The position numbers and the translations under genes were made by a program. DNA of 64,000 nt from the NCBI RefSeq assembly GCF_006345805.1, contig NW_021833064.1, positions 83,508 to 147,507 on the forward strand, written 5' to 3'. Below the pieces are notes generated by a model. It searched no databases and was not told the origin of the DNA. It saw nothing but the letters and a program-made list of their open reading frames with translations. Of the stretch, positions 1-64,000 are shown piece after piece. The stretch is from Octopus sinensis. Lineage: Eukaryota. Within the stretch, counting starts at the first letter, position 1; every line of letters starts with the position of its first letter.

Positions 1-430
1 TTCATTTATACATCACTGTATTTCAAGAAAGTACAGTTGTCTGGTCTTTTCTATCAAACCAGTTTAATATGAGTGATTACTCTTTCTAAATAATTCAGGA
101 CATCTCACTTTTATCCATAATATGAAACAGTAAACTGGTCTATATCTGTCTTATACAAAATAACATAAAAAATCTTTTATATGTATTTATTTAGAAAACA
201 GACAATACGCCTTTTACGCCAATCAACTTGCCAGAATGGGACTCGTTGCGATAAAGGATTGGAATCTAAATACAGCAAAGTCATAGATCTGTGTATTTCC
301 CCCAAATACTTTCAATGTAAAAACTCCACAGACGCCGTGCCTCATCAGAGAGACTGATATTTTCCGACATTTTTAAAGGAATTGCTTTGTCGATCCTCAA
401 AGTGCATCTAAAAATTCCAGACTAAAAAAA
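1..430 (-). mobile_element. Degenerate LINE (RTE-like) reverse transcriptase fragment
   Basis: Minus-strand remnant reads ...IRLYKT.I..., resembling the RTE post-RT region; heavily disrupted. Confidence 0.35.
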
Positions 431-570
431 AGTTGAAGATTCATCTAAAAGTGTCTACTTTCGACAAGAAAAGTTGATTTAAAGCAAATCTATTATTGTC
501 GGCTACTGTATATTGATAATATCTATCATTCAAAAAGTAACAAAAAGGATTAATTGATTGAAATGACCAG

Positions 571-918
571 TCACCACATGGCCCGAGTAATTCCAGAAAG
601 AGTGTTATAATCGGCGAGTTTCCTAAAGACGGTTCGATTGACTTTATATGGAAACACAACGTGTGGACGACCAGTCCAAACACAGCGTTGACGAAGGCGA
701 ATATAATTCGAATTTGTAGGAATATTCTTAAGCTCATATGAAGCCTGTTCCTTCAGAGACTGGGGAAGGATTCTGTTTTTCCTCAACGCGTTGTAACGAA
801 TTCTATCCTTCCCAAATAACGAAACGCAGATCCTTCGATGCTCATCCCTCAAATTTTGTTTAAAAAAATGCTTTCCACGAATAAACACATTATTTAAGCC
901 AAATGAGGCCAACAACAT
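571..918 (-). CDS. MRPS14: Mitochondrial ribosomal protein S14 (uS14m)
   Basis: 115-aa ORF with N-terminal extension, then RIRYNALRKNRILP...RLRQRCVWTGRP...RTVFRKLADYNTLSGITRAMW, matching the uS14m pattern (LRKN.ILP; R.RC..T.RP; LSG..RA.W). Confidence 0.9.
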   Translation of the reverse strand: MLLASFGLNNVFIRGKHFFKQNLRDEHRRICVSLFGKDRIRYNALRKNRILPQSLKEQASYELKNIPTNSNYIRLRQRCVWTGRPHVVFPYKVNRTVFRKLADYNTLSGITRAMW

Positions 919-1029
919 AACGGCCTTGTTTTATTATTTTATTGGGAATGTTTTTCTTTCATTGAATATAAAGAATTTAAAGTAAGTATTAATTAATTCA
1001 GTAATCTCTTCATTCTAGTCGATACATTA

Positions 1030-1620
1030 TTTATTCGCACAGTGATTCAGGTAGGCAAGTCCGGCTTTTTTCTTTTGAGGAGCTGGCAGGCACTGGCGAT
1101 GTTGTAGACACACTTATTTGGTGATAAAAGAATAAATTTCTATCTTACACGAGACAGAATACGCTTTTAGAACGTGGGGAGTCTTTGGCTAGCCAGTGAC
1201 TAAAGTTTTTAAAATTTATAAAATCCTCAGTAGCACTTTTGTATAGGATGGAATGAAGATATTTTGATAAAATCTGGTCCAGTTGATGGTTGTTCTGGGC
1301 ACTGAAAACCAGTTTTTAATTTACAAATGATTCTTCAAGTAGATATTTGTGCCTCAAGTATTTATCAGTAGTAGCCAGATGAGTTATTTCCAGCATTTCT
1401 GCCTGAAGAATCGAGAAGCTTTTTTGCAGATACTAATTCGGTTTTTTTCAGTCTATAAGATATTTAAAAAGCATACGTTTACTTAGAAAAGAAATTAAAG
1501 TCAATCCTCTTCCAAAATTGTTACGGGTGAGGTATAATCTTTGTTCGCCGTTCGCAAATGTTTTATTAATTTTTCTTAGATTATATCGTCCGCCTTGTTT
1601 TATACTGTCAAAAAATAATT
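1030..1620 (-). mobile_element. Degenerate RLE-type (R2/NeSL-like) non-LTR retrotransposon fragment
   Basis: Minus strand gives RLYLTRNNFGRGL (cf. RLYLPR..GGRGL) and a downstream IASACQLL zinc-knuckle remnant; stops and frameshifts throughout. Confidence 0.45.
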
Positions 1621-1878
1621 AAAGAATGTTTATTTAATTATCACAGTTGATATAATGTGTTACTTAATTCAAAAAATTACAAAAAGCCCATAAATTTCTC
1701 ATAACTTCAATTATCTAGTCTAAAAGTCAATAAAAGATTATTTAGAAAGCAAATTAACCTCTAAATAGAGTCAAAATAGAACTAAATTTGTAAATATAAA
1801 CACAAAAAACCCAGGTAAAAGTTTAAATAAAGTGGGCTGAAGAACAGATCTGGTCAGGCAGACAAAGACCATCTAAAC

Positions 1879-2730
1879 CAGTGGTTCTCAACCTGGGGTC
1901 TGCGAGAAACTTCTGAACCTTTATTTGAATTTTAATTTCAACGACAACTCTTTTAAGACACTTGCACACATGTCATCTCCATCTGATGTATAAAAATAAG
2001 GATTCTTTATTTCTTTGCATCAAAAATAAGAATCAAGTATTTACTAATTTCATATAAACTTTGCTTTCTGATAATTCCATGGTATTACCATCTTACATGA
2101 TTTCATTACGTATTGCGAAAGAAAAGAAACCTCAAACTATTGCCAAAAAACTGATTCCTTTTTTTGTAAAGAGATAGTGCGTACTCTTATTGACACTCAT
2201 GCTGAAAATATATTTTCAAATATACTACTATCAAATGATACTGTTCATCGACGAATTTTTGACATGTCAGAAAATATTATATTATTCTTTTTAACAGGGG
2301 ATTCGATTTGCTATTGTGATTTATGCATGTAGGTTTCCAAACAGTTAAAGAAAACGAAACCTATGGACCTTCTTGCAGATAAAAATAGTTTAAAAAGACT
2401 GTCGCCTGTGAGACTTCATAATGCCACATGAGGTAATGGTGTAAAAAAAGATCTTGTTGGTGATGCTGCTAAAACTAACTTGCATTTTCTTTCTGCCATC
2501 ATTGGAAATGTCAACGATGTCTGAAGGCAAATGGGTGTTTCAGATTGAATTTATAATTTACATAATTAAGTCATAATAAAATTGCATTTATTTTAACACG
2601 TGGTAGAACAAATTAAAACTTCATGCTATGAAAATTTTGCGATACAGGTTAACGGATCTACCGATGTAGCTAACTGTGCTCAATTAATAATATTTGCTTG
2701 TTATGTCTATGATGGAGATTTTAAAAAAGG
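1879..2730. mobile_element. hAT (Buster/ZBED5-like) transposon remnant
   Basis: Terminus CAGTGGTTCTCAACCTGGGG at 1879; plus-strand remnants LLSNDTVHRRIFDMSE and FAIQVNGSTDVANCAQLII typical of Buster/Charlie transposases. Confidence 0.6.
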
Positions 2731-2739
2731 TTTACCGGA

Positions 2740-3060
2740 AGCCCAGACACACAAGCTCAACATACGATAGGCGCGTTGGGACGAGAAATCTCGAGGCTTC
2801 TCAGAAAAGAAACGATCACAGGTAGCAAACCCATCCGACAAAGCACTGTCCAGTCAAGATCCGAAAGGTTTGTGTAGGATCTCCGAGGCCAGGTTGTTGC
2901 ACATCGAAAGAGAGAATAGATATGCCAGGAATGCCAAATCGGATGCAGTACGGATTCTCGCACCTCCTAATCTCAGCAGAAGCGAGCATTAGCCTCATCC
3001 TGGAGCATACTAGCAGCATCACGCAAATCTTTTTACTTTTCTTAGGCCAAGCGTTTAACA
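2740..3060 (-). mobile_element. CRE-type retrotransposon RT-region fragment
   Basis: LFRCATTW...TNLSDLDWT...CRMG resembles the CRE LRC.P.W...LSD..W...LP.R.GGLG segment, with internal deletions. Confidence 0.45.
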
Positions 3061-3849
3061 ACTAAAGTAAAGGCATATTTCCAAACTTCATTTTAAGTTT
3101 ATTATTTGCTTGTAAATTTATTAGTTGCAATTTAAGAATAGTAAGAGCTGTTTAAGACCTCTTCAAAAATTTCATTTGCATACATAAAATCAAATAGCCA
3201 AATATATTTTTTTCTACAAAATCATACTTAATCATTTTATTATCATGGAAGAAGAGAATATTATCTTTCAATTCAAAAACTCTTTTTACAAATTTTCTAT
3301 GACTCACTCATTAATTCTAAACTCTGAGTATTTTATAGTAAAAACCAGACTAAATCTAAATTGGAGTAAACTAGTAGCGCAGTCCTCTTCTGGACAATTT
3401 TACATACCCTGACACAAGTTTATAATCAATTGACCAAATTTTTATTAAACTACGCTTTTTCGTTACAATCTTTCTATAAAATGGTGTGGTCTACGTAAAT
3501 GGAAAATATGTTTATAATCACATCCTCATGCTGCCATCTCACTTGACGAGTGTGCTTATGGAAACTCTTCCTCTTTCAAACGAGTGTGCACTGAGAAAGT
3601 ATTTTTTCTATTTAGATATGGTCACTTTCTCACTGCCTCCAATCTTAACCTTGCTCACATGCTTAGTCGTAGATGGCATACTACCAATTCTCTCACTTTT
3701 TGTCATCCTCTTTCTTACTTCCTTCCTGCTTGTCTCACGTGTCGATTTGGCCATTTTTTCTTTTGTACTCCCTCTTACTTATCCCCAAAAAGATGTTTTC
3801 GATCTTCTAGTTGCAAATCAATAGGCTACGCTCATCCAAAAAGTGTGGA

Positions 3850-4100
3850 TAACCATATCTGAATGAGGCCTTTAAGTCCTCAAAAGCTTAATTTCGTAAG
3901 CAGTTTGATTAAGACATGCAGTCGCCAATGAGATGGTAATCATCCAAGAGCACATTGGATGTGAATTAAATGAGCATATCGTCGTCATTTTCAAAAGAAT
4001 GCTTTAATTAGATAACAAACTGAACACTATTCTTCAAAAGATCAATGCAAGAAGTACACAGGCTGAAGAGTATGTTATGGACATTGGAATATGATCATCG
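3850..4100 (+). mobile_element. Tc1 transposase C-terminal remnant
   Basis: Degenerate PIEH.W..K segment followed by a helical tail typical of the region after the DD34E glutamate. Confidence 0.4.
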
Positions 4101-4311
4101 TGCAACTTGGGGATTTTTTTTAAAAATTTTTTTGAGTACTTATCAATTCAAGAGAATATACAGTTAGAAAAATTGTTAATTGATTTGTTTAATCAATCGA
4201 ATGTTAGGTCTGAATGTCCGCCTAATCCGATTTACTAACTATTTTTATTAATAACAGCTTTGATGCATGTTTTAAAGAATTTGAGTTGCGTTTTATTTTT
4301 AGTATCATGAC

Positions 4312-4563
4312 TAGGGCCAACATTTTTTTAACCTTAAAAATTGAAAAATTTAACCTTAAAAAGTTAACTTTATTAACCTATAAACCAAAATTTTTAACCT
4401 TAAAGTTAAAAAAATTTAACCTTACGATTTATTTTTTTAACTTATTAACTTTATAATTTTTTAAAATATAAAGATAGAACGTTTAAAAATAATATAAAAA
4501 CAGTTTTTATTTAATTTTTATTTAAAATATTAAAATTTAACTTTATTAACTTTATCACCCCTA
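4312..4563. mobile_element. hAT-type MITE
   Basis: TAGGG...CCCTA termini; flanking 8-mers ATCATGAC (4304-4311) and GTCATGAC (4564-4571), a 7/8 TSD; internal TTAACCTTAAAA repeats; no coding capacity. Confidence 0.7.
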
Positions 4564-4611
4564 GTCATGACCTTTGAACTGGTGAACAAAATATAGTAAA
4601 TATTCTTTGCT

Positions 4612-5103
4612 ATGCACTCTGATATGAACGACATCATACGGAGGGTCCTCGACTCGGCAGGATTTCCTTCGGTTCTCGAACCACCGGGTCTTGACCGCGG
4701 TGACGGGAAACGTCTTGACGGGATGATTCTTTCCCCTTTTGAGGGCAGAAAAGGCCTCGTATGGGATGCAACCTACTGGGATACTTTTTCTGCTTCACAT
4801 TTAACTTCGTGTGTTCTGGAGGCTAAATCTGCTGCTAAGAAGGCTGAAGATTTAAAGCTATCAAAATATTCTGCCCTTTCGGAGGAGTTTTTCGTGGTGC
4901 CGATAGCGGCGGGACGTCGGGTGCTCTCGGTCCAAAGACTGAAAAGTTCCTCCGCAAGCTCGAAGCCAAAATCTCAATGCGCACTCACGATCCTCGGGAG
5001 GTGGACTGGCTATTGCAACGGTTCTCGATCGCCGTTATCCGGGGAAACATTTGGCAATTCGCCAGGCCTGCTGACCTTCCCTTCGATTAATCGATATTAT
5101 TGA
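4612..5103 (+). mobile_element. CRE-type RLE retrotransposon 3' fragment
   Basis: LEPPGLDRGDGKRLDGM...LVWDAT...K..KY...FVVPIA, the PD-(D/E)xK RLE domain; frameshifted near the end. Confidence 0.85.
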
Positions 5104-5135
5104 TAACGAATCTTATAAATATATTTATATTAGTA

Positions 5136-6645
5136 CAGTACCGCTCAAATGTTTCGGACCACCCTATTTTCTCAATTTCCAAGTCAATCCTAAATTATTT
5201 TTATACGGTTCTTTAGAGAAACTTATTAGATAAGCTTAAACACATTTATTCTATTTTAAAAACTTGGACAGATATTCATGTTTGGCGCAATTTTAAAATT
5301 ATCGATTTTATACTCGATCATATGTTCCGGACCAGTTTAAAAAAACCGAAAATTTATTAAACTTATAAAAAGTTAATAATTAATATTTCCTCCGTTGTTC
5401 GTTATAACAGCATTTATTCGCTCTGGAAGTGAATTGTATAATTTTTCAATGTACGAATTATCAATCTCGTACCAAATTTTTTTGGTCAAATTCCAGAGCG
5501 CTGGAAGATCTTTTGGTTCCAGATCATAAAGTTTTGTTTTAGTACCGACCACATATTTTCAATAATATTCAGTTCGGGTGACTGGCTCGGCCAAGTTTCT
5601 AAGATTTTAATTTGTTTCCTTTGAAAAAATTCATTGTCGACATGGACCGATGGGAAGGAGCGCCGTCTTGCTGGAGATACATGGTCTCATCATAAAAATT
5701 TTCGAGTCCAACATTTATAATTCTCTGATACTCTGCGGAATCAACATTTTTAATGCATAAGACAATGTTTCTCCATCCATTTGCAGCAATAGCTCCCCAG
5801 ACCATAATGCTAGGAGAAAATTTTCGTGTTTTTAAACAATATTTTGAGTCAAATCTAGAGTTTGGTGGCCTTCTAACATAATTTTTGTGTTTGAATGCAA
5901 TTTATATTTTGCATTCATCACTAAAAATAATTTACCCCAATCATTTTGGCTCCAAGTTAATTTCTCAATGCACCAATTTTTTCTAGCCTTTTATGGCATA
6001 TGGAAAGACTTGGTTTTGGGCATTGCTTTCGCCCATTCAAATTATTTTTTTGTAGGCATCTTTTAATTGTATTTGTGCTTACAATAGAATTTAATTTCAT
6101 ATCAAATTTAATTTGCCGTTTTTGTGGGGTCTGCTTTCGAAATTCTCACTAATTTGCGTTCAGATCTTGGGGATAACAATCTCGGTCGACCAGATTTGGG
6201 TCTGTCGGAATATAGTCCAACGGATGAATATCTGGAAATTGTTCTTTGAACAGCAGTTTTGGATATTTTTAATTTTTCGGCAATTTCTCTTTGTGAAGCT
6301 CCATCTTAAAAAAAAGTGATGATAGCGACCCGATCAACCAGTGAAACACGCGGCATTTGTTATTTATTAGTCTTTTGTTTTTAATTGAATCAAAAATTAT
6401 TTAAATTTAAAGAGATTTAACTGGTTCGAAACATATGATTGCAACTGGTCCGGAACATATGATCGAGTCAAAAATCAATTATATTCAATTGGCGCCAAAC
6501 AAAAATATTTAAAGAAAATTTTAGAATAGAATAAATGTATTTAAGCTTATCTAATAAGTTTCTCTAAAGAACCGTATAAAAATAATTTAGGATTGACTTG
6601 GAAATTGAGAAAAATAGGGTGGTCCGAAACATTTGAGCGGTACTG
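5136..6645 (-). mobile_element. Full-length Tc1 DNA transposon with long TIRs, frameshifted transposase
   Basis: ~200-bp inverted repeats starting CAGTACCGCTCAAATGTTTCGGACCACCC; TA at 5134-35 and 6646-47; internal IIFSDECK, MVWGAI and LQQDGAPSH motifs. Confidence 0.92.
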
Positions 6646-7479
6646 TAAATATTTTTTATTTCTAATCGTTATTTGTCATTCCTTTATTTGCCGAACATTT
6701 TGTTGATTTACATACAAATTTTCTATTATTGGCTCGATTCTGTTTTTGCTGATTTTTTAAATTTATTTTTATTGTTTTAAAAATGCTACAATTAATTTTT
6801 AAACTATGGATTTGGAAATTCTAATATCCTTCAGAACACATTTTGCAAAATACAAGCTAAATAAAATCAGCAACATGGTTAAAAACAGAGCAGATGTCTT
6901 TGAATTATATAAAAATACTGTGCCTGATGGAATAGTTCATTGTGATTTAGCGCCGGAAGATGTAACAATTAGCACAATTCAGAATTCTTTAAATCAAATT
7001 TTCTGTGACGGTATAGTAACAGAAGAAATTATACCTCAAAAAGATTTTTAAACTGCAATATCTGTTGAAATACATATTCTAATGATACTATGAATGTGTT
7101 TGGTGCGATTTTTTTTGAGAATCATACATAAAAACTAAAGAAATGTCAGACAATGATTTCATATTTAGAAAAAAGTTCAGATTCGAATAAAAAAACAGCC
7201 ATAAATATTCTTGATTAATTAGTTAAAAAAACTTGAACAAATTTTTTATTCTCTTATTGGCCAAATTTGTAAAATCCTCAACATTGGCAACTATTTACTG
7301 TATTATACCATTTTCAAGTCATTTTGTCTATTATGAACTACAAATTTACATTTACAAACTTCTAATTGTAATTGAAAATTCAAATTTACAATTTTAAAAT
7401 TCATGTTTGCATTTTATCAAAATATTGTATATACTAATTGTAATCATATTATGGACAACAAACAAATATTATTTGTTGA

Positions 7480-8700
7480 ATTAACAATCATAAAGGTCCT
7501 CACCACGAGTAACTCGGGGATAATATTTTTCAATCCAGTTAACAAATCCCATTAATTTTTGTGGTGTAAAAACCTTTTTTGTATCTATTGCAATTTTTTC
7601 CAATATTTTTAGCCTATATTCAAAAATTAGAGTGTCATCCGAAGTTTTTTTTTATAATTAAGAATTATTGACATCTTTTCTCTTAGCATTTTTTACTTCT
7701 GCTTTAAAAGTACTCCAGGCTAATTCAATCGGGTTTAATAAGTACAATTATTTATTTACCCCCGGCCCCTTCAATTGAAAGAAACCGATGACTAACAAGA
7801 ACGAAATTGTCAATGTCGGACTCTCCCAAAGATCCCCGATCGCGATCCGGTGTTTTGAAGAAACAGAAGGTGGGCCTGGACACGAGAAAAGATCACTGAG
7901 AGAGTGGGAATGCGTGGATTCGGCAAGGCCTATTCTTCGACGATAATTGCGTAGTCCAATATGATAGCCACAGCGGAGACGGGGCAAGTTCACTCGGGCT
8001 TCTCTCGAGAGGGAGGATTCGTTGTTGTTTATTGGTGGCGGAATGCGTCCCAGAAGCTTGTTTATTCCAAGACATCTGATTGCCTTCGTAGCTACCAAGT
8101 CGTGAATTCTCTTCTGGTTATTGTCCGGAGGAAAGGAAATGTTTTGGTGGCGAGGCAATAATTATGTCATCAGCGTAGGAGAGAAGTAGAGTATTATTGT
8201 TCGTCGGGATACTGGACAGATGTAAGTTAAATAAGGCAGGTGAAAGAACCGAGCCTTGGGGAACCCCGTTAGACAAGTATTTGTAATAAGTACAAATATG
8301 GGGCCAATCGTAAAAGTTCAACATTTTCTTTTTGGTCGGCAGGTTTTGAGAAAAATTAATTCCCCATCAAGCCAATTTTTTACTGTTGTAACAGACACAG
8401 AGATTGAATAATTATTTCGTATTTTCTCCGCACATTCTTTCAAAGTGATCTGATGATCAGTTTCAATCCAACTGATTAATTCATTTATACTAATTTGATT
8501 TTTTTAAATGTCTTTTACCTCCACTTGGATGTCTTTCTTTAGCTTCATTTTCAATCCAATGATAAGCTGTTCTCAAATTCACTCCAAGAGAAGAACATAG
8601 AGACTGCCAATCGCCAAAATTTTCATGTGGTTCAATTATTCTTTTTTTTGTATCATCACTGTACTTGCGATATCTTGTTTTTTCAGTCATCAAACAATTT
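7480..8700 (-). mobile_element. IS630/Tc1-like transposase split by a LINE insertion
   Basis: HTH-like N-terminus (KYSDDTKKRII...LGVNLRTAYHW) at 8490-8693 and C-terminus LNPIELAWSTFK... at 7480-7745, on either side of the LINE at 7748-8330. Confidence 0.7.
7748..8330 (-). mobile_element. 5'-truncated, internally deleted copy of the Ingi/Vingi-like LINE
   Basis: GVPQGSVLSP and YADD RT motifs; 3' end CAATTGAAGGGGCCGGGGGTAAATAAATAA shared with the element at 52364-55648. Confidence 0.9.
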
Positions 8701-8809
8701 TCGATGTATTTGACAAAAAAATTTTTATATGCAACATTGACTTTTCTAATTTTTTTTTATTCATAAATTTTTTTTAACAAACCGTCTAATTATTCTAATT
8801 TTAAATTTA

Positions 8810-9150
8810 GTATTTACAGAGGATAAGATGGAATGGCAATTCCTACGCAAGATGGCTATTGATATGCGTTGGAAAAGCCATGTCCGTTCCCGATGATCAT
8901 TTCCCCAGTTTAATAAGGAATTTTTTAGTTCTGGGACCGAGGACTCCCGACGTCTCCACTGCGATCGGGCCAAAGATATGGCGGTGAGATAATGCACGGT
9001 ATTTCTTGATTTTTAGCTTTTCGGCCAGGTTAGCTGCGGAGCCCGGCTCTGCGGCTGACGTAAAGATGTTTCCGGCAGAGAAGGTGTCCGTGCAAGTTGC
9101 ATCCCAGATGAGCGACTTGCCATTTTCGAAGGGAAAGTTGTTAGGCCGTC
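8810..9150 (-). mobile_element. CRE-type RLE 3' fragment
   Basis: FPFENGKSLIWDATCTDTFSAG...LFQRISIAILRRN. Confidence 0.8.
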
Positions 9151-9414
9151 ATGACGTTACAAATTGGAAGTTTGTAATTGTAAATTTGATTTCTGCGGTT
9201 GACATTTGAAGTTTGTAATTGCCAAATTAAAAATGGTATAGTTCTAGCGATTTTTGAAATTTTTCGTTTAATTATCAAATAAGAGAGATTCTCATTAAAA
9301 AAATGTATTTTTTAACAAAAATGCTTACGTTAGAATTTCAAAATAAGGTTAAGCAGGTGAAAATAATTAAGACATACTTGTCATAAAAATCAGCATATAT
9401 AGAATATTCTATAT

Positions 9415-10198
9415 TCAGCAGCACTTTATTTTTTTGCGTACACGATCGAATTTAGACGAAATGGTCGTGATTAGATTCGACAAAGACCCGAACGTCGAAC
9501 AATTTGAATGGAGGTCGGTCTCTGGTAGTTTGTGGTACGTTGATTTATAGGTAAGACGACTGATTATATCTAGAGTCCAAATTGACAAACAAACCTTCAA
9601 AAACATAGTTAAAGAGTTCTCGTACGTTGGTATCGTAAAGTGCCGACGTTTCCACGAATCTCATGTCATTATTTTCTGGAATAGATTTAAATCTCAACTT
9701 GCAAAATCCTCTGCTTCCTTGTTGGAAACACAGCGGAGATGGTCGAGGTCACATTTGTTTCCAGCAAGAATGAAGACGCAATCCTCGTCGACGTGGATTT
9801 TGACCTTCCTAATCCAATTGCTGCAATTCTCGAATGTGGTGCGCTTGGCCACATCGAATACGACGACCACTCCCATTGCATTCCTGTAATAACTACCAAA
9901 TATGGCCACTGGACTGCCTGGGTATCAATAAATTGAATCGTTCCTGTCCCGCTGTGTCCCAAATGCGAGCTTTAACTATCTTGTTACTCACGTGGATTAT
10001 TCAACGAATGACAGTATGGGGTACTTTGTCATGTACTCAGTCCCGATTGTACTCGCCGAGTCCAAACTGAAAGTATTACGTGTGTATCGAATCAGTAAAT
10101 TGGTTTTTCCCACTCCGCGGTCACCAATGATTATAACTGTTATTCAACCATGTAATTCAACCTTTGAAAATATAATCATAATTATTGAGGTCAGTCAT
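9415..10198 (-). CDS. RAB11: Rab11-like small GTPase, several micro-introns
   Basis: Spliced by eye: [27 protein letters not shown]...STIG...WDTAGQE...GNKCDL.HLR.V...ETSAL...; C-terminal CC prenylation motif. Subfamily assigned from YDY.FK and HLR.V. Confidence 0.82.
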
Positions 10199-10284
10199 AT
10201 TTTGATAAGCCTTAGTTAAATAATTTATTCCTTAGTTAATAAAATAATAATTAATACAAAACAAATAATATTAAACAAGAAAAA

Positions 10285-12598
10285 TTAAACATTGAAGGAA
10301 GTGTCCGACATCACTTCCCAATCAGACTACCCAATATGACCAATAACCTTACATCTCCCTTGCAGAACATGGACAGATATTTCGGGTCGTTGCAAACCTC
10401 ATAAACAAATTCCTTCCTTTCGTCTTTGTACTTGTCAATCACCTCCACTGAACATGCCGGACAGGAGGAATACACGTGCAGTGCCCCCGATATTATATTG
10501 CTACCCCCAATGCCCCCACGAATCTAATATATCACTACGATTACATAGTGGGGGACAGTCCCTAGTATTCCTTCAGGGGACACTCCGGCCATCAGTCCGT
10601 CAGGATGGTTTAAAGCACTCGTAAACATTTCAACGGCTATTCCCGCACAGACCTGGGAAATGCCTGGTCTGACTGCCGTGCATTGCTGGTCGAGTGTTCT
10701 GTCCACTGCCCCTTTCTAAAGTGACCCACCCACAATAAACGTTGGAAGGGATGGATATGTCCGAACAAAAATAACAACCCAACTTATTTCCAGGCAAATG
10801 TGACTGTAAAACCTCTGTCTTGTCCCCGTCGGTCGTCGGAGGGTGGCGAATGACCAAAAACGAATCAAACCCAATGGCTACGTTAATCACGGGCTATTTT
10901 ATTCACAACTCACTACCTTGGAGACTGCCTTGCACATCACAGTGGGCAACCAACGGGCTTCTCGACTGTCCAATGCCAGGAAAATGACATCATATTCACT
11001 AATCAATCCTTCGAGCTGGTCAAAGTCTTTCTCAAACTGAGCAAGAGAACGTTCTGAAATGACTAAGAAAGCTCACCTGACATATCAATGGACTCCCCGG
11101 GGATCATAACTGTCAGATCAAATCCCTCAACCTCCTTAGAATATGACCAAATAAACAACAATGAAAGGAAGGATTTCCTTAACTCTCTTTGCTGCAGTCT
11201 CAGCCTTTGGACAGTTGACATCCTCCATCCGATAAAGCGTCTGTCGAGACAGATTGGAATAAGACACACACGAATTGTCCACAAACCCCAATTTGCCTAC
11301 ATTCCATCCCTTCAATAGCACTTCTCATTCTACCATCAGACCACGTGCAATGTTGCAGCCGAGAGTGCCCGCCCCAATGATCAGGCAACTCGTCGACTCG
11401 ATTATTTTCAAATCAATTTTAAATGTCCGTCTCCAATTCATCAATTGTAGGTTAAGACGATTACTCGACTTGCACAAACTAAGACTGACACACACATATA
11501 ACTTTATTGGGGACAGAAATAATGACAAATCCACATGCCGAGGTCCCAGTTGGTTCTTCTCATTCATAAGCCATCCAGTAGGCTTAAAAGTCCTCACTAG
11601 AAATGTGAATAAGACAGACTTGTATCAACATCAATTGGACTGACTCGACATTTGTAGATAACCGAGTGTTGTATTGAGTCATTACTAATCCGAACAGACA
11701 CAAAACACAGCGAGTCCGTCCATTGAGACCTTGATAGTGATATATACCTACCATTTGGCACAAGCGAGGATTATGGCATTCCTCATTGGCCATCCTGCTC
11801 GAGGCATAGACGAGGAGTCAAGCACACACACAAAGCACTACAATTACAACACAACAACACACCTGCTGTCTCTCAATCAAGTCTTGTGTTACACCAGTCA
11901 GTCGAATGACTGTCTGAGATTCCAGAGAATAGAGGAATATTGGAATCTGAGGACTTTCGCTTATAAAGTCGAGGATCGCGGTCTCGGCTGCCAGAAACTA
12001 GGCCAGTCAACACCGCCAAATACTTTCTCGGGGGACAAAAATTGGGCGAGACACATTTGTTGGTTAACCACACAAAAATCGCCAACCCGGAAAGTGGGGA
12101 GACAAAACCAGTAAGTATATTTAAACCTTTTGAGGTCCTACTATGCTACACAAGGCAAACAATATGGGCTAACAGAAGGAATTGCATAATCAGGAGAGGA
12201 TTGGTAAAAGCGGATTCCAAATAGATCGAATCCAGCAACTGCCGTGGAGGGGGAAATTAACCTCAGCGGCCATTTGACTTAATAATCTGTCGGCTTCTTG
12301 GTTTAGTGATTTGATTGAGTTAAAAACGTGGACAGTGCCTATAATTCCAACTTGGTAGGGCGAAGTGACATGGCTGGGATGGGAGAATAAGTTACCTTTC
12401 TAGGGCATTGTATTCTATCGTTAGGAAGGATCGGCAGTTCTCGGGTACTGCTATGTTGGCATAACTAATACTGTCACAGGAGTAGGAGCCCATCAGGGTT
12501 ATTCCGTCCTCGCCTAACCCGATTTCTTCGAGCTTTCTCTTTGCGAGTAAGTTCCAGAAATATGGATCTACCACAGGATTCAATGACACAAATTTCAT
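10285..12598 (-). CDS. ATG7: Ubiquitin-like modifier-activating enzyme ATG7, many micro-introns
   Basis: Exon pieces [16 protein letters not shown]...[43 protein letters not shown] and [14 protein letters not shown]. Confidence 0.93.
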
Positions 12599-12775
12599 TA
12601 CATAATTTAATAAGTATTTTTATATACAAACATGTTTACCAAAATATAATGTAAATATTTATAATCTTGTTGTTATTTAAAAAATAACTTGGGTTACTTG
12701 TTTACTAATTTTCTACACACCAAATATAGCAATGTGCATAAATAAGTATTTTTTATACTAAATAGTGCAATTTTA

Positions 12776-14049
12776 TTATAGTGCTGTTGGTTGGTCCATC
12801 AAATCCTAAACAGTCCACTTTACTGGTACATTTCTCAGTACTCCCACATTCAGTCTAACCAAATTGTTTAGAAAAAATATCAAAAATAACAAATAAATCA
12901 CAAAAATTATAAATTGTGTGACCTATACTATATACACCAAAAATACCACAAATTCAAATTTTTCCTCGAATTGGAAGCCTTGAAATCGTTCACTATTTTG
13001 AACTTTGGAAACACGACCTCCTCATCTACTGACTGTCCACGGAGAGAATCATCCTCCGTGATCTTGTTATTGACATTCCCCAATTCGGCCACATTCCTCC
13101 GAGGAGTGACTGGTCGAGAATACAAGGACAAGCAAAGGGAGGACATAACCAACTGGATTCCCGCATAATGCAGACAGGAAATGCCACTATGGAAGCCCAG
13201 ATGTATAAACAGTCCAAACAAACTGGAGAAAACAAACAAATCCCGGATATATCTAAACATTCTCAAATCCAATCACACAAAAGTTTGTAGAGAGGAAGAG
13301 ACAGACAAAACAAAATTGATATGAGACATTCCGAAGAATTCAATGCCTGTTTAGACTCATCCAAGAAAATTGTCAAAACCGACAAAACAGTCAGAAAACC
13401 CGAAATAACCCACCCAACGGAATCCAGCCAAGACCGGGGCGTCTGGACTAACTAACAAGACCAAACCTCAGCATTGGGGTGCCCGGTGGGTGGAGATATG
13501 TGTTGTGGTGCAATATTGAAGTGTTCTTTGCTTAGTTTGGAATCGACAAAATGTTGGCAGGGTGGACAGAGAGAGAACACTCGGTCTAAAACGGAGGAAT
13601 ACTTTCCGTACTCCCCGTCCTGTCCTAATTACCTCTCACAATACAAAGCGGTCAGTTTGACTGAAAAATGAGTTTAGTTCTCTTATTTTCCGTGCTTGTT
13701 TGAGATTGCAGTTTCCACACAGTCCTCCCCCACCTGATATGGTTGAAACCACCGTGGAATGGCCGTTGTGGTCCGCCGGAATGTCCAGAATAAAGTCACC
13801 GTCCTGTGTGTCACGGAGAATGTATACACTGGCAAATACATTTTGTTGGTCGCAGAAATGACAAGTCCATTTATTAACATTGTGTCGATAGATAACTTGG
13901 TCGTGGTGACAGAACCAGCATTTAACAGTTTTGTAGAGTGCAGCACTGGGTATTAGCAATGTTCACGTTTACTGGACTATTTTAACGAACAGGGACACGG
14001 AAAATATAAACAGGCCCAACCACTCCACTAAAGTTGAATCGAGCCACAT
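12776..14049 (-). CDS. TMEM201: TMEM201/Samp1/Ima1-like inner nuclear membrane protein
   Basis: N-terminal TM segment, then VKCWFCHH...NKWTCHFCDQQNVF...DGDF...and LCGNCNLKQARKIRELNSF (Ima1_N zinc-finger pattern), then hydrophobic segments. 3' end approximate. Confidence 0.72.
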
Positions 14050-14183
14050 TCAAAATATTATTTAATAAGATTTATTTATATAAAAAAGCTAACAAAACAG
14101 AAATGTTATTTTTAGTAAATCTTACTTGAGTAAAAAAAGTGTTTAGTTTGTAAAACCGAATAAAATGCTATTTTATTGTTGCC
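14050..14183. promoter_or_regulatory. Putative bidirectional promoter between TMEM201 and CYP51
   Basis: 134-bp AT-rich gap between two divergent start codons; position only, no motif identified. Confidence 0.4.
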
Positions 14184-15727
14184 ATGTTGTCTTGTGACTC
14201 GAGTTATCTCGCTCTGATATTGGCAGCAATCAGTGTGTTATTTTACTATATAACCAAACGTCATTCTGACGGAAAAGTAGTTATAATTTGATTATTTATA
14301 GTTAAATTATCCACCAATGGTCAAAAGGGGTCTTCCATTCTTTGGAGTCGCCTTTGAGTTTGGAAAAGACCCCGTCAAGTTCCTCCTGTCTTGCTACGAG
14401 GAGGTATGTGGTCAGAATATTCCAAGTATGGGCCTGTCGTGACCTTCACAATGATGGGCAAGCAGTTCACCTACTTGCTGGGCAGTGAAGCAGCAGAACT
14501 GTTCTTCAACAGCAAAAATGATGTCCTCAACGCGGAGGAAGCCTATTCCAAGTTGACGACACCCGTTTTCGGTCCCCGAGTAGTCTACGACATCCCCAAC
14601 CACGTATTCTGATCTCCTAAATAATAGATATTCCTCCAACAAAAAAAAATTGGAAAAAGTGGACTCAATTCTGACCGATTCCGCACATTTGTCCCCAAAA
14701 TCGAGGATGAGACTGCCCAATTCTTCGCCAAATGGACAAAGACAGGCGTGGCTGACTTGTTCAAGGAATTGTCCTCTCTGATCATATTCACTGCCTCCCG
14801 TTGTCTGCTGGGGGATGAATTGAGGGAAGTCATGGACGAGTCGGTCGCTGGACTTCTCTCTGATTTGGATCAGGGGTTTAGGCCGGAGGTGTGGTTACTC
14901 CCCCAGTGGTTCCCTCTCCCTGTCAAAAAGTATGGAATATTGACGATTGTAGAGTCCGGGACCGTGCCCACCAGAAGATAAAATCTTTATTTTCTCAACA
15001 AGTTAGAAAAAGACGGGAAAGTGGTATAAGGCGAGAAGATTTGATGCAAACTTTTATTGATACTCCTTACACGGATGGGCGGAAGATGGACGATGGCGAA
15101 GTGGTGGGATTGCTGATTGGAATGTTGTTGGGAGGGCAGCACACGTCCTCCACGACTTCTTCATGGCTGGGTCTGTACATCGCGAGGGATGAGGCACTGC
15201 AGGAGGCATTGTATGAGGAACAGATGAGTGTGCGGGGAGGGGACCCAATCACGTACGACCATTTGGAGGAAATGGATTTATTGGACAGATGTTTGAGGGA
15301 AACACTGCGACTGAGGGCTCCCCTTATTACTACTATGCGGGTGTGCAAGGTTCCTGTTCAGGTGTTGGGATATGACATCCCCGTGGACACTCACGTGTGT
15401 ATTAGTGCCAGTGTCAACCACCGCCTTAAGAATGTGTGGCACAATGTAGACAACTTTGACCCAGATCGGTTGTTTGTTGGTTTTTATGATAGTTTCCTTG
15501 AGTACGATGTGAGTAAGATTGGACGCTATTCGTATATTCCATTTGGACAGGGCAGACACCGCTGCATTGGCGAGTCCTTTGCCTACGTCCAGATCAAGAC
15601 CATTTGGGCACATCTCATTCAGAAATTTCGTTTCAGCCTTCCGGGGGGTCGTTTTCCTGATGTTGACTTGACTACGATGATTCAAGCCCCCAAACATCCA
15701 ATCATCAACTACACCCTGAGAAACTAG
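14184..15727 (+). CDS. CYP51: Sterol 14-alpha-demethylase, apparently intact
   Basis: [17 protein letters not shown]-helix [20 protein letters not shown] and heme motif [10 protein letters not shown]; frame stays open after removing introns 14277-14301, 14404-14426, 14604-14627 and a further 23-nt intron near 14932. Confidence 0.96.
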
Positions 15728-15774
15728 TTCCTTGTTTGATTTACTAATTGACTGTTTAAATAAAATTGACTTAT

Positions 15775-16934
15775 TCATGTTAAACTCGGTCGATTGTTTC
15801 TCCGCTCTGAGACATACTGACTTGTTTTGCTATGAAGGGGTGGGTCAATGCATGTTTGGCGGTTATTCGATGTCGAGGACACGTTTGGAGCAGTTGGTGT
15901 ACCTCCAATTATATGAAATGTGTACAAAATCACGGGCAATGTCATCCACATGGGGGGGAGTGGTGTAGTCTCCGTCCATTATTCGTCCAATAAGACTGAT
16001 CTCCGGATTATTCCGAATGCGGCGAATACGACTCGGCGAGTTGGGCATGGAGGGTGGCTCTGGCTTGAAGGGGGCGTCTCCAAACATACTAAAATGGAAA
16101 GGACTGCATTACAGCATGTAGCAAATGACTCCACATGCCCATCTAAACAGTGAAGGACACACACCTACATGTCAGCCTCTATTCCATACCCCGAGGGATC
16201 TTCGTCCATGCTACATCGCAGTAACTCGGGGGCCATGTAGAGGAGGGTCCCGCAAGAATCTATTCCTCTCAACCCACGAGGAACCAAACAGTTGCTCATC
16301 AGGTTGTAGGATCTTAGACAAGCCAAAATCTGCGACACAAAGTTTGCCTTCATTTGTCATGAGCACGTTCTCGAGCTGCGGTTTTAATGCACAGAAAATA
16401 CCTTCAGGTCACGGTGGATTATACCGATGGAATGCAATTGACTAACCGCAGTCAATATTTGCTTCATAAAGATCCTTCTAATCAACACACACAAGGAAAC
16501 CTCGTCTGGTCCTGCGAGGAGGCGTATCGGACATTGTGGTCGAGTAGTGTGCCGCCTTCATATCTAAAACAATACACCCCCAAACCAACAAGTCCAATAT
16601 TAAACATGAACTTGTCTCTGTCTCAAACACATCGTGAACAGCCACTACAATGTCACATGCTCATTAACTGATGTGAGCCATCCCTGAGCATTTCTCCAAT
16701 GCAGTCCTTTCTACGCGGGTTAGATGGATTCCAACCATTATTTCCACTGCTTCTGTCCACTATTTTGGCAGCAAATTCACTCCCTGTACAGCGTTCGATC
16801 ACTCGGACGATTACACTGCTCTCTCCCCTTCAATAATTAAGACAACCGAACCGTCCTAATATATCCCGCATTTCGTATTTTGACTCGAACAGTCTCTTCT
16901 CCTCGGAATCGCCTGTGAATTTATCCAGTCTCGT
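15775..16934 (-). CDS. PHKG: Phosphorylase kinase gamma-like Ser/Thr kinase
   Basis: YEMRDILGRGESS, AAKIV, HRDLKLENVL, ADFG, GTLLYMAPELLRCSMDEDPSGYG.EADMW. The C.SMDE..GYG insert is PHKG-like. Start uncertain (ACG 16934 or ATG 16871). Confidence 0.75.
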
Positions 16935-17289
16935 TTGAAATTATTTTATTGTTTTTTTAGGTTTTTAAAAATAAACGATTTAATTATAGTTCTCTAGTAA
17001 ATAAAAAAAAGTAAATAAATTATTATTTTTTTAGGAGAAAGCACTTTACCACCCAGCCGAAAGACTTTTTAATCTTCAGAACTACCCTATCTTTCCGCAT
17101 TCTATAGCCAAGAAAAACTCAAGATTTTAGTGCCAATGAATACTCAGTACTATTAAGAGGGTTGTGCAAGAAATTAAATTAGACGTGGCAATTCTCTAAG
17201 TCTCGATAAGAAGTAAAGAAACATAAATACTGTTTATAGGTAAAGTGTTTTAGCACCATTTAAAACGTTCATTTTATCTGTAATAAATT

Positions 17290-17630
17290 AATCCATAATG
17301 CAACCCGGTGGCGCCTGTTTGGACATATTTTACGAATGAAGAAAGAAACACCTTGCAATATGGCCATGGAAGAATTTTTTGGCCATACTGAATACTCTAA
17401 ATATAGAGGACGTCCAAGAGACTGTTTTCCGGGAATACTTACGAAGGAATATGCTACGATCGGAGGCCGATTGAAGGATGCATACAATCTGGACGAAATC
17501 GGAAAGAGGGCAAGACGATGAAAGGGATGGAAGAGGCTAACGACAAGAATAGTTAAAAACATGGCACAAGCGAAACCATAAACTTTGTTTACTGGCAACG
17601 CGAACGTGCATTAACTAACTAACTAACCAT
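17290..17630 (+). mobile_element. RTE-clade LINE 3' end
   Basis: RWRLFGHILRM...YRGRPR C-terminus followed by a (TAAC)n tail near 17612-17626. Confidence 0.72.
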
Positions 17631-17639
17631 AATGCAAAG

Positions 17640-17930
17640 GTGAATGTCGTACCGTTGGTTATTACGTGGGATGGAATAACATCCAGATTCTATAAACACT
17701 ACCAGAACTCCTTACAAGTCCAGGAATCCACGCGAGGTTATATCCAGTCAATTGTGATCAAGAGAACATTGGAAAGCATGCGCCCGGAGTATAAACTCCT
17801 TCCTACAGCGACGAAGCATGCAATTAAATCGGACTCGAGAACAACCACAAAAGTGGCCTGCCCTGTAAAATGGATAAGTGTACCCGTCGAGGACACTTGC
17901 TCGGGCTCGAAGAGAAGGAGAATCGACTGA
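17640..17930 (+). mobile_element. RLE-type LINE C-terminal fragment
   Basis: VVPLVITWDGITSRFYKHY...L.V...TRGYIQSIVIKRTLESM. Confidence 0.62.
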
Positions 17931-17944
17931 ATGCAGACGCAATA

Positions 17945-19624
17945 CAGTCCGACCTCTAATTGGGGCGCACCTCCAGGGGTGGGGCACCTCTTTTTTGGGG
18001 AAAACTCTGTTTTGGGGCATTATAAATTTTTTTAACCAAATTATAAAAAATCAATTAATTTTAACATCTCTATTTGGGGCATTGATTTTTTATTAAATAA
18101 AATTAATTATACCAATTTAAAAAATAAATATTTTAAGACACGTTTCATTTCAAATTTCTTGTGTAATGCCTTTGAATTATGAAACCAAGTTGAAGATTGC
18201 TGATCATCTTTTAAAAAAAGAACATTCTGAGAGGAGATTATCCATAATGTACAATACTAGCAAGGGAACTATTTTTCGTATAAAAAAGAATATTCTTCCA
18301 TTTATCAAAAAAGGATTTCTTTCCTCATCATTAAGTGAAAATAAAAACGGATTTGATGAAAAAGTCCTTGATATTTTTCAGCGTCTAAGGGATCAGAATG
18401 TTCCAGTTTCTGGAACTCTTTTAAAAAAAATTTCCCTAACTGTTTCTTCGAGAATGGGTTTAAACAAGTTTAAAGCTCCAAATGGATGGTTAGAAAAATT
18501 CAAGCAGAGGCATGAATTAAAATTCCGAACATTGTCAGGCGAATCCGCATCTGCTGATCATGCGATAATTTTGAATTTTTTATCAGAATTAAATATCAAA
18601 GTTGAACAATATGAAAAGGAGAACATTTTTAATTGTGACGAAACTTCTCTTTTTATCAAACTTACCCCACGTAAATCATTCGTGAAAACTGGTGATTCGG
18701 CACGGGGCTTTAAAAGGAGTAAAGATAAAGTTACTCTTCATCTATGCTGTAGTTACACTGGAAAAAAATTTGAACCATTAATAATCGGAAAATATAGAAA
18801 TCCTAGATGTTTCAAAAAATTTTCTCCCGAAATTTATGGAATTTTATACTCTTCGTCCAAAAATGCGTGGATGACAAGAGACATTTTTATATCCTGGCTC
18901 AAAAAAATTAATGAAAAAATGATTATTCAAAAAAGAAAAATCTTAATGTTATTAGATAACGCTGCTTGCCACAAAATATCGACATTTAGCAACGTTGATT
19001 TTTTATTTTTACCAAAAAATACGACACCAATACTTCAACCATTGGATGCTGGAATCATTAAAAATTTCAAGGATAATTATTTGAATTGTCTAATTGATTT
19101 TTTATGTTTTCAAGACGACCAGGATTTGTTTATAGAGTCTTTATTTAAATTAAATTTGCGGCAAGTGGTAACAATAATCTCAGATGCTTGGAATAATGTA
19201 TCTGCGGATATTATTTATAACTGCTGGCAAAAGGTTTTTCGACAACCTCCATCAGACTCGAGTTGCATAAATGAATCATCTGAAGAAATATTTAATAATG
19301 TTATTGATGAATGTTTTGACGAAATAGAAGATAATGATCCAAATATCTATGAGAATATAAGCTGCGAACCATCAATATCACAAATTTTAAGTTTGATGGA
19401 GACAAACATCTTTGATTTGATTCCAGATTCTCTTCATGATTTTTATAAATTCAGAAAGAAAGTGTTGTTAGGAATTAAAAATAAATATAAATATGGAGAA
19501 AAATTAACTGATTATTTTAAAAAATAATGTTCTTTTTCTTTATTTATTGAGCTTTTTGAAAAACCTCTTTTTTGGGGAAACCTCTGATTTGAGGCACTTA
19601 GTGCCCCATTTAGAGGTCGGACTG
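17945..19624 (+). mobile_element. Intact pogo/Tigger transposon (453-aa ORF 18166-19527)
   Basis: TIRs CAGTCCGACCTCTAA / TTAGAGGTCGGACTG, TA on both sides; CENP-B HTH (GWLEKFKQRH), NCDET, LLDNAACH and QPLDAG (DD29D spacing by my count). Confidence 0.95.
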
Positions 19625-19920
19625 TAATTAAAAATCAATTTTATCTGGACTTTTCAAATAAATTCTTTCTGCAATAATTTATACACTCTTCTCATCTCAT
19701 CAATAAAAAGTTCTGGGATAAGTAATATATTCATATTTATGACAATTCTAGCAACAAAGTGCACTAAAATAATTAGCAGCCATTTAATTTGAGAATGATT
19801 TAGTAAAGAAATAATGCGGGTAGGTTGACACGTGAATAGACGAACGTGAATTGACGCGACCGATAAGTATTTATACTTGATTGCCGTTTTGAGTTTGATT
19901 TCTGTTTATTTGTTTATAAA

Positions 19921-20746
19921 ATGTTTTCTTTTCATAATCCTAAAAATATCACTATATCTATCCGAGTCCCCAATTGCCAGTATACGGCAGAAATAGTCGG
20001 AAAACAAGGTGCTGCGTGAATATTAACCGACAGGGTCAAAAATCAAAGCCATTTGCGAAGACACAACACATTCATTCAGAATCCCACCAGAGGAGAAGAA
20101 CCAATCTTCTGCGTGACTGGGGCCTGAGGATGTCGAAAAGGCCATCAACGAAATCAAATGTGCTGCTCAACATTTTTCAAAAATCCGGTCGACACAACTC
20201 GTGGGAGATGAACAGGTGGTGGCGTACGTGAAGGTACCTGACCACTTGGTGGGACTGATTGTGGGGTATGGGGGAATGACGATCACACGAATACAGCGCG
20301 AGACGGGCACATACATTGTCTCGCCCACTCGAGGGAAGGAGCCCGTTTTCAAAATCATTGGGAAGACCAGTGATGTGACCTGTGCCTATGATAAAATCAA
20401 AGCACACGTTCAGACGAGAACAGGGGTGAATGAGGGAGACATCAGAAGATGTATGTTCCTAACGATTGAGGAAATGGAGACTATTCATAGCAAGTCCATT
20501 GAGTCGGGTGACGAGGAACAGTGCAAGGATATCACCCTTAAAAACACGACTCCTCCTAGTAGGGGCTCGACTTCGCCCAGTGATCAATCTTGGGATATCA
20601 CCTATGAATCATGTTTGCATAGACCATTTTACGGAATTCTATTTTGTGGGTATTATGACCCGTCGCTTTATATGTTCTCCTACTTGCAGTACTTGGAGAC
20701 AATGTGCTATATCCACTTTTTCAATTCGCAACTTTGTTATGAATAA
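19921..20746 (+). CDS. MEX3: MEX3-family KH-domain RNA-binding protein
   Basis: KH1 AEIVGKQG.KIKAI...TRGEEPIF.VTG..AAQHFSKIR and KH2 VKVPDHLVGLIVGYGGMTITRIQRETGTYIVSPTRGKEPVF. Two apparent 1-nt indels in KH1 may be sequencing errors. Confidence 0.88.
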
Positions 20747-20879
20747 AGTAACGCTTGGCTGGAATAAAATTCTAATTTCTTTTTATTTCTTAAGTTATTT
20801 ACTATTTTTTAATTTACTTAGACGCCACAATCTTTTAAAAAGTGTTTAAAAAAAGTGGAATTTTATGAAAATAATTATT

Positions 20880-20990
20880 TCATTCTCATGCGCACCCATG
20901 ATCCTCGGGAGGCGAACTGGCTAATGCAACGGTTCTCGATTGCCATCATCCGGGGAAACAGTTTGGCATTCCGCCAGGCTACATATCTAC
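20880..20990 (+). mobile_element. Very short CRE-type 3' end
   Basis: HDPREANWLMQRFSIAIIRGNSL. Confidence 0.72.
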
Positions 20991-21162
20991 CATAAACATA
21001 ATCCTATTGGGAAATTAACAATTGATAACAAAAAAATTATTTCATTTATTTGATTGTATTAAAGTTCTAAATGTCCAGGCGCAATTTATTATTAGCACAA
21101 TTTATTTATAGCCCGGCATGTGCAACAAACAATATTACACAACTAATTAAGTTGCTTCATGC

Positions 21163-21330
21163 ATTTATTTATTGACCAAAAAACCAGGGTAAGCCAGTTA
21201 ATTATAATAATCCGCGTGATCCCCGATTCAAGCGAGGGAGATCCTTCTGAAAAGTTTGATCCTGCCCACATGAATCGGACTGAGATGTTCGTTAGAGATT
21301 TGATCAACCTGAATGTGATTTTTTAACACA
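21163..21330 (-). mobile_element. LINE 3' end related to the family at 42560-44760
   Basis: TTTATTTATT(A)TGACCAAAAA...AATTA...GTGATCCC resembles 42565-42630. Confidence 0.4.
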
Positions 21331-21740
21331 AATTAATTTCTTGTAAAAAATAATTGTAATAATGGAATCATTTTTGGTGACAATTAACTTTAATAGTTAA
21401 TGTAATTACAGTCTATATCTATATTGCATGTATCAATAAAATTGCCCACACCAATACGTGCAATAAACAGATAAACTCGAAGTGAAGCTTTCATTTTGTC
21501 AAATTCATGATACAAAACCACCAGAATGAGAAATTCTTACGTTTTGTAAATAAGAATGAACATGGTTATTCCTTCGATTTCTATTTAAGTGTTTTGAAGT
21601 CCTTTTGTGTAGAACAAGTAATGCAAACAAGCTCTCTCTCTATTTTGCAGTGCACCAACAGATCACTAATACAGTGGGAAAACTTTCTCTTCAAATAATT
21701 AATTAGTCGAGGCCTACAAAATGTATCGAAAAACTTGAAA

Positions 21741-21980
21741 TCACAAAGTGTAAATATTTGAACATTTTTTGCTATCCGCTGAAGGATCGTAGACAAATTG
21801 ATGTTCAGTGACAGCAACAAATCCCTCCTCAAGTGTGGGGTACTCAAATCCGGCATAGAACTCATCAAACTCCTCTTTGGACGTCAAATCAATTCCCCCA
21901 TCACTCGAAAAGTGTCTCACTGCATTCAAATGCTGAGCCAATTCGAGATTGACAGCCAAAACAAGACATGCGGGCTCTGC
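21741..21980 (-). pseudogene. Orphan C-terminal fragment resembling the PNKP kinase domain
   Basis: CLVLAVNLELAQHLNAVR...FEYPTLEEGF resembles the PNKP C-terminus (A.HNN.FR...FE.PTL.EGF); upstream part not found. Confidence 0.5.
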
Positions 21981-22055
21981 TAGTGTTATGAGCCATAACA
22001 CTGATTTTTCACTAAATCTGACTGAAGCATTTGTTTCAGCAAATATTCCTTTATA

Positions 22056-23853
22056 CAGTAGACTATCCATTTAACGAAAAAAAATTTAACGAAAATATTC
22101 ATTTTACGAAAGTCAAAATATTTTTTTACGTTTTTCCTTAGATAAATTCAAAAATAAATTTTTTTTTCTTTGTATTAGTGAATATTTAAATATATTTAAC
22201 GAATATTTAAATAACGAAAATTAAAATTTTTGATAAAATTTTAAAATATTTTTCCTCGCTATTTCTTTGTAGTAAACCATGTTGCAAGGGTGAACAATAT
22301 GAAAAAAAAAAGAAAACTTATCAATTTCAACAAAAACTGGAAGTTATTGATTTCAAGAAGATAATCCTGCTGTTACTCAAGAAAATTTGGCTCAGCGGTT
22401 TAATATACCTATTGGAGTGATCAATTCAACGTTGAACGTTGAAGAAAATGCATTGTATGGATCAAGGCGTCACAAACAAAAAAAGAATATTACATTTAAA
22501 AGTTGTACTGATAAGATATATGAACCACTATATGCATGGATTCAGATCAAACGTTTCTGTAATCACACCATAACTAATGAAATGGTACGCGAAATGGCAC
22601 TCAAAATTGCTCAACGATTTTATAATGAAAATTTCAAAGCATCTCACCCAGATTTCACGCTTTAAGGAAGAGTATAAAATAAAAACACTCACGATTTCTG
22701 GAGAAGAACAATTAGTGGATCCCGTTTTGCTTTAGATTCATATGAACGCTTTGCAGCCATGTTAAAAAATATGGATCGAAAAATGTTTACAACTGGGATG
22801 AAACTGCCTTTTTTTCAAATGTACTCCAAAAAAAACATTAGTTCTTGACTCCGAATCAAGGGCTTCAGGAAAATTTTCTAAAGAACGAATAACACTGTTA
22901 TTATGCACAAATATGGAAGGAGATAAAGAGCATCCGTTGGTAATCGGAAAATTCAAAAATCCTCATGTTTTAAAAATATTAAATGAATAATCTTGGGATT
23001 CAATATGCAAATAGTAATAAATCTTGGATGACCAGTTTAATTTTTAAAAACTGGGTTGAACGGTTAAATTCCAAAATGAGTGTGGAAAATAGAAAGATTT
23101 TGCTTTTTTAGATAATGCGCCATGTCACTATTTTGATGGCGAATTCAGTAATATCGAATTGTATTTTCTTCCTCTAAAGACAACATCTAAGATTCAACCA
23201 ATTGATCAAGGGATTGTGCATTCATTTAAATCGTTGTATAAAAAAGGAATGACTAGAAATTTGAGTATGGGAACAAATATAGGAACATTGTCATATACAG
23301 ATGAACTTACCAAATTCAAATTAGTGAATGCTCTACCTTTAATTATTGAAACTTGGAACGAAGTCACAGTGGACACTATCAAAAATTGCTTTAACAAGGC
23401 ATTAAATAATTGGGCGAAGATAGATGAAAAAATACTTGAAGAATCCACTGACGAAAAAGGTATTAATTTAAATCACCTTACAATTAAAGATAATAAAAGT
23501 GAAATTATGATTGAGTTTCCTGTCTGTGCACCTGTCGTCTGCGAAGAAAACGCGTATCTTGATACAATACAATGTGAGGAAGAAAATGAGCATGAAGAAA
23601 TAGATAGCACAAATGACAATCCATTGGTTATGCGATGCACTTAAATATTTGGAAAATATTGAAAAATATTTTTTGCAAGAATCTGGTGAACATATTCACC
23701 TAATTACAAATTTGAGAAATATATTGGCAAAAATTAAAAAGAAGGAACCTAAAATTACCGATTACATGACACATTTTTAATTAAACAATTTTTTTCGTTA
23801 AATTCATTTAACGAATGCTCAATTTTCATTTTCGTTAAATGAATAGTCTACTG
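22056..23853 (+). mobile_element. pogo/Tigger transposon, copy A
   Basis: TIR CAGTAGACTATCCATTTAACGAA / TTCGTTAAATGAATAGTCTACTG, TA on both sides; frameshifted transposase with LDNAP and QPIDQG. Confidence 0.95.
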
Positions 23854-24699
23854 TATAAACTAAGGAATCCTGCATTAATCAATTTTTTCAATGCTATCGG
23901 ATTCGAGTTACCCTCAGAATCCAAATGCCGAAATAATGTCAAAATTTTGGCCGAAAGACGTGTCCATGAGATAATCAGCTTGTTAATTAATGAAAAAAAT
24001 TTTTTTATCGTGGATAAGACTGACGCTGGTAATGAAAAAATAGTAAATATTCTTATTGGGAAAATAACGGATCCCCAAATCAGCTATCTTATTGGTTGTG
24101 TACCATTAATTCTTCGCTTAATGCATCAATTCTATGTCAGATTGTGGATGATACGATTTGATGTGCAAATGTTGAGAGGAAAAATTTTTATTTGTTATTA
24201 ACCGACGCGGCAAAGTATATGATTTTAGCCGGAAAAACACTAAAAAATTTGTATCCTAATTTATTCCACGTAACATGTATTGCACATTTAATTCACAATT
24301 GTGCATTAAGGATAAAACTAAATTATCCTGTAGTGGATAACTTAATTGCCTCTATAAAAGAACTTGTTTTGAAAAATAATAGTCGAAGGCAACTATTTGC
24401 TGAAATAGGACTACCTCCTAAACCTATTGTTACTAGATGGGGAAGCTGGCTCCGAGCAATCAAGTACTACGCGGAAAATTTTCCCAGAGTGTTGGAAATA
24501 TGCAATTCGCTAAAAGGAGAATCCATATTGATTCGGAGAGCAATGGAATCAATAAAAAATGAAGGACTTCTTAATGATTTAAAGGAGATATGGAATCAAT
24601 ATTCCCCACTCGTTGATGTTCTTAGTGAAATTGAGTCAAGGAACTTTTCTATCCAAAAAGCATACAATTTTCTGAGAAAACTCGATTTCAAAGAAGATA

Positions 24700-26501
24700 C
24701 AGTAGACTATCCATTTAACGAAAAAAAATTTAACGAAAATATTCATTTTACGAAAGTCAAAATATTTTTTTACGTTTTTCCTTAGATAAATTCAAAAATA
24801 AAATTTTTTTTCTTTGTATTAGTGAATATTTAAATATATTTAACGAATATTTAAATAACGAAAATTAAAATTTTTGATAAAATTTTAAAATAATTTTTCC
24901 TCGCTATTTCTTGTAGTAAACCATGTTTGCAAGGGTGAACAATATGAAAAAAAAAGAAAACTTATCAATTCAACAAAAACTGGAAGTTATTGATTTCAAG
25001 AAGAATAATCCTGCTGTTACTCAAGAAAATTTGGCTCAGCGGTTTAATATACCTATTGGAGTGATCAATTCAACGTTGAAGAAAATGCAATTGTATGGAT
25101 CAAGGCGTCACAAACAAAAAAAGAATATTACATTTAAAAGTTGTACTGATAAGATATATGAACCACTATATGCATGGATTCAGATCAAACGTTTCTGTAA
25201 TCACACCATAACTAATGAAATGGTACGCGAAATGGCACTCAAAATTGCTCAACGATTTTATAATGAAAATTTCAAAGCATCTCACCCATGGATTTCACGC
25301 TTTAAGGAAGAGTATAAAATAAAAACACTCACGATTTCTGGAGAAGAACAATTAGTGGATCCCGTTTTGCTTATAGATTCATATGAACGCTTTGCAGCCA
25401 TGTTAAAAAATATGGATCGAAAAATGTTTACAACTGGGATGAAACTGCCTTTTTTTCAAATGTACTCCAAAAAAAACATTAGTTCTTGACTCCGAATCAA
25501 GGGCTTCAGGAAAATTTTCTAAAGAACGAATAACACTGTTATTATGCACAAATATGGAAGGAGATAAAGAGCATCCGTTGGTAATCGGAAAATTCAAAAA
25601 TCCTCATGGTTTTAAAAATATTAATATGAATAATCTTGGGATTCAATATGCAAATAGTAATAAATCTTGGATGACCAGTTTAATTTTTAAAAACTGGGTT
25701 GAACGGTTAAATTCCAAAATGAGTGTGGAAAATAGAAAGATTTTGCTTCTTTTAGATAATGCGCCAGTTCACTATTTTGATGGCGAATTCAGTAATATCG
25801 AATTGTATTTTCTTCCTCTAAAGACAACATCTAAGATTCAACCAATTGATCAAGGGATTGTGCATTCATTTAATCGTTGTATAAAAAAGGAATGACTAGA
25901 AATTTGAGTATGGGAACAAATATAGGAACATTGTCATATACAGATGAACTTACCAAATTCAAATTAGTGAATGCTCTACCTTTAATTATTGAAACTTGGA
26001 ACGAAGTCACAGTGGACACTATCAAAAATTGCTTTAACACAAGGCATTAAATAATTGGGCGAAGATAGATGAAAAAATACTTGAAGAATCCACTGACGAA
26101 AAAGGTATTAAATTTAAATCACCTTACAATTAAAGATAATAAAAGTGAAATTATGATTGAGTTTCCTGTCTGTGCACCTGTCGTCTGCGAAGAAAACGCG
26201 TATCTTGATACAATACAATGTGAGGAAGAAAATGAGCATGAAGAAATAGATAGCACAAATGACAATCCCATTGGTTATGCAGATGCACTTAAATATTTGG
26301 AAAATATTGAAAAATATTTTTTGCAAGAATCTGGTGAACATATTCACCTAATTACAAATTTGAGAAATATATTGGCAAAAATTAAAAAGAAGGAACCTAA
26401 AATTACCGATTACATGACACATTTTTAATTAAACAATTTTTTTCGTTAAATTCATTTAACGAATGCTCAATTTTCATTTTCGTTAAATGAATAGTCTACT
26501 G
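24700..26501 (+). mobile_element. pogo/Tigger transposon, copy B (near-identical to A)
   Basis: Same TIRs and TA flanks; ORF pieces 24923-25489, 25554-25895 and 26069-26428. Confidence 0.95.
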
Positions 26502-26590
26502 TACATCTTAATAATAAAATGGTATGGTGTGTGTCTGTCTGTCTTTCTGTCTGTCTGTCTGTGTGTGCACACCAACTTCAAATTGGCAAT

Positions 26591-28226
26591 ACGATGTCCT
26601 CGACTTACATGATGAGGTCCTTAAAACCTTCCCCCCCCCAAAAAAATTAAAAAAAAATTTTCTGCATTTTGGTCAAAATGAACAACTACGATGTCCTCGA
26701 CTTACATGATGAGGTCCTTAAAACCTTCCCCCCAAAAAAATTAAAAAAAATTTTCTGCATTTTGGTTAAAATGAACAACTACGATATCCTCGACTTACAT
26801 GATGAGGTCCTTAAAACCTTCCCCCCAAAAAAATTAAAAAAAATTTTCTGCATTTTGGTCAAAATGAACAACTACGATGTCCTCGACTTACATGATGAGG
26901 TCCTTAAAACCTTCCCCCAAAAAAATTAAAAAAAAATTTTCTGCATTTTGGTTAAAATGAACAACTACGATATCCTCGACTTACATGATGAGGTCCTTAA
27001 AACCTTCCCCCCAAAAAAATTAAAAAAAAATTTTCTGCATTTTGGTTAAAATGAACAACTACGATATCCTCGACTTACATGATGAGGTCTTTAAAACCTT
27101 CCCCCCAAAAAAATTAAAAAAAAATTTTCTGCATTTTGGTTAAAATGACAACTACGATGTCCTCGACTTACATGATGAGGTCCTTAAAACCTACCCTCCA
27201 AAAAAAAATTAAAAAAAAATTTTCTGCATTTTGGTTAAAATGAACAACTACGATGTCCTCGACTTACATGATGAGGTCCTTAAAACCTACCCTCCAAAAA
27301 AAATTAAAAAAAAATTTCTGCTGCATTTTGTTAAAATGAACAACTACGATGTCCTCGACTTACATGATGAGGTCCTTAAAACCTACCCTCCAAAAAAAAA
27401 TTAAAAAAAATTTTCTGCATTTTGGTTAAAATGAACAACTACGATGTCCTCGACTTACATGATGAGGTCCTTAAAACCTACCCTCCAAAAAAAATTAAAA
27501 AAAAATTTTCTGCATTTTGGTTAAAATGAACAACTACGATGTCCTCGCTTACATGATGAGGTCTTTAAAACCTTCCCCCCAAAAAAATTAAAAAAAAATT
27601 TTCTGCATTGGTTAAAATGAACAACTACGATGTCCTCGACTTACATGATGAGGTCCTTAAAACCTACCCTCCAAAAAAAAATTAAAAAAAAATTTTCTGC
27701 ATTTTGGTTAAAATGAACAACTACGATATCCTCGACTTACATGATGAGGTCTTTAAACCTTCCCCCAAAAAAATTAAAAAAAATTTTCTGCATTTTGGTT
27801 AAAATGAACAACTACGATGTCCTCGACTTACATGATGAGGTCCTTAAAACCTACCCTCCAAAAAAAATTAAAAAAAAATTTTCTGCATTTTGGTTAAAAT
27901 GAACAACTACGATGTCTCGACTTACATGATGAGGTCCTTAAAACCTACCCTCCAAAAAAAATTAAAAAAAATTTTCTGCATTTGGTTAAAATGAACAACT
28001 ACGATGTCCTCGACTTAATGATGAGGTCCTTAAAACTACCCTCCAAAAAAAATTAAAAAAAAATTTTCTGCATTTGGTTAAAATGAACAACTACGATGTC
28101 CTCGACTTAAATGATGAGGTCTTAAAACCTCCCGCCAAAAATCAAAAAATTATTTTCTGCATTTTGATTAAAATGAACAACGCGAATGTCCTCGACATTC
28201 ATGATGAGGTCCATTAAAACCTTCCA
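26591..28226 (+). repeat. 93-bp tandem array, about 18 copies, inside the Helitron
   Basis: Unit AACAACTACGATGTCCTCGACTTACATGATGAGGTCCTTAAAACCTTCCCCCCAAAAAAATTAAAAAAAATTTTCTGCATTTTGGTTAAAATG; unit starts at 26681 and 26774 give a 93-bp period. Confidence 0.97.
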
Positions 28227-28919
28227 GGCAAAAATCTCACGTATTAAGAATATCCTTGATGAAAACGACAGCGAGAATATTAACAATGATGAATCCCATT
28301 ATTCGCGATAAAGAAATTCAATTCATCCTATGTTTTCTCTTTAAAATTAAATGCATATATCATTATCGACCATGAATCAAAATTAAAGCTATTATCATAT
28401 TTGACTTTGACAGAAAATGCAATCACAGATTGCACGACTTTAAATAGAGTGTGCAATTAACAGATTTTGAAAAAACCACTTTGATAGTTGAAACCACATT
28501 AGCACAATCATTAACACTTTTTTAAATAGATAACCGAAGGAGGAAAAACGAAGCTGAAGAAAAACGGTCAGCTTAAGGTAATTAATTAAATCTCTTTTGT
28601 GCGTCGCTTTTATGGCTGCTGCTACTCTGCTTGCCCCATCTCCGCCTGCCCCATTCTGCCTGCCCCATTTCCGCCAGTGGTTTGTCTAATCAAGGTCACT
28701 AAGCTAAATCTCCGGACTATAAAGGCTCTTAAGCATTATCTTAATTGGCTGTTAAAAAATTAGACAGGTTGTTGCCGTGGCGGCAGAGATTTTTTTGTTT
28801 ATACTATTTACAAATTTTTAAAGTTTTTTTTGTTTTTTTTATTTTTTTTGTTTTTAAATTATTTATTTTTATTTGTTTTTTTTTTTTTTTTTGTTATTTT
28901 CTAAAAATTCAACCGGATT

Positions 28920-29379
28920 GAATTTTTAAACTCCTTAGATCCCTCTGGAATGCCCAATCATCTTTTAAAGTTAAAGATAGGCGTTCCAGTGGTTTTATTA
29001 CGAAATCTTGCGCCACCTAAATTATGCAACGGAACGAGGTTAGTTATCAAAAATTTGATGGCTAACGTAATAGAGGCGACGATATTAACAGGTAAGTATA
29101 GAGGTGAGGATGTTTATATTCCACGAATTCCGATAATTTCTGATGAATTACCATTTAGATTTAAAGGCTGCAATTTCCTTTGAGATGAGTTTTGCAATGA
29201 CAATAAACAAGGCCCAGGGACAGTCATTAAAGGTAGTTGGGTTATTTTTAGAGAGTGAGTGCTTTTCACATGGACAGCTGTATGTGGGATGCTCGAGGGT
29301 AGGCAGAAGAGAAAATTTATTCATATATGCCAAGGAAGGACGGACGACAAACATCGTTTATCAACAGGCGATAGAATAG
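28920..29379 (+). pseudogene. Helitron RepHel PIF1-like helicase C-terminal fragment
   Basis: [38 protein letters not shown]...FAMTINKAQGQSL...FSHGQLYVGCSRV; one frameshift. Confidence 0.93.
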
Positions 29380-30360
29380 GGTTACATTAAACCAGGTAGT
29401 TTTATACATCTACATAAACTTATAGTTGTTTGATGAAACAGGCCCTCCGCAGGAGCTAGGTCGCGGTGAGCGAAGCGAGCTGCCGAGCTAGTTTAAAATA
29501 AATGAATATATCGAAAAGAGATTGAACACGAATGAAATTTTAAAAATTGTTAACGGAGATGGAATTTTTTTGCCTTTGGAAAAGTTTCAACTACTCCAGT
29601 GTCAGGCCACTACCTGTTCAGTAGAGCGCTCGTTTTCAGTTCTTCATAAAATTTTGGCCAAAGACCGAAATTTTAAAACTGAAAACGTCAAATATTATAT
29701 GATTCTATATAATTCATGTTTCTAGAAAAAATTATTGCATAAAAATTATCTGAAAAACTTTTTTTAGGTCTACATTCTGGTCAACTTTCATCTTTTTTGA
29801 ATCAATTTTGTTGACTTTATGGAGGTCAATTTTTGCTTTTTTTAGGTCAACTTTGTGGTTGCCCTAGTAATAAATAATTATTGCTTAAATGTTCACAAGC
29901 TATCGGGATGTTTTATTTCATATTCACGACATGTGGATTGTGTTGATTTCTATCTTAGCCATTTCTAAAAATGTTTATTTTTTGTGATTATTTATTTCAT
30001 TACCCAAGATTGTCTGGTTAAAAGAACAAAAGGGAAAAACTGACAACTAACCAAGTGATGCCAGACTTGTAGAAAAAGGGCATCCAATATCGCTCTTCTC
30101 ATAATTAATTTATCCGGTTGAATGATTATTTTTTGTATTTTAGATAGGTGATTTTGAAGAGTCATATTAGTTCCCATTCCAACAATAAAGAATTTATTAA
30201 AATCAAGGGTCTATGTTTTTTATTTGCTTCCATATATATGCTTAATTTTGTTTTTAAGGCAGAAGGAATCTGGAGCATTATTCTTAAACTCCGTTCTATT
30301 TTCTGTTTGTAGAATCTCTCAAAAGCCGATTTAAAAACAAAGTTCTTCAAATAATAAATA

Positions 30361-30434
30361 CTAGCTCAGCAGCTCGCTTTGGTTACCGCGACCTAGCTCC
30401 TGCGGGGGCATATTTCATCAAACAACTATAAGTT
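30361..30434 (-). mobile_element. Second Helitron 3' terminus, opposite orientation
   Basis: Reverse complement closely matches 29416-29491 and ends in CTAG|T. Confidence 0.85.
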
Positions 30435-30449
30435 TCTGGAGAAACATTC

Positions 30450-31140
30450 GGAAACATTCGAAAAGACCATGTTTGTTTTGGAATGGGAGTCAAAACACAT
30501 TGATCTCAAACCAACGAATTTCCGGAGGAGTAAGGATTGGTGGTCATCCATCGGGTCTTTTCTCATCTCCACGATCTATACCCACTGGCTCTGGCACCGA
30601 AGGGAAGCTCGCTGATTCAATAGCTCGTAAGATAACATTGGCAGCGGAGTCCCGAGTAGTTCTCACAGCACTTTATTTGCAAAAAAGTGGGTGAATCGTC
30701 GACCATTTTTCCACATCTGCAACAATGTTGTTTGCCGATGTCAAGTCCGAGTCTCAGAACAGTACCGATGCGTATGCAGTCATCCTCTAATAATGTTCCG
30801 AGACCAGCAATTGAGATAGTATTCAGCCATACCCGTTGTGTGGCACAGCTGCAGAGCGTAAACAGGTGAGGCGATGCTGGTCAAGCCTCATTGCAAAATT
30901 GTTTGAGGTGGATTCGCAGTATAAATTGTCTACCTCCGTTGGAGTGATGTTTGGAGTTGAAATTTTAATCCTGAATCCTTCCACAGTATACACCGATCTT
31001 CAAAAAACTTGTCCGAATACGATTCGGGGGATTTATGTAGAATCTCTCAGGATTACCTTTAGAAGAATGAGTGAGAGGACAGAAAGGCCGGTAGGACAAA
31101 ATCCAAAACAGATCTTAGACCAGCTACGCCAGAATTAAGT
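30450..31140 (-). mobile_element. Degenerate CRE-type C-terminal fragment
   Basis: GTLLEDDCIRIGTVLRLGLDI...CRCGKMVD, then the RLE remnant. Confidence 0.75.
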
Positions 31141-31414
31141 GGTAGTCTAAATTGCATACCCATCATTATCGAAAAGATCGACTCGGAACACACTCATAAC
31201 GTATTAATAGAATGCAATATTTCGTCTTTTATTTCTATTGATTGTAACAATTATCCTCAGGTGAATATTTGGACAAATGTGTCGACTTTTTACAAAATTT
31301 ATTGCGTGTAGCGTCGTTTGCAAGTAAGCTTTCAATGGCCATTTCTTCAGAAGAGTGTTTTTTGTTTTATAAAACACATTCTGATTTAAATAAAGTTTAA
31401 ATCGAAGAACAAAA

Positions 31415-31760
31415 GCATTATGGTAACTTTTTTGTAATATAAGTCATTATTCCAAAGTATAGAAAGGGAAAACAATTGGGATTTGCCAGTAGCTCATCGC
31501 GAATAACAAACGAATTACCTGGTAAGATTGCTATAAATATTCTCTGGTAGAGCCGGCTGGTTTCCCGGTGGTCAAAAATTTTCTTTCCGACCAGTTTCCC
31601 AATTATAGACAGAATCCTCTTCCTGGCCGGCCCAATCACACCACCTCTCTCCACCGCAATTGGGACAAAGTTGTACGCGTCAGGAACAGTGTTCCCTCTA
31701 AGCGAGTGGTAGCTATGCGCGCTGGGCACATTGCATTGTGCAGCGTTATAAAGTGACGTG
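31415..31760 (-). mobile_element. CRE-type 3' fragment
   Basis: YNFVPIAVERGGVIG...DHRETSRLYQRIFIAILPGN. Confidence 0.75.
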
Positions 31761-31859
31761 TGCAAAAAATTTTTTGGGGGGGGGGAAATTTTACAATTAA
31801 AAAACCAATGGTTAAAAAAATAGGTCTAGTCAATTGGATATTCTCTTCTGTTTTTATTT

Positions 31860-32900
31860 TGTATCCAAAATTTGTATATTCGATCAAGATCCACTGTATT
31901 CAAAGATTTCAGATAGATCTTATAGATCTGAAAAGTTTTTCTACTATAAATAAAAATTTTAAATGGATTTTAACGGTCATTGACGTATATAGCAGGTTGG
32001 TTTTTTAACAATTTTTATAGATTTGCATTTGCGAGGCCGCTCTACACTAAGTCCTCAAATGAAGTTTGTGAAAACCTCAGATCATTATTTTTCTTAAATG
32101 GTCCGTGTCAATTTCTTAAGTCCGATAATGGGACTGAATTCAAGAATCGTGAAATGACCAATCTATGTGAGGAATTCAATATCAAACGAATTCACGGAAG
32201 GCCAAACAATCCCCGCTCACAAGGGATTGTCGAACGCTTCAACCAGTCAATTACAAGAAAAATGGCAAAAATGATCGACAATGATAATAAAAAGTGGCTG
32301 GAAAAATTAGAAAATGCAGTGTACAGTTATAACATTTCTGTCCACTCATCTTCTAATGAGAGCCCTTTTGAAAGATACCGGAGAATAAGTGGAATAAATA
32401 CAATATTTTATGGTTGTAATTATAAAATTATTCCTTAGATAATTCAAGTAATGATTTGTTGAGTCCTGATCAAGTCGATGATGCAAACAATTGTCCGAGT
32501 CCAATTGAAAATTCATGTAATTTGAATTTCTATATGTAGATGATTGCAATTATTCGTTTACAAGTCCGAAAAGATTTCAGTTCGAAATCAACCCCATTGA
32601 TCCTAATTCTAATTATTACAAAGCGATGAACAGAAAAATGAATGTTCACAATAGTAAGTATGAATTTAGTGTTGGTGATAAAGTATGCATAAAAATTAAT
32701 GTTTAGGTTTGAGTTAAAAAAGACTTTGGAACAAATCCTTCGTTGCGACTGGATAAGTTTGAATCTCCATATTATCCATCTGCAGAAATTATCAGTATTT
32801 TATCAAACAATCGCGTTGAGGTAGTTTAAACATTTAAATTTAATAGATAAAAAATTCGATGAGCGAAATTTCGATTGTGCCAATGTCCAGACTTAAAAAA
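31860..32900 (+). mobile_element. Retroviral-type (rve) integrase with spliceosomal micro-introns (Ginger/KRBA2-like)
   Basis: FQIDLIDL...WILTVIDVYSR|FAFARPL...LKSDNGTEF...HGRP..P.SQG.VERFN; frame restored by removing the GT-AG intron 31996-32020. Confidence 0.8.
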
Positions 32901-32934
32901 TAATTAACAAGTTATTATTCTTTGAAGTTTTGAC

Positions 32935-33230
32935 CTTCTTCATTCGGAAGTTCGGCATCCTTTCCTGGCTCTGCTGCAAAACGTTCTGAAGAGTTGAAGA
33001 AAAAAAATACTCTTATATCTTTTCCAGCCAATCGACAGATATCTTTTCCAGCCAATCGCTGTGGAGACTTCTGGAGTCTTTGGAACAGAGAGTTTTTCGT
33101 TCATTCGAAGATTGGGTGGTCTAATCTCCAAAAAAACAGGTGATCCGCGGGAGACGTCGTGGCTCTTCCAGAGGATTTCGTGTGCAATTGTCCGCGGAAA
33201 TTCACACGCTATCCGAGGCTCATACTAATT
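32935..33230 (+). mobile_element. CRE-type 3' fragment
   Basis: IFQPIAVETSGVFG...DPRETSWLFQRISCAIVRGN; includes a short local duplication (ATATCTTTTCCAGCCAATCG x2). Confidence 0.8.
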
Positions 33231-33504
33231 AATTAAAACTTTATTTGGTCTAAAAAAGTTTAATATTAATTACAATATTGACATTAAGTTAAGCTTCAAG
33301 GTCACGTCAGGTATCACGCGGCCCATAGGTGTCACGCAAACCATGTCACATAATATCTTTAATTTTGATTCATGGTCAATAAAGATATGTGAAATTTAAT
33401 TTTAAAGTGAAAATCCTAGGAAAATTGATTTTTTATCACGAATAATTAAGAGCACCTAATTGCTCATATTCTCGCTGTCGTTTTTATTAACATATTGAAA
33501 ATAA

Positions 33505-33730
33505 TTCTTTAATTTTTTGTTTAAAAGGTTTTAATTGACCTCATCATCAGAGTCGATGACATTCACATTTTTCTATTTTAGCCAAAATGCAAAAAATAAT
33601 TTTTGGTGGGAAAGGTTTTAAGGATCTCATCTGTGAATCGAGGACATCTTTGTTGTTGATTTTAACTAAAATGCCGAAAATAATTTTTTGGCAAAAAGGT
33701 TCTAAGGACCTCATCATCGAGGATATTCTT
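33505..33730 (-). repeat. Degenerate inverted copies (~2.5 units) of the 93-bp Helitron repeat
   Basis: GGTTTTAAGGA[C/T]CTCATC...GAGGACATC...GTTGTT...TTTTAACTAAAATGC matches the reverse complement of the array unit. Confidence 0.8.
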
Positions 33731-33937
33731 AATACGTTGGATTTTCAAGATTCTTGAAGGACCCCATCATTTTGGACTGTTTTCACATTATTGATTAATT
33801 ATAAAGGCAAAGGATTTTGCCAGTATAGACATAGAACGCGACATATTTGTATCTCACAATATTTTAATTATTTATAATTTAAATAGTATTTTTTTACTTA
33901 AAAAAATTAATTGTGTCACATTCAATTAATTTTTCTG

Positions 33938-34416
33938 ATGGAAATCATGTTATTCTATACAAAATGGAAAGGAATTACTTTATTTTTTCAAAGGTTCACT
34001 CTGCAATCACAAAAACGTATTATTCCTGCATTTAATTTGAAGACCTATGGCTCGCAATTTTCGCAACGGTGTTTCTAACAATGTTATCAGAGTTGCTGCT
34101 TGTTTTAGAAAAAATTGTGACGTTTGAATACGGCAGATTCGGTAAAATAAATTATCGCTATGTTCAAACACTGAAATCCTTGTTTCATTTGGGCAAATCC
34201 GCAATTCTCACAATTCGACTCGGAATAAATTATATTTTAATGTTAATATTCATGTCTCTCAACTATTATCTGTGCTCGGCCGTTTTGGTTGGATTTTTTC
34301 TAAGTCAGATCTTCATTTCTCCCATTCAAATATCAGTCCAGAACTATCATGCTCTCAGCGACGAAAATGATTTGTGCTGCGGATTACTTTTTTTTCTTAT
34401 TCCCAATTTTCAATAA
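33938..34416 (+). CDS. SLC31A: CTR/SLC31 copper transporter
   Basis: TM1 ..VFLTMLSELL, then INYILMLIFMSLNYYLCSAVLVG with the MxxxM motif; one micro-intron and one apparent 1-nt indel near the 5' end. Confidence 0.78.
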
Positions 34417-34639
34417 ATTTAACCAAATCTTTACTACGGTCAGTCTAATCATTGAAAAAATGGTTTTCAGATGTTTGTTAAAAACACTGAGTAAAGTAAT
34501 TCAGTACTTTGAAAGGACTTTTGCCGAATACATTAATTAGTGGTATATTATGTGATAGCCATTACGCATATGGAACCGGTTACATTTTTTGATTTTGTAG
34601 ACGTTTAAATAAAAGCATTTAGTTATCACAATACAGTTG

Positions 34640-34885
34640 AACCAGAAAAGCTTAAGATTGCGAAATATAGAGAACTCTCGGAGCGATATCTATTCGCCCC
34701 TGTTGCTGTCAAGACTTCAGGGGTCATTGGGGAAAAGTCTTTGACTTTCCTCTATAAGCTCGGACGTCTGATCTCTCTGAAGAGAAATGACACACGCGAG
34801 ACGGGCTGGCTCCTTCAGAGGATTTCCTTGCCATTGTACAAGGAAACTGTTTCTCCATCTACGAAGCGGGGAAGTCCTCTAACTA
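34640..34885 (+). mobile_element. CRE-type 3' fragment
   Basis: KYRELSERYLFAPVAVKTSGVIGEKSL...; same subfamily as 36280-36700. Confidence 0.8.
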
Positions 34886-34929
34886 ACTTTATCACATTTA
34901 ATTACATTGATTAAAAAAAAAAGTTGAAC

Positions 34930-35760
34930 CAATTGATTAAAATATTATTTGTCATCCATGCATTTTTGGACGCATCGTATATAATCTGTATGTATATTTT
35001 AAAATCATTACTTCACAATCCTCAGTTCTTATATTTTTAAGGCATCTGGGTGATTTATACTTTTCAATAACCAAAGGTTTTAACTTTCACCTTTAATAGA
35101 AGAGCATAAAAGAAGGATTGCCATTTTTTCTTTACAGAATTTTCTACCAAAGCAATTTTCATCATCAATGACAAATAATTTATTCGGCTTCTTTTTTTAA
35201 TGAAAAGGCAGGTTTCGTTACAATTAAAAATGTCTTCCATGTTGAACTTATTTATAAATTTTTTAATTAAATTTTTGTTGGAGGAATTCTTTTCACCAAA
35301 AATTGCTCTAAAAGATAGTTCATTACGTTTTTAAAGCGGCCTAGCTATCTATTAGAGCAGCGGTTCTTAACCTTTTTAAAATTTTTGATAAATTGTGCCT
35401 CTTAAGGTTAAAAATGGAACCCGCATACCCCCTATCTATTTTTAAATTATATATTGCATACTAGCCATAGTCAATAACGAATACTTTGGAATCATTTTAC
35501 TCAAAAATTCCATAAATATGCAAGAATTGAAACATAGCTGAATAATAAAAAAAATTGTCTGATTCATAGTCTCTGTATAGAACTGCGTCAGTAATAGGAT
35601 TTGAATAAAATCCTTGTTTAGTTTCCATTTTTATTCTAAATACTGTTCCCTTTCCAATTTTAAACATCTTGGATATTTCGCTTTCAAATATAGAATTTGC
35701 CAACAGCACAAAATTTTTTTTCCTTAAACCACAAGAAAGTTTTTTTAAGATAACCACTAA
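34930..35760 (-). mobile_element. Degenerate pogo/Tigger remnant
   Basis: NCNETCLF remnant and ISKMFKIGKGTVFRIK HTH remnant. Confidence 0.6.
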
Positions 35761-35882
35761 ACGACACGCTATTATTTAAAATAAAATAATGCATAAAAAT
35801 TTTATTTAAAATTATTAAAAAAATGCCCCAATAAGCGGGATCGATAGTATTCTATTTTTAGAAATTTTTTATTGTTAGAAAT

Positions 35883-36210
35883 TTGGTTAATTTAGTATTC
35901 CACGGAGCCTTGAATTCCACGCCTTATCAACCCGGTTCGTCGGCCGAGAAAGCCGAATTCACGAAATTGACAAAATACGAGGATTTACGCGATCGATTTT
36001 GCTTTTGGGCAATTGCCGTCGACACTTCCTGTATTTTTGGGGCCAAGACGTTTGCTCATCTTAAGAAACTTGGCTGTCTGTCGATCCAAAGATCCCAGGG
36101 AATTTATATTCCTTATTCAGAGGATCTTGCTGGCTGTTTTACGCGGACACTCGAATTCGCTATTCACCAGAATGCCGCCAGGGAATACAAAAACTTCATA
36201 AAAATGTAGT
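35883..36210 (+). mobile_element. CRE-type 3' fragment
   Basis: PGSSAEKAEFTKLTKYEDL...AIAVDTS...DPREFIFLIQRILLAVLRG. Confidence 0.8.
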
Positions 36211-36279
36211 AAATTTCTTTTTACTGCGAAACGCTTAATTATTGAACGAATTATAAAAGACTGGGAAATTTGTAAATTT

Positions 36280-36700
36280 GCCGAGCCATTAAAAGTGTTG
36301 GGCTTGCGAGGGGAGACGGGAAAAGACCCGACGGTCTATCGACTTTCCCGTTTGAGTTCGGCAAGTCTCTGATATGGGATGCGACGTGTTCAGACACTTT
36401 CTCGGAGCTTAATCTTCCTTCTTCAGCTGCCGAGCCTGGCTCAGTCTCTCGCAAAACCGAGAAGATGAAAATTGGAAAGTACAAGGAGCTCTCTGAACGA
36501 TATCTGTTCACTCCTATCGCCGTCGAGACTTCGGGCGTCATCGGCGAAAAGTCTCTTTCCTTTTTGAAAAAGCTTGGCCGCATGATTTCTCATAAACGGG
36601 AAGACCCACGCGAGTCCAAGTGGCTTCTCGAAAGGATTCCCTCGGCTATAGTACGGGGAAACTGTGTTTCCATTTACGAGGCCGGGAATTTAGTTAGATA
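36280..36700 (+). mobile_element. CRE-type 3' fragment
   Basis: RPDGLSTFPFEFGKSLIWDATCSDT...FTPIAVETSG...IVRGN; closely similar to 61558-62098. Confidence 0.88.
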
Positions 36701-36899
36701 ATAACTATTTTATTTCTTTTAAAAGTTGTTTTCAAATAAATATACTTAGGTATTGATTCTAATTACCATGTAACTGCAAGAAGTCCACATGAAAGATTCA
36801 GAGGGAATCCTTTTGATGTTAACAAATATAAATATTTTAACAAACAATTATCAACATTTACAACAAATTTAAAGTCTGCAAATTCTTAAAAAATATAAC

Positions 36900-37400
36900 T
36901 GCCTTTGCTGATACTTATTTTAGAAGCTATAAATAAATTTAAAAAAATTTTGTCAAATTTGATATTGCCAAATTTTACAAACAGACAACGGATGAGAATT
37001 TTATTTACAAAATCAGTTATCATAATGTTCCAGAACAATTTATTTTCGAGTTTCCAACAACGGAGTGGAATTCAAAAAACAACTGATGGATCAAATATGC
37101 AAAAAAAATAAAATCAAAAATATTTATAGAAAACCAAATCATTCCCAGTCACAAGTTTATAATTTTAACTAAATGAAGGTGTGATTGACCGCTTTAAACA
37201 GACATTGAAACAAAGTATGGCAAAACTGATGAAAAAATAAAAAACGGAAACTATTTTTAGACAAAGTAACTTATTCGTATAATACGACACATCACTCGGT
37301 GATCAATGAAATCTTCGAAAAGTTTAGTAATATTTCTGGAATTAACACTGTGATTCATGAAATAATAAATTTTTATCTCATTTATTATTTAGATGAAATT
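36900..37400 (+). mobile_element. Second, degenerate rve integrase remnant
   Basis: ILQTDNG-like and G.IDRFKQT remnants. Confidence 0.5.
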
Positions 37401-37702
37401 AATTAGGCATCGTTTGTCCAAGATAAACTGAATGATAAATTTACGATGTATTTATTTTTAGAAACGACTTATAAAATTTTCAATTTACTCGTCCAACATG
37501 AGTTCATCTTATTTTAAAAGAATGCATAAAAAGATAGGGGTAGAAAGGTAAAAATATGATTTTAGAATAGAGAATAAGGTATAGTTAAATAGGAACAGTT
37601 TGGGTTGAATCGAAATATTATGGAAAGAATTTTCATTGAAACAACATATAGATTTGATGAAGAAAAAAGAAAAGTAAAAAATGTAATGCCTGATAACAAA
37701 TA

Positions 37703-39616
37703 CAGTTTACCCTCTATTGCTCGCCAATTCTATTGCTCGCCATTTCTATAACTCGCCACTTTTTTAGAAAAAATGCCATTTTTACTAAGGAAATTTCATT
37801 GCTCGCCAAATTCTCTTACTCGCCACGTTTTAGTATTAAAAAATTAAAATTTATTATTAAAAAAATAATTTTTTCAAATATTTATACCGCGTGTTTTTTT
37901 TGTAACATGAGGAAGTGCTCAAGATTATCTTATGATCAAAAAAGAGAAATTATAAATTATCTTATTGATAATTCTTCTCTAAGTCTAAGGCGTGTTTCAG
38001 AATTTTTTCGTCGCGTTTCAAAAAATCAATTTCGAGACGTGCAATTAACGATCTTAAATTGAACAAACAGAAGATTCTTGGAATTAATCCAATTTATGGG
38101 AGAAGTTCTCGTTTTTCGAAACTTAGATATTCAGCAATTGATTCTGAAATCATTGCCTGGATAGATTACATGGAATCTATTGGAGTTTGCCCTCAATGAT
38201 GAATATTTTGTCGAAAGCAACTGAAATTGCTGCGTTAAACGGTCTCTTCTTCGAATTTAAAGCCAGTAAAGGATGGCTTGAAAAGTTCAAAAAAAGGCAC
38301 AATGTAAAACTAAGAATTTTTCATGGTGAATTGGGATCGCGGAGACTTCAAAGACCAAATCGAAGACTTTAAAAAAATTATCTCTTCTAAAATAAATGAA
38401 TATGGTTCAGAAAATGTTTATAATGCCGACGAAACCGGCGTATTTTACAAGACCATTCCATCAAAAAGTGTCTGCAGGAAACGCCGACCAGACAAAAATT
38501 ACTTAAAGATAGGTTTAACATTTTTAGCCAATTTTCAGATTTTCATTAATGCTTTGCGCAAATATGACTGGATCCGATAAAAGAACCCCTTTGATGATCG
38601 GGCAGTTTAAGAAACCAAGGTGTTTTAAAACTTGAACGTTGATGAATATCTACAATACCGGAATTCTTCAAAGGCTTGGATGAACATGGAAATATTTAAC
38701 GAATGGTTGTATAATTGGAACAAGACTCTCAAACAAAAACAAAAAAAGATACTTTTGGTTGTAGACCATTGTCCTTCGCATAGAACAACAATCGAATTAA
38801 GTATGATAGAAGTTTTATATTTACCAAAAAACACGACTACTGTGCTTCAACCGATGGATCACGGAATCATTAGATCATTCAAATCTCATTTCAACAAATT
38901 TAAATTTAAACATATAATTGAACAAATAAACTACGGTGACGCAACTATTGAATGCTATAAAAAATTAACCCTGAAAGATGCAGTCTTATTTTCTTATCTA
39001 GCCTGGAAAGATGTGTCAGTGGATACAATATCAAAATGTTTTCAGCACGCCAAATGGGAAAACAGAATGAAGAACCTATTATGGGAGACCATAAAATAAA
39101 AATTTCGAACAAATTATAGAAAATTAATGATCACAGATCCCATAAAAAGGAGTTTATAGACTTTACGTACTCTGAAAATGACGAACTTCATGAATTTGTT
39201 CAAAACAATAACTATGAAAATAACGATGAAAATGCAATTTTTAGACAGTTCAATTACTGAAGATTGGAAAGAAACAACTGTATTACACATCGAGATGCGA
39301 TAAAATGTATTTCGGACCTCAAAATATTTTTCACATGACGATAATTTTGATGTGAATATGCTAGAAAGTTTATTAAAAATGCAAAAAAATTAGAGAAAAG
39401 ATCATACAAAAAAACTATAAATGATTACTTTACTTAAAATTTTGGTTTTTTAAATAAATGTTTCGGCTATTTATTTAAATGTTTAGATAGTTAAAAATTA
39501 TAGAAATTTTTTGTTGATAGAAAATAGGATATTAATTATTTCTCTTACTCGCCAAATTCTCTTAGTCGCCAATTTTGGCTTGGTCCCAAAAATGGCGAGC
39601 AATAGAGGGAAGACTG
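37703..39616 (+). mobile_element. pogo/Tigger transposon, frameshifted
   Basis: TIR CAGTTTACCCTCTATTGCTCGCCA / TGGCGAGCAATAGAGGGAAGACTG, TA flanks; GWLEKFKKRH, NADETG, VDHCPSH and QPMDHG. Confidence 0.93.
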
Positions 39617-40161
39617 TAAATGGTTAGTTGTTTTTCCAAACATTTAGATCAAGTTAAAAAATAAAATCTAAGATAGTTACTATGAATAAAGTTAAAAAAT
39701 GTAATTTTGTTAAATTGTTTATATAAGTTTCAAACTATTTATATCACCGTGGTCTCCAGTTTAGTTTGCGAAATAATAATAATAATTTAAAATACGCAGT
39801 GCGGCGTTGTCAAGCTGACCAGTAGGGTCTCGACTAGCCTTTCAGCCACTTTGATATTTTCAGTTAAAATGCTACAATTTAAAAGTCTTATTGATTAACT
39901 TGTAAATTATTTGATGACTCGACACTCGGATAAGTTTTTGTCACCTTTGCATGTAACGTATTTTCAAATTAATCGTTTTTAACTAACAGTTTCTTTAAGA
40001 AAATGAGTTAAAAGTTTGAAAAGTGATCACTTTTATTCGTAATCAGAATAATTTCTTTGTACATTAATATTTATAGCAAGTGGAGCATCAGAATTAGCCA
40101 AATAAATTTAGTTAGTGAGGTTTCAGTGTAAGTAAACATAGTAGTGTTAGTGATGAATGAC

Positions 40162-41330
40162 TTATGGAGTCCACGTAATCACTCTTTTTGCAATGTTAGC
40201 CGCTCTGGAAACGTAATTTTCCTCCGTTTCGATCAAATGGCATATCTACACTCATTCCCTTGATGTATACCCGATCGAGGTGATTCAGCAATGTTTTTCT
40301 AACAGAAGGAACTTCTGCCAAACACGTCAAACACTAAAAATGACAATCCAGAACTACCTTCAGTGCATTCGTCTTGACGTGATCTGACTGGCTTTCTAAC
40401 AGAGGCAAAAGAAGGTCGACTGCCCCATTATCAACAGCCACAAACTTTCCTTTAGTAATGACGGTTAGCCTGGAATAGTCAACAAATATTACAGCATGAG
40501 AGCCCCACAGACATGCCCCTTGACCTCATCGTTCTCATCATTCAACAACTTTAAAAGGAGAGGGATAGACCCCTCCTCCACTGCCTTGTTCTTCCCATCC
40601 AGAGACACACTGACATTAACTAACTCAAAATACGCCAAATCCATCAAATTCCTGGCTGCTCGAAAACGTATTGTGTAAAGATGACTGCCTAACAGACACA
40701 AAAACACTCCGATGGCTCCGTTTTCGATGGCCAGTGAAGTATTGACTCTCAAACAGTTGTGGAGAGTGTCCAAAACAATAACCTACAATCCCCCTGACCG
40801 ACTACTTTAATCCCCTCGACCTCCTCAGCCGTCTGAGTCACAAATTGGGGGATCATTCCTTCTACAATCATACACTCCGAGCCTTCCTGCAGACAGGAAA
40901 CCCTCTGGAGTGTCCCCTGAGCTAATTGTCGGATGTTCTCTAATTCGTTCTGTTCAGTCAACAAGGCAATTGGTTGGATTAGACCTTCAGAAATGATGAA
41001 TTCCCGCCCACAGCAGTGCCCTGGGTAAGTCAAATGTCCAACCTGCCAACGTGAAGACACACTGCACTGCCAGAGACCGCAGAACATTGTCCACATTGGT
41101 AAGGAAGGAGGTCAGGTTGGTGGCTAGTCCTATTTTAATACACGTGTAAGTATGTTCAGGATCATGGACTAGGTCAGAGAGGGCTCTCAGTGCACGTTGT
41201 TGGGTTATTATTGAGTTGGAATGAATTTGAATGTTCTGTTGGTCAAATATACTCAAACCAGTTGATAGAAAGACTGCCGTCCGTAGGCTATGGGTGTCCG
41301 AGATGGGTCAATAAGTGGAGGATACTTCAT
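40162..41330 (-). CDS. RSPH14: Radial spoke head protein 14 (armadillo repeats)
   Basis: IAYGRQS..L...QQRALRALSDLVHDPE...ILDTL..CL...SVSLDGK..AV...IP.L..LL.D....VK...GALM, ending VITWTP*. Confidence 0.85.
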
Positions 41331-41430
41331 TGATATAGTGTTAGACTCATAATGACCACACAACACAGATTACTTAGATATTATTAAATTCAAATTAATA
41401 ATAATACAACTAAAATTATATTTTAATAAA

Positions 41431-41901
41431 TTATATCAATTTTCGTCTTTTAGGGACAGAATCGTTTACAGGATCTTTGACTGCAAATATTTCTAAATAC
41501 TCAGGCGGCAGATGGCCTTCCTCCAATCTAAACGACTCCAAGTCGTTTTCTGAGAGAGGGTTGATAGATTTGGCCACTTCTGGCCTCTGGTTTAGAATTT
41601 GTCTCAGTGAACTGCCTTCTGGCTGCCAGGTGAGGTCCATATGTCCCAAAAGTCGAGGCAAGTAAGCTGTGAGGCTTTGATCTATTCGTTTATTTGAGTA
41701 TTTGTCGAATATTGTGTCCAATTCATAGTATTTTAGGAGGTTGTTGTAGCCTGAGATCAGATCGGGTTCTGACTTGTTTTTATGTTTTTTATTACCTGGA
41801 AGTTTTCTAAGTAAATAGAAAGGTCCATTAGAAATGACAGAAGGCTTTTCGACGAGGGAAATCACTGTCTTTAGTGATGATTTCGAGTTTTCCATGCCCA
41901 C
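41431..41901 (-). CDS. MED19: Mediator subunit 19
   Basis: GPFYLLRKLP...NLLKYYEL...LTAYLPRLLGHMD...SSLRQIL..RP...FRLEEGHLP. Confidence 0.85.
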   Translation of the reverse strand: MGMENSKSSLKTVISLVEKPSVISNGPFYLLRKLPGNKKHKNKSEPDLISGYNNLLKYYELDTIFDKYSNKRIDQSLTAYLPRLLGHMDLTWQPEGSSLRQILNQRPEVAKSINPLSENDLESFRLEEGHLPPEYLEIFAVKDPVNDSVPKRRKLI

Positions 41902-41996
41902 AAGATAATATTGAAATTTTGAATTTTATTTATCACAAATTAAAAATATAACATAAAATATAATTTAAAATAAAAAAAAACAATCGATGTGGGACT

Positions 41997-42440
41997 TCAA
42001 GACAGCTGTGCTGTAGTAATACATTTATATTGTGCTTTTTCCTTAATGTACCCATTGAACAGGTATTTGTTATGAACAGTGTAAATGCTGACGTCGACAG
42101 TCTCGTCCACGGGTTTATTCGCCAGTTTTTGGAGGTAGACTCCGTCGCCGTCTGTCCCCGGCACGTCGGAAGTGAGTCCCAAATAAAATATTTCCCCGAG
42201 TGGACAGTCTTGTAGATGGCCCATTTGGAGGGGGATTGTCCTTTGATGAACAAATCCACGATATTATCTCCAAAGACTATTTCGACTCGTCTGCAGGGGG
42301 AATGTCCTCCATGACACTTTAGGCTTGGGGAGCATGTAGGGGACTGTCCCCATTATCACCTGCACTAATCTAATATTTAAATTACTGCACCTATCATCAT
42401 CAACACGTTCGACACCGCCAGGAATGCCATCCAAAACATT
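41997..42440 (-). other. Probable small unknown gene, possibly secreted
   Basis: GC-richer coding-like block with a 26-nt GT-AG intron candidate and a hydrophobic start (MFWMAFLAVSNVLMMI); no family recognised. Confidence 0.3.
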
Positions 42441-42559
42441 TCGGAACTATTTTCTTTTACTTTTCTTTATATTATCATTTATTTCCTAATTTGGTATTTT
42501 TACTGTTTGTGAAATATTACAAAATGGCGGGAACTGGGATTTATTGTCACGTTTTCGAA

Positions 42560-44760
42560 TTTTATTTTTATTTATTTATTATGACCAAAAACACCGTCAT
42601 AACCATAATTAACTATTTCAGGTGATCCCAGCCTCTTTTAGAAACCTTCGCATCTTTTCTCTGTGTTCTACAGCGCATTGCCTAAGAGGTCGGCGATCCC
42701 GAACATGGACTTTTTTCCTGAGGTCTCCACCGTTTTCTTTCACGATTTATTCTAATCCCTTTGGTTGAATTTTGTTCTCCGTGACATTCGGTAGGAGGTT
42801 TACAATCTCCATTTGAATATTGTCGATTTTTTGACATTTGTATATGCTAGATTGCATCCCCATACTGTACATTCGTAACCAATTGTCAATTTAATGTATT
42901 GGGTGTATAGAGATTCTAATCTGTAAGTTCCTTTGGCGTTTTCCAATTTTTCAAGAAATGCTTTAAGAAAGTTTAGTTTCTTATTGCATTTCGTCAACAC
43001 GTTTTCCGTATGGGGAGTAAGGGTTAGAAAGGTGTCAAAGGTGATTCCTAGTATCTTTAGAGTTTTATTTTGAGGAATTGATTTCCTTCCATGGTCACAT
43101 TTATCGACAAATTCCCAGTCTTTTGTTAGTTGTGAAAAAGGTTAGCTCAGACCTTTCCGGCCATACACACAGGTTATTTATATTTTTCTGTAATCTTCTT
43201 GTTGCTTCACTGACAAATATATACCTCGATGCAACTATTATATCATCCGCATATGATAGTAAAATGTCATTCTTGTTTTCAGGAAGAAGCATATCGTTCA
43301 ACATTAGGTTGAATAATACGGGGGATAGGGGGAACCTTGTGGCACTCCATTCAGTAGTAGCATCGATGTAGATCTTCGATTGCCCTTGTAGACTCTACCC
43401 CGACGTCCATTCAGAAAATTGGCGAGCCATAGTTTTAAATATGGTAACCATATTCAACAAGTAAATTTTCTGCTTTCTTGAGCAGAATCATTGGTATTCC
43501 GTCTGGACCACAGGAAATTGTATTCATTGTGTGTTGGATTACCAATATGACTTGATCAGGTAGAAAAGGGGTTGATAGCTGTCCCTTTTTTGGTTTTCGT
43601 AAAGAATTTGGTGGCCTATTGTGTTTCTGATATGGTTTGTAGCTGATTGAGACACAGTGGTTCATAAATTTGTTTAAATTTAGTGATTCACCAGGTTCAC
43701 ACTTGTCTGTGCATCATAGTCCCGAAATTTACGTAGCATCTTCCACAGATAGTGGACTATTCCTTTTCATAGCTGATGATATCCTCCCCAGCTTCTGCTT
43801 TTTTCTGTTTACCTTACTCCGGATCGCCTTATTCAGTGTCCTTATTCTCTTGTTGTTTTTTTGGTTAGAAATTTTTTTGCGCTTAGGAAGATTCTTTCTT
43901 TATCAGTCTGATAATTTCTGGGTTTTATTTTCTTTCTGATATTTTTCGGAAACGTTTTTGGACATATAATTTCCTTCCACGAATATCACTTTATTGAGGT
44001 ATTTGGCTGCCCTATCGAGGGAGTTGGGTTCCGGATAGAATGTGGAAAGTTTTCGTATCGACAAAAGGTTAAGTCTGGAGATGTGATCATTCTTTTCCGT
44101 TATATGACTTCCTATATTTTTCTTCGATCTGTTCACATTCCTCTTGAATTGGAAAATAAGTGGATGTGTTTCCTCCGCCGGTTATTTCTGAAACCACAGA
44201 GGGTGCTTGGAATAAAATCTCCAGAAAGCAGTAAGTTGGTCCAAATTATCAAGGCTAGACAGATCGACAGTAAATCCTTTGGCGCATGACCCCGGTGGGG
44301 AATATATAAGTTTCCAATAGTAATAATTCCATTGGAGGTATGAATAGTAAGCCCCATGACTTCAGAGTTAGCATCTGGGTCAGTTTTGTAAAGATTGCAT
44401 GAGTTTTTGTGAATGTAATTCCCTTCCTGACAAAGTCATTAAGCCCCCACCTCGACCCGTGGGTCGATCCTGTTTTTCAACGTTATAACCATGGAATCTT
44501 GGAGTGTTGGCCATTACGGATGACTTCGTTTCTTGTAGCAGGCAAATATCGATATTCTTTCTTTCCATGTACATATTGAAGTCTTTTTTTTTCCTGACGC
44601 CATTTATGTTTAAGCTCATAACGTTCAAGAATTCTTTGGTCCATGATTTTGTTCAACATCTCCAGACAGTAGCAACAAAAAGAAGGCTTCAATTTTGCAA
44701 GAGTGCTGTCCAGAGAGAGGTTTTCTTGATGGTTGGTGACTATTGGTTTTTTTGATTAAT
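42560..44760 (-). mobile_element. Internally deleted APE-RT LINE with 2A-like motif, copy A
   Basis: LLLSGDVEQNHGP, NVMSLNINGVRKK...LLQET (APE), LLSYADDII (RT), (TAAA)n tail near 42565. Confidence 0.85.
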
Positions 44761-44783
44761 GACTATTTTTAATAAATATTTAA

Positions 44784-45382
44784 ATGTTTACAGTGAGGTG
44801 TGTTAAATGGGAGGATCTTTTCAAGATAAATAACATGTATATTTATACACTAATTTAAGCAATCTCGACCCCTTCACCGAAAATGTAGACTCCCTTGTAA
44901 TGGCCTAGTTTGACATATCCTTCTACATGCTCTACTTTTGCCTTTACCCAAACTATTTCCTAGTTGTCGAAAATATGTCCGGCCAAATCGTCGGGTACGT
45001 GATAGGCAAGGACGAGGGGGATTCCGACTACCACGGACACGTGACTGCCATTTCCGTGGACCCAGAATACAGAAAATGCGGAATTGCCAAGAAATTGATG
45101 AAACATTTGGAGGATATATCCGCAGAGTTGTCCCAATCTAATAACATGCAGGAAGGGGTGCCAGTTTGTCGACTTGTATGTAAGAAAGTCCAATTTAGTG
45201 GCCCGTGCGATGTACGAGAAGTTGGGGTACGTTATTTACAGGACTGTGACTGATTATTATACTGACGAGGATGCCTTGGGTTTACTGTGGCAATTCATTT
45301 AGACATGAGGAAGGCCTTGGTCGACGATCCCCGACTTTTGATTGCTCCCAAGGCTGTGATTTTCCCTGAGGAGATCGAATAG
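44784..45382 (+). CDS. NAA20: N-alpha-acetyltransferase 20 (NatB catalytic subunit), copy A
   Basis: Four introns of 23-25 nt restore MFTVRCVKWEDLFKINNINLDPFTEN...HGHVTAISV.PEYR..GIA..LM...FVDLYVRKSN..A..MYEKLGY...DMRKAL. Confidence 0.93.
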
Positions 45383-45719
45383 CAATCGGCAGGTGTCTCT
45401 TGGGGTGTTTTGGGTTGCAAATTCTTTTTATTATTTTTCTTTTCCTCAAATTGGCCCTGGTTTTAACACCATTTATCTTATTATTTGTTGTTTTATGATT
45501 AAATATATTTGTTTTGATAATAAATTTGTGAGATTTTGACCGCACATAACCTGGGACTGTATTTTCTATTTTTTTCAAAATATGTGGCTAGTCTAATTAA
45601 TTGCAGATCTTATGACTGGAATACTTTGCCATTTGTAACTCAGTTTATTTTTTTAATTAATACTTTTCAATCCCTAAGCACTTGTCTGACGTGGATAAAA
45701 TATTAATTGCTGAAGATTT

Positions 45720-46309
45720 AAGGAACGGACTGTCTCAAAGACTTATTGCCGTGAAATACAAGATTTGAAATCGGCGGTGCAAAAAATACATTCAAAAATA
45801 CAAAATAATGAATCTCTGTCAAGAAGAATAGGTTCTGGATGGCCATTAAAATTATCAAATGACATAAAGCACGATATCTTTAAATATCATGATATCGATC
45901 ACTTAATTACGTTGAGAAATTTAAGGATAAAATTGAACACGATCATCGTATCACAATATCAACATGAAGTATATCAAATACGTTACGATCTGGCGGTCTT
46001 ATTACTAAAACACCAGTTAAAAACCACTTTTAAGACAGGTAAACACTGAAAAAAGAAAATCATTTTTGGATAAATGTTTGGGTATGTCAAATGAGGAACT
46101 CGACACAGTAATTTTTACGATGAGTGCAAATTTAACTTATATCAGAGTGACGGATATCGATATGTTCGATATTATCCAGGAGAACGTTATAATTCAGATA
46201 ACATTCTCCCTACTGTCAAACACGGTGGTGGGAACATAATGTTATGGGGCTGTATTTCGTCTAAAGGCGTTGGCAGAATTGTTTTCATCGATGATAAAAT
46301 GAATGCTGC

Positions 46310-46310
<1 letters not shown>
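45720..46310 (+). mobile_element. Tc1 transposase, interrupted at 46312
   Basis: FYDECKFNL and [21 protein letters not shown]. Confidence 0.85.
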
Positions 46311-46311
<1 letters not shown>

Positions 46312-46346
<35 letters not shown>

Positions 46347-46860
46347 GGAATTAATCTTCTTGTAATAAACTACTAAGTAAAGTCAACAAACTAATAAATT
46401 CTCCCAGCGAGACGGAGGGAACAGCTGTTGCCACGCATGACAGCCAGCAGGATCCTCTGAATGAGGAAAGTAAATTCCCTAGGGTCCTTGGACCGCGAAG
46501 AACAAAGATGTCCCAGTTTCTTTAGGGAAGTGAGGGTCCCGGAGCCAAAGACGCCGGAAGTCTCGACAACGATTGGCCAAAACCAAAAGTCATCCATCAA
46601 AGACTGATATTTCCGGCACTTCGAAAGCTCAGCCTTATTAGCACGAGACCCAGCAAGAGAGGCCGATTCGTTGATGAAAGACTTGAGAAGGTATCCACAC
46701 AAGTGGAATCCCAGACCAAAGGTCTCCCAGAATAAACGAGAACAACGTAGAGCCGTCCGGCCTTTTCCCGTCACCACGATCGAGATGCTGCATATTATAA
46801 CCAACTTTTGGCCCAAATCTATTTCAAACAAATAGATTCAATGCGTTCCAAAATTCAGTT
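46312..46860 (-). mobile_element. CRE-type 3' fragment with poly(A) tail
   Basis: T-run at 46312-46343; WPIVVETSGVFG...DPREFTFLIQRILLAVMRGN. Confidence 0.85.
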
Positions 46861-46864
46861 GGCA

Positions 46865-48136
46865 TGGTGGGATGATCCAATCTAGATACAACTTTTTTTA
46901 CCTGGCTCTTTTGTTTTGTAGAATATGGTCAGTGATTATCCCGTTAATACTTGATAATCTGGAGCCCGAGTTGGAGTCCCGGACGCCATTCCTCTTTATT
47001 GCACGTCTCTCTTTTATGAGGTCAATGATCTCCTTTGTAAAAAGTGGTTTTGCCCCACGGATGAATCCTTTGGGAATGTGTTTTCGGTCTGCAGAGATTA
47101 TGCAATTGCTGAAGTGTTTTATTGCGTAATCGATCGATTTAAAATTTAGGACTGAGAAGTTTGAGAGATACTGGAATTTCGACCACAGACCGTGTTTGTA
47201 GTGAAAAATATCCTTTTGGTTATAGAACTTTAGAAGTATTTTTTGATCTCCAAAAGTACGGGGTTGTGGTCAGAAGGAAGGTCGTAAGCAACCGACCAGA
47301 ATGTCCGAAAGCCAGTTCGCAAGGCAGTAACGTGTGGCTGGTGTGGGTCGTTTAGGGCAACAAGGTGGTCGAGCTCCGCGGAGACATACTCCCCCCGTTG
47401 ATCTAGTTTCCCTTCACCAAACCATAATGAATTTTTGGCATTGAAGTTTCCACACACAATTGTGTTCTTTAATGGCAAGATCCAGGAGAGGTCTGGAATG
47501 TAGCCCTTCGAACAACTTGTAGGATGAGGAATATACAGGTTGACGATTGTGTAGGCAACATTATTGATTGTTATTAGTACTGTGAGGAACTCCAAGTGGG
47601 CGTCGGGGGGAAATGTGGAACGTATGGAATTGGTAGTGTTAGTGAAGGGAATGTTTCACGGATGAAAGTGATGAAACCTCCTCCATTCAGTCCGTTAGGG
47701 CGGTCCATATGGACAGTTGAAAATCCCTTGAATCGAGGGGTAGGACGTGTCGATATCAGGCGGGTTTCCTGTATTAAGGCAATGTCCACATCATGAGAGG
47801 GTAAGAATTCCATTATCTCATCTTGTTTACAAGAGATCCCATTAATGTTTATTTGTAGAATGATGAGGCAGTTCGAAGGTCCCGGATTGGGTTCAAAATC
47901 CCTGGAGAGGGAAAGTGACTCATGGAAGAGGCTGAGCCCCACTTCGAGGACAGCCAGAAGATCCAAGGGATCCAATGGGGAGAGTATAGAGGGTCTTTTA
48001 GTCGCCGTGAGAAACACAGCGTCCAGGGGCCTCCGGTGGGCATTATGGACTTATGGAAGCGCCCACCACTCGCTTCTGAGCCCCTGAGGACAGCCGGCCT
48101 CCTACAAGCTAGAGAGGTCGGGTAACTAACTAACTA
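46865..48136. mobile_element. Composite LINE: minus-strand 2A-like+APE 5' part abutting a plus-strand LINE 3' end
   Basis: Minus: RDFEPNPGP, ILQININGI, ALIQET, DLPSDHNP. Plus, 47995-48136: DLWKRP.LA... and a (TAAC)n tail. Confidence 0.75.
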
Positions 48137-48699
48137 AAAAATTGCCAAATTGTATGAGAATAAAAACTTTTCGTTATATTTTGAAAAAAGTACTGTTTGC
48201 TGGATTGGCAAAAACAAAAGGAAACCTGATCTTTATATTAACACTGAGTTACAAATCCGTGGAAAATCTAACATATTTAGGAATAATTGTGGATGTATAG
48301 ATCAGTTAAGACTAATATAATCAACAGAAAGAACAATGCTATTGCAATGTTAAAAGTTCTTATATGATTTCGGTAAATTCATAGAGCCTTTTCTGATCAT
48401 TGATTTTAAAGATGGTTAAAACCTGTGAAGGAAGGAAACACGTTGAATTTTTGGAGAATATATGCCATTAAATTGGTGCATGGTTTGTATTTAAAATCTA
48501 AACTAACCCCAGAGCTGGAGGGATCTGCACGATCCATTGAAAATTGTTGCACCACTTAAAGAAATAGTGATGCAAGAGGTTATTATTTTGTCGATTAAAA
48601 ATTTTGTTGTATGACAGTCAAATGTTCCATATTATATAATATGTTCATGGTTATATAAAATTTCGAATTTTTCATATAAAATTTTTCGCGTGTTGATGG

Positions 48700-49750
48700 T
48701 TTTAGATTCACGATTTCTATAATGATGAGTTTCAAGACTTGCAGGATCGTGTCTTTGAATTTTTGTGGCTGAGCTCGAATGATATTTTGTCATCCTACGA
48801 GTTTGATTATAATGCAAAACCGTTCTAAGCCCGACTCCTAGAAACTGCTGTCTACCTCGGGCGTCAATATCATCTTTGAATAACTTTCCAAACTCTGGAT
48901 TAGCATTTCTTGGAGGAGATTTCTCATTAGCATGGCAGTCAAGTTAAAAAATTAACTAAATCTTGCTTTTGTCTTGACTGAAGGAAGCTGGCTTTTTTTA
49001 TTTCCTTCGAGAAACACGTTCTGAACTTGAAAGAGCCACCTGGTAAAATGACATGCAATACTTTTTGAGCAATGTGTCCTTGACGCACTCGATGCTCTGG
49101 AGACAGAAGTTTAGTTCGATTGGTCTATTAAGTCCTTCTGTGCCAATAAACCTCAGAATTAAAGTCGCTGTCCAGGACTTATCTCTGTAGTGATGCGACG
49201 TGCTGAGTGTCGATCCCGTTATTTATGTAGTAGTAGTCTTTCTTAAGTTGTGCAATTCAGACTAACCAATGTATCAATTTCTCTGAAAGATATGTCTTCA
49301 TAGTTTTTTATTTCATTTTTCCTAATATTTGTTGTACAAGGAAAACATTATAGGGCTTTACGAGTCCTCGTCTAAAATTTTCTTGATCTTTTTTTGATTG
49401 GTTAATTTGAAATTTGTTTTACTTTGTTTTGGTCAATTCAGAGGCTGCAATGTTTTGCAAAATTTAAAACTGTTTTTTGATAATTTGTACGTGAATTGTG
49501 ACTTTGTCTGAATCCAAAGACGGCATCTTTTTTTCTTGAATGCTAGGAAGAAATGGATGCGGTCTTGTCCGCTTTTTCGCCTGCTTAAGATAAAATAGAT
49601 CCTATTCCAAGTAGTCTTATCAATTTAATACAATGAAGCTCTTATAGCAGTTTGAGATCCTATAATATGTCCTAGGTAACAATATTTATTTGTTTCGGAG
49701 TGTCCGTTGATAATCCATTAATTTTAATTAAAAAAGATTTTTCTTAGTCA
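48700..49750 (-). mobile_element. Highly degenerate LINE RT remnant
   Basis: KYCYLGHII-like thumb motif; no long ORF. Confidence 0.35.
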
Positions 49751-50439
49751 AAAAACTCTCAAAAAAATCTAATTTGAGATGTAAAAGAATTGTACTTATG
49801 TTAATATTGTAACTTTTAAACTGCATCCATTATGACGGGGAGGCCAATTCATAAAATGTATTACCCATAAAGAAACCTATCATTTCTCTGTATTTCCGTC
49901 TCTTAACATCGGATCTTTATAGAAATATTCTTTTCTGAGTCCACCACATTGGTAAATATTCTGGAGAGGTTGATTTGTTTTTTGATGCGACTGGGGTAAA
50001 AAAATTGAAAAGTCAATGATCAAAATAAAATGAATTACAATGTTAGGTAATCTTAACGCCATGAGAAAGCTCATAGAGGACTCAATAAAATTCAGCCTGT
50101 GCCTTTATTAATAAAAAGAAACTAACATGTTCTCTTTCTGTATTAATCTTTACATCAAAAAAAGTGTGACCGGCCTGAGCAAGATGTCAACATGTCGTTT
50201 ACATCTTGCGACAGGCCTATTTAAAATTTTTACGTGTCCAAAACAGCTAAATAGATTTGGGTGGATAAGAAAACAAACTCATTACCACAGAGAGCATGTG
50301 TAAATTCATTTATATTTAATAATTACGAATTAACACTTAAAACAAACCGGAATTGACGCCGTTTTAATCTAAAAAGACGTAAATTTACAAAAATTTCCGT
50401 AATTTACGTCTCCGCGAACAATATAAATACCGGCAACTT

Positions 50440-51312
50440 GTCCGAGAGGTTCTACTCCCCTTCAACGAACTCTCTCTGGAGTTGCCGACTGCCGACCTCC
50501 TGGAATTCTGGACTGACGCTAAACTACCCCTCCCGTCCGACATGTCCGTGCAACGGGAATGGGATGAAATATGGGCAGCACACTCGTTCTCCACGCTTCA
50601 ACCGGCCTTGGACCAACACCGCCAAGCCTGCCTGCTTTCTGCAGCACACGAGCATAGTGGATCCTGGCTCGACGCTTACCCAACGTCATCGACGGGTTCC
50701 CTATTAGACAACGAAACACTACGTATCGGGGTCGCTCTTCGGCTGGGGCTCGATGTCTGCGCCCCTCATCCCTGTCGATGCGGAGGTACGGTCGACGTGA
50801 AAGGCCTTTACCCCCTCTCCTGCCGCCGGAGCGCAGGCCGCTCGCCTCGCCATGGAGCAATCAACAACGTAATCTCAAGAGCTCTCAACGCTGCTGGCTT
50901 CCCCAACGTGCTTGAACCAACCGGATTGGACAGAGGGGACGGCAAACGCCCGGACGGGATGACCACCTTCCCATTCCGGAATGGCAATTGCCTGATCTGG
51001 GACGCCACGTGCGCAGACACGTGGTCCCCATCCGCTCTACTGTCATCTGCTTCTTCTTCCGGCTCGGTCGCGGCCCTGGCGGAAGCCCGCAAAGTAGAAA
51101 AATACAAGAATCTTGCCACTCGACATTCCTTCGTGCCTGTGGCTTTTGAGACATCAGGCGCTTCCGGTCCGCTGACCTCATGCTTCTTAAAAGACCTCGG
51201 TATCCTCATCGCTCGGAAGAAGATGGATGCTCGCGAGTCCTCTTGGTTGAGGCAGAGAATCTCGCTCGCAATCGTGCGCGGGAACGCGCAAGCAATCCGT
51301 TCGGCTGGATAA
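50440..51312 (+). mobile_element. Longest CRE-type fragment (open 276-aa C-terminus)
   Basis: SGSWL...LRIGVALRLG, zinc knuckle CRCG....SC...RH, RLE KRPDG...IWDAT...FVPVAFETSG...QRISLAIVRGN. Confidence 0.92.
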
Positions 51313-52363
51313 TTTAGTTATAAATTATTATGTTTTATTGACAAAATTGTTGGTATGTTAAAAAAAAATAATAAATACGTGTTTTGCGTTCTGCGGATGA
51401 TAAATACTACTTTGAAATGAAAACTTGTTTGTATCAATTTCTCATTGAAAATTTAAACAAGAAGTGCCCTTATCTTTTGTGGATTTGGATGTCGAATTCG
51501 TTTCGCATTACCAATCCAACTGAACTACCAAGAATGTGAAAGACAACCCTAAGATGACGGTTGACTCGGAAAGTCTAATTACTTCATTTTAAATTTGTAG
51601 TTTTTTTTAAAGAAGTGATTTTTCTAATTTAAAAATGATTATTCTAATTGGAAAACCTCTAAAAGTAATAAAAAATTTAAGGTTAGTTTGGTTTTGTTCT
51701 GTCTAATTTTTCACAAGTCACGAAAATCATTAAAAATACCTTTAAAATAAGACTTAGAAAAAATTAAGACATATTTTATATGGATAGAATTGATTAAAAT
51801 GAGCACCTCGTGGGAACATTAGTTAAATTATCATGCTATACTTGTCACCCGTTTATTCATTATTTTTAAACAAATAAGTCAATTACAATTATTCAAATTT
51901 CATAGCAACACTCATAGTATAGTACTGAAATAAAGGATCCTCATCTTTCTAGACACATTTGTGGAAGCCTACCCTATTTTTAATGAGGATACCTCTAGTC
52001 AGCTAGGTAATGCGGTTAAAGTACAATCTGATAACTCTCATGACCTGTTGGCACATCATAGCATTCAAATGTGTCAGTAAAGAATGTGTGCACAGTCGTA
52101 GAGCTATCACGACTTTACGTGTAGCCTCTGTATGTGCATTACATATTCGTTTTAATTAAAACACTATTTTAAACGAAGCACAACAAAGTATAAAAATATG
52201 ACTCGTTAGATTTAATTAAATAATACATTTTTCAAAACAAGAAAAATTAAGCTGTCAATTAATTAATCTTCTTACGCTTATATTCTTTCCACTTTGCCAC
52301 CATTTCGTATTTATTTATCTCATAGAATGTCATTTCGTATTTATTTATCTCATAATGTCACCT

Positions 52364-52434
52364 GATCGTCATGTGGTTCACCTTCTCGTGGAGACGATTG
52401 GATGCTGATTTCACATCAGCAACAAACAGAACCA
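52364..52434 (+). ncRNA. Candidate HDV-like self-cleaving ribozyme at the LINE 5' end
   Basis: P1 52364-70/52393-99 (7 bp, G1.U wobble); P2 52374-79/52429-34; P3 52380-82/52390-92 (one mismatch); L3 UUCUCGU; P1.1 GG 52400-01; P4 52403-09/52415-21; candidate catalytic C52423. Folded by eye. Confidence 0.7.
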
Positions 52435-55400
52435 ACTTTTCCCCCTTGCCAACCAACCTGTCAACGGTTTGGTTGGTAGTGGCTACGGGACGAGCGCCAA
52501 GCTTACGTTCCCTGACTCTATTGTTGATTCGGTGTGGAGATGTGGAACAAAACCCTGGACCTGAGCCTATTAGAACACTAACCATCCTTCAATTGAACAT
52601 CAACGGGATTTCCAAGAAATGCAATGACCTACGCTACTTTCTACACACGAACTCTATTGATATAGCCTTATTCAAGAGACCAAACTTACTCCAAAATCCC
52701 AAACCCCCCGTTTTAAGGATATTCCACCATTCGTCGTGACCGCCAGTCTGGAAAGCCTGGCGGTGGTCTCATTACTCTCATTCACGAGGCCATTCCCTTT
52801 GCAGACTCAACTGCCAACATTGAATCTCTCTTAACTAATGATCGATTTACCGAAATTTCATCTATTCAAATTAACATTAACAAGATATGTTACTCTGTTG
52901 TTAACACATATATCCCCCCGATTTCGTCATGTGCTCCCAATTATACACCGAACTTACTGCCTCTTTTTTCAATTGAAAACTGTATTCTATGTGGCGACTT
53001 CAACGCCCACCATCCTCTCTGGTTATCCACAAACAAAACTGACAAACGTGGCCAGCAAATCACAACGGATGCGGAAGAATTGATCACTCTAAACAACCCT
53101 CTTCTACACACCCGCTGTGCAATGCGACCTGGAGATTCAAACACTTCTCCTGACATTACCTTTTGTTCCCCAAACATCGCCCTCGACGCCAAATGGACAG
53201 TTCTGTACGACCTACCAACGGACCACAATCCTATCCTAATCAAAATAAACCATCACCCTGTAAAGAAGAGAATTACGAAGACCTACATTAACTACAAACG
53301 TGGGAAATGGGACTCGTTCAGGAGTGAAACAGAACGTATATTCAGTAATTTTTCTTGCTCCTCCATTCAATCATTTGACGCTGCCGTTGCTTTCTTTACT
53401 AGTACACTTCTTTCTGCGGACAAAAAATTTATTCCCCGCGGCTTCATCCGAAATCACGGCCTCCATTTCCCCCCACCTATCATTGAACTATTCAAAAAAC
53501 GAAGGGGGATCAAATCGACGACTTCTATCAATGGAATGGAGAATCTCTAGCAGAAATCAACAAACAAATTGACGAATTAATCAAGAAACATAAAACTGAC
53601 GAATGGAATGATTTTATCACTTCAATAACCCCAAATACTGGATCCCGTGCTTTCTGGAGAACCCTCAAGAAAATTCACACGAGGCAAACATGTCCCCTCT
53701 CACATGCCACCGGTATCTCGACCAAAAATCTGTCCTATCTTTCCAGGATCAAGCCAACATCTTAATTCGCCATTATGCAAAAATCAGTCACCTTCCTACC
53801 CCAAAGGATCTCCGTTTCGTAAGAAAATCACATTATAAGTCAAATGACAATTCTACTGACTATATTAACATCCCAGAATCACTTACCAGGCAACTTGTTG
53901 TTAACTCGCGGAATTCTAACGCCAGAGGTCCTGATGGCCTTGCCATCCACCACCTAAAAAATCTGGGTCCTAATGGCTTTCTGGCTCTGACCAATTTAAT
54001 CGAATACTCGATCAACCATGGTCTGGTTCCTATGCTTTGGAAGAAATCTACCATCATCCCTATCCCAAAGCCAAATCGTGATACCTCTGACCCCTCCTCT
54101 TTTCGACCTATCTCTTTGATCTCAGTGGTTTCAAAAATAACAGAGCGAGTTGTATTGAGCATCATAAAACCTTTCCTCCCATTTGCTGAATCTCAACATG
54201 GCTTTCGTTCTTTGCATTCCACTTCCACCCATCTTTCAAAACTGACACAATTCATTGCGGATGGGTTTAACAATCATAAGCCACCTCAAAGAACAATTAT
54301 TGCATCCATCGACATTGAAAAGGCATTTGACAGAACGTCAAGACACGTTCTGTGTAGGAAAATAACCGATACGGAATTCCCCCACCAAATAAAGTCATGG
54401 CTACTCTCTTTTCTCTCTGGGCGTCTTGGTCGCACCACAATCATGTCTTCTTACTCACGCTACAAATACTTGCCTAACGGAGTTCCCCAAGGCTCGGTCC
54501 TTTCACCTGCCTTATTTAACTTACATCTGTCAAATATCCCGACGAACAATATACTCTACTTCTCTCCTATGCTGATGACTTAATTTTTGCCTCCCGCCAC
54601 CAAATAATAATCACCGCTTCTGGATTTCTGCAGGAACACATGAACACTCTTTCGTCCTGGCTGAAATGCAATCTTCTTCAACCTTCTCCTTCCAAATCAT
54701 CTGTTACGCTATTCACAACTGACCGCCGTCAGTTCAACTTAGAGCCTAAACTATTCCTAGACAACACCCACTCCCAGTTGAAAAATCCCCCAAATCTTGG
54801 GTCTGATATTTGATTGCTGTTTGTCCTTCTCGAAACATGTTTCATATATCTGTGGAAAATCCCAGAAAAAACTCAATGTGCTCCGAGCTATTGCGGGGAC
54901 TTCATTTGGGCAGGATAAGGAAAGTCTAACAACTGTATACAAGCATTTATTAGAACAACTATGAACTACTACGCCATCCCTGCTTGGGGTTCCTGCTTAT
55001 CTATTACAAACCTTGAAAAACTTCAGAGAACTCAAAACTCAGCATTACGAATTATTACCGGCTGTCTAAAAACGACACCTACCGACCACCTACATTGGGA
55101 ATCGAAAATCCTTCCAATCAGTGACCATTTTGAAATGCTCGGGCTGCATTTCTTGACAAATGCCGAACCCTAAATCACCCTGGCTACTTCCTCTGGCACT
55201 CCACTAACAACAGGAGAATAGTTCCGACCCTCGCGGACAAAGTCCGCAAGCTTATACGATCCCCTCCGGACATTAACCAGAAGGGGATTCACGACCTGGT
55301 GGCTACGAGGGCAATCAGATGTCTTGGAATAACAAGCTTCTGGGACGCCTTCCGCCGCCAATTAATAAGATCGAATCCTCCCTCTCAAGAGAAGCCCGAG

Positions 55401-55648
55401 TGAACTTGGCTCGTCTCCGCTGTGGCACCATACTGGCCTACACGATTATCGCATAAAAATCGGTCTTGGTGAAATAACCCCTTCCTATTCCCTCAACGAC
55501 CTTTTCTCCTGTCCAGGCCCGCCTTCTACTTCCTCGGAACACCGGATCACGATCGGGGATCTTTGGGAGCGTCCGACATTGGCCCTAACGTTCTTGTTAG
55601 CCACCGCTTCCTTCAATTGAAGGGGCCGGGGGTAAATAAATAAATAAA
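52364..55648 (+). mobile_element. Full-length Ingi/Vingi-like LINE (leader-2A-APE-RT, no RNase H), a few frameshifts
   Basis: TSD AATGTCACCT (52354-63; 55650-59); GDVEQNPGP; LQLNING, DFNAHH and TDHNP (APE); FRPISL, DIEKAFD, GVPQGSVLSP and YADD (RT); (TAAA)n tail. Confidence 0.92.
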
Positions 55649-56817
55649 GAATGTCACCTTTCATTCAATAGATCACGGCGTTCAATGGACTGATTACTTT
55701 TTATGAAATAGATAAAGATCAAATTATTTTAAGAAAAAAATTATTATACATTACGGCATTGTTATAATGAAGCTTTATTTGCATGAAATACAACAAATTA
55801 ATGATTCTCTATCTTTTAAAAATATTGATAAGAAAAAAAGATACAGATTGAAAATATCTCGAATCTGATTCAGTTTCAAAACGGAAAAACTTACATCCTC
55901 CAGGAAGATACTGAACTTTGCGGTCGAAGAATATGAGCTAAAGCTAAACATATTTAGGTTACCTATTGTTAAACATTGTCAGTCAGAACATAATATGGAT
56001 CACTTTAAACGAGATCGTCTATTCGACAAGCTTCTTAATCAAAATGTTTATTTTGTCAGAGAGTTTTCTATCTATATTTGTTAGTTAAAAATATTGCTAG
56101 AGAGTCGAAAATCATTAAAAATACTTTTAAAATAACGCTTAGAAAAAATTAAGACAGACATTTTCTTTGATTATAACTCTAGCTTTCACGAAACAACTAA
56201 AAAAATCGTAACCGAGGAAAATGGAGGAGACTCGTTACTAGTTTGGATGTTGCAGAGGTGGGACTATAATTATTATGGTTCTACAATAAGTGCGTTTATA
56301 ACAATTCTGAATTTCAATAGTCAGTAAGGTCATTTTAGACGAAAATGTCTCCAATGCATTCAAATTTTGATTTTTTTGGTTAACAAAAAACTTAAATCCT
56401 GTATATTACTCAGACCATCCAAAAGGTAGGTTGCGGCGCTGGAGATCCCTTTCAATGCCATTATTAGAATATCTAATTTATATATATTATGTCTGAATGT
56501 TTACCTTGTAGTTTCTTTCAAAAGGGTTGGGTCGAGAATCATCAAGAAACTTGCGAAAATGGACAAAAATAGCTTTAATTTGATTAGATTTAGTTTTGGC
56601 AAAATTTTATGACGACAGAATTAGAAAATCGACACTAAACAGTGCAAGAACTGTGCCCAGGTGGGTTTTTTTGTTCGGTTCACAAGATTTCACCACTCTT
56701 AAACACTTTGTAAGTCGTCAAAAAAATTAAAGTACGTTTTATCTGTACGTGGCCTGTTTTATCCAGGTATTATTATTTAATCTGTTTATTAATAAATATT
56801 TAAATTAATTCAAATCG

Positions 56818-58366
56818 ATGTGGTGTTTTGTTACTTTGGCCTGTTTATCTTCAACTCTCACGGTTTGCGAATACACCGAACACGTGGTTGTAAGACCAGT
56901 AACCAATTCTACCTCATTGATCACCTTTAAATTCAATTTTGAGTTGAACAAGGAAGAAAATAATTCATTTCCTCTCGCCCGATTACTAACAGAGAATGAG
57001 GTCAAGTACATCCACCTGGGACTATCCAAAGGAGTTCTCCCCCACACAACCGAGGCATCCCAATCAATGCAATCCCTCACTGAATTAGCAGTTATATTCA
57101 ATCAGTAACATTTCTAATACATTTCCCAGAAATGATCCCCAGAACTGGGATCGACTTATTTCGGGATTGTCCAACATTTTGTCTGCCTCTCTCACCAACC
57201 TAAAGTACTCCAAATCTTTACCTCTTCCCACATTTCTCCACATGTTACCCCTAAAAGAGATCGGACTAATGGCCTATGACTTGGAGGAGACCCTCTGTTC
57301 GGAGAATTTGTTTGCTCTGATGAGACAACTGCCCTGCAGAGTACAGTCCATGTCTGAGATTAGACGGGAATTGCTGGTTTAATTGACAATATTCACTTCT
57401 TCTCTTCGAATTATCACTCCTTGGATATCACATTCCTCGAGGGGGGACTGAACATATCCCTCAACTCACTAATCCACAATTCCCGGATTGGTGTGATCTG
57501 GGTTTATTTGTAGATCAAATATTCCGCACGTGGAGTAAGGGACCCTCGCTTTGTTTGGCTGCCACTGCCACAACTCTGACTGTCCAGACATCTAACATAC
57601 TCAGTGGACACAGTGAGGTATACGACATGTCCAAACAACACAATTATTCCAACATTCTCTCTCGAAATAGCACTCAGAATGTCCAATTGCTTACCATTTC
57701 TCGGTTTTTGCGAGGTAGGCCACTCGCTTTATAGTAGGGTCTGGTCTCCGCAGAAGGACAATCGAGGTCCTTATATATAATCCCTCCCCTCAGGCCCTCC
57801 GTGTGGCCTATTTTGACTCTTTTCCATCCACAGTGAAGGTGTATTATAGTTCTCTGAAAGTATTTGATAATTTTGACAATCATTCCAAACACAATCTGGT
57901 ATTTTCTCCACGCAAAAAGGGGGACTCTCACAGTACTCGGGAATTGAGGACTGTGATTCCCGCCGGCGGGAAGATTAGTATATTGGTGGATGTGATGTGC
58001 AATTTGAATCACATTTCGATGGATCTGCCTAAATTTAATGGTGATTTCCGAGTAGTGGGGGGGTTGGGGACTGTTATGGAGGAAGGGAGTGAGAAGGTCC
58101 TGTACTTCACGAGGTCGAACATTCTGACAATGAAGGCCATCACTCACGACGACCAGACGGAGATGTCTTCTTTATTCATAATTATATTCATTTTCTCTTT
58201 TCTCGTCGGGGGAGTCGTGAAATACACGACTTACGAAGTTCGGAGGATTCCGGATAATTCTGACGAAAACCGCTTTCGAAGTTTTATTAACACGATGCTC
58301 TACAAACTGCCATTTATCGGAGTGGCGGTCATTGCTCTTTATTTATTTGATTTGATTGAGTTCTGA
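56818..58366 (+). CDS. PIGT: GPI transamidase component PIG-T-like, micro-introns
   Basis: Signal peptide, EYTEHVVVRP...LITFKF, EETLCSENL..LM..LPC (cf. E.VCTENLTP..KLLPC) and a C-terminal TM segment; divergent. Confidence 0.7.
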
Positions 58367-58659
58367 AACGTGTTCAATTTAATTATTATCATTTTAAGAG
58401 TTTCTTTTAAAAAGACAAGAGTTAGAAAAAACGTGTTATCTCTCTGGATTTTATACTCAAAGGTAAGATAGAATACCAGTTAGTTGTATTAGAAGCGGCA
58501 AAGCTGCCTTGTTTCGTTTTTTGTTGTCATAGTCTACCTACAACAAAGACCAATTAGCTCGTGATTACATACCAACTGATCGAAATCTGACTAAAAGCTT
58601 TTAATCTGCATCAAAAAGTATTTGTAACCAAGAAAGTCAATAGCTTAAGAACAAAAAAG

Positions 58660-59545
58660 ATGTCTAACCTCTTTTTGGGGCACCTAGTGCCCCAAAAAAC
58701 AGGGGTTTCTTCAGATAGAGGGGTTTTCTAATATTAACGAAAAAAACTAACGTTTTGTTAATTTAAAACCAAAAGATGTTTATTCTTAATTTCATTTAAC
58801 AATTTTAGTCTTTACTTGTCGGGAAATGATCCGTTATTTTCGTTCCGAATTTGTACTTTTGAATTAATCGATCCATTGTCAACTTCTTAAAATTATAAAA
58901 TTTATTTAATATCTCTGAAGCATGCTGAAAAATGCCATCTTCCATTGCATTAATTGAAAAAATTAGTTCCTTGATAGATTGACATTTTATAACTCCGTCA
59001 TATAATGCGTTGTCATTTTCTATACCAGAGATTTCTACTGATATAACTTCTTTGACAGTTTCTTCGATTTTTTCTCCATTTATTTGATCAGATTTTTTCA
59101 CATCATGTGTACGTTGCTCATTAATTTTATTCCAACAATTTGTAATCGTTTCTTTAGTAACATTCATCCAAGCATCTTCAATTGCTAGCAAAACATTTCT
59201 CATATTTATATGTGATAGGCCTTAAAAGATTTATTTATCTACAGTGAATACCATTTAATATTAATTCTTCGCCTTCAAAAAAACATATGAATTTAACCAG
59301 TTCATGTGAGTAACATGTTTTGAATGAGCGAATTATTCCCATGTCAAGCGGTTGAAGCCGCGGAGTAGTATTTTTAGGCAAATATAAAAAATTTATATTG
59401 GAATAATCATCTGCTTTATGGCATCCTGCATTATCCAAAATTAATAAAATATGTCTGTTATTCTCTTTCATTTGTTCATTTATCACATATAACCATGCAT
59501 TAAAAATATAACTTGTCATCCAAACATTTTTTGAAGACATACAGT
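58660..59545 (-). mobile_element. 5'-truncated pogo/Tigger related to 17945-19624
   Basis: LDNAGCH, QPLDMG, KITDHF; subterminal CCTCTTTTTGGGGCACCTAGTGCCCC. Confidence 0.85.
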
Positions 59546-59744
59546 GCTCGTCAAAAAAAATTGCTCAGCCATTTTTTCATGCTTTTATTGACAAATTAAT
59601 AAAAAATTTAATCTTACGCTTCATTTTTTATTCTAATTCTTAAATATAATAATTTATTAATGCGATTTTATTTCAATATAAGGAATTTAAAGCATAAAAA
59701 TTTAAATCTCGTGACAAAAAACATTGCTCACTTTTCTTGTTATT

Positions 59745-59930
59745 GCATATGCCACGTTCTCCCAAGAAACAGTTAACTGAATTTAAAAAAAGATGATTAT
59801 TGCGTACTTTAAAGAGGGTAAATCAATCAGAGAAATCTCAAAAATACTTAATTTGCCGTATTCCACAATTTCATTTAATATTCGAAAATTTCGAGAATTT
59901 GGAACACTGCATCGGAGACCGGGCTCAGGA
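59745..59930 (+). mobile_element. Tc1 transposase N-terminal fragment, cut at the duplication junction
   Basis: EGKSIREISKILNLPYSTISFNIRKFREFGT..RRPGSG paired-like HTH. Confidence 0.75.
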
Positions 59931-60159
59931 TGTAGGGGACTGTCCCCATTATCACCTGCACTAATCTAATATTTAAATTACTGCACCTATCATCATCAAC
60001 ACGTTCGACACCGCCAGGAATGCCATCCAAAACATTTCCGGAGTATTTTCTTTTACTTTTCTTTATATTATCATTTATTTCCTAATTTGGTATTTTACTG
60101 TTTGTGAAATATTACAAAATGGCGGGAACTGGGATTTATTGTCACGTTTTCGAATTTTA

Positions 60160-61554
60160 TTTTTATTTATTTATTATGACCAAAAACACCGTCATAACCA
60201 TAATTAACTATTTCAGGTGATCCCAGCCTCTTTTAGAAACCTTCGCATCTTTTCTCTGTGTTCTACAGCGCATTGCCTAAGAGGTCGGCGATCCCGAACA
60301 TGGACTTTTTTCCTGAGGTCTCCACCGTTTTCTTTAACGATTTATTCTAATCCCTTTGGTTGAATTTTGTTCTCCGTGACATTCGGTAGGAGGTTTACAA
60401 TCTCCATTTGAATATTGTCGATTTTTTGACATTTGTATATGCTAGATTGCATCCCCATACTGTACATTCGTAACCAATTGTCAATTTAATGTATTGAGTG
60501 TATAGAGATTCTAATCTGTAAGTTCCTTTGGCGTTTTCCAATTTTCCAAGAAATGCTTTAAGAAAGTTTAGTTTCTTATTGCATTTCGTCAACACGTTTT
60601 CCGTATGGGGAGTAAGGGTTAGAGAGGTGTCAAAGGTGATTCCTAGTATCTTTAGAGTTTCATTTTGAGGAATTGATTTCCCTTCCATGGTCACATTTAT
60701 CGACAAATTCCCAGTCTTTTGTTAGTTGTGAAAAAGATTAGCTCAGACCTTTCCGGCCATACACACAGGTTATTTATATTTTTCTGTAATCTTCTTGTTG
60801 CTTCACTGACAAATATATACCTCGATGCAACTATTATATCATCCGCATATGATAGTAAAATGTCATTCTTGTTTTCAGGAAAAAGCATATCGTTCAACAT
60901 TAGGTTGAATAATACGGGGGATAGGGGGAACCTTGTGGCACTCCATTCAGTAGTAGCCTCGATGCAGATCTTCGATTGCCCTTGTAGATTCTACCCCGAC
61001 GTCCATTCAGAAAATTGGCGAGCCATAGTTTTAAATATGGTAACCATATTCAACGAGTAAATTTTCTGCTTTCTTGAGCAGAATCATTGGTACTCCGTCT
61101 GGACCACAGGAAATTGTATTCATTGTGTGTTGGATTACCAATGTGACTTGATCAGGTAGAAAAGGGGTTGATAGCTGTCCCTTTTTTGGTTTTCGTAAAG
61201 AATTTGGTGGCTTATTGTGTTTCTGATATGGTTTGTAGCTGATTAAACACAGTGCTTCATAAATTTGTTTAAATTTAGTGATTCACCAGGTTCACACTTG
61301 TCTGTGCATCATAGTCCCGAAATTTACGTAGCATCTTCCACAGATAGTGGACTATTCCTTTTCATAGCTGATGATATCCTCCCCAGCTTCTGCTTTTTTG
61401 ACTGTCTACTCCGGATCGCCTTATTCAGTGTCCTTATTCTCTTTGTTGTTTTTTCGGTTAGAAATTTTTTTGCGCTTAAGGAAGATTCTTTTCTTTATCA
61501 GTCTGATAATTTCTGGGTTTTATTTTCTTTCTATATTTTGGAAACGTTTTTGGA

Positions 61555-61601
<47 letters not shown>

Positions 61602-62900
61602 TTTTTTTTTTTTTTTTTTTTTATTGTAATTAACAAATAGTTATTAACTAACTAAATTCCCGGCATCGTAAATGGAAACACAGTTTCCACGTACTATGGC
61701 CAAGGAAATCCTTTCGAAAAGCCACTTGGACTCGCGTGGGTCTCCCCGTTTATGGGAGATCATGCGGCCAAGCTTTTTTAGAAAGGAAGAGACTTTTCGC
61801 CGATGACGCCGGAAGTCTCGACGGCGATGGGAGTGAACAGATACCGTTCAGAGAGCTCCTTGTACTTTCCATCTTCATCTTCTCGGTTTTTGCGAGAGAC
61901 TGAGCCAGGCTCGACAGCTGAAGAAGGAAGGTTGAGCTCCGAGAAAGTGTCTGAACACGTCGTCTGCATCCCATACAGAGACTTGCGAACTCAAACGGGA
62001 AAGTCGATAGGCCGTCGGTCTTTTTCCGTCTCCCCTCGCAAGCCCGACGGGTTCGAGGATTGATGGGATCCCAGCGGCCGATAAAATAGGAAATTATATT
62101 TTTGGACATATAATTTCCTTCCCACGAATATCACTTTATTGAGGTATTTGGCTGCCCTATCGAGGGAGTTGGGTTCCGGATAGAATGTGGAAAGTTTCGT
62201 ATCGAACAAAAGGTTAAGTCTGGAGATGTGATCGATTCTTTTCCGTTATATGACGTCCTTATATTTTTCTTTCGATCGTTCACAGTCTCTTGAATTGGAA
62301 AATAATGAGTTTTCCTCCGCCGGTTATTTCTGAAACCACAGAGGGTGCTTGGCATTAAAATCTCCAGAAAGCAGTAAGTTGTCCACATTATCAAGGCTAG
62401 ACAGATCGACAGTAAATCCTTTGGCGCATGACCCCGGTGGGGGAATATATAAGTTTCCAATAGTAATAATTCCATTGGAGGTATGAATAGTAAGCCCCAT
62501 GACTTCAGAGTTAGCATCTTGGGTCAGTTTTGTAAAGATTGCATGAGTTTTTGTGAATGTAATTCCCTTCCTGACAAAAGTCATTAAGCCCCCACCTCAA
62601 CCCGTGGGTCGATCCTGTTTTTCAACGTTATAACCATGGAATCTTGGAGTGTTGGCCATTACGGATGACTTCGTTTCTTGTAGCAGGCAAATATCGATAT
62701 TCTTTCTCTCCATGTACATATTGAGGTCTTTTTTTTTCCTCTGACGCCATTTATGTTTAAGCTCATAACGTTCAAGAATTCCTTTGGTCCAGGATTTTGT
62801 TCAACATCTCCAGACAGTAGCAACAAAAAAAAGGCTTCAATTTTGCAAGAGTGCTGTCCAGAGAGAGGTTTTCTTGATGGTTGGTGACTATTGGTTTTTT
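60160..62900 (-). mobile_element. APE-RT LINE remnant, copy B, with an intact 2A motif
   Basis: LLSGDVEQNPGPKEFLNVMS at about 62760-62820. Confidence 0.85.
61558..62098 (-). mobile_element. Recent 5'-truncated CRE-type insertion with poly(A) and TSD
   Basis: ~65-nt T tract; TTTTTGGACAT duplicated at 61547-57 and 62099-109; empty site visible near 43955-43970. Confidence 0.92.
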
Positions 62901-62931
62901 TGATTAATGACTATTTTTAATAAATATTTAA

Positions 62932-63530
62932 ATGTTTACAGTGAGGTGTGTTAAATGGGAGGATCTTTTCAAGATAAATAACATGTATATTTATACGCTA
63001 ATTTAAGCAATCTCGATTCCTTCACCGAAAATGTAGACCCCCTTGTAATGGCCTAGTTTGACATATCCTTCTACATGCTCTACTTTTGCCTCTACCCAAA
63101 CTATTTCCTAGTTGTCGAAAATATGTCCGGCCAAATCGTCGGGTACGTGATAGGCAAGGACGAGGGGGATTCCGACTACCACGGACACGTGACTGCCATT
63201 TCCGTGGACCCAGAATACCGAAAATGCGGAATTGCCAAGAAATTGATGAAATATTTGGAGGATATATCCGCAGAGTTGTCCCAATCTAATAACATGCAGG
63301 AAGGGGTGCCAGTTTGTCGACTTGTATGTAAGAAAGTCCAATCTAGTGGCCCGTGCGATGTACGAGAAGTTGGGGTACGTTATTTACAGGACTGTGACTG
63401 ATTATTATACTGACGAGGATGCCTTGGGTTTATTGTGGCAATTCATTTAGACATGAGGAAGGCCTTGGTCGACGATCCCCGACTTTTGATTGCTCCAAAG
63501 GCTGTGATTTTCCCTGAGGAGATCGAATAG
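62932..63530 (+). CDS. NAA20: NAA20, copy B
   Basis: Same length (599 bp) and intron structure as copy A; changes include NLDP>NLDS and KHL>KYL. Confidence 0.92.
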
Positions 63531-64000
63531 CAATCGGCAGGTGTCTCTTGGGGTGTTTTGGGGTTGCAAATTCTTTTTATTATTTTTCTTTTCCTCAAAT
63601 TTGGCCCTGGATTTAACACCATTTATCTTATTATTTGTTGTTTTATGATTAAATATATTTGGTTTTGATAATAAATTTGTGAGATTTTGACCGCACATAA
63701 CCTGGGACTGTATTTTATATTTTTTTCAAAATATGAGAATTTAATCACATTGATCTGGCTAGTCTAATTAATTGCAGATCCTATGACTAGAATACTTTGC
63801 CATTTGTAACTCAGTTTATTTTTTTAATTAATACTTTTCAATCCCTAAGCACTTGTCTGACGTGGATAAAATATTAATTGCTGAAGATTTAAGGAACGGA
63901 CTGTCTCAAAGACTTATTGCCGTGAAATACAAGATTTGAAATCGGCGGTGCAAAAAATACATTCAAAAATACAAAATAATGAATCTCTGTCAAGAAGAAT

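Follow-up and report, generated by a model that had tools for sequence, protein, structure and literature searches.

A probable HDV-like self-cleaving ribozyme at the 5' end of a single-ORF, microsatellite-tailed LINE with an N-terminal 2A motif

The first 71 nt (52364-52434) of a LINE are probably a copy, likely a weakened one, of an HDV-like self-cleaving ribozyme, with which this single-ORF, microsatellite-tailed element of the APE+RT type begins at its very 5' end. The LINE lies in what is called here the window, i.e. the whole stretch of 64,000 nt that was analyzed. From its letters, we infer self-cleavage, initiation on uncapped RNA, and 2A-mediated ribosome skipping for this element. 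The ribozyme and the 2A peptide are each already known in LINEs, and their combination is known from trypanosome L1Tc, a precedent rightly cited in an initial, sequence-only reading of this DNA (PMC5814959). In R2, RTE, Baggins, and L1Tc, the 5' ends are processed by HDV-like ribozymes, for which a supporting role in cap-independent translation has been suggested (PMC6765202). That single-ORF LINEs of animals can carry an N-terminal 2A peptide has also been described (PMC3708506).

The LINE insertion and its coding content

The features of the insertion, together with those of a further copy of the family, are the following.

52354..52363, + strand: 5' target-site duplication AATGTCACCT, identical to the 10-mer at 55650-59
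52364..55649, + strand: whole LINE, 3,286 bp, with a single decayed ORF (leader-2A-APE-RT) and the tail (TAAA)4
52371..52559, + strand: leader ORF of 63 codons (MWFTFSW...NPG), the first ~21 of which are ribozyme sequence
52518..52562, + strand: 2A/StopGo motif LLLIRCGDVEQNPG/P, with GDVEQNPGP at 52536-52562
52587..53240 (approximate), + strand: APE endonuclease domain, frameshifted (PF03372 and PF14529 by Pfam after the frames were joined; tblastn frames)
54062..54740 (approximate), + strand: reverse transcriptase domain RVT_1 (PF00078, by Pfam), with a frameshift near 54.55 kb
55633..55648, + strand: 3' tail (TAAA)4
55650..55659, + strand: 3' target-site duplication AATGTCACCT, directly after the 3' tail
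8291->7745, - strand: second copy of the LINE family, 3' fragment only, ending in the same GGGGCCGGGGG(TAAA)n

Because the duplication is found on both flanks (52354-63 and 55650-59), G52364 is the first base of the insertion, as the sequence-only reading had stated. The element has the marks of an APE-type LINE, namely APE and RT in one sense ORF, a 10-bp target-site duplication, and a 3' repeat tail. Pfam recognized Exo_endo_phos, Exo_endo_phos_2, and RVT_1 in 52364-55649. Its scan, which stopped ~600 nt short of the 3' end, revealed no RNase H domain. The length of 3.3 kb leaves little space for such a domain. At least five frame jumps between homologous coding segments were detected by tblastn, and, judged by these and by an A.A mismatch in P3 of the 5' fold, the copy is a dead fossil. 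This copy may be impaired, as had been cautioned initially, the mismatch lying where relatives of the element have a pair.

In a protein database search with the APE and RT parts, no match exceeded 53% identity, and homologues carry only generic database names such as 'jockey', 'BS', and 'X-element'. No full-length second copy of the family is present in the 64,000-nt window, just the 3' fragment listed above. The label 'animal element' given earlier is reasonable, because the contig belongs to GCA_006345805.1 and carries a CYP51-like gene whose best match is animal CYP51.

The leader of 63 aa, also described earlier, does end in a 2A motif before the APE domain: it terminates in ...LLLIRCGDVEQNPG at 52559, followed by Pro (52560-62) and then by the endonuclease N-terminus. 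GDVEQNPGP matches the 2A signature GD(V/I)ExNPG/P (as in PMC3708506), and the upstream stretch SLRSLTLLLIRC is leucine-rich and resembles the 2A contexts of relatives. No domain was recognized in the leader by Pfam. Translating the window in all six frames gave three intact NPGP sites and one decayed site (NHGP), each directly upstream of a LINE endonuclease N-terminus. In the other 2A LINEs of the window (~48.1, 62.8, and 44.7 kb, minus strand), neither descriptor nor covariance model detected a ribozyme.

Anatomy of the 5' fold

The fold starts at the first base of the element and comprises the following parts.

52364..52434, + strand: HDV-like ribozyme fold, 71 nt, with predicted cleavage immediately 5' of G52364 (from the descriptor scan, covariance models R1 and R2, and six homologous folds)
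52364-70 with 52393-99, + strand: P1, GATCGTC with GACGATT, 7 bp, first pair G1.U36
52371..52373, + strand: J1/2, ATG, before the 2A motif the sole start codon in its frame
52374-79 with 52429-34, + strand: P2 (pseudoknot), TGGTTC with GAACCA, 6 Watson-Crick pairs
52380-82 with 52390-92, + strand: P3, ACC with GGA, two C-G pairs and A.A, i.e. 2/3 paired
52383-89, + strand: L3, TTCTCGT, 7 nt, the conserved G being G52388
52400-01, + strand: J1/4, GG, with P1.1 possible between U21 and C22 of L3 and G52401 (G38) and G52400 (G37)
52403-09 with 52415-21, + strand: P4 hairpin, TGCTGAT with ATCAGCA, 7 bp, loop TTCAC
52422..52428, + strand: J4/2, ACAAACA, 7 nt, in which AAA comes after C52423, the candidate catalytic base

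These parts form a nested double pseudoknot in HDV order (P1-P2-P3-L3-P3'-P1'-J1/4-P4-J4/2-P2'), with P1 starting at the predicted cleavage site, and every element that had been claimed for a fold at G52364 was recovered at its place. The P4 hairpin appears in both the minimum-free-energy and the centroid folds. J4/2 presents a cytosine at its start, a putative general acid, followed by purines (C52423-AAA), and L3, of ~7 nt with a conserved G, can pair with J1/4. The corresponding G of L3 is important in R2 ribozymes; in ribozymes of the R2 type little is invariant apart from the catalytic C and a few positions of L3, and some active ones tolerate mismatched pairs in P1 and P3 (PMC3774820). 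The start codon at 52371 does lie in J1/2, and the ribozyme sequence encodes the beginning of the leader, as had been proposed.

Descriptor scans, covariance models, and folding energy

A descriptor and model search for HDV-like ribozymes had been suggested in the sequence-only reading as a check, and its outcome was divided: the strict descriptor and models built from relatives pointed to 52364, but the Rfam HDV-type models did not. A descriptor as stringent as the candidate itself matched the window once, at 52364, and gave 0 matches in 40 dinucleotide shuffles (both strands). Loose descriptors proved unusable: they gave ~11 AT-rich matches in the window, and dozens of their matches around the other LINE copies were meaningless. 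Covariance models were built from related environmental LINE 5' ends, four relatives for R1 and six for R2, with the window excluded. Each returned a single window match, 52364-52401 on the + strand, at 16.8 bits (E 0.029) for R1 and 15.7 bits (E 0.04) for R2, E-values that rest on a rough calibration.

Of the HDV-type models in Rfam, RF00094 and RF02682 included, none matched anywhere in the whole window at gathering score, nor did any match 52300-52520 at E<=10. This silence is not decisive, because the models are narrow, the pseudoknot cannot be encoded in them, and the ribozyme of the relative L023 itself reaches about half of the gathering score. That ribozyme was matched over its full length, exactly at its hand-folded place and below threshold, by HDV_ribozyme (26.6 bits, gathering 50) and HDV-F-prausnitzii (22.6 bits, gathering 44). 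The folding energy of the 5' fold, calculated on nested pairs only, is ordinary (z = -1.05); it counts against the ribozyme reading, as do the A.A in P3 and the length of J4/2 (7 nt).

Conservation and covariation in related LINE 5' ends

The ribozyme reading gains comparative support from six related LINE 5' ends (L004, L012, L019, L022, L023, and L032), which share the double pseudoknot and from which models were derived that pick G52364. These relatives were obtained by a metagenome scan with a three-sequence APE alignment, an eight-protein APE alignment being too divergent, and they represent other LINE families, not copies of the window's family. Nor are they copies of one recent family, because P1 and P2 are wholly different between them, with no common sequence. 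What all six keep is the core: P3, an L3 of the form T-N-C/A-N-C/T-G-N, P3', and then C-(A/G)AA before P2', with J4/2 variants C-AAA, C-GAA, and C-AAU. At the position of the window's A.A mismatch in P3, relatives have A-U, G.U, or G-C. The codon phase of the core with respect to the 2A frame differs between the window, L023, and L032, and it is therefore the RNA, and not the peptide, that is under constraint.

Two alignments were used, one model-guided and one of equal-length excerpts, MAFFT having put gaps wrongly in P1. In the excerpt alignment, 96.8% of cells are paired and both sides have changed in 14 of the 18 pairs, a result matched by 0 of 500 shuffles, with pair counts biased toward the structure by the placing of the relatives' P2, P4, and J4/2 by eye; slid controls were 32-48% paired. 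Covariation among the relatives concerns 6 of 7 positions in P1 and all 6 in P2, and P1.1 covaries in L032 (C-G to A-U). In all six sequences scored, the P2 5' strand has a perfect 6-nt Watson-Crick complement downstream, an event with a frequency of 0.03-0.15 per sequence in shuffles. In these sequences and in L032, whose P2 was read by eye as 8 bp, C-(A/G)A(A/T) occurs within 1-2 nt before each complement. L030 was left out of the counts, because its hand fold requires 22 nt to be inserted after P2 and before P3. Weak ribozyme candidates were seen in L001 (E = 2) and L020 (E = 4.8), and no ribozyme was found in L002, L008, L031, L033, and L034.

Ribozyme and 2A motif occur together in the window LINE and in at least four of the environmental relatives (L004, L012, L023, and L032), where the distance from ribozyme nt 1 to the 2A motif is 187-300 nt. 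The 2A frame is open across the whole stretch between them in the window, L004, L023, and L032, and has stop codons inside the ribozyme in L012. The earlier idea of a start codon within the ribozyme stands for the window copy but not as a conserved feature: the AUG is in J1/2 in the window and L012, L032 has it in P4, and the ribozymes of L004 and L023 contain none in the 2A frame.

Alternative explanations

It is very improbable that short complementary stretches at an ordinary LINE start fell into an HDV-like pattern by chance. The abundance of loose matches in the AT-rich window, the silence of Rfam on this copy, and the ordinary nested energy would fit such a view. However, the strict descriptor never matched shuffled sequence, independent models match only the exact first base of the insertion, the fold is conserved across families with compensatory changes, and L023 does match Rfam HDV models, though sub-threshold. 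A conserved fold whose main role is something other than self-cleavage is also quite unlikely, be it a protein-binding or IRES-like pseudoknot, or a DNA-level internal promoter as proposed for L1Tc Pr77. The CGTG of the L3/P3' core lies at +24 to +27 in the window, relatives having it at +23 to +28, nearly coincident with the CGTG core of the downstream promoter element (DPE) of Pr77 at +25 to +28 (PMC5814959), and the R2 protein binds the ribozyme pseudoknot, for which an IRES-like role has been proposed (PMC6765202). Yet relatives retain the catalytic layout (J4/2 C-(A/G)AA, the G of L3, P1.1, and P1 from the first base of the element), the insertion starts precisely at the predicted cleavage site, and in known cases such functions supplement cleavage and do not replace it.

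Somewhat doubtful, though the most serious of the alternatives, is the idea that ribozyme and 2A are both real but independent modules, with AUG 52371 unneeded and the 2A peptide serving for dosage control or for the release of an ORF1-like remnant. Each module does occur without the other: the ribozyme without 2A in L019 and L022, and 2A without a detectable ribozyme in L002, L008, L020, L033, L034, and two other LINEs of the window. The absence of an AUG in the 2A frame from the ribozymes of L004 and L023, through which that frame is open, points in the same direction. Moreover, most retrotransposon 2A-like peptides reduce protein abundance according to a 2026 preprint (PMC13405545), and 2A has been tied, as a proposal, to the loss of ORF1 (Odon et al.; PMC3708506). 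On the other side, the only in-frame AUG before the 2A motif of the window element is inside the ribozyme, the 2A lies 187-300 nt downstream of ribozyme nt 1 in the window, L004, L012, L023, and L032, with a frame closed only in L012, and the leader has no recognizable domain.

Proposed mechanism

In the self-cleaving ribozyme reading, which we consider the probable one, an active progenitor would have been transcribed within a longer transcript, and the double pseudoknot would have cut this RNA just 5' of G1. Target-primed reverse transcription would then have proceeded all the way to the end of the cleaved RNA, a likely cause of the observed abutment of the target-site duplication on G1. The AUG would form nt 8-10 of the cleaved RNA, so that the ribozyme sequence doubles, as can be read in the DNA, as the start of the leader. 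By its motif, GDVEQNPG/P is predicted to free the endonuclease-RT protein from this leader by ribosome skipping.

Significance

LINE 5' HDV-like ribozymes and N-terminal 2A peptides have so far been the subject of two separate literatures, and no ribozyme is mentioned in the 2A literature examined, including Odon et al. 2013 (PMC3708506) and PMC13405545. The association described here suggests a testable purpose for the N-terminal 2A of single-ORF LINEs, i.e. the shedding of a leader dictated by RNA catalysis. It also extends ribozyme-processed LINEs to the microsatellite-tailed group, and a small structural alignment is now available for finding further cases. No consequence for the host is expected at this locus, because the LINE copy is dead.

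A broader view, offered tentatively and in our judgment unlikely, is that ribozyme and N-terminal 2A constitute a 5' module that is old and recurs among single-ORF LINEs of the APE type, common to L1Tc/ingi and to microsatellite-tailed LINEs of marine animals. Were this true, translation would start inside or right after the ribozyme on uncapped 5'-OH RNA, and 2A would serve to discard a peptide unavoidably encoded by the ribozyme, a definite function for the N-terminal 2A of animal LINEs, which lacks an explanation so far. The conserved core CGTG might then also act as an internal promoter element similar to a DPE, a role claimed for Pr77.

Comparison with known systems

HDV-like ribozymes located at the 5' ends of animal R2 elements (also R4, R6, and SART), Baggins, and RTE were reportedly described by Eickbush & Eickbush in 2010 and Ruminski et al. 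in 2011. Some of the LINE examples of the latter study may belong to the group of the window element. The window LINE resembles the R2 type in having a double pseudoknot at the 5' end of the element, with the cleavage site setting the 5' junction (PMC3774820). R2, however, is site-specific, with a restriction-like endonuclease and no 2A, whereas the window LINE is of the APE type and has a microsatellite tail and a ribozyme lying inside an ORF that leads to 2A.

L1Tc/ingi elements are likewise APE-type single-ORF LINEs and begin with an HDV-like ribozyme of ~77 nt (L1TcRz, in the Pr77 region) that cuts at +1 (PMC5814959, PMC6765202), and they share an N-terminal 2A before the endonuclease, target-site duplications, and a CGTG at ~+25 (PMC5814959). 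They differ in their trypanosomatid hosts, as opposed to the animal assembly of the window LINE, in their poly(A) tail in place of (TAAA)n, and in an RNase H after the RT, which was not detected in the scanned part of the 3.3-kb window element. By its tail and by the lack of a detected RNase H in that part, the window LINE departs from the hallmarks of the L1Tc/ingi clade. The single-ORF 2A LINEs of the CR1, L2, Rex1, and Crack clades (Odon et al. 2013) also carry GD(V/I)ExNPGP just before the APE at the N-terminus of ORF2, have no ORF1, and occur in marine invertebrates, molluscs included (PMC3708506).

Boundaries and state of the insertion

One LINE insertion occupies window positions 52364-55649 (+) and ends in ...GGGGCCGGGGG(TAAA)4 G. 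The 10-mer AATGTCACCT occurs twice, at 52354-63 just before G52364 and at 55650-59 just after the tail; this pair is a target-site duplication, which sets the start of the inserted cDNA at G52364. In the frame-joined translation, an endonuclease (APE) domain (Exo_endo_phos and Exo_endo_phos_2) and a reverse transcriptase (RT) domain (RVT_1) were detected with Pfam, and no RNase H domain was found in the part scanned; the 3.3-kb element leaves little room for one. At least five frame changes separate the homologous coding segments, so the copy is a dead, fossil one. The family has a second copy in the window, which shares the 3' end GGGGCCGGGGG(TAAA)n and therefore marks the family as moderately old and multi-copy:

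8291->7745 (-), second copy, 5'-truncated, with an internal deletion, 84-92% identity

The 5' flank (52301-52359) carries a 30-nt tandem duplication, with CATTTCGTATTTATTTATCTCATA(G)AATGT present twice, that may have arisen through microhomology during 5'-junction formation or in a later event. The G of the 3' junction (AAAG, then AATGTCACCT) is retained in the first duplicate, so the pre-insertion target was probably ...CTCATAGAATGTCACCTTTCATTC. A direct repeat of ~51-60 nt (94% identity) also flanks the LINE, at 51721-51782 and 56106-56167 (640 bp before and 457 bp after the element). It probably has nothing to do with the insertion and represents a small dispersed repeat.

An HDV-like fold at the first base

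The identity of the parts proposed in the sequence-only reading (ribozyme, leader, 2A and LINE) is supported, and all of its listed ribozyme components (P1, P2, L3, GG, P4 and C-AAA) were located in the window:

P1: GATCGTC with GACGATT, 7 bp, G.U as first pair
J1/2: AUG
P2: TGGTTC with GAACCA, 6 bp
P3: ACC with GGA, one A.A included
L3: UUCUCGU
J1/4: GG, able to pair with U21 and C22 of L3 (P1.1)
P4: 7 bp, loop of 5 nt
J4/2: ACAAACA, C52423 followed by AAA

Homologs were sought for comparison. Relatives in protein databases are distant only, and several of these have a 2A (ribosome-skipping, StopGo) motif at the N-terminus. Scanning metagenomes with an alignment of endonucleases yielded 27 environmental LINE loci (L-numbers below). 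The core CC-TTCNCGT-GG is present in 3/27 loci (L004, L022 and L023), with a variant in L012; L019 and L032 were picked up by a first covariance model built on these four cores. Downstream of the core, each relative has a P4 hairpin followed by C-(A/G)AA and by a P2 complement with a 6-8-bp Watson-Crick match to the bases just 5' of P3, which by sequence completes the full HDV layout in each.

P1 and P2 have no common sequence between loci, and their pairing is kept. In an equal-length excerpt alignment, 96.8% of cells are paired and 14/18 pairs changed on both sides, counts biased toward structure, with P2 strands picked by eye. P1.1 changes from C-G to A-U in L032. No shuffle matches the counts from the alignment, and the figure for slid controls is 32-48% paired. 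The codon phase of the core relative to the 2A frame differs between the window LINE, L023 and L032, so the constraint acts on RNA, not peptide.

The A.A mismatch in P3 and the 7-nt J4/2 had been flagged as signs that this copy may be impaired or a variant fold. Relatives pair at the equivalent position (A-U in L023 and L032, G.U in L012, L019 and L022, G-C in L004), so A.A is most simply read as decay; one active R2 ribozyme tolerates a P3 mismatch (PMC3774820). A 7-nt J4/2 is common to the window copy, L019 and L022 (ACCAAAT in the latter two) and is thus a family trait, not damage.

Microsatellites directly precede the ribozyme's first base in L023 ((CAA)n, 430-445) and L030 ((CAA)n, ~765-796), as does (TA)n in L004 (1-38). 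The relatives' sequences suggest that the elements inserted into microsatellites or lie in tandem, head to tail; in either case, a 5' ribozyme would be useful for excising unit-length RNA.

Chance as an explanation

The HDV-like fold exceeds chance on three independent lines, one of them the completed and covarying layout of the relatives given above. A strict descriptor, no looser than the candidate, was run over both strands of the window and matches at 52364 only, with 0 matches in 40 dinucleotide-preserving shuffles. Strictness matters, since a loose descriptor gives ~11 AT-rich matches in the window. The first covariance model (P1 and P3 of L004, L022, L023 and L012, window excluded) gave one match on the 64-kb window, 52364-52401 (+), at 16.8 bits (E 0.029), and a second one, of six sequences and again without the window, gave the same single match (15.7 bits, E 0.04), calibration being rough for both. 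This match begins at G52364, the base defined by the target-site duplication, and a unique match on that base is hard to explain by chance. The Rfam HDV-type covariance models, put forward earlier as a check, did not match the window copy; the L023 ribozyme gave full-length matches, below threshold, to HDV_ribozyme and HDV-F-prausnitzii at the hand-folded place. With nested pairs only, the folding energy does not stand out (z = -1.05), as expected because the fold is a pseudoknot, and adds no support.

Start codon, leader and 2A

ATG 52371, the sole in-frame start upstream of 2A, lies in J1/2 as proposed, and the order leader-2A-APE is confirmed: the leader has 63 codons and LLLIRCGDVEQNPG at its end, and Pro comes next, before the N-terminus of the endonuclease. 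The motif GDVEQNPGP conforms to the 2A signature GD(V/I)ExNPGP (PMC3708506), and skipping is predicted from it. Six-frame translation of the window revealed only three NPGP and one decayed NHGP, all four directly followed by a LINE endonuclease N-terminus. The other three copies are:

~48110->46937 (-), RDFEPNPGP at 47900, directly before APE
62829->62044 (-), SGDVEQNPGP at 62808, directly before APE
44681->44061 (-), decayed SGDVEQNHGP at 44660, directly before APE

The last two are near-identical, including ~350 bp of flank, which indicates a segmental duplication ~18.1 kb apart.

Ribozyme-2A coupling is not universal. No ribozyme was detected by descriptor or model in these three copies, and none was found in the 2A loci L002, L008, L020, L033 and L034. 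Conversely, 2A was not found in ribozyme-bearing L019 and L022. The motif is canonical in L004, L012 and L023 and deviant (GNVHFNPGP) in L032. An AUG lies in J1/2 in the window LINE and in L012 (out of the 2A frame in that copy) and in P4 in L032; the open 2A frames of L004 and L023 have none within the ribozyme.

Other features of the window

The LINE lies on contig VCDQ01010919.1, which is part of the Octopus sinensis assembly GCA_006345805.1 at NCBI. Other features are:

14891-15727 (+), CYP51 (sterol 14-demethylase)-like P450 ORF, uninterrupted, 278 codons, C-terminal two-thirds
18166-19527 (+), 24923-25489 (+), 58805-59540 (-), Pogo/Tigger-like (CENP-B/DDE) transposase ORFs, one intact (453 aa), the rest fragments
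50482-51312 (+), ~4600-4700 (+), C-terminal region of another retroelement family, Cys-rich ...CRCGG...H, ...GFPxVLEPxGLDRGDGKR...
61550-61625 (+), very long T-rich tract, ~70 nt T with few interruptions

The P450 ORF matches animal CYP51 best, at only ~51% identity to any in the database, molluscs included; this ORF could be a lineage-specific paralogue or a retrocopy that has diverged. The region at 50482-51312 shares the LINE's strand and lies 1 kb upstream of it, and the T-rich tract adjoins LINE-derived sequence on the minus strand.

Proposed mechanism and comparison with known systems

The analyses establish the anatomy, 5' boundary, conservation and covariation of this 5' end. A plausible mechanism, with precedent in R2 and RTE (PMC6765202) and L1Tc (PMC5814959), is that the LINE RNA would free itself from a longer transcript by a cut 5' of G1, the product would be uncapped with a 5'-OH, translation would initiate unconventionally at or near the ribozyme, and the leader would be released through 2A. 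The AUG lies 8 nt from the predicted RNA 5' end, within the pseudoknot, so ordinary scanning to it looks unlikely.

The 5'-end HDV-like ribozymes of animal R2, RTE and Baggins are of the same ordinary kind, and the 2A is of the kind found in CR1, L2, Rex1 and Crack LINEs of marine invertebrates (Odon et al., PMC3708506). The 2A papers searched nowhere mention ribozymes; this exact LINE group may have been described as ribozyme-bearing before. The closeness of ribozyme and 2A suggests, in a form open to testing, why single-ORF LINEs might have a 2A at the N-terminus.

The combination of ribozyme and 2A in L1Tc, cited as precedent in the sequence-only reading, is matched by the literature (PMC5814959). 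The L1Tc promoter/ribozyme Pr77 has a 'DPE' core CGTG at +25 to +28 (PMC5814959); in the window LINE, CGTG lies in the L3/P3' core at 52387-52390 (+24 to +27), almost the same distance from +1, and it is also present in L004, L022, L023 and L032. Ribozyme constraints may put the motif there by coincidence, or the two elements may have a dual function in common. The window LINE would be L1Tc/ingi-like in its working, as distinct from a demonstrated clade member: it shares the ribozyme at +1 and the 2A before APE with L1Tc/ingi, whereas its (TAAA)n tail, and an RNase H domain not detected in the part scanned and with little room left for it, set it apart.
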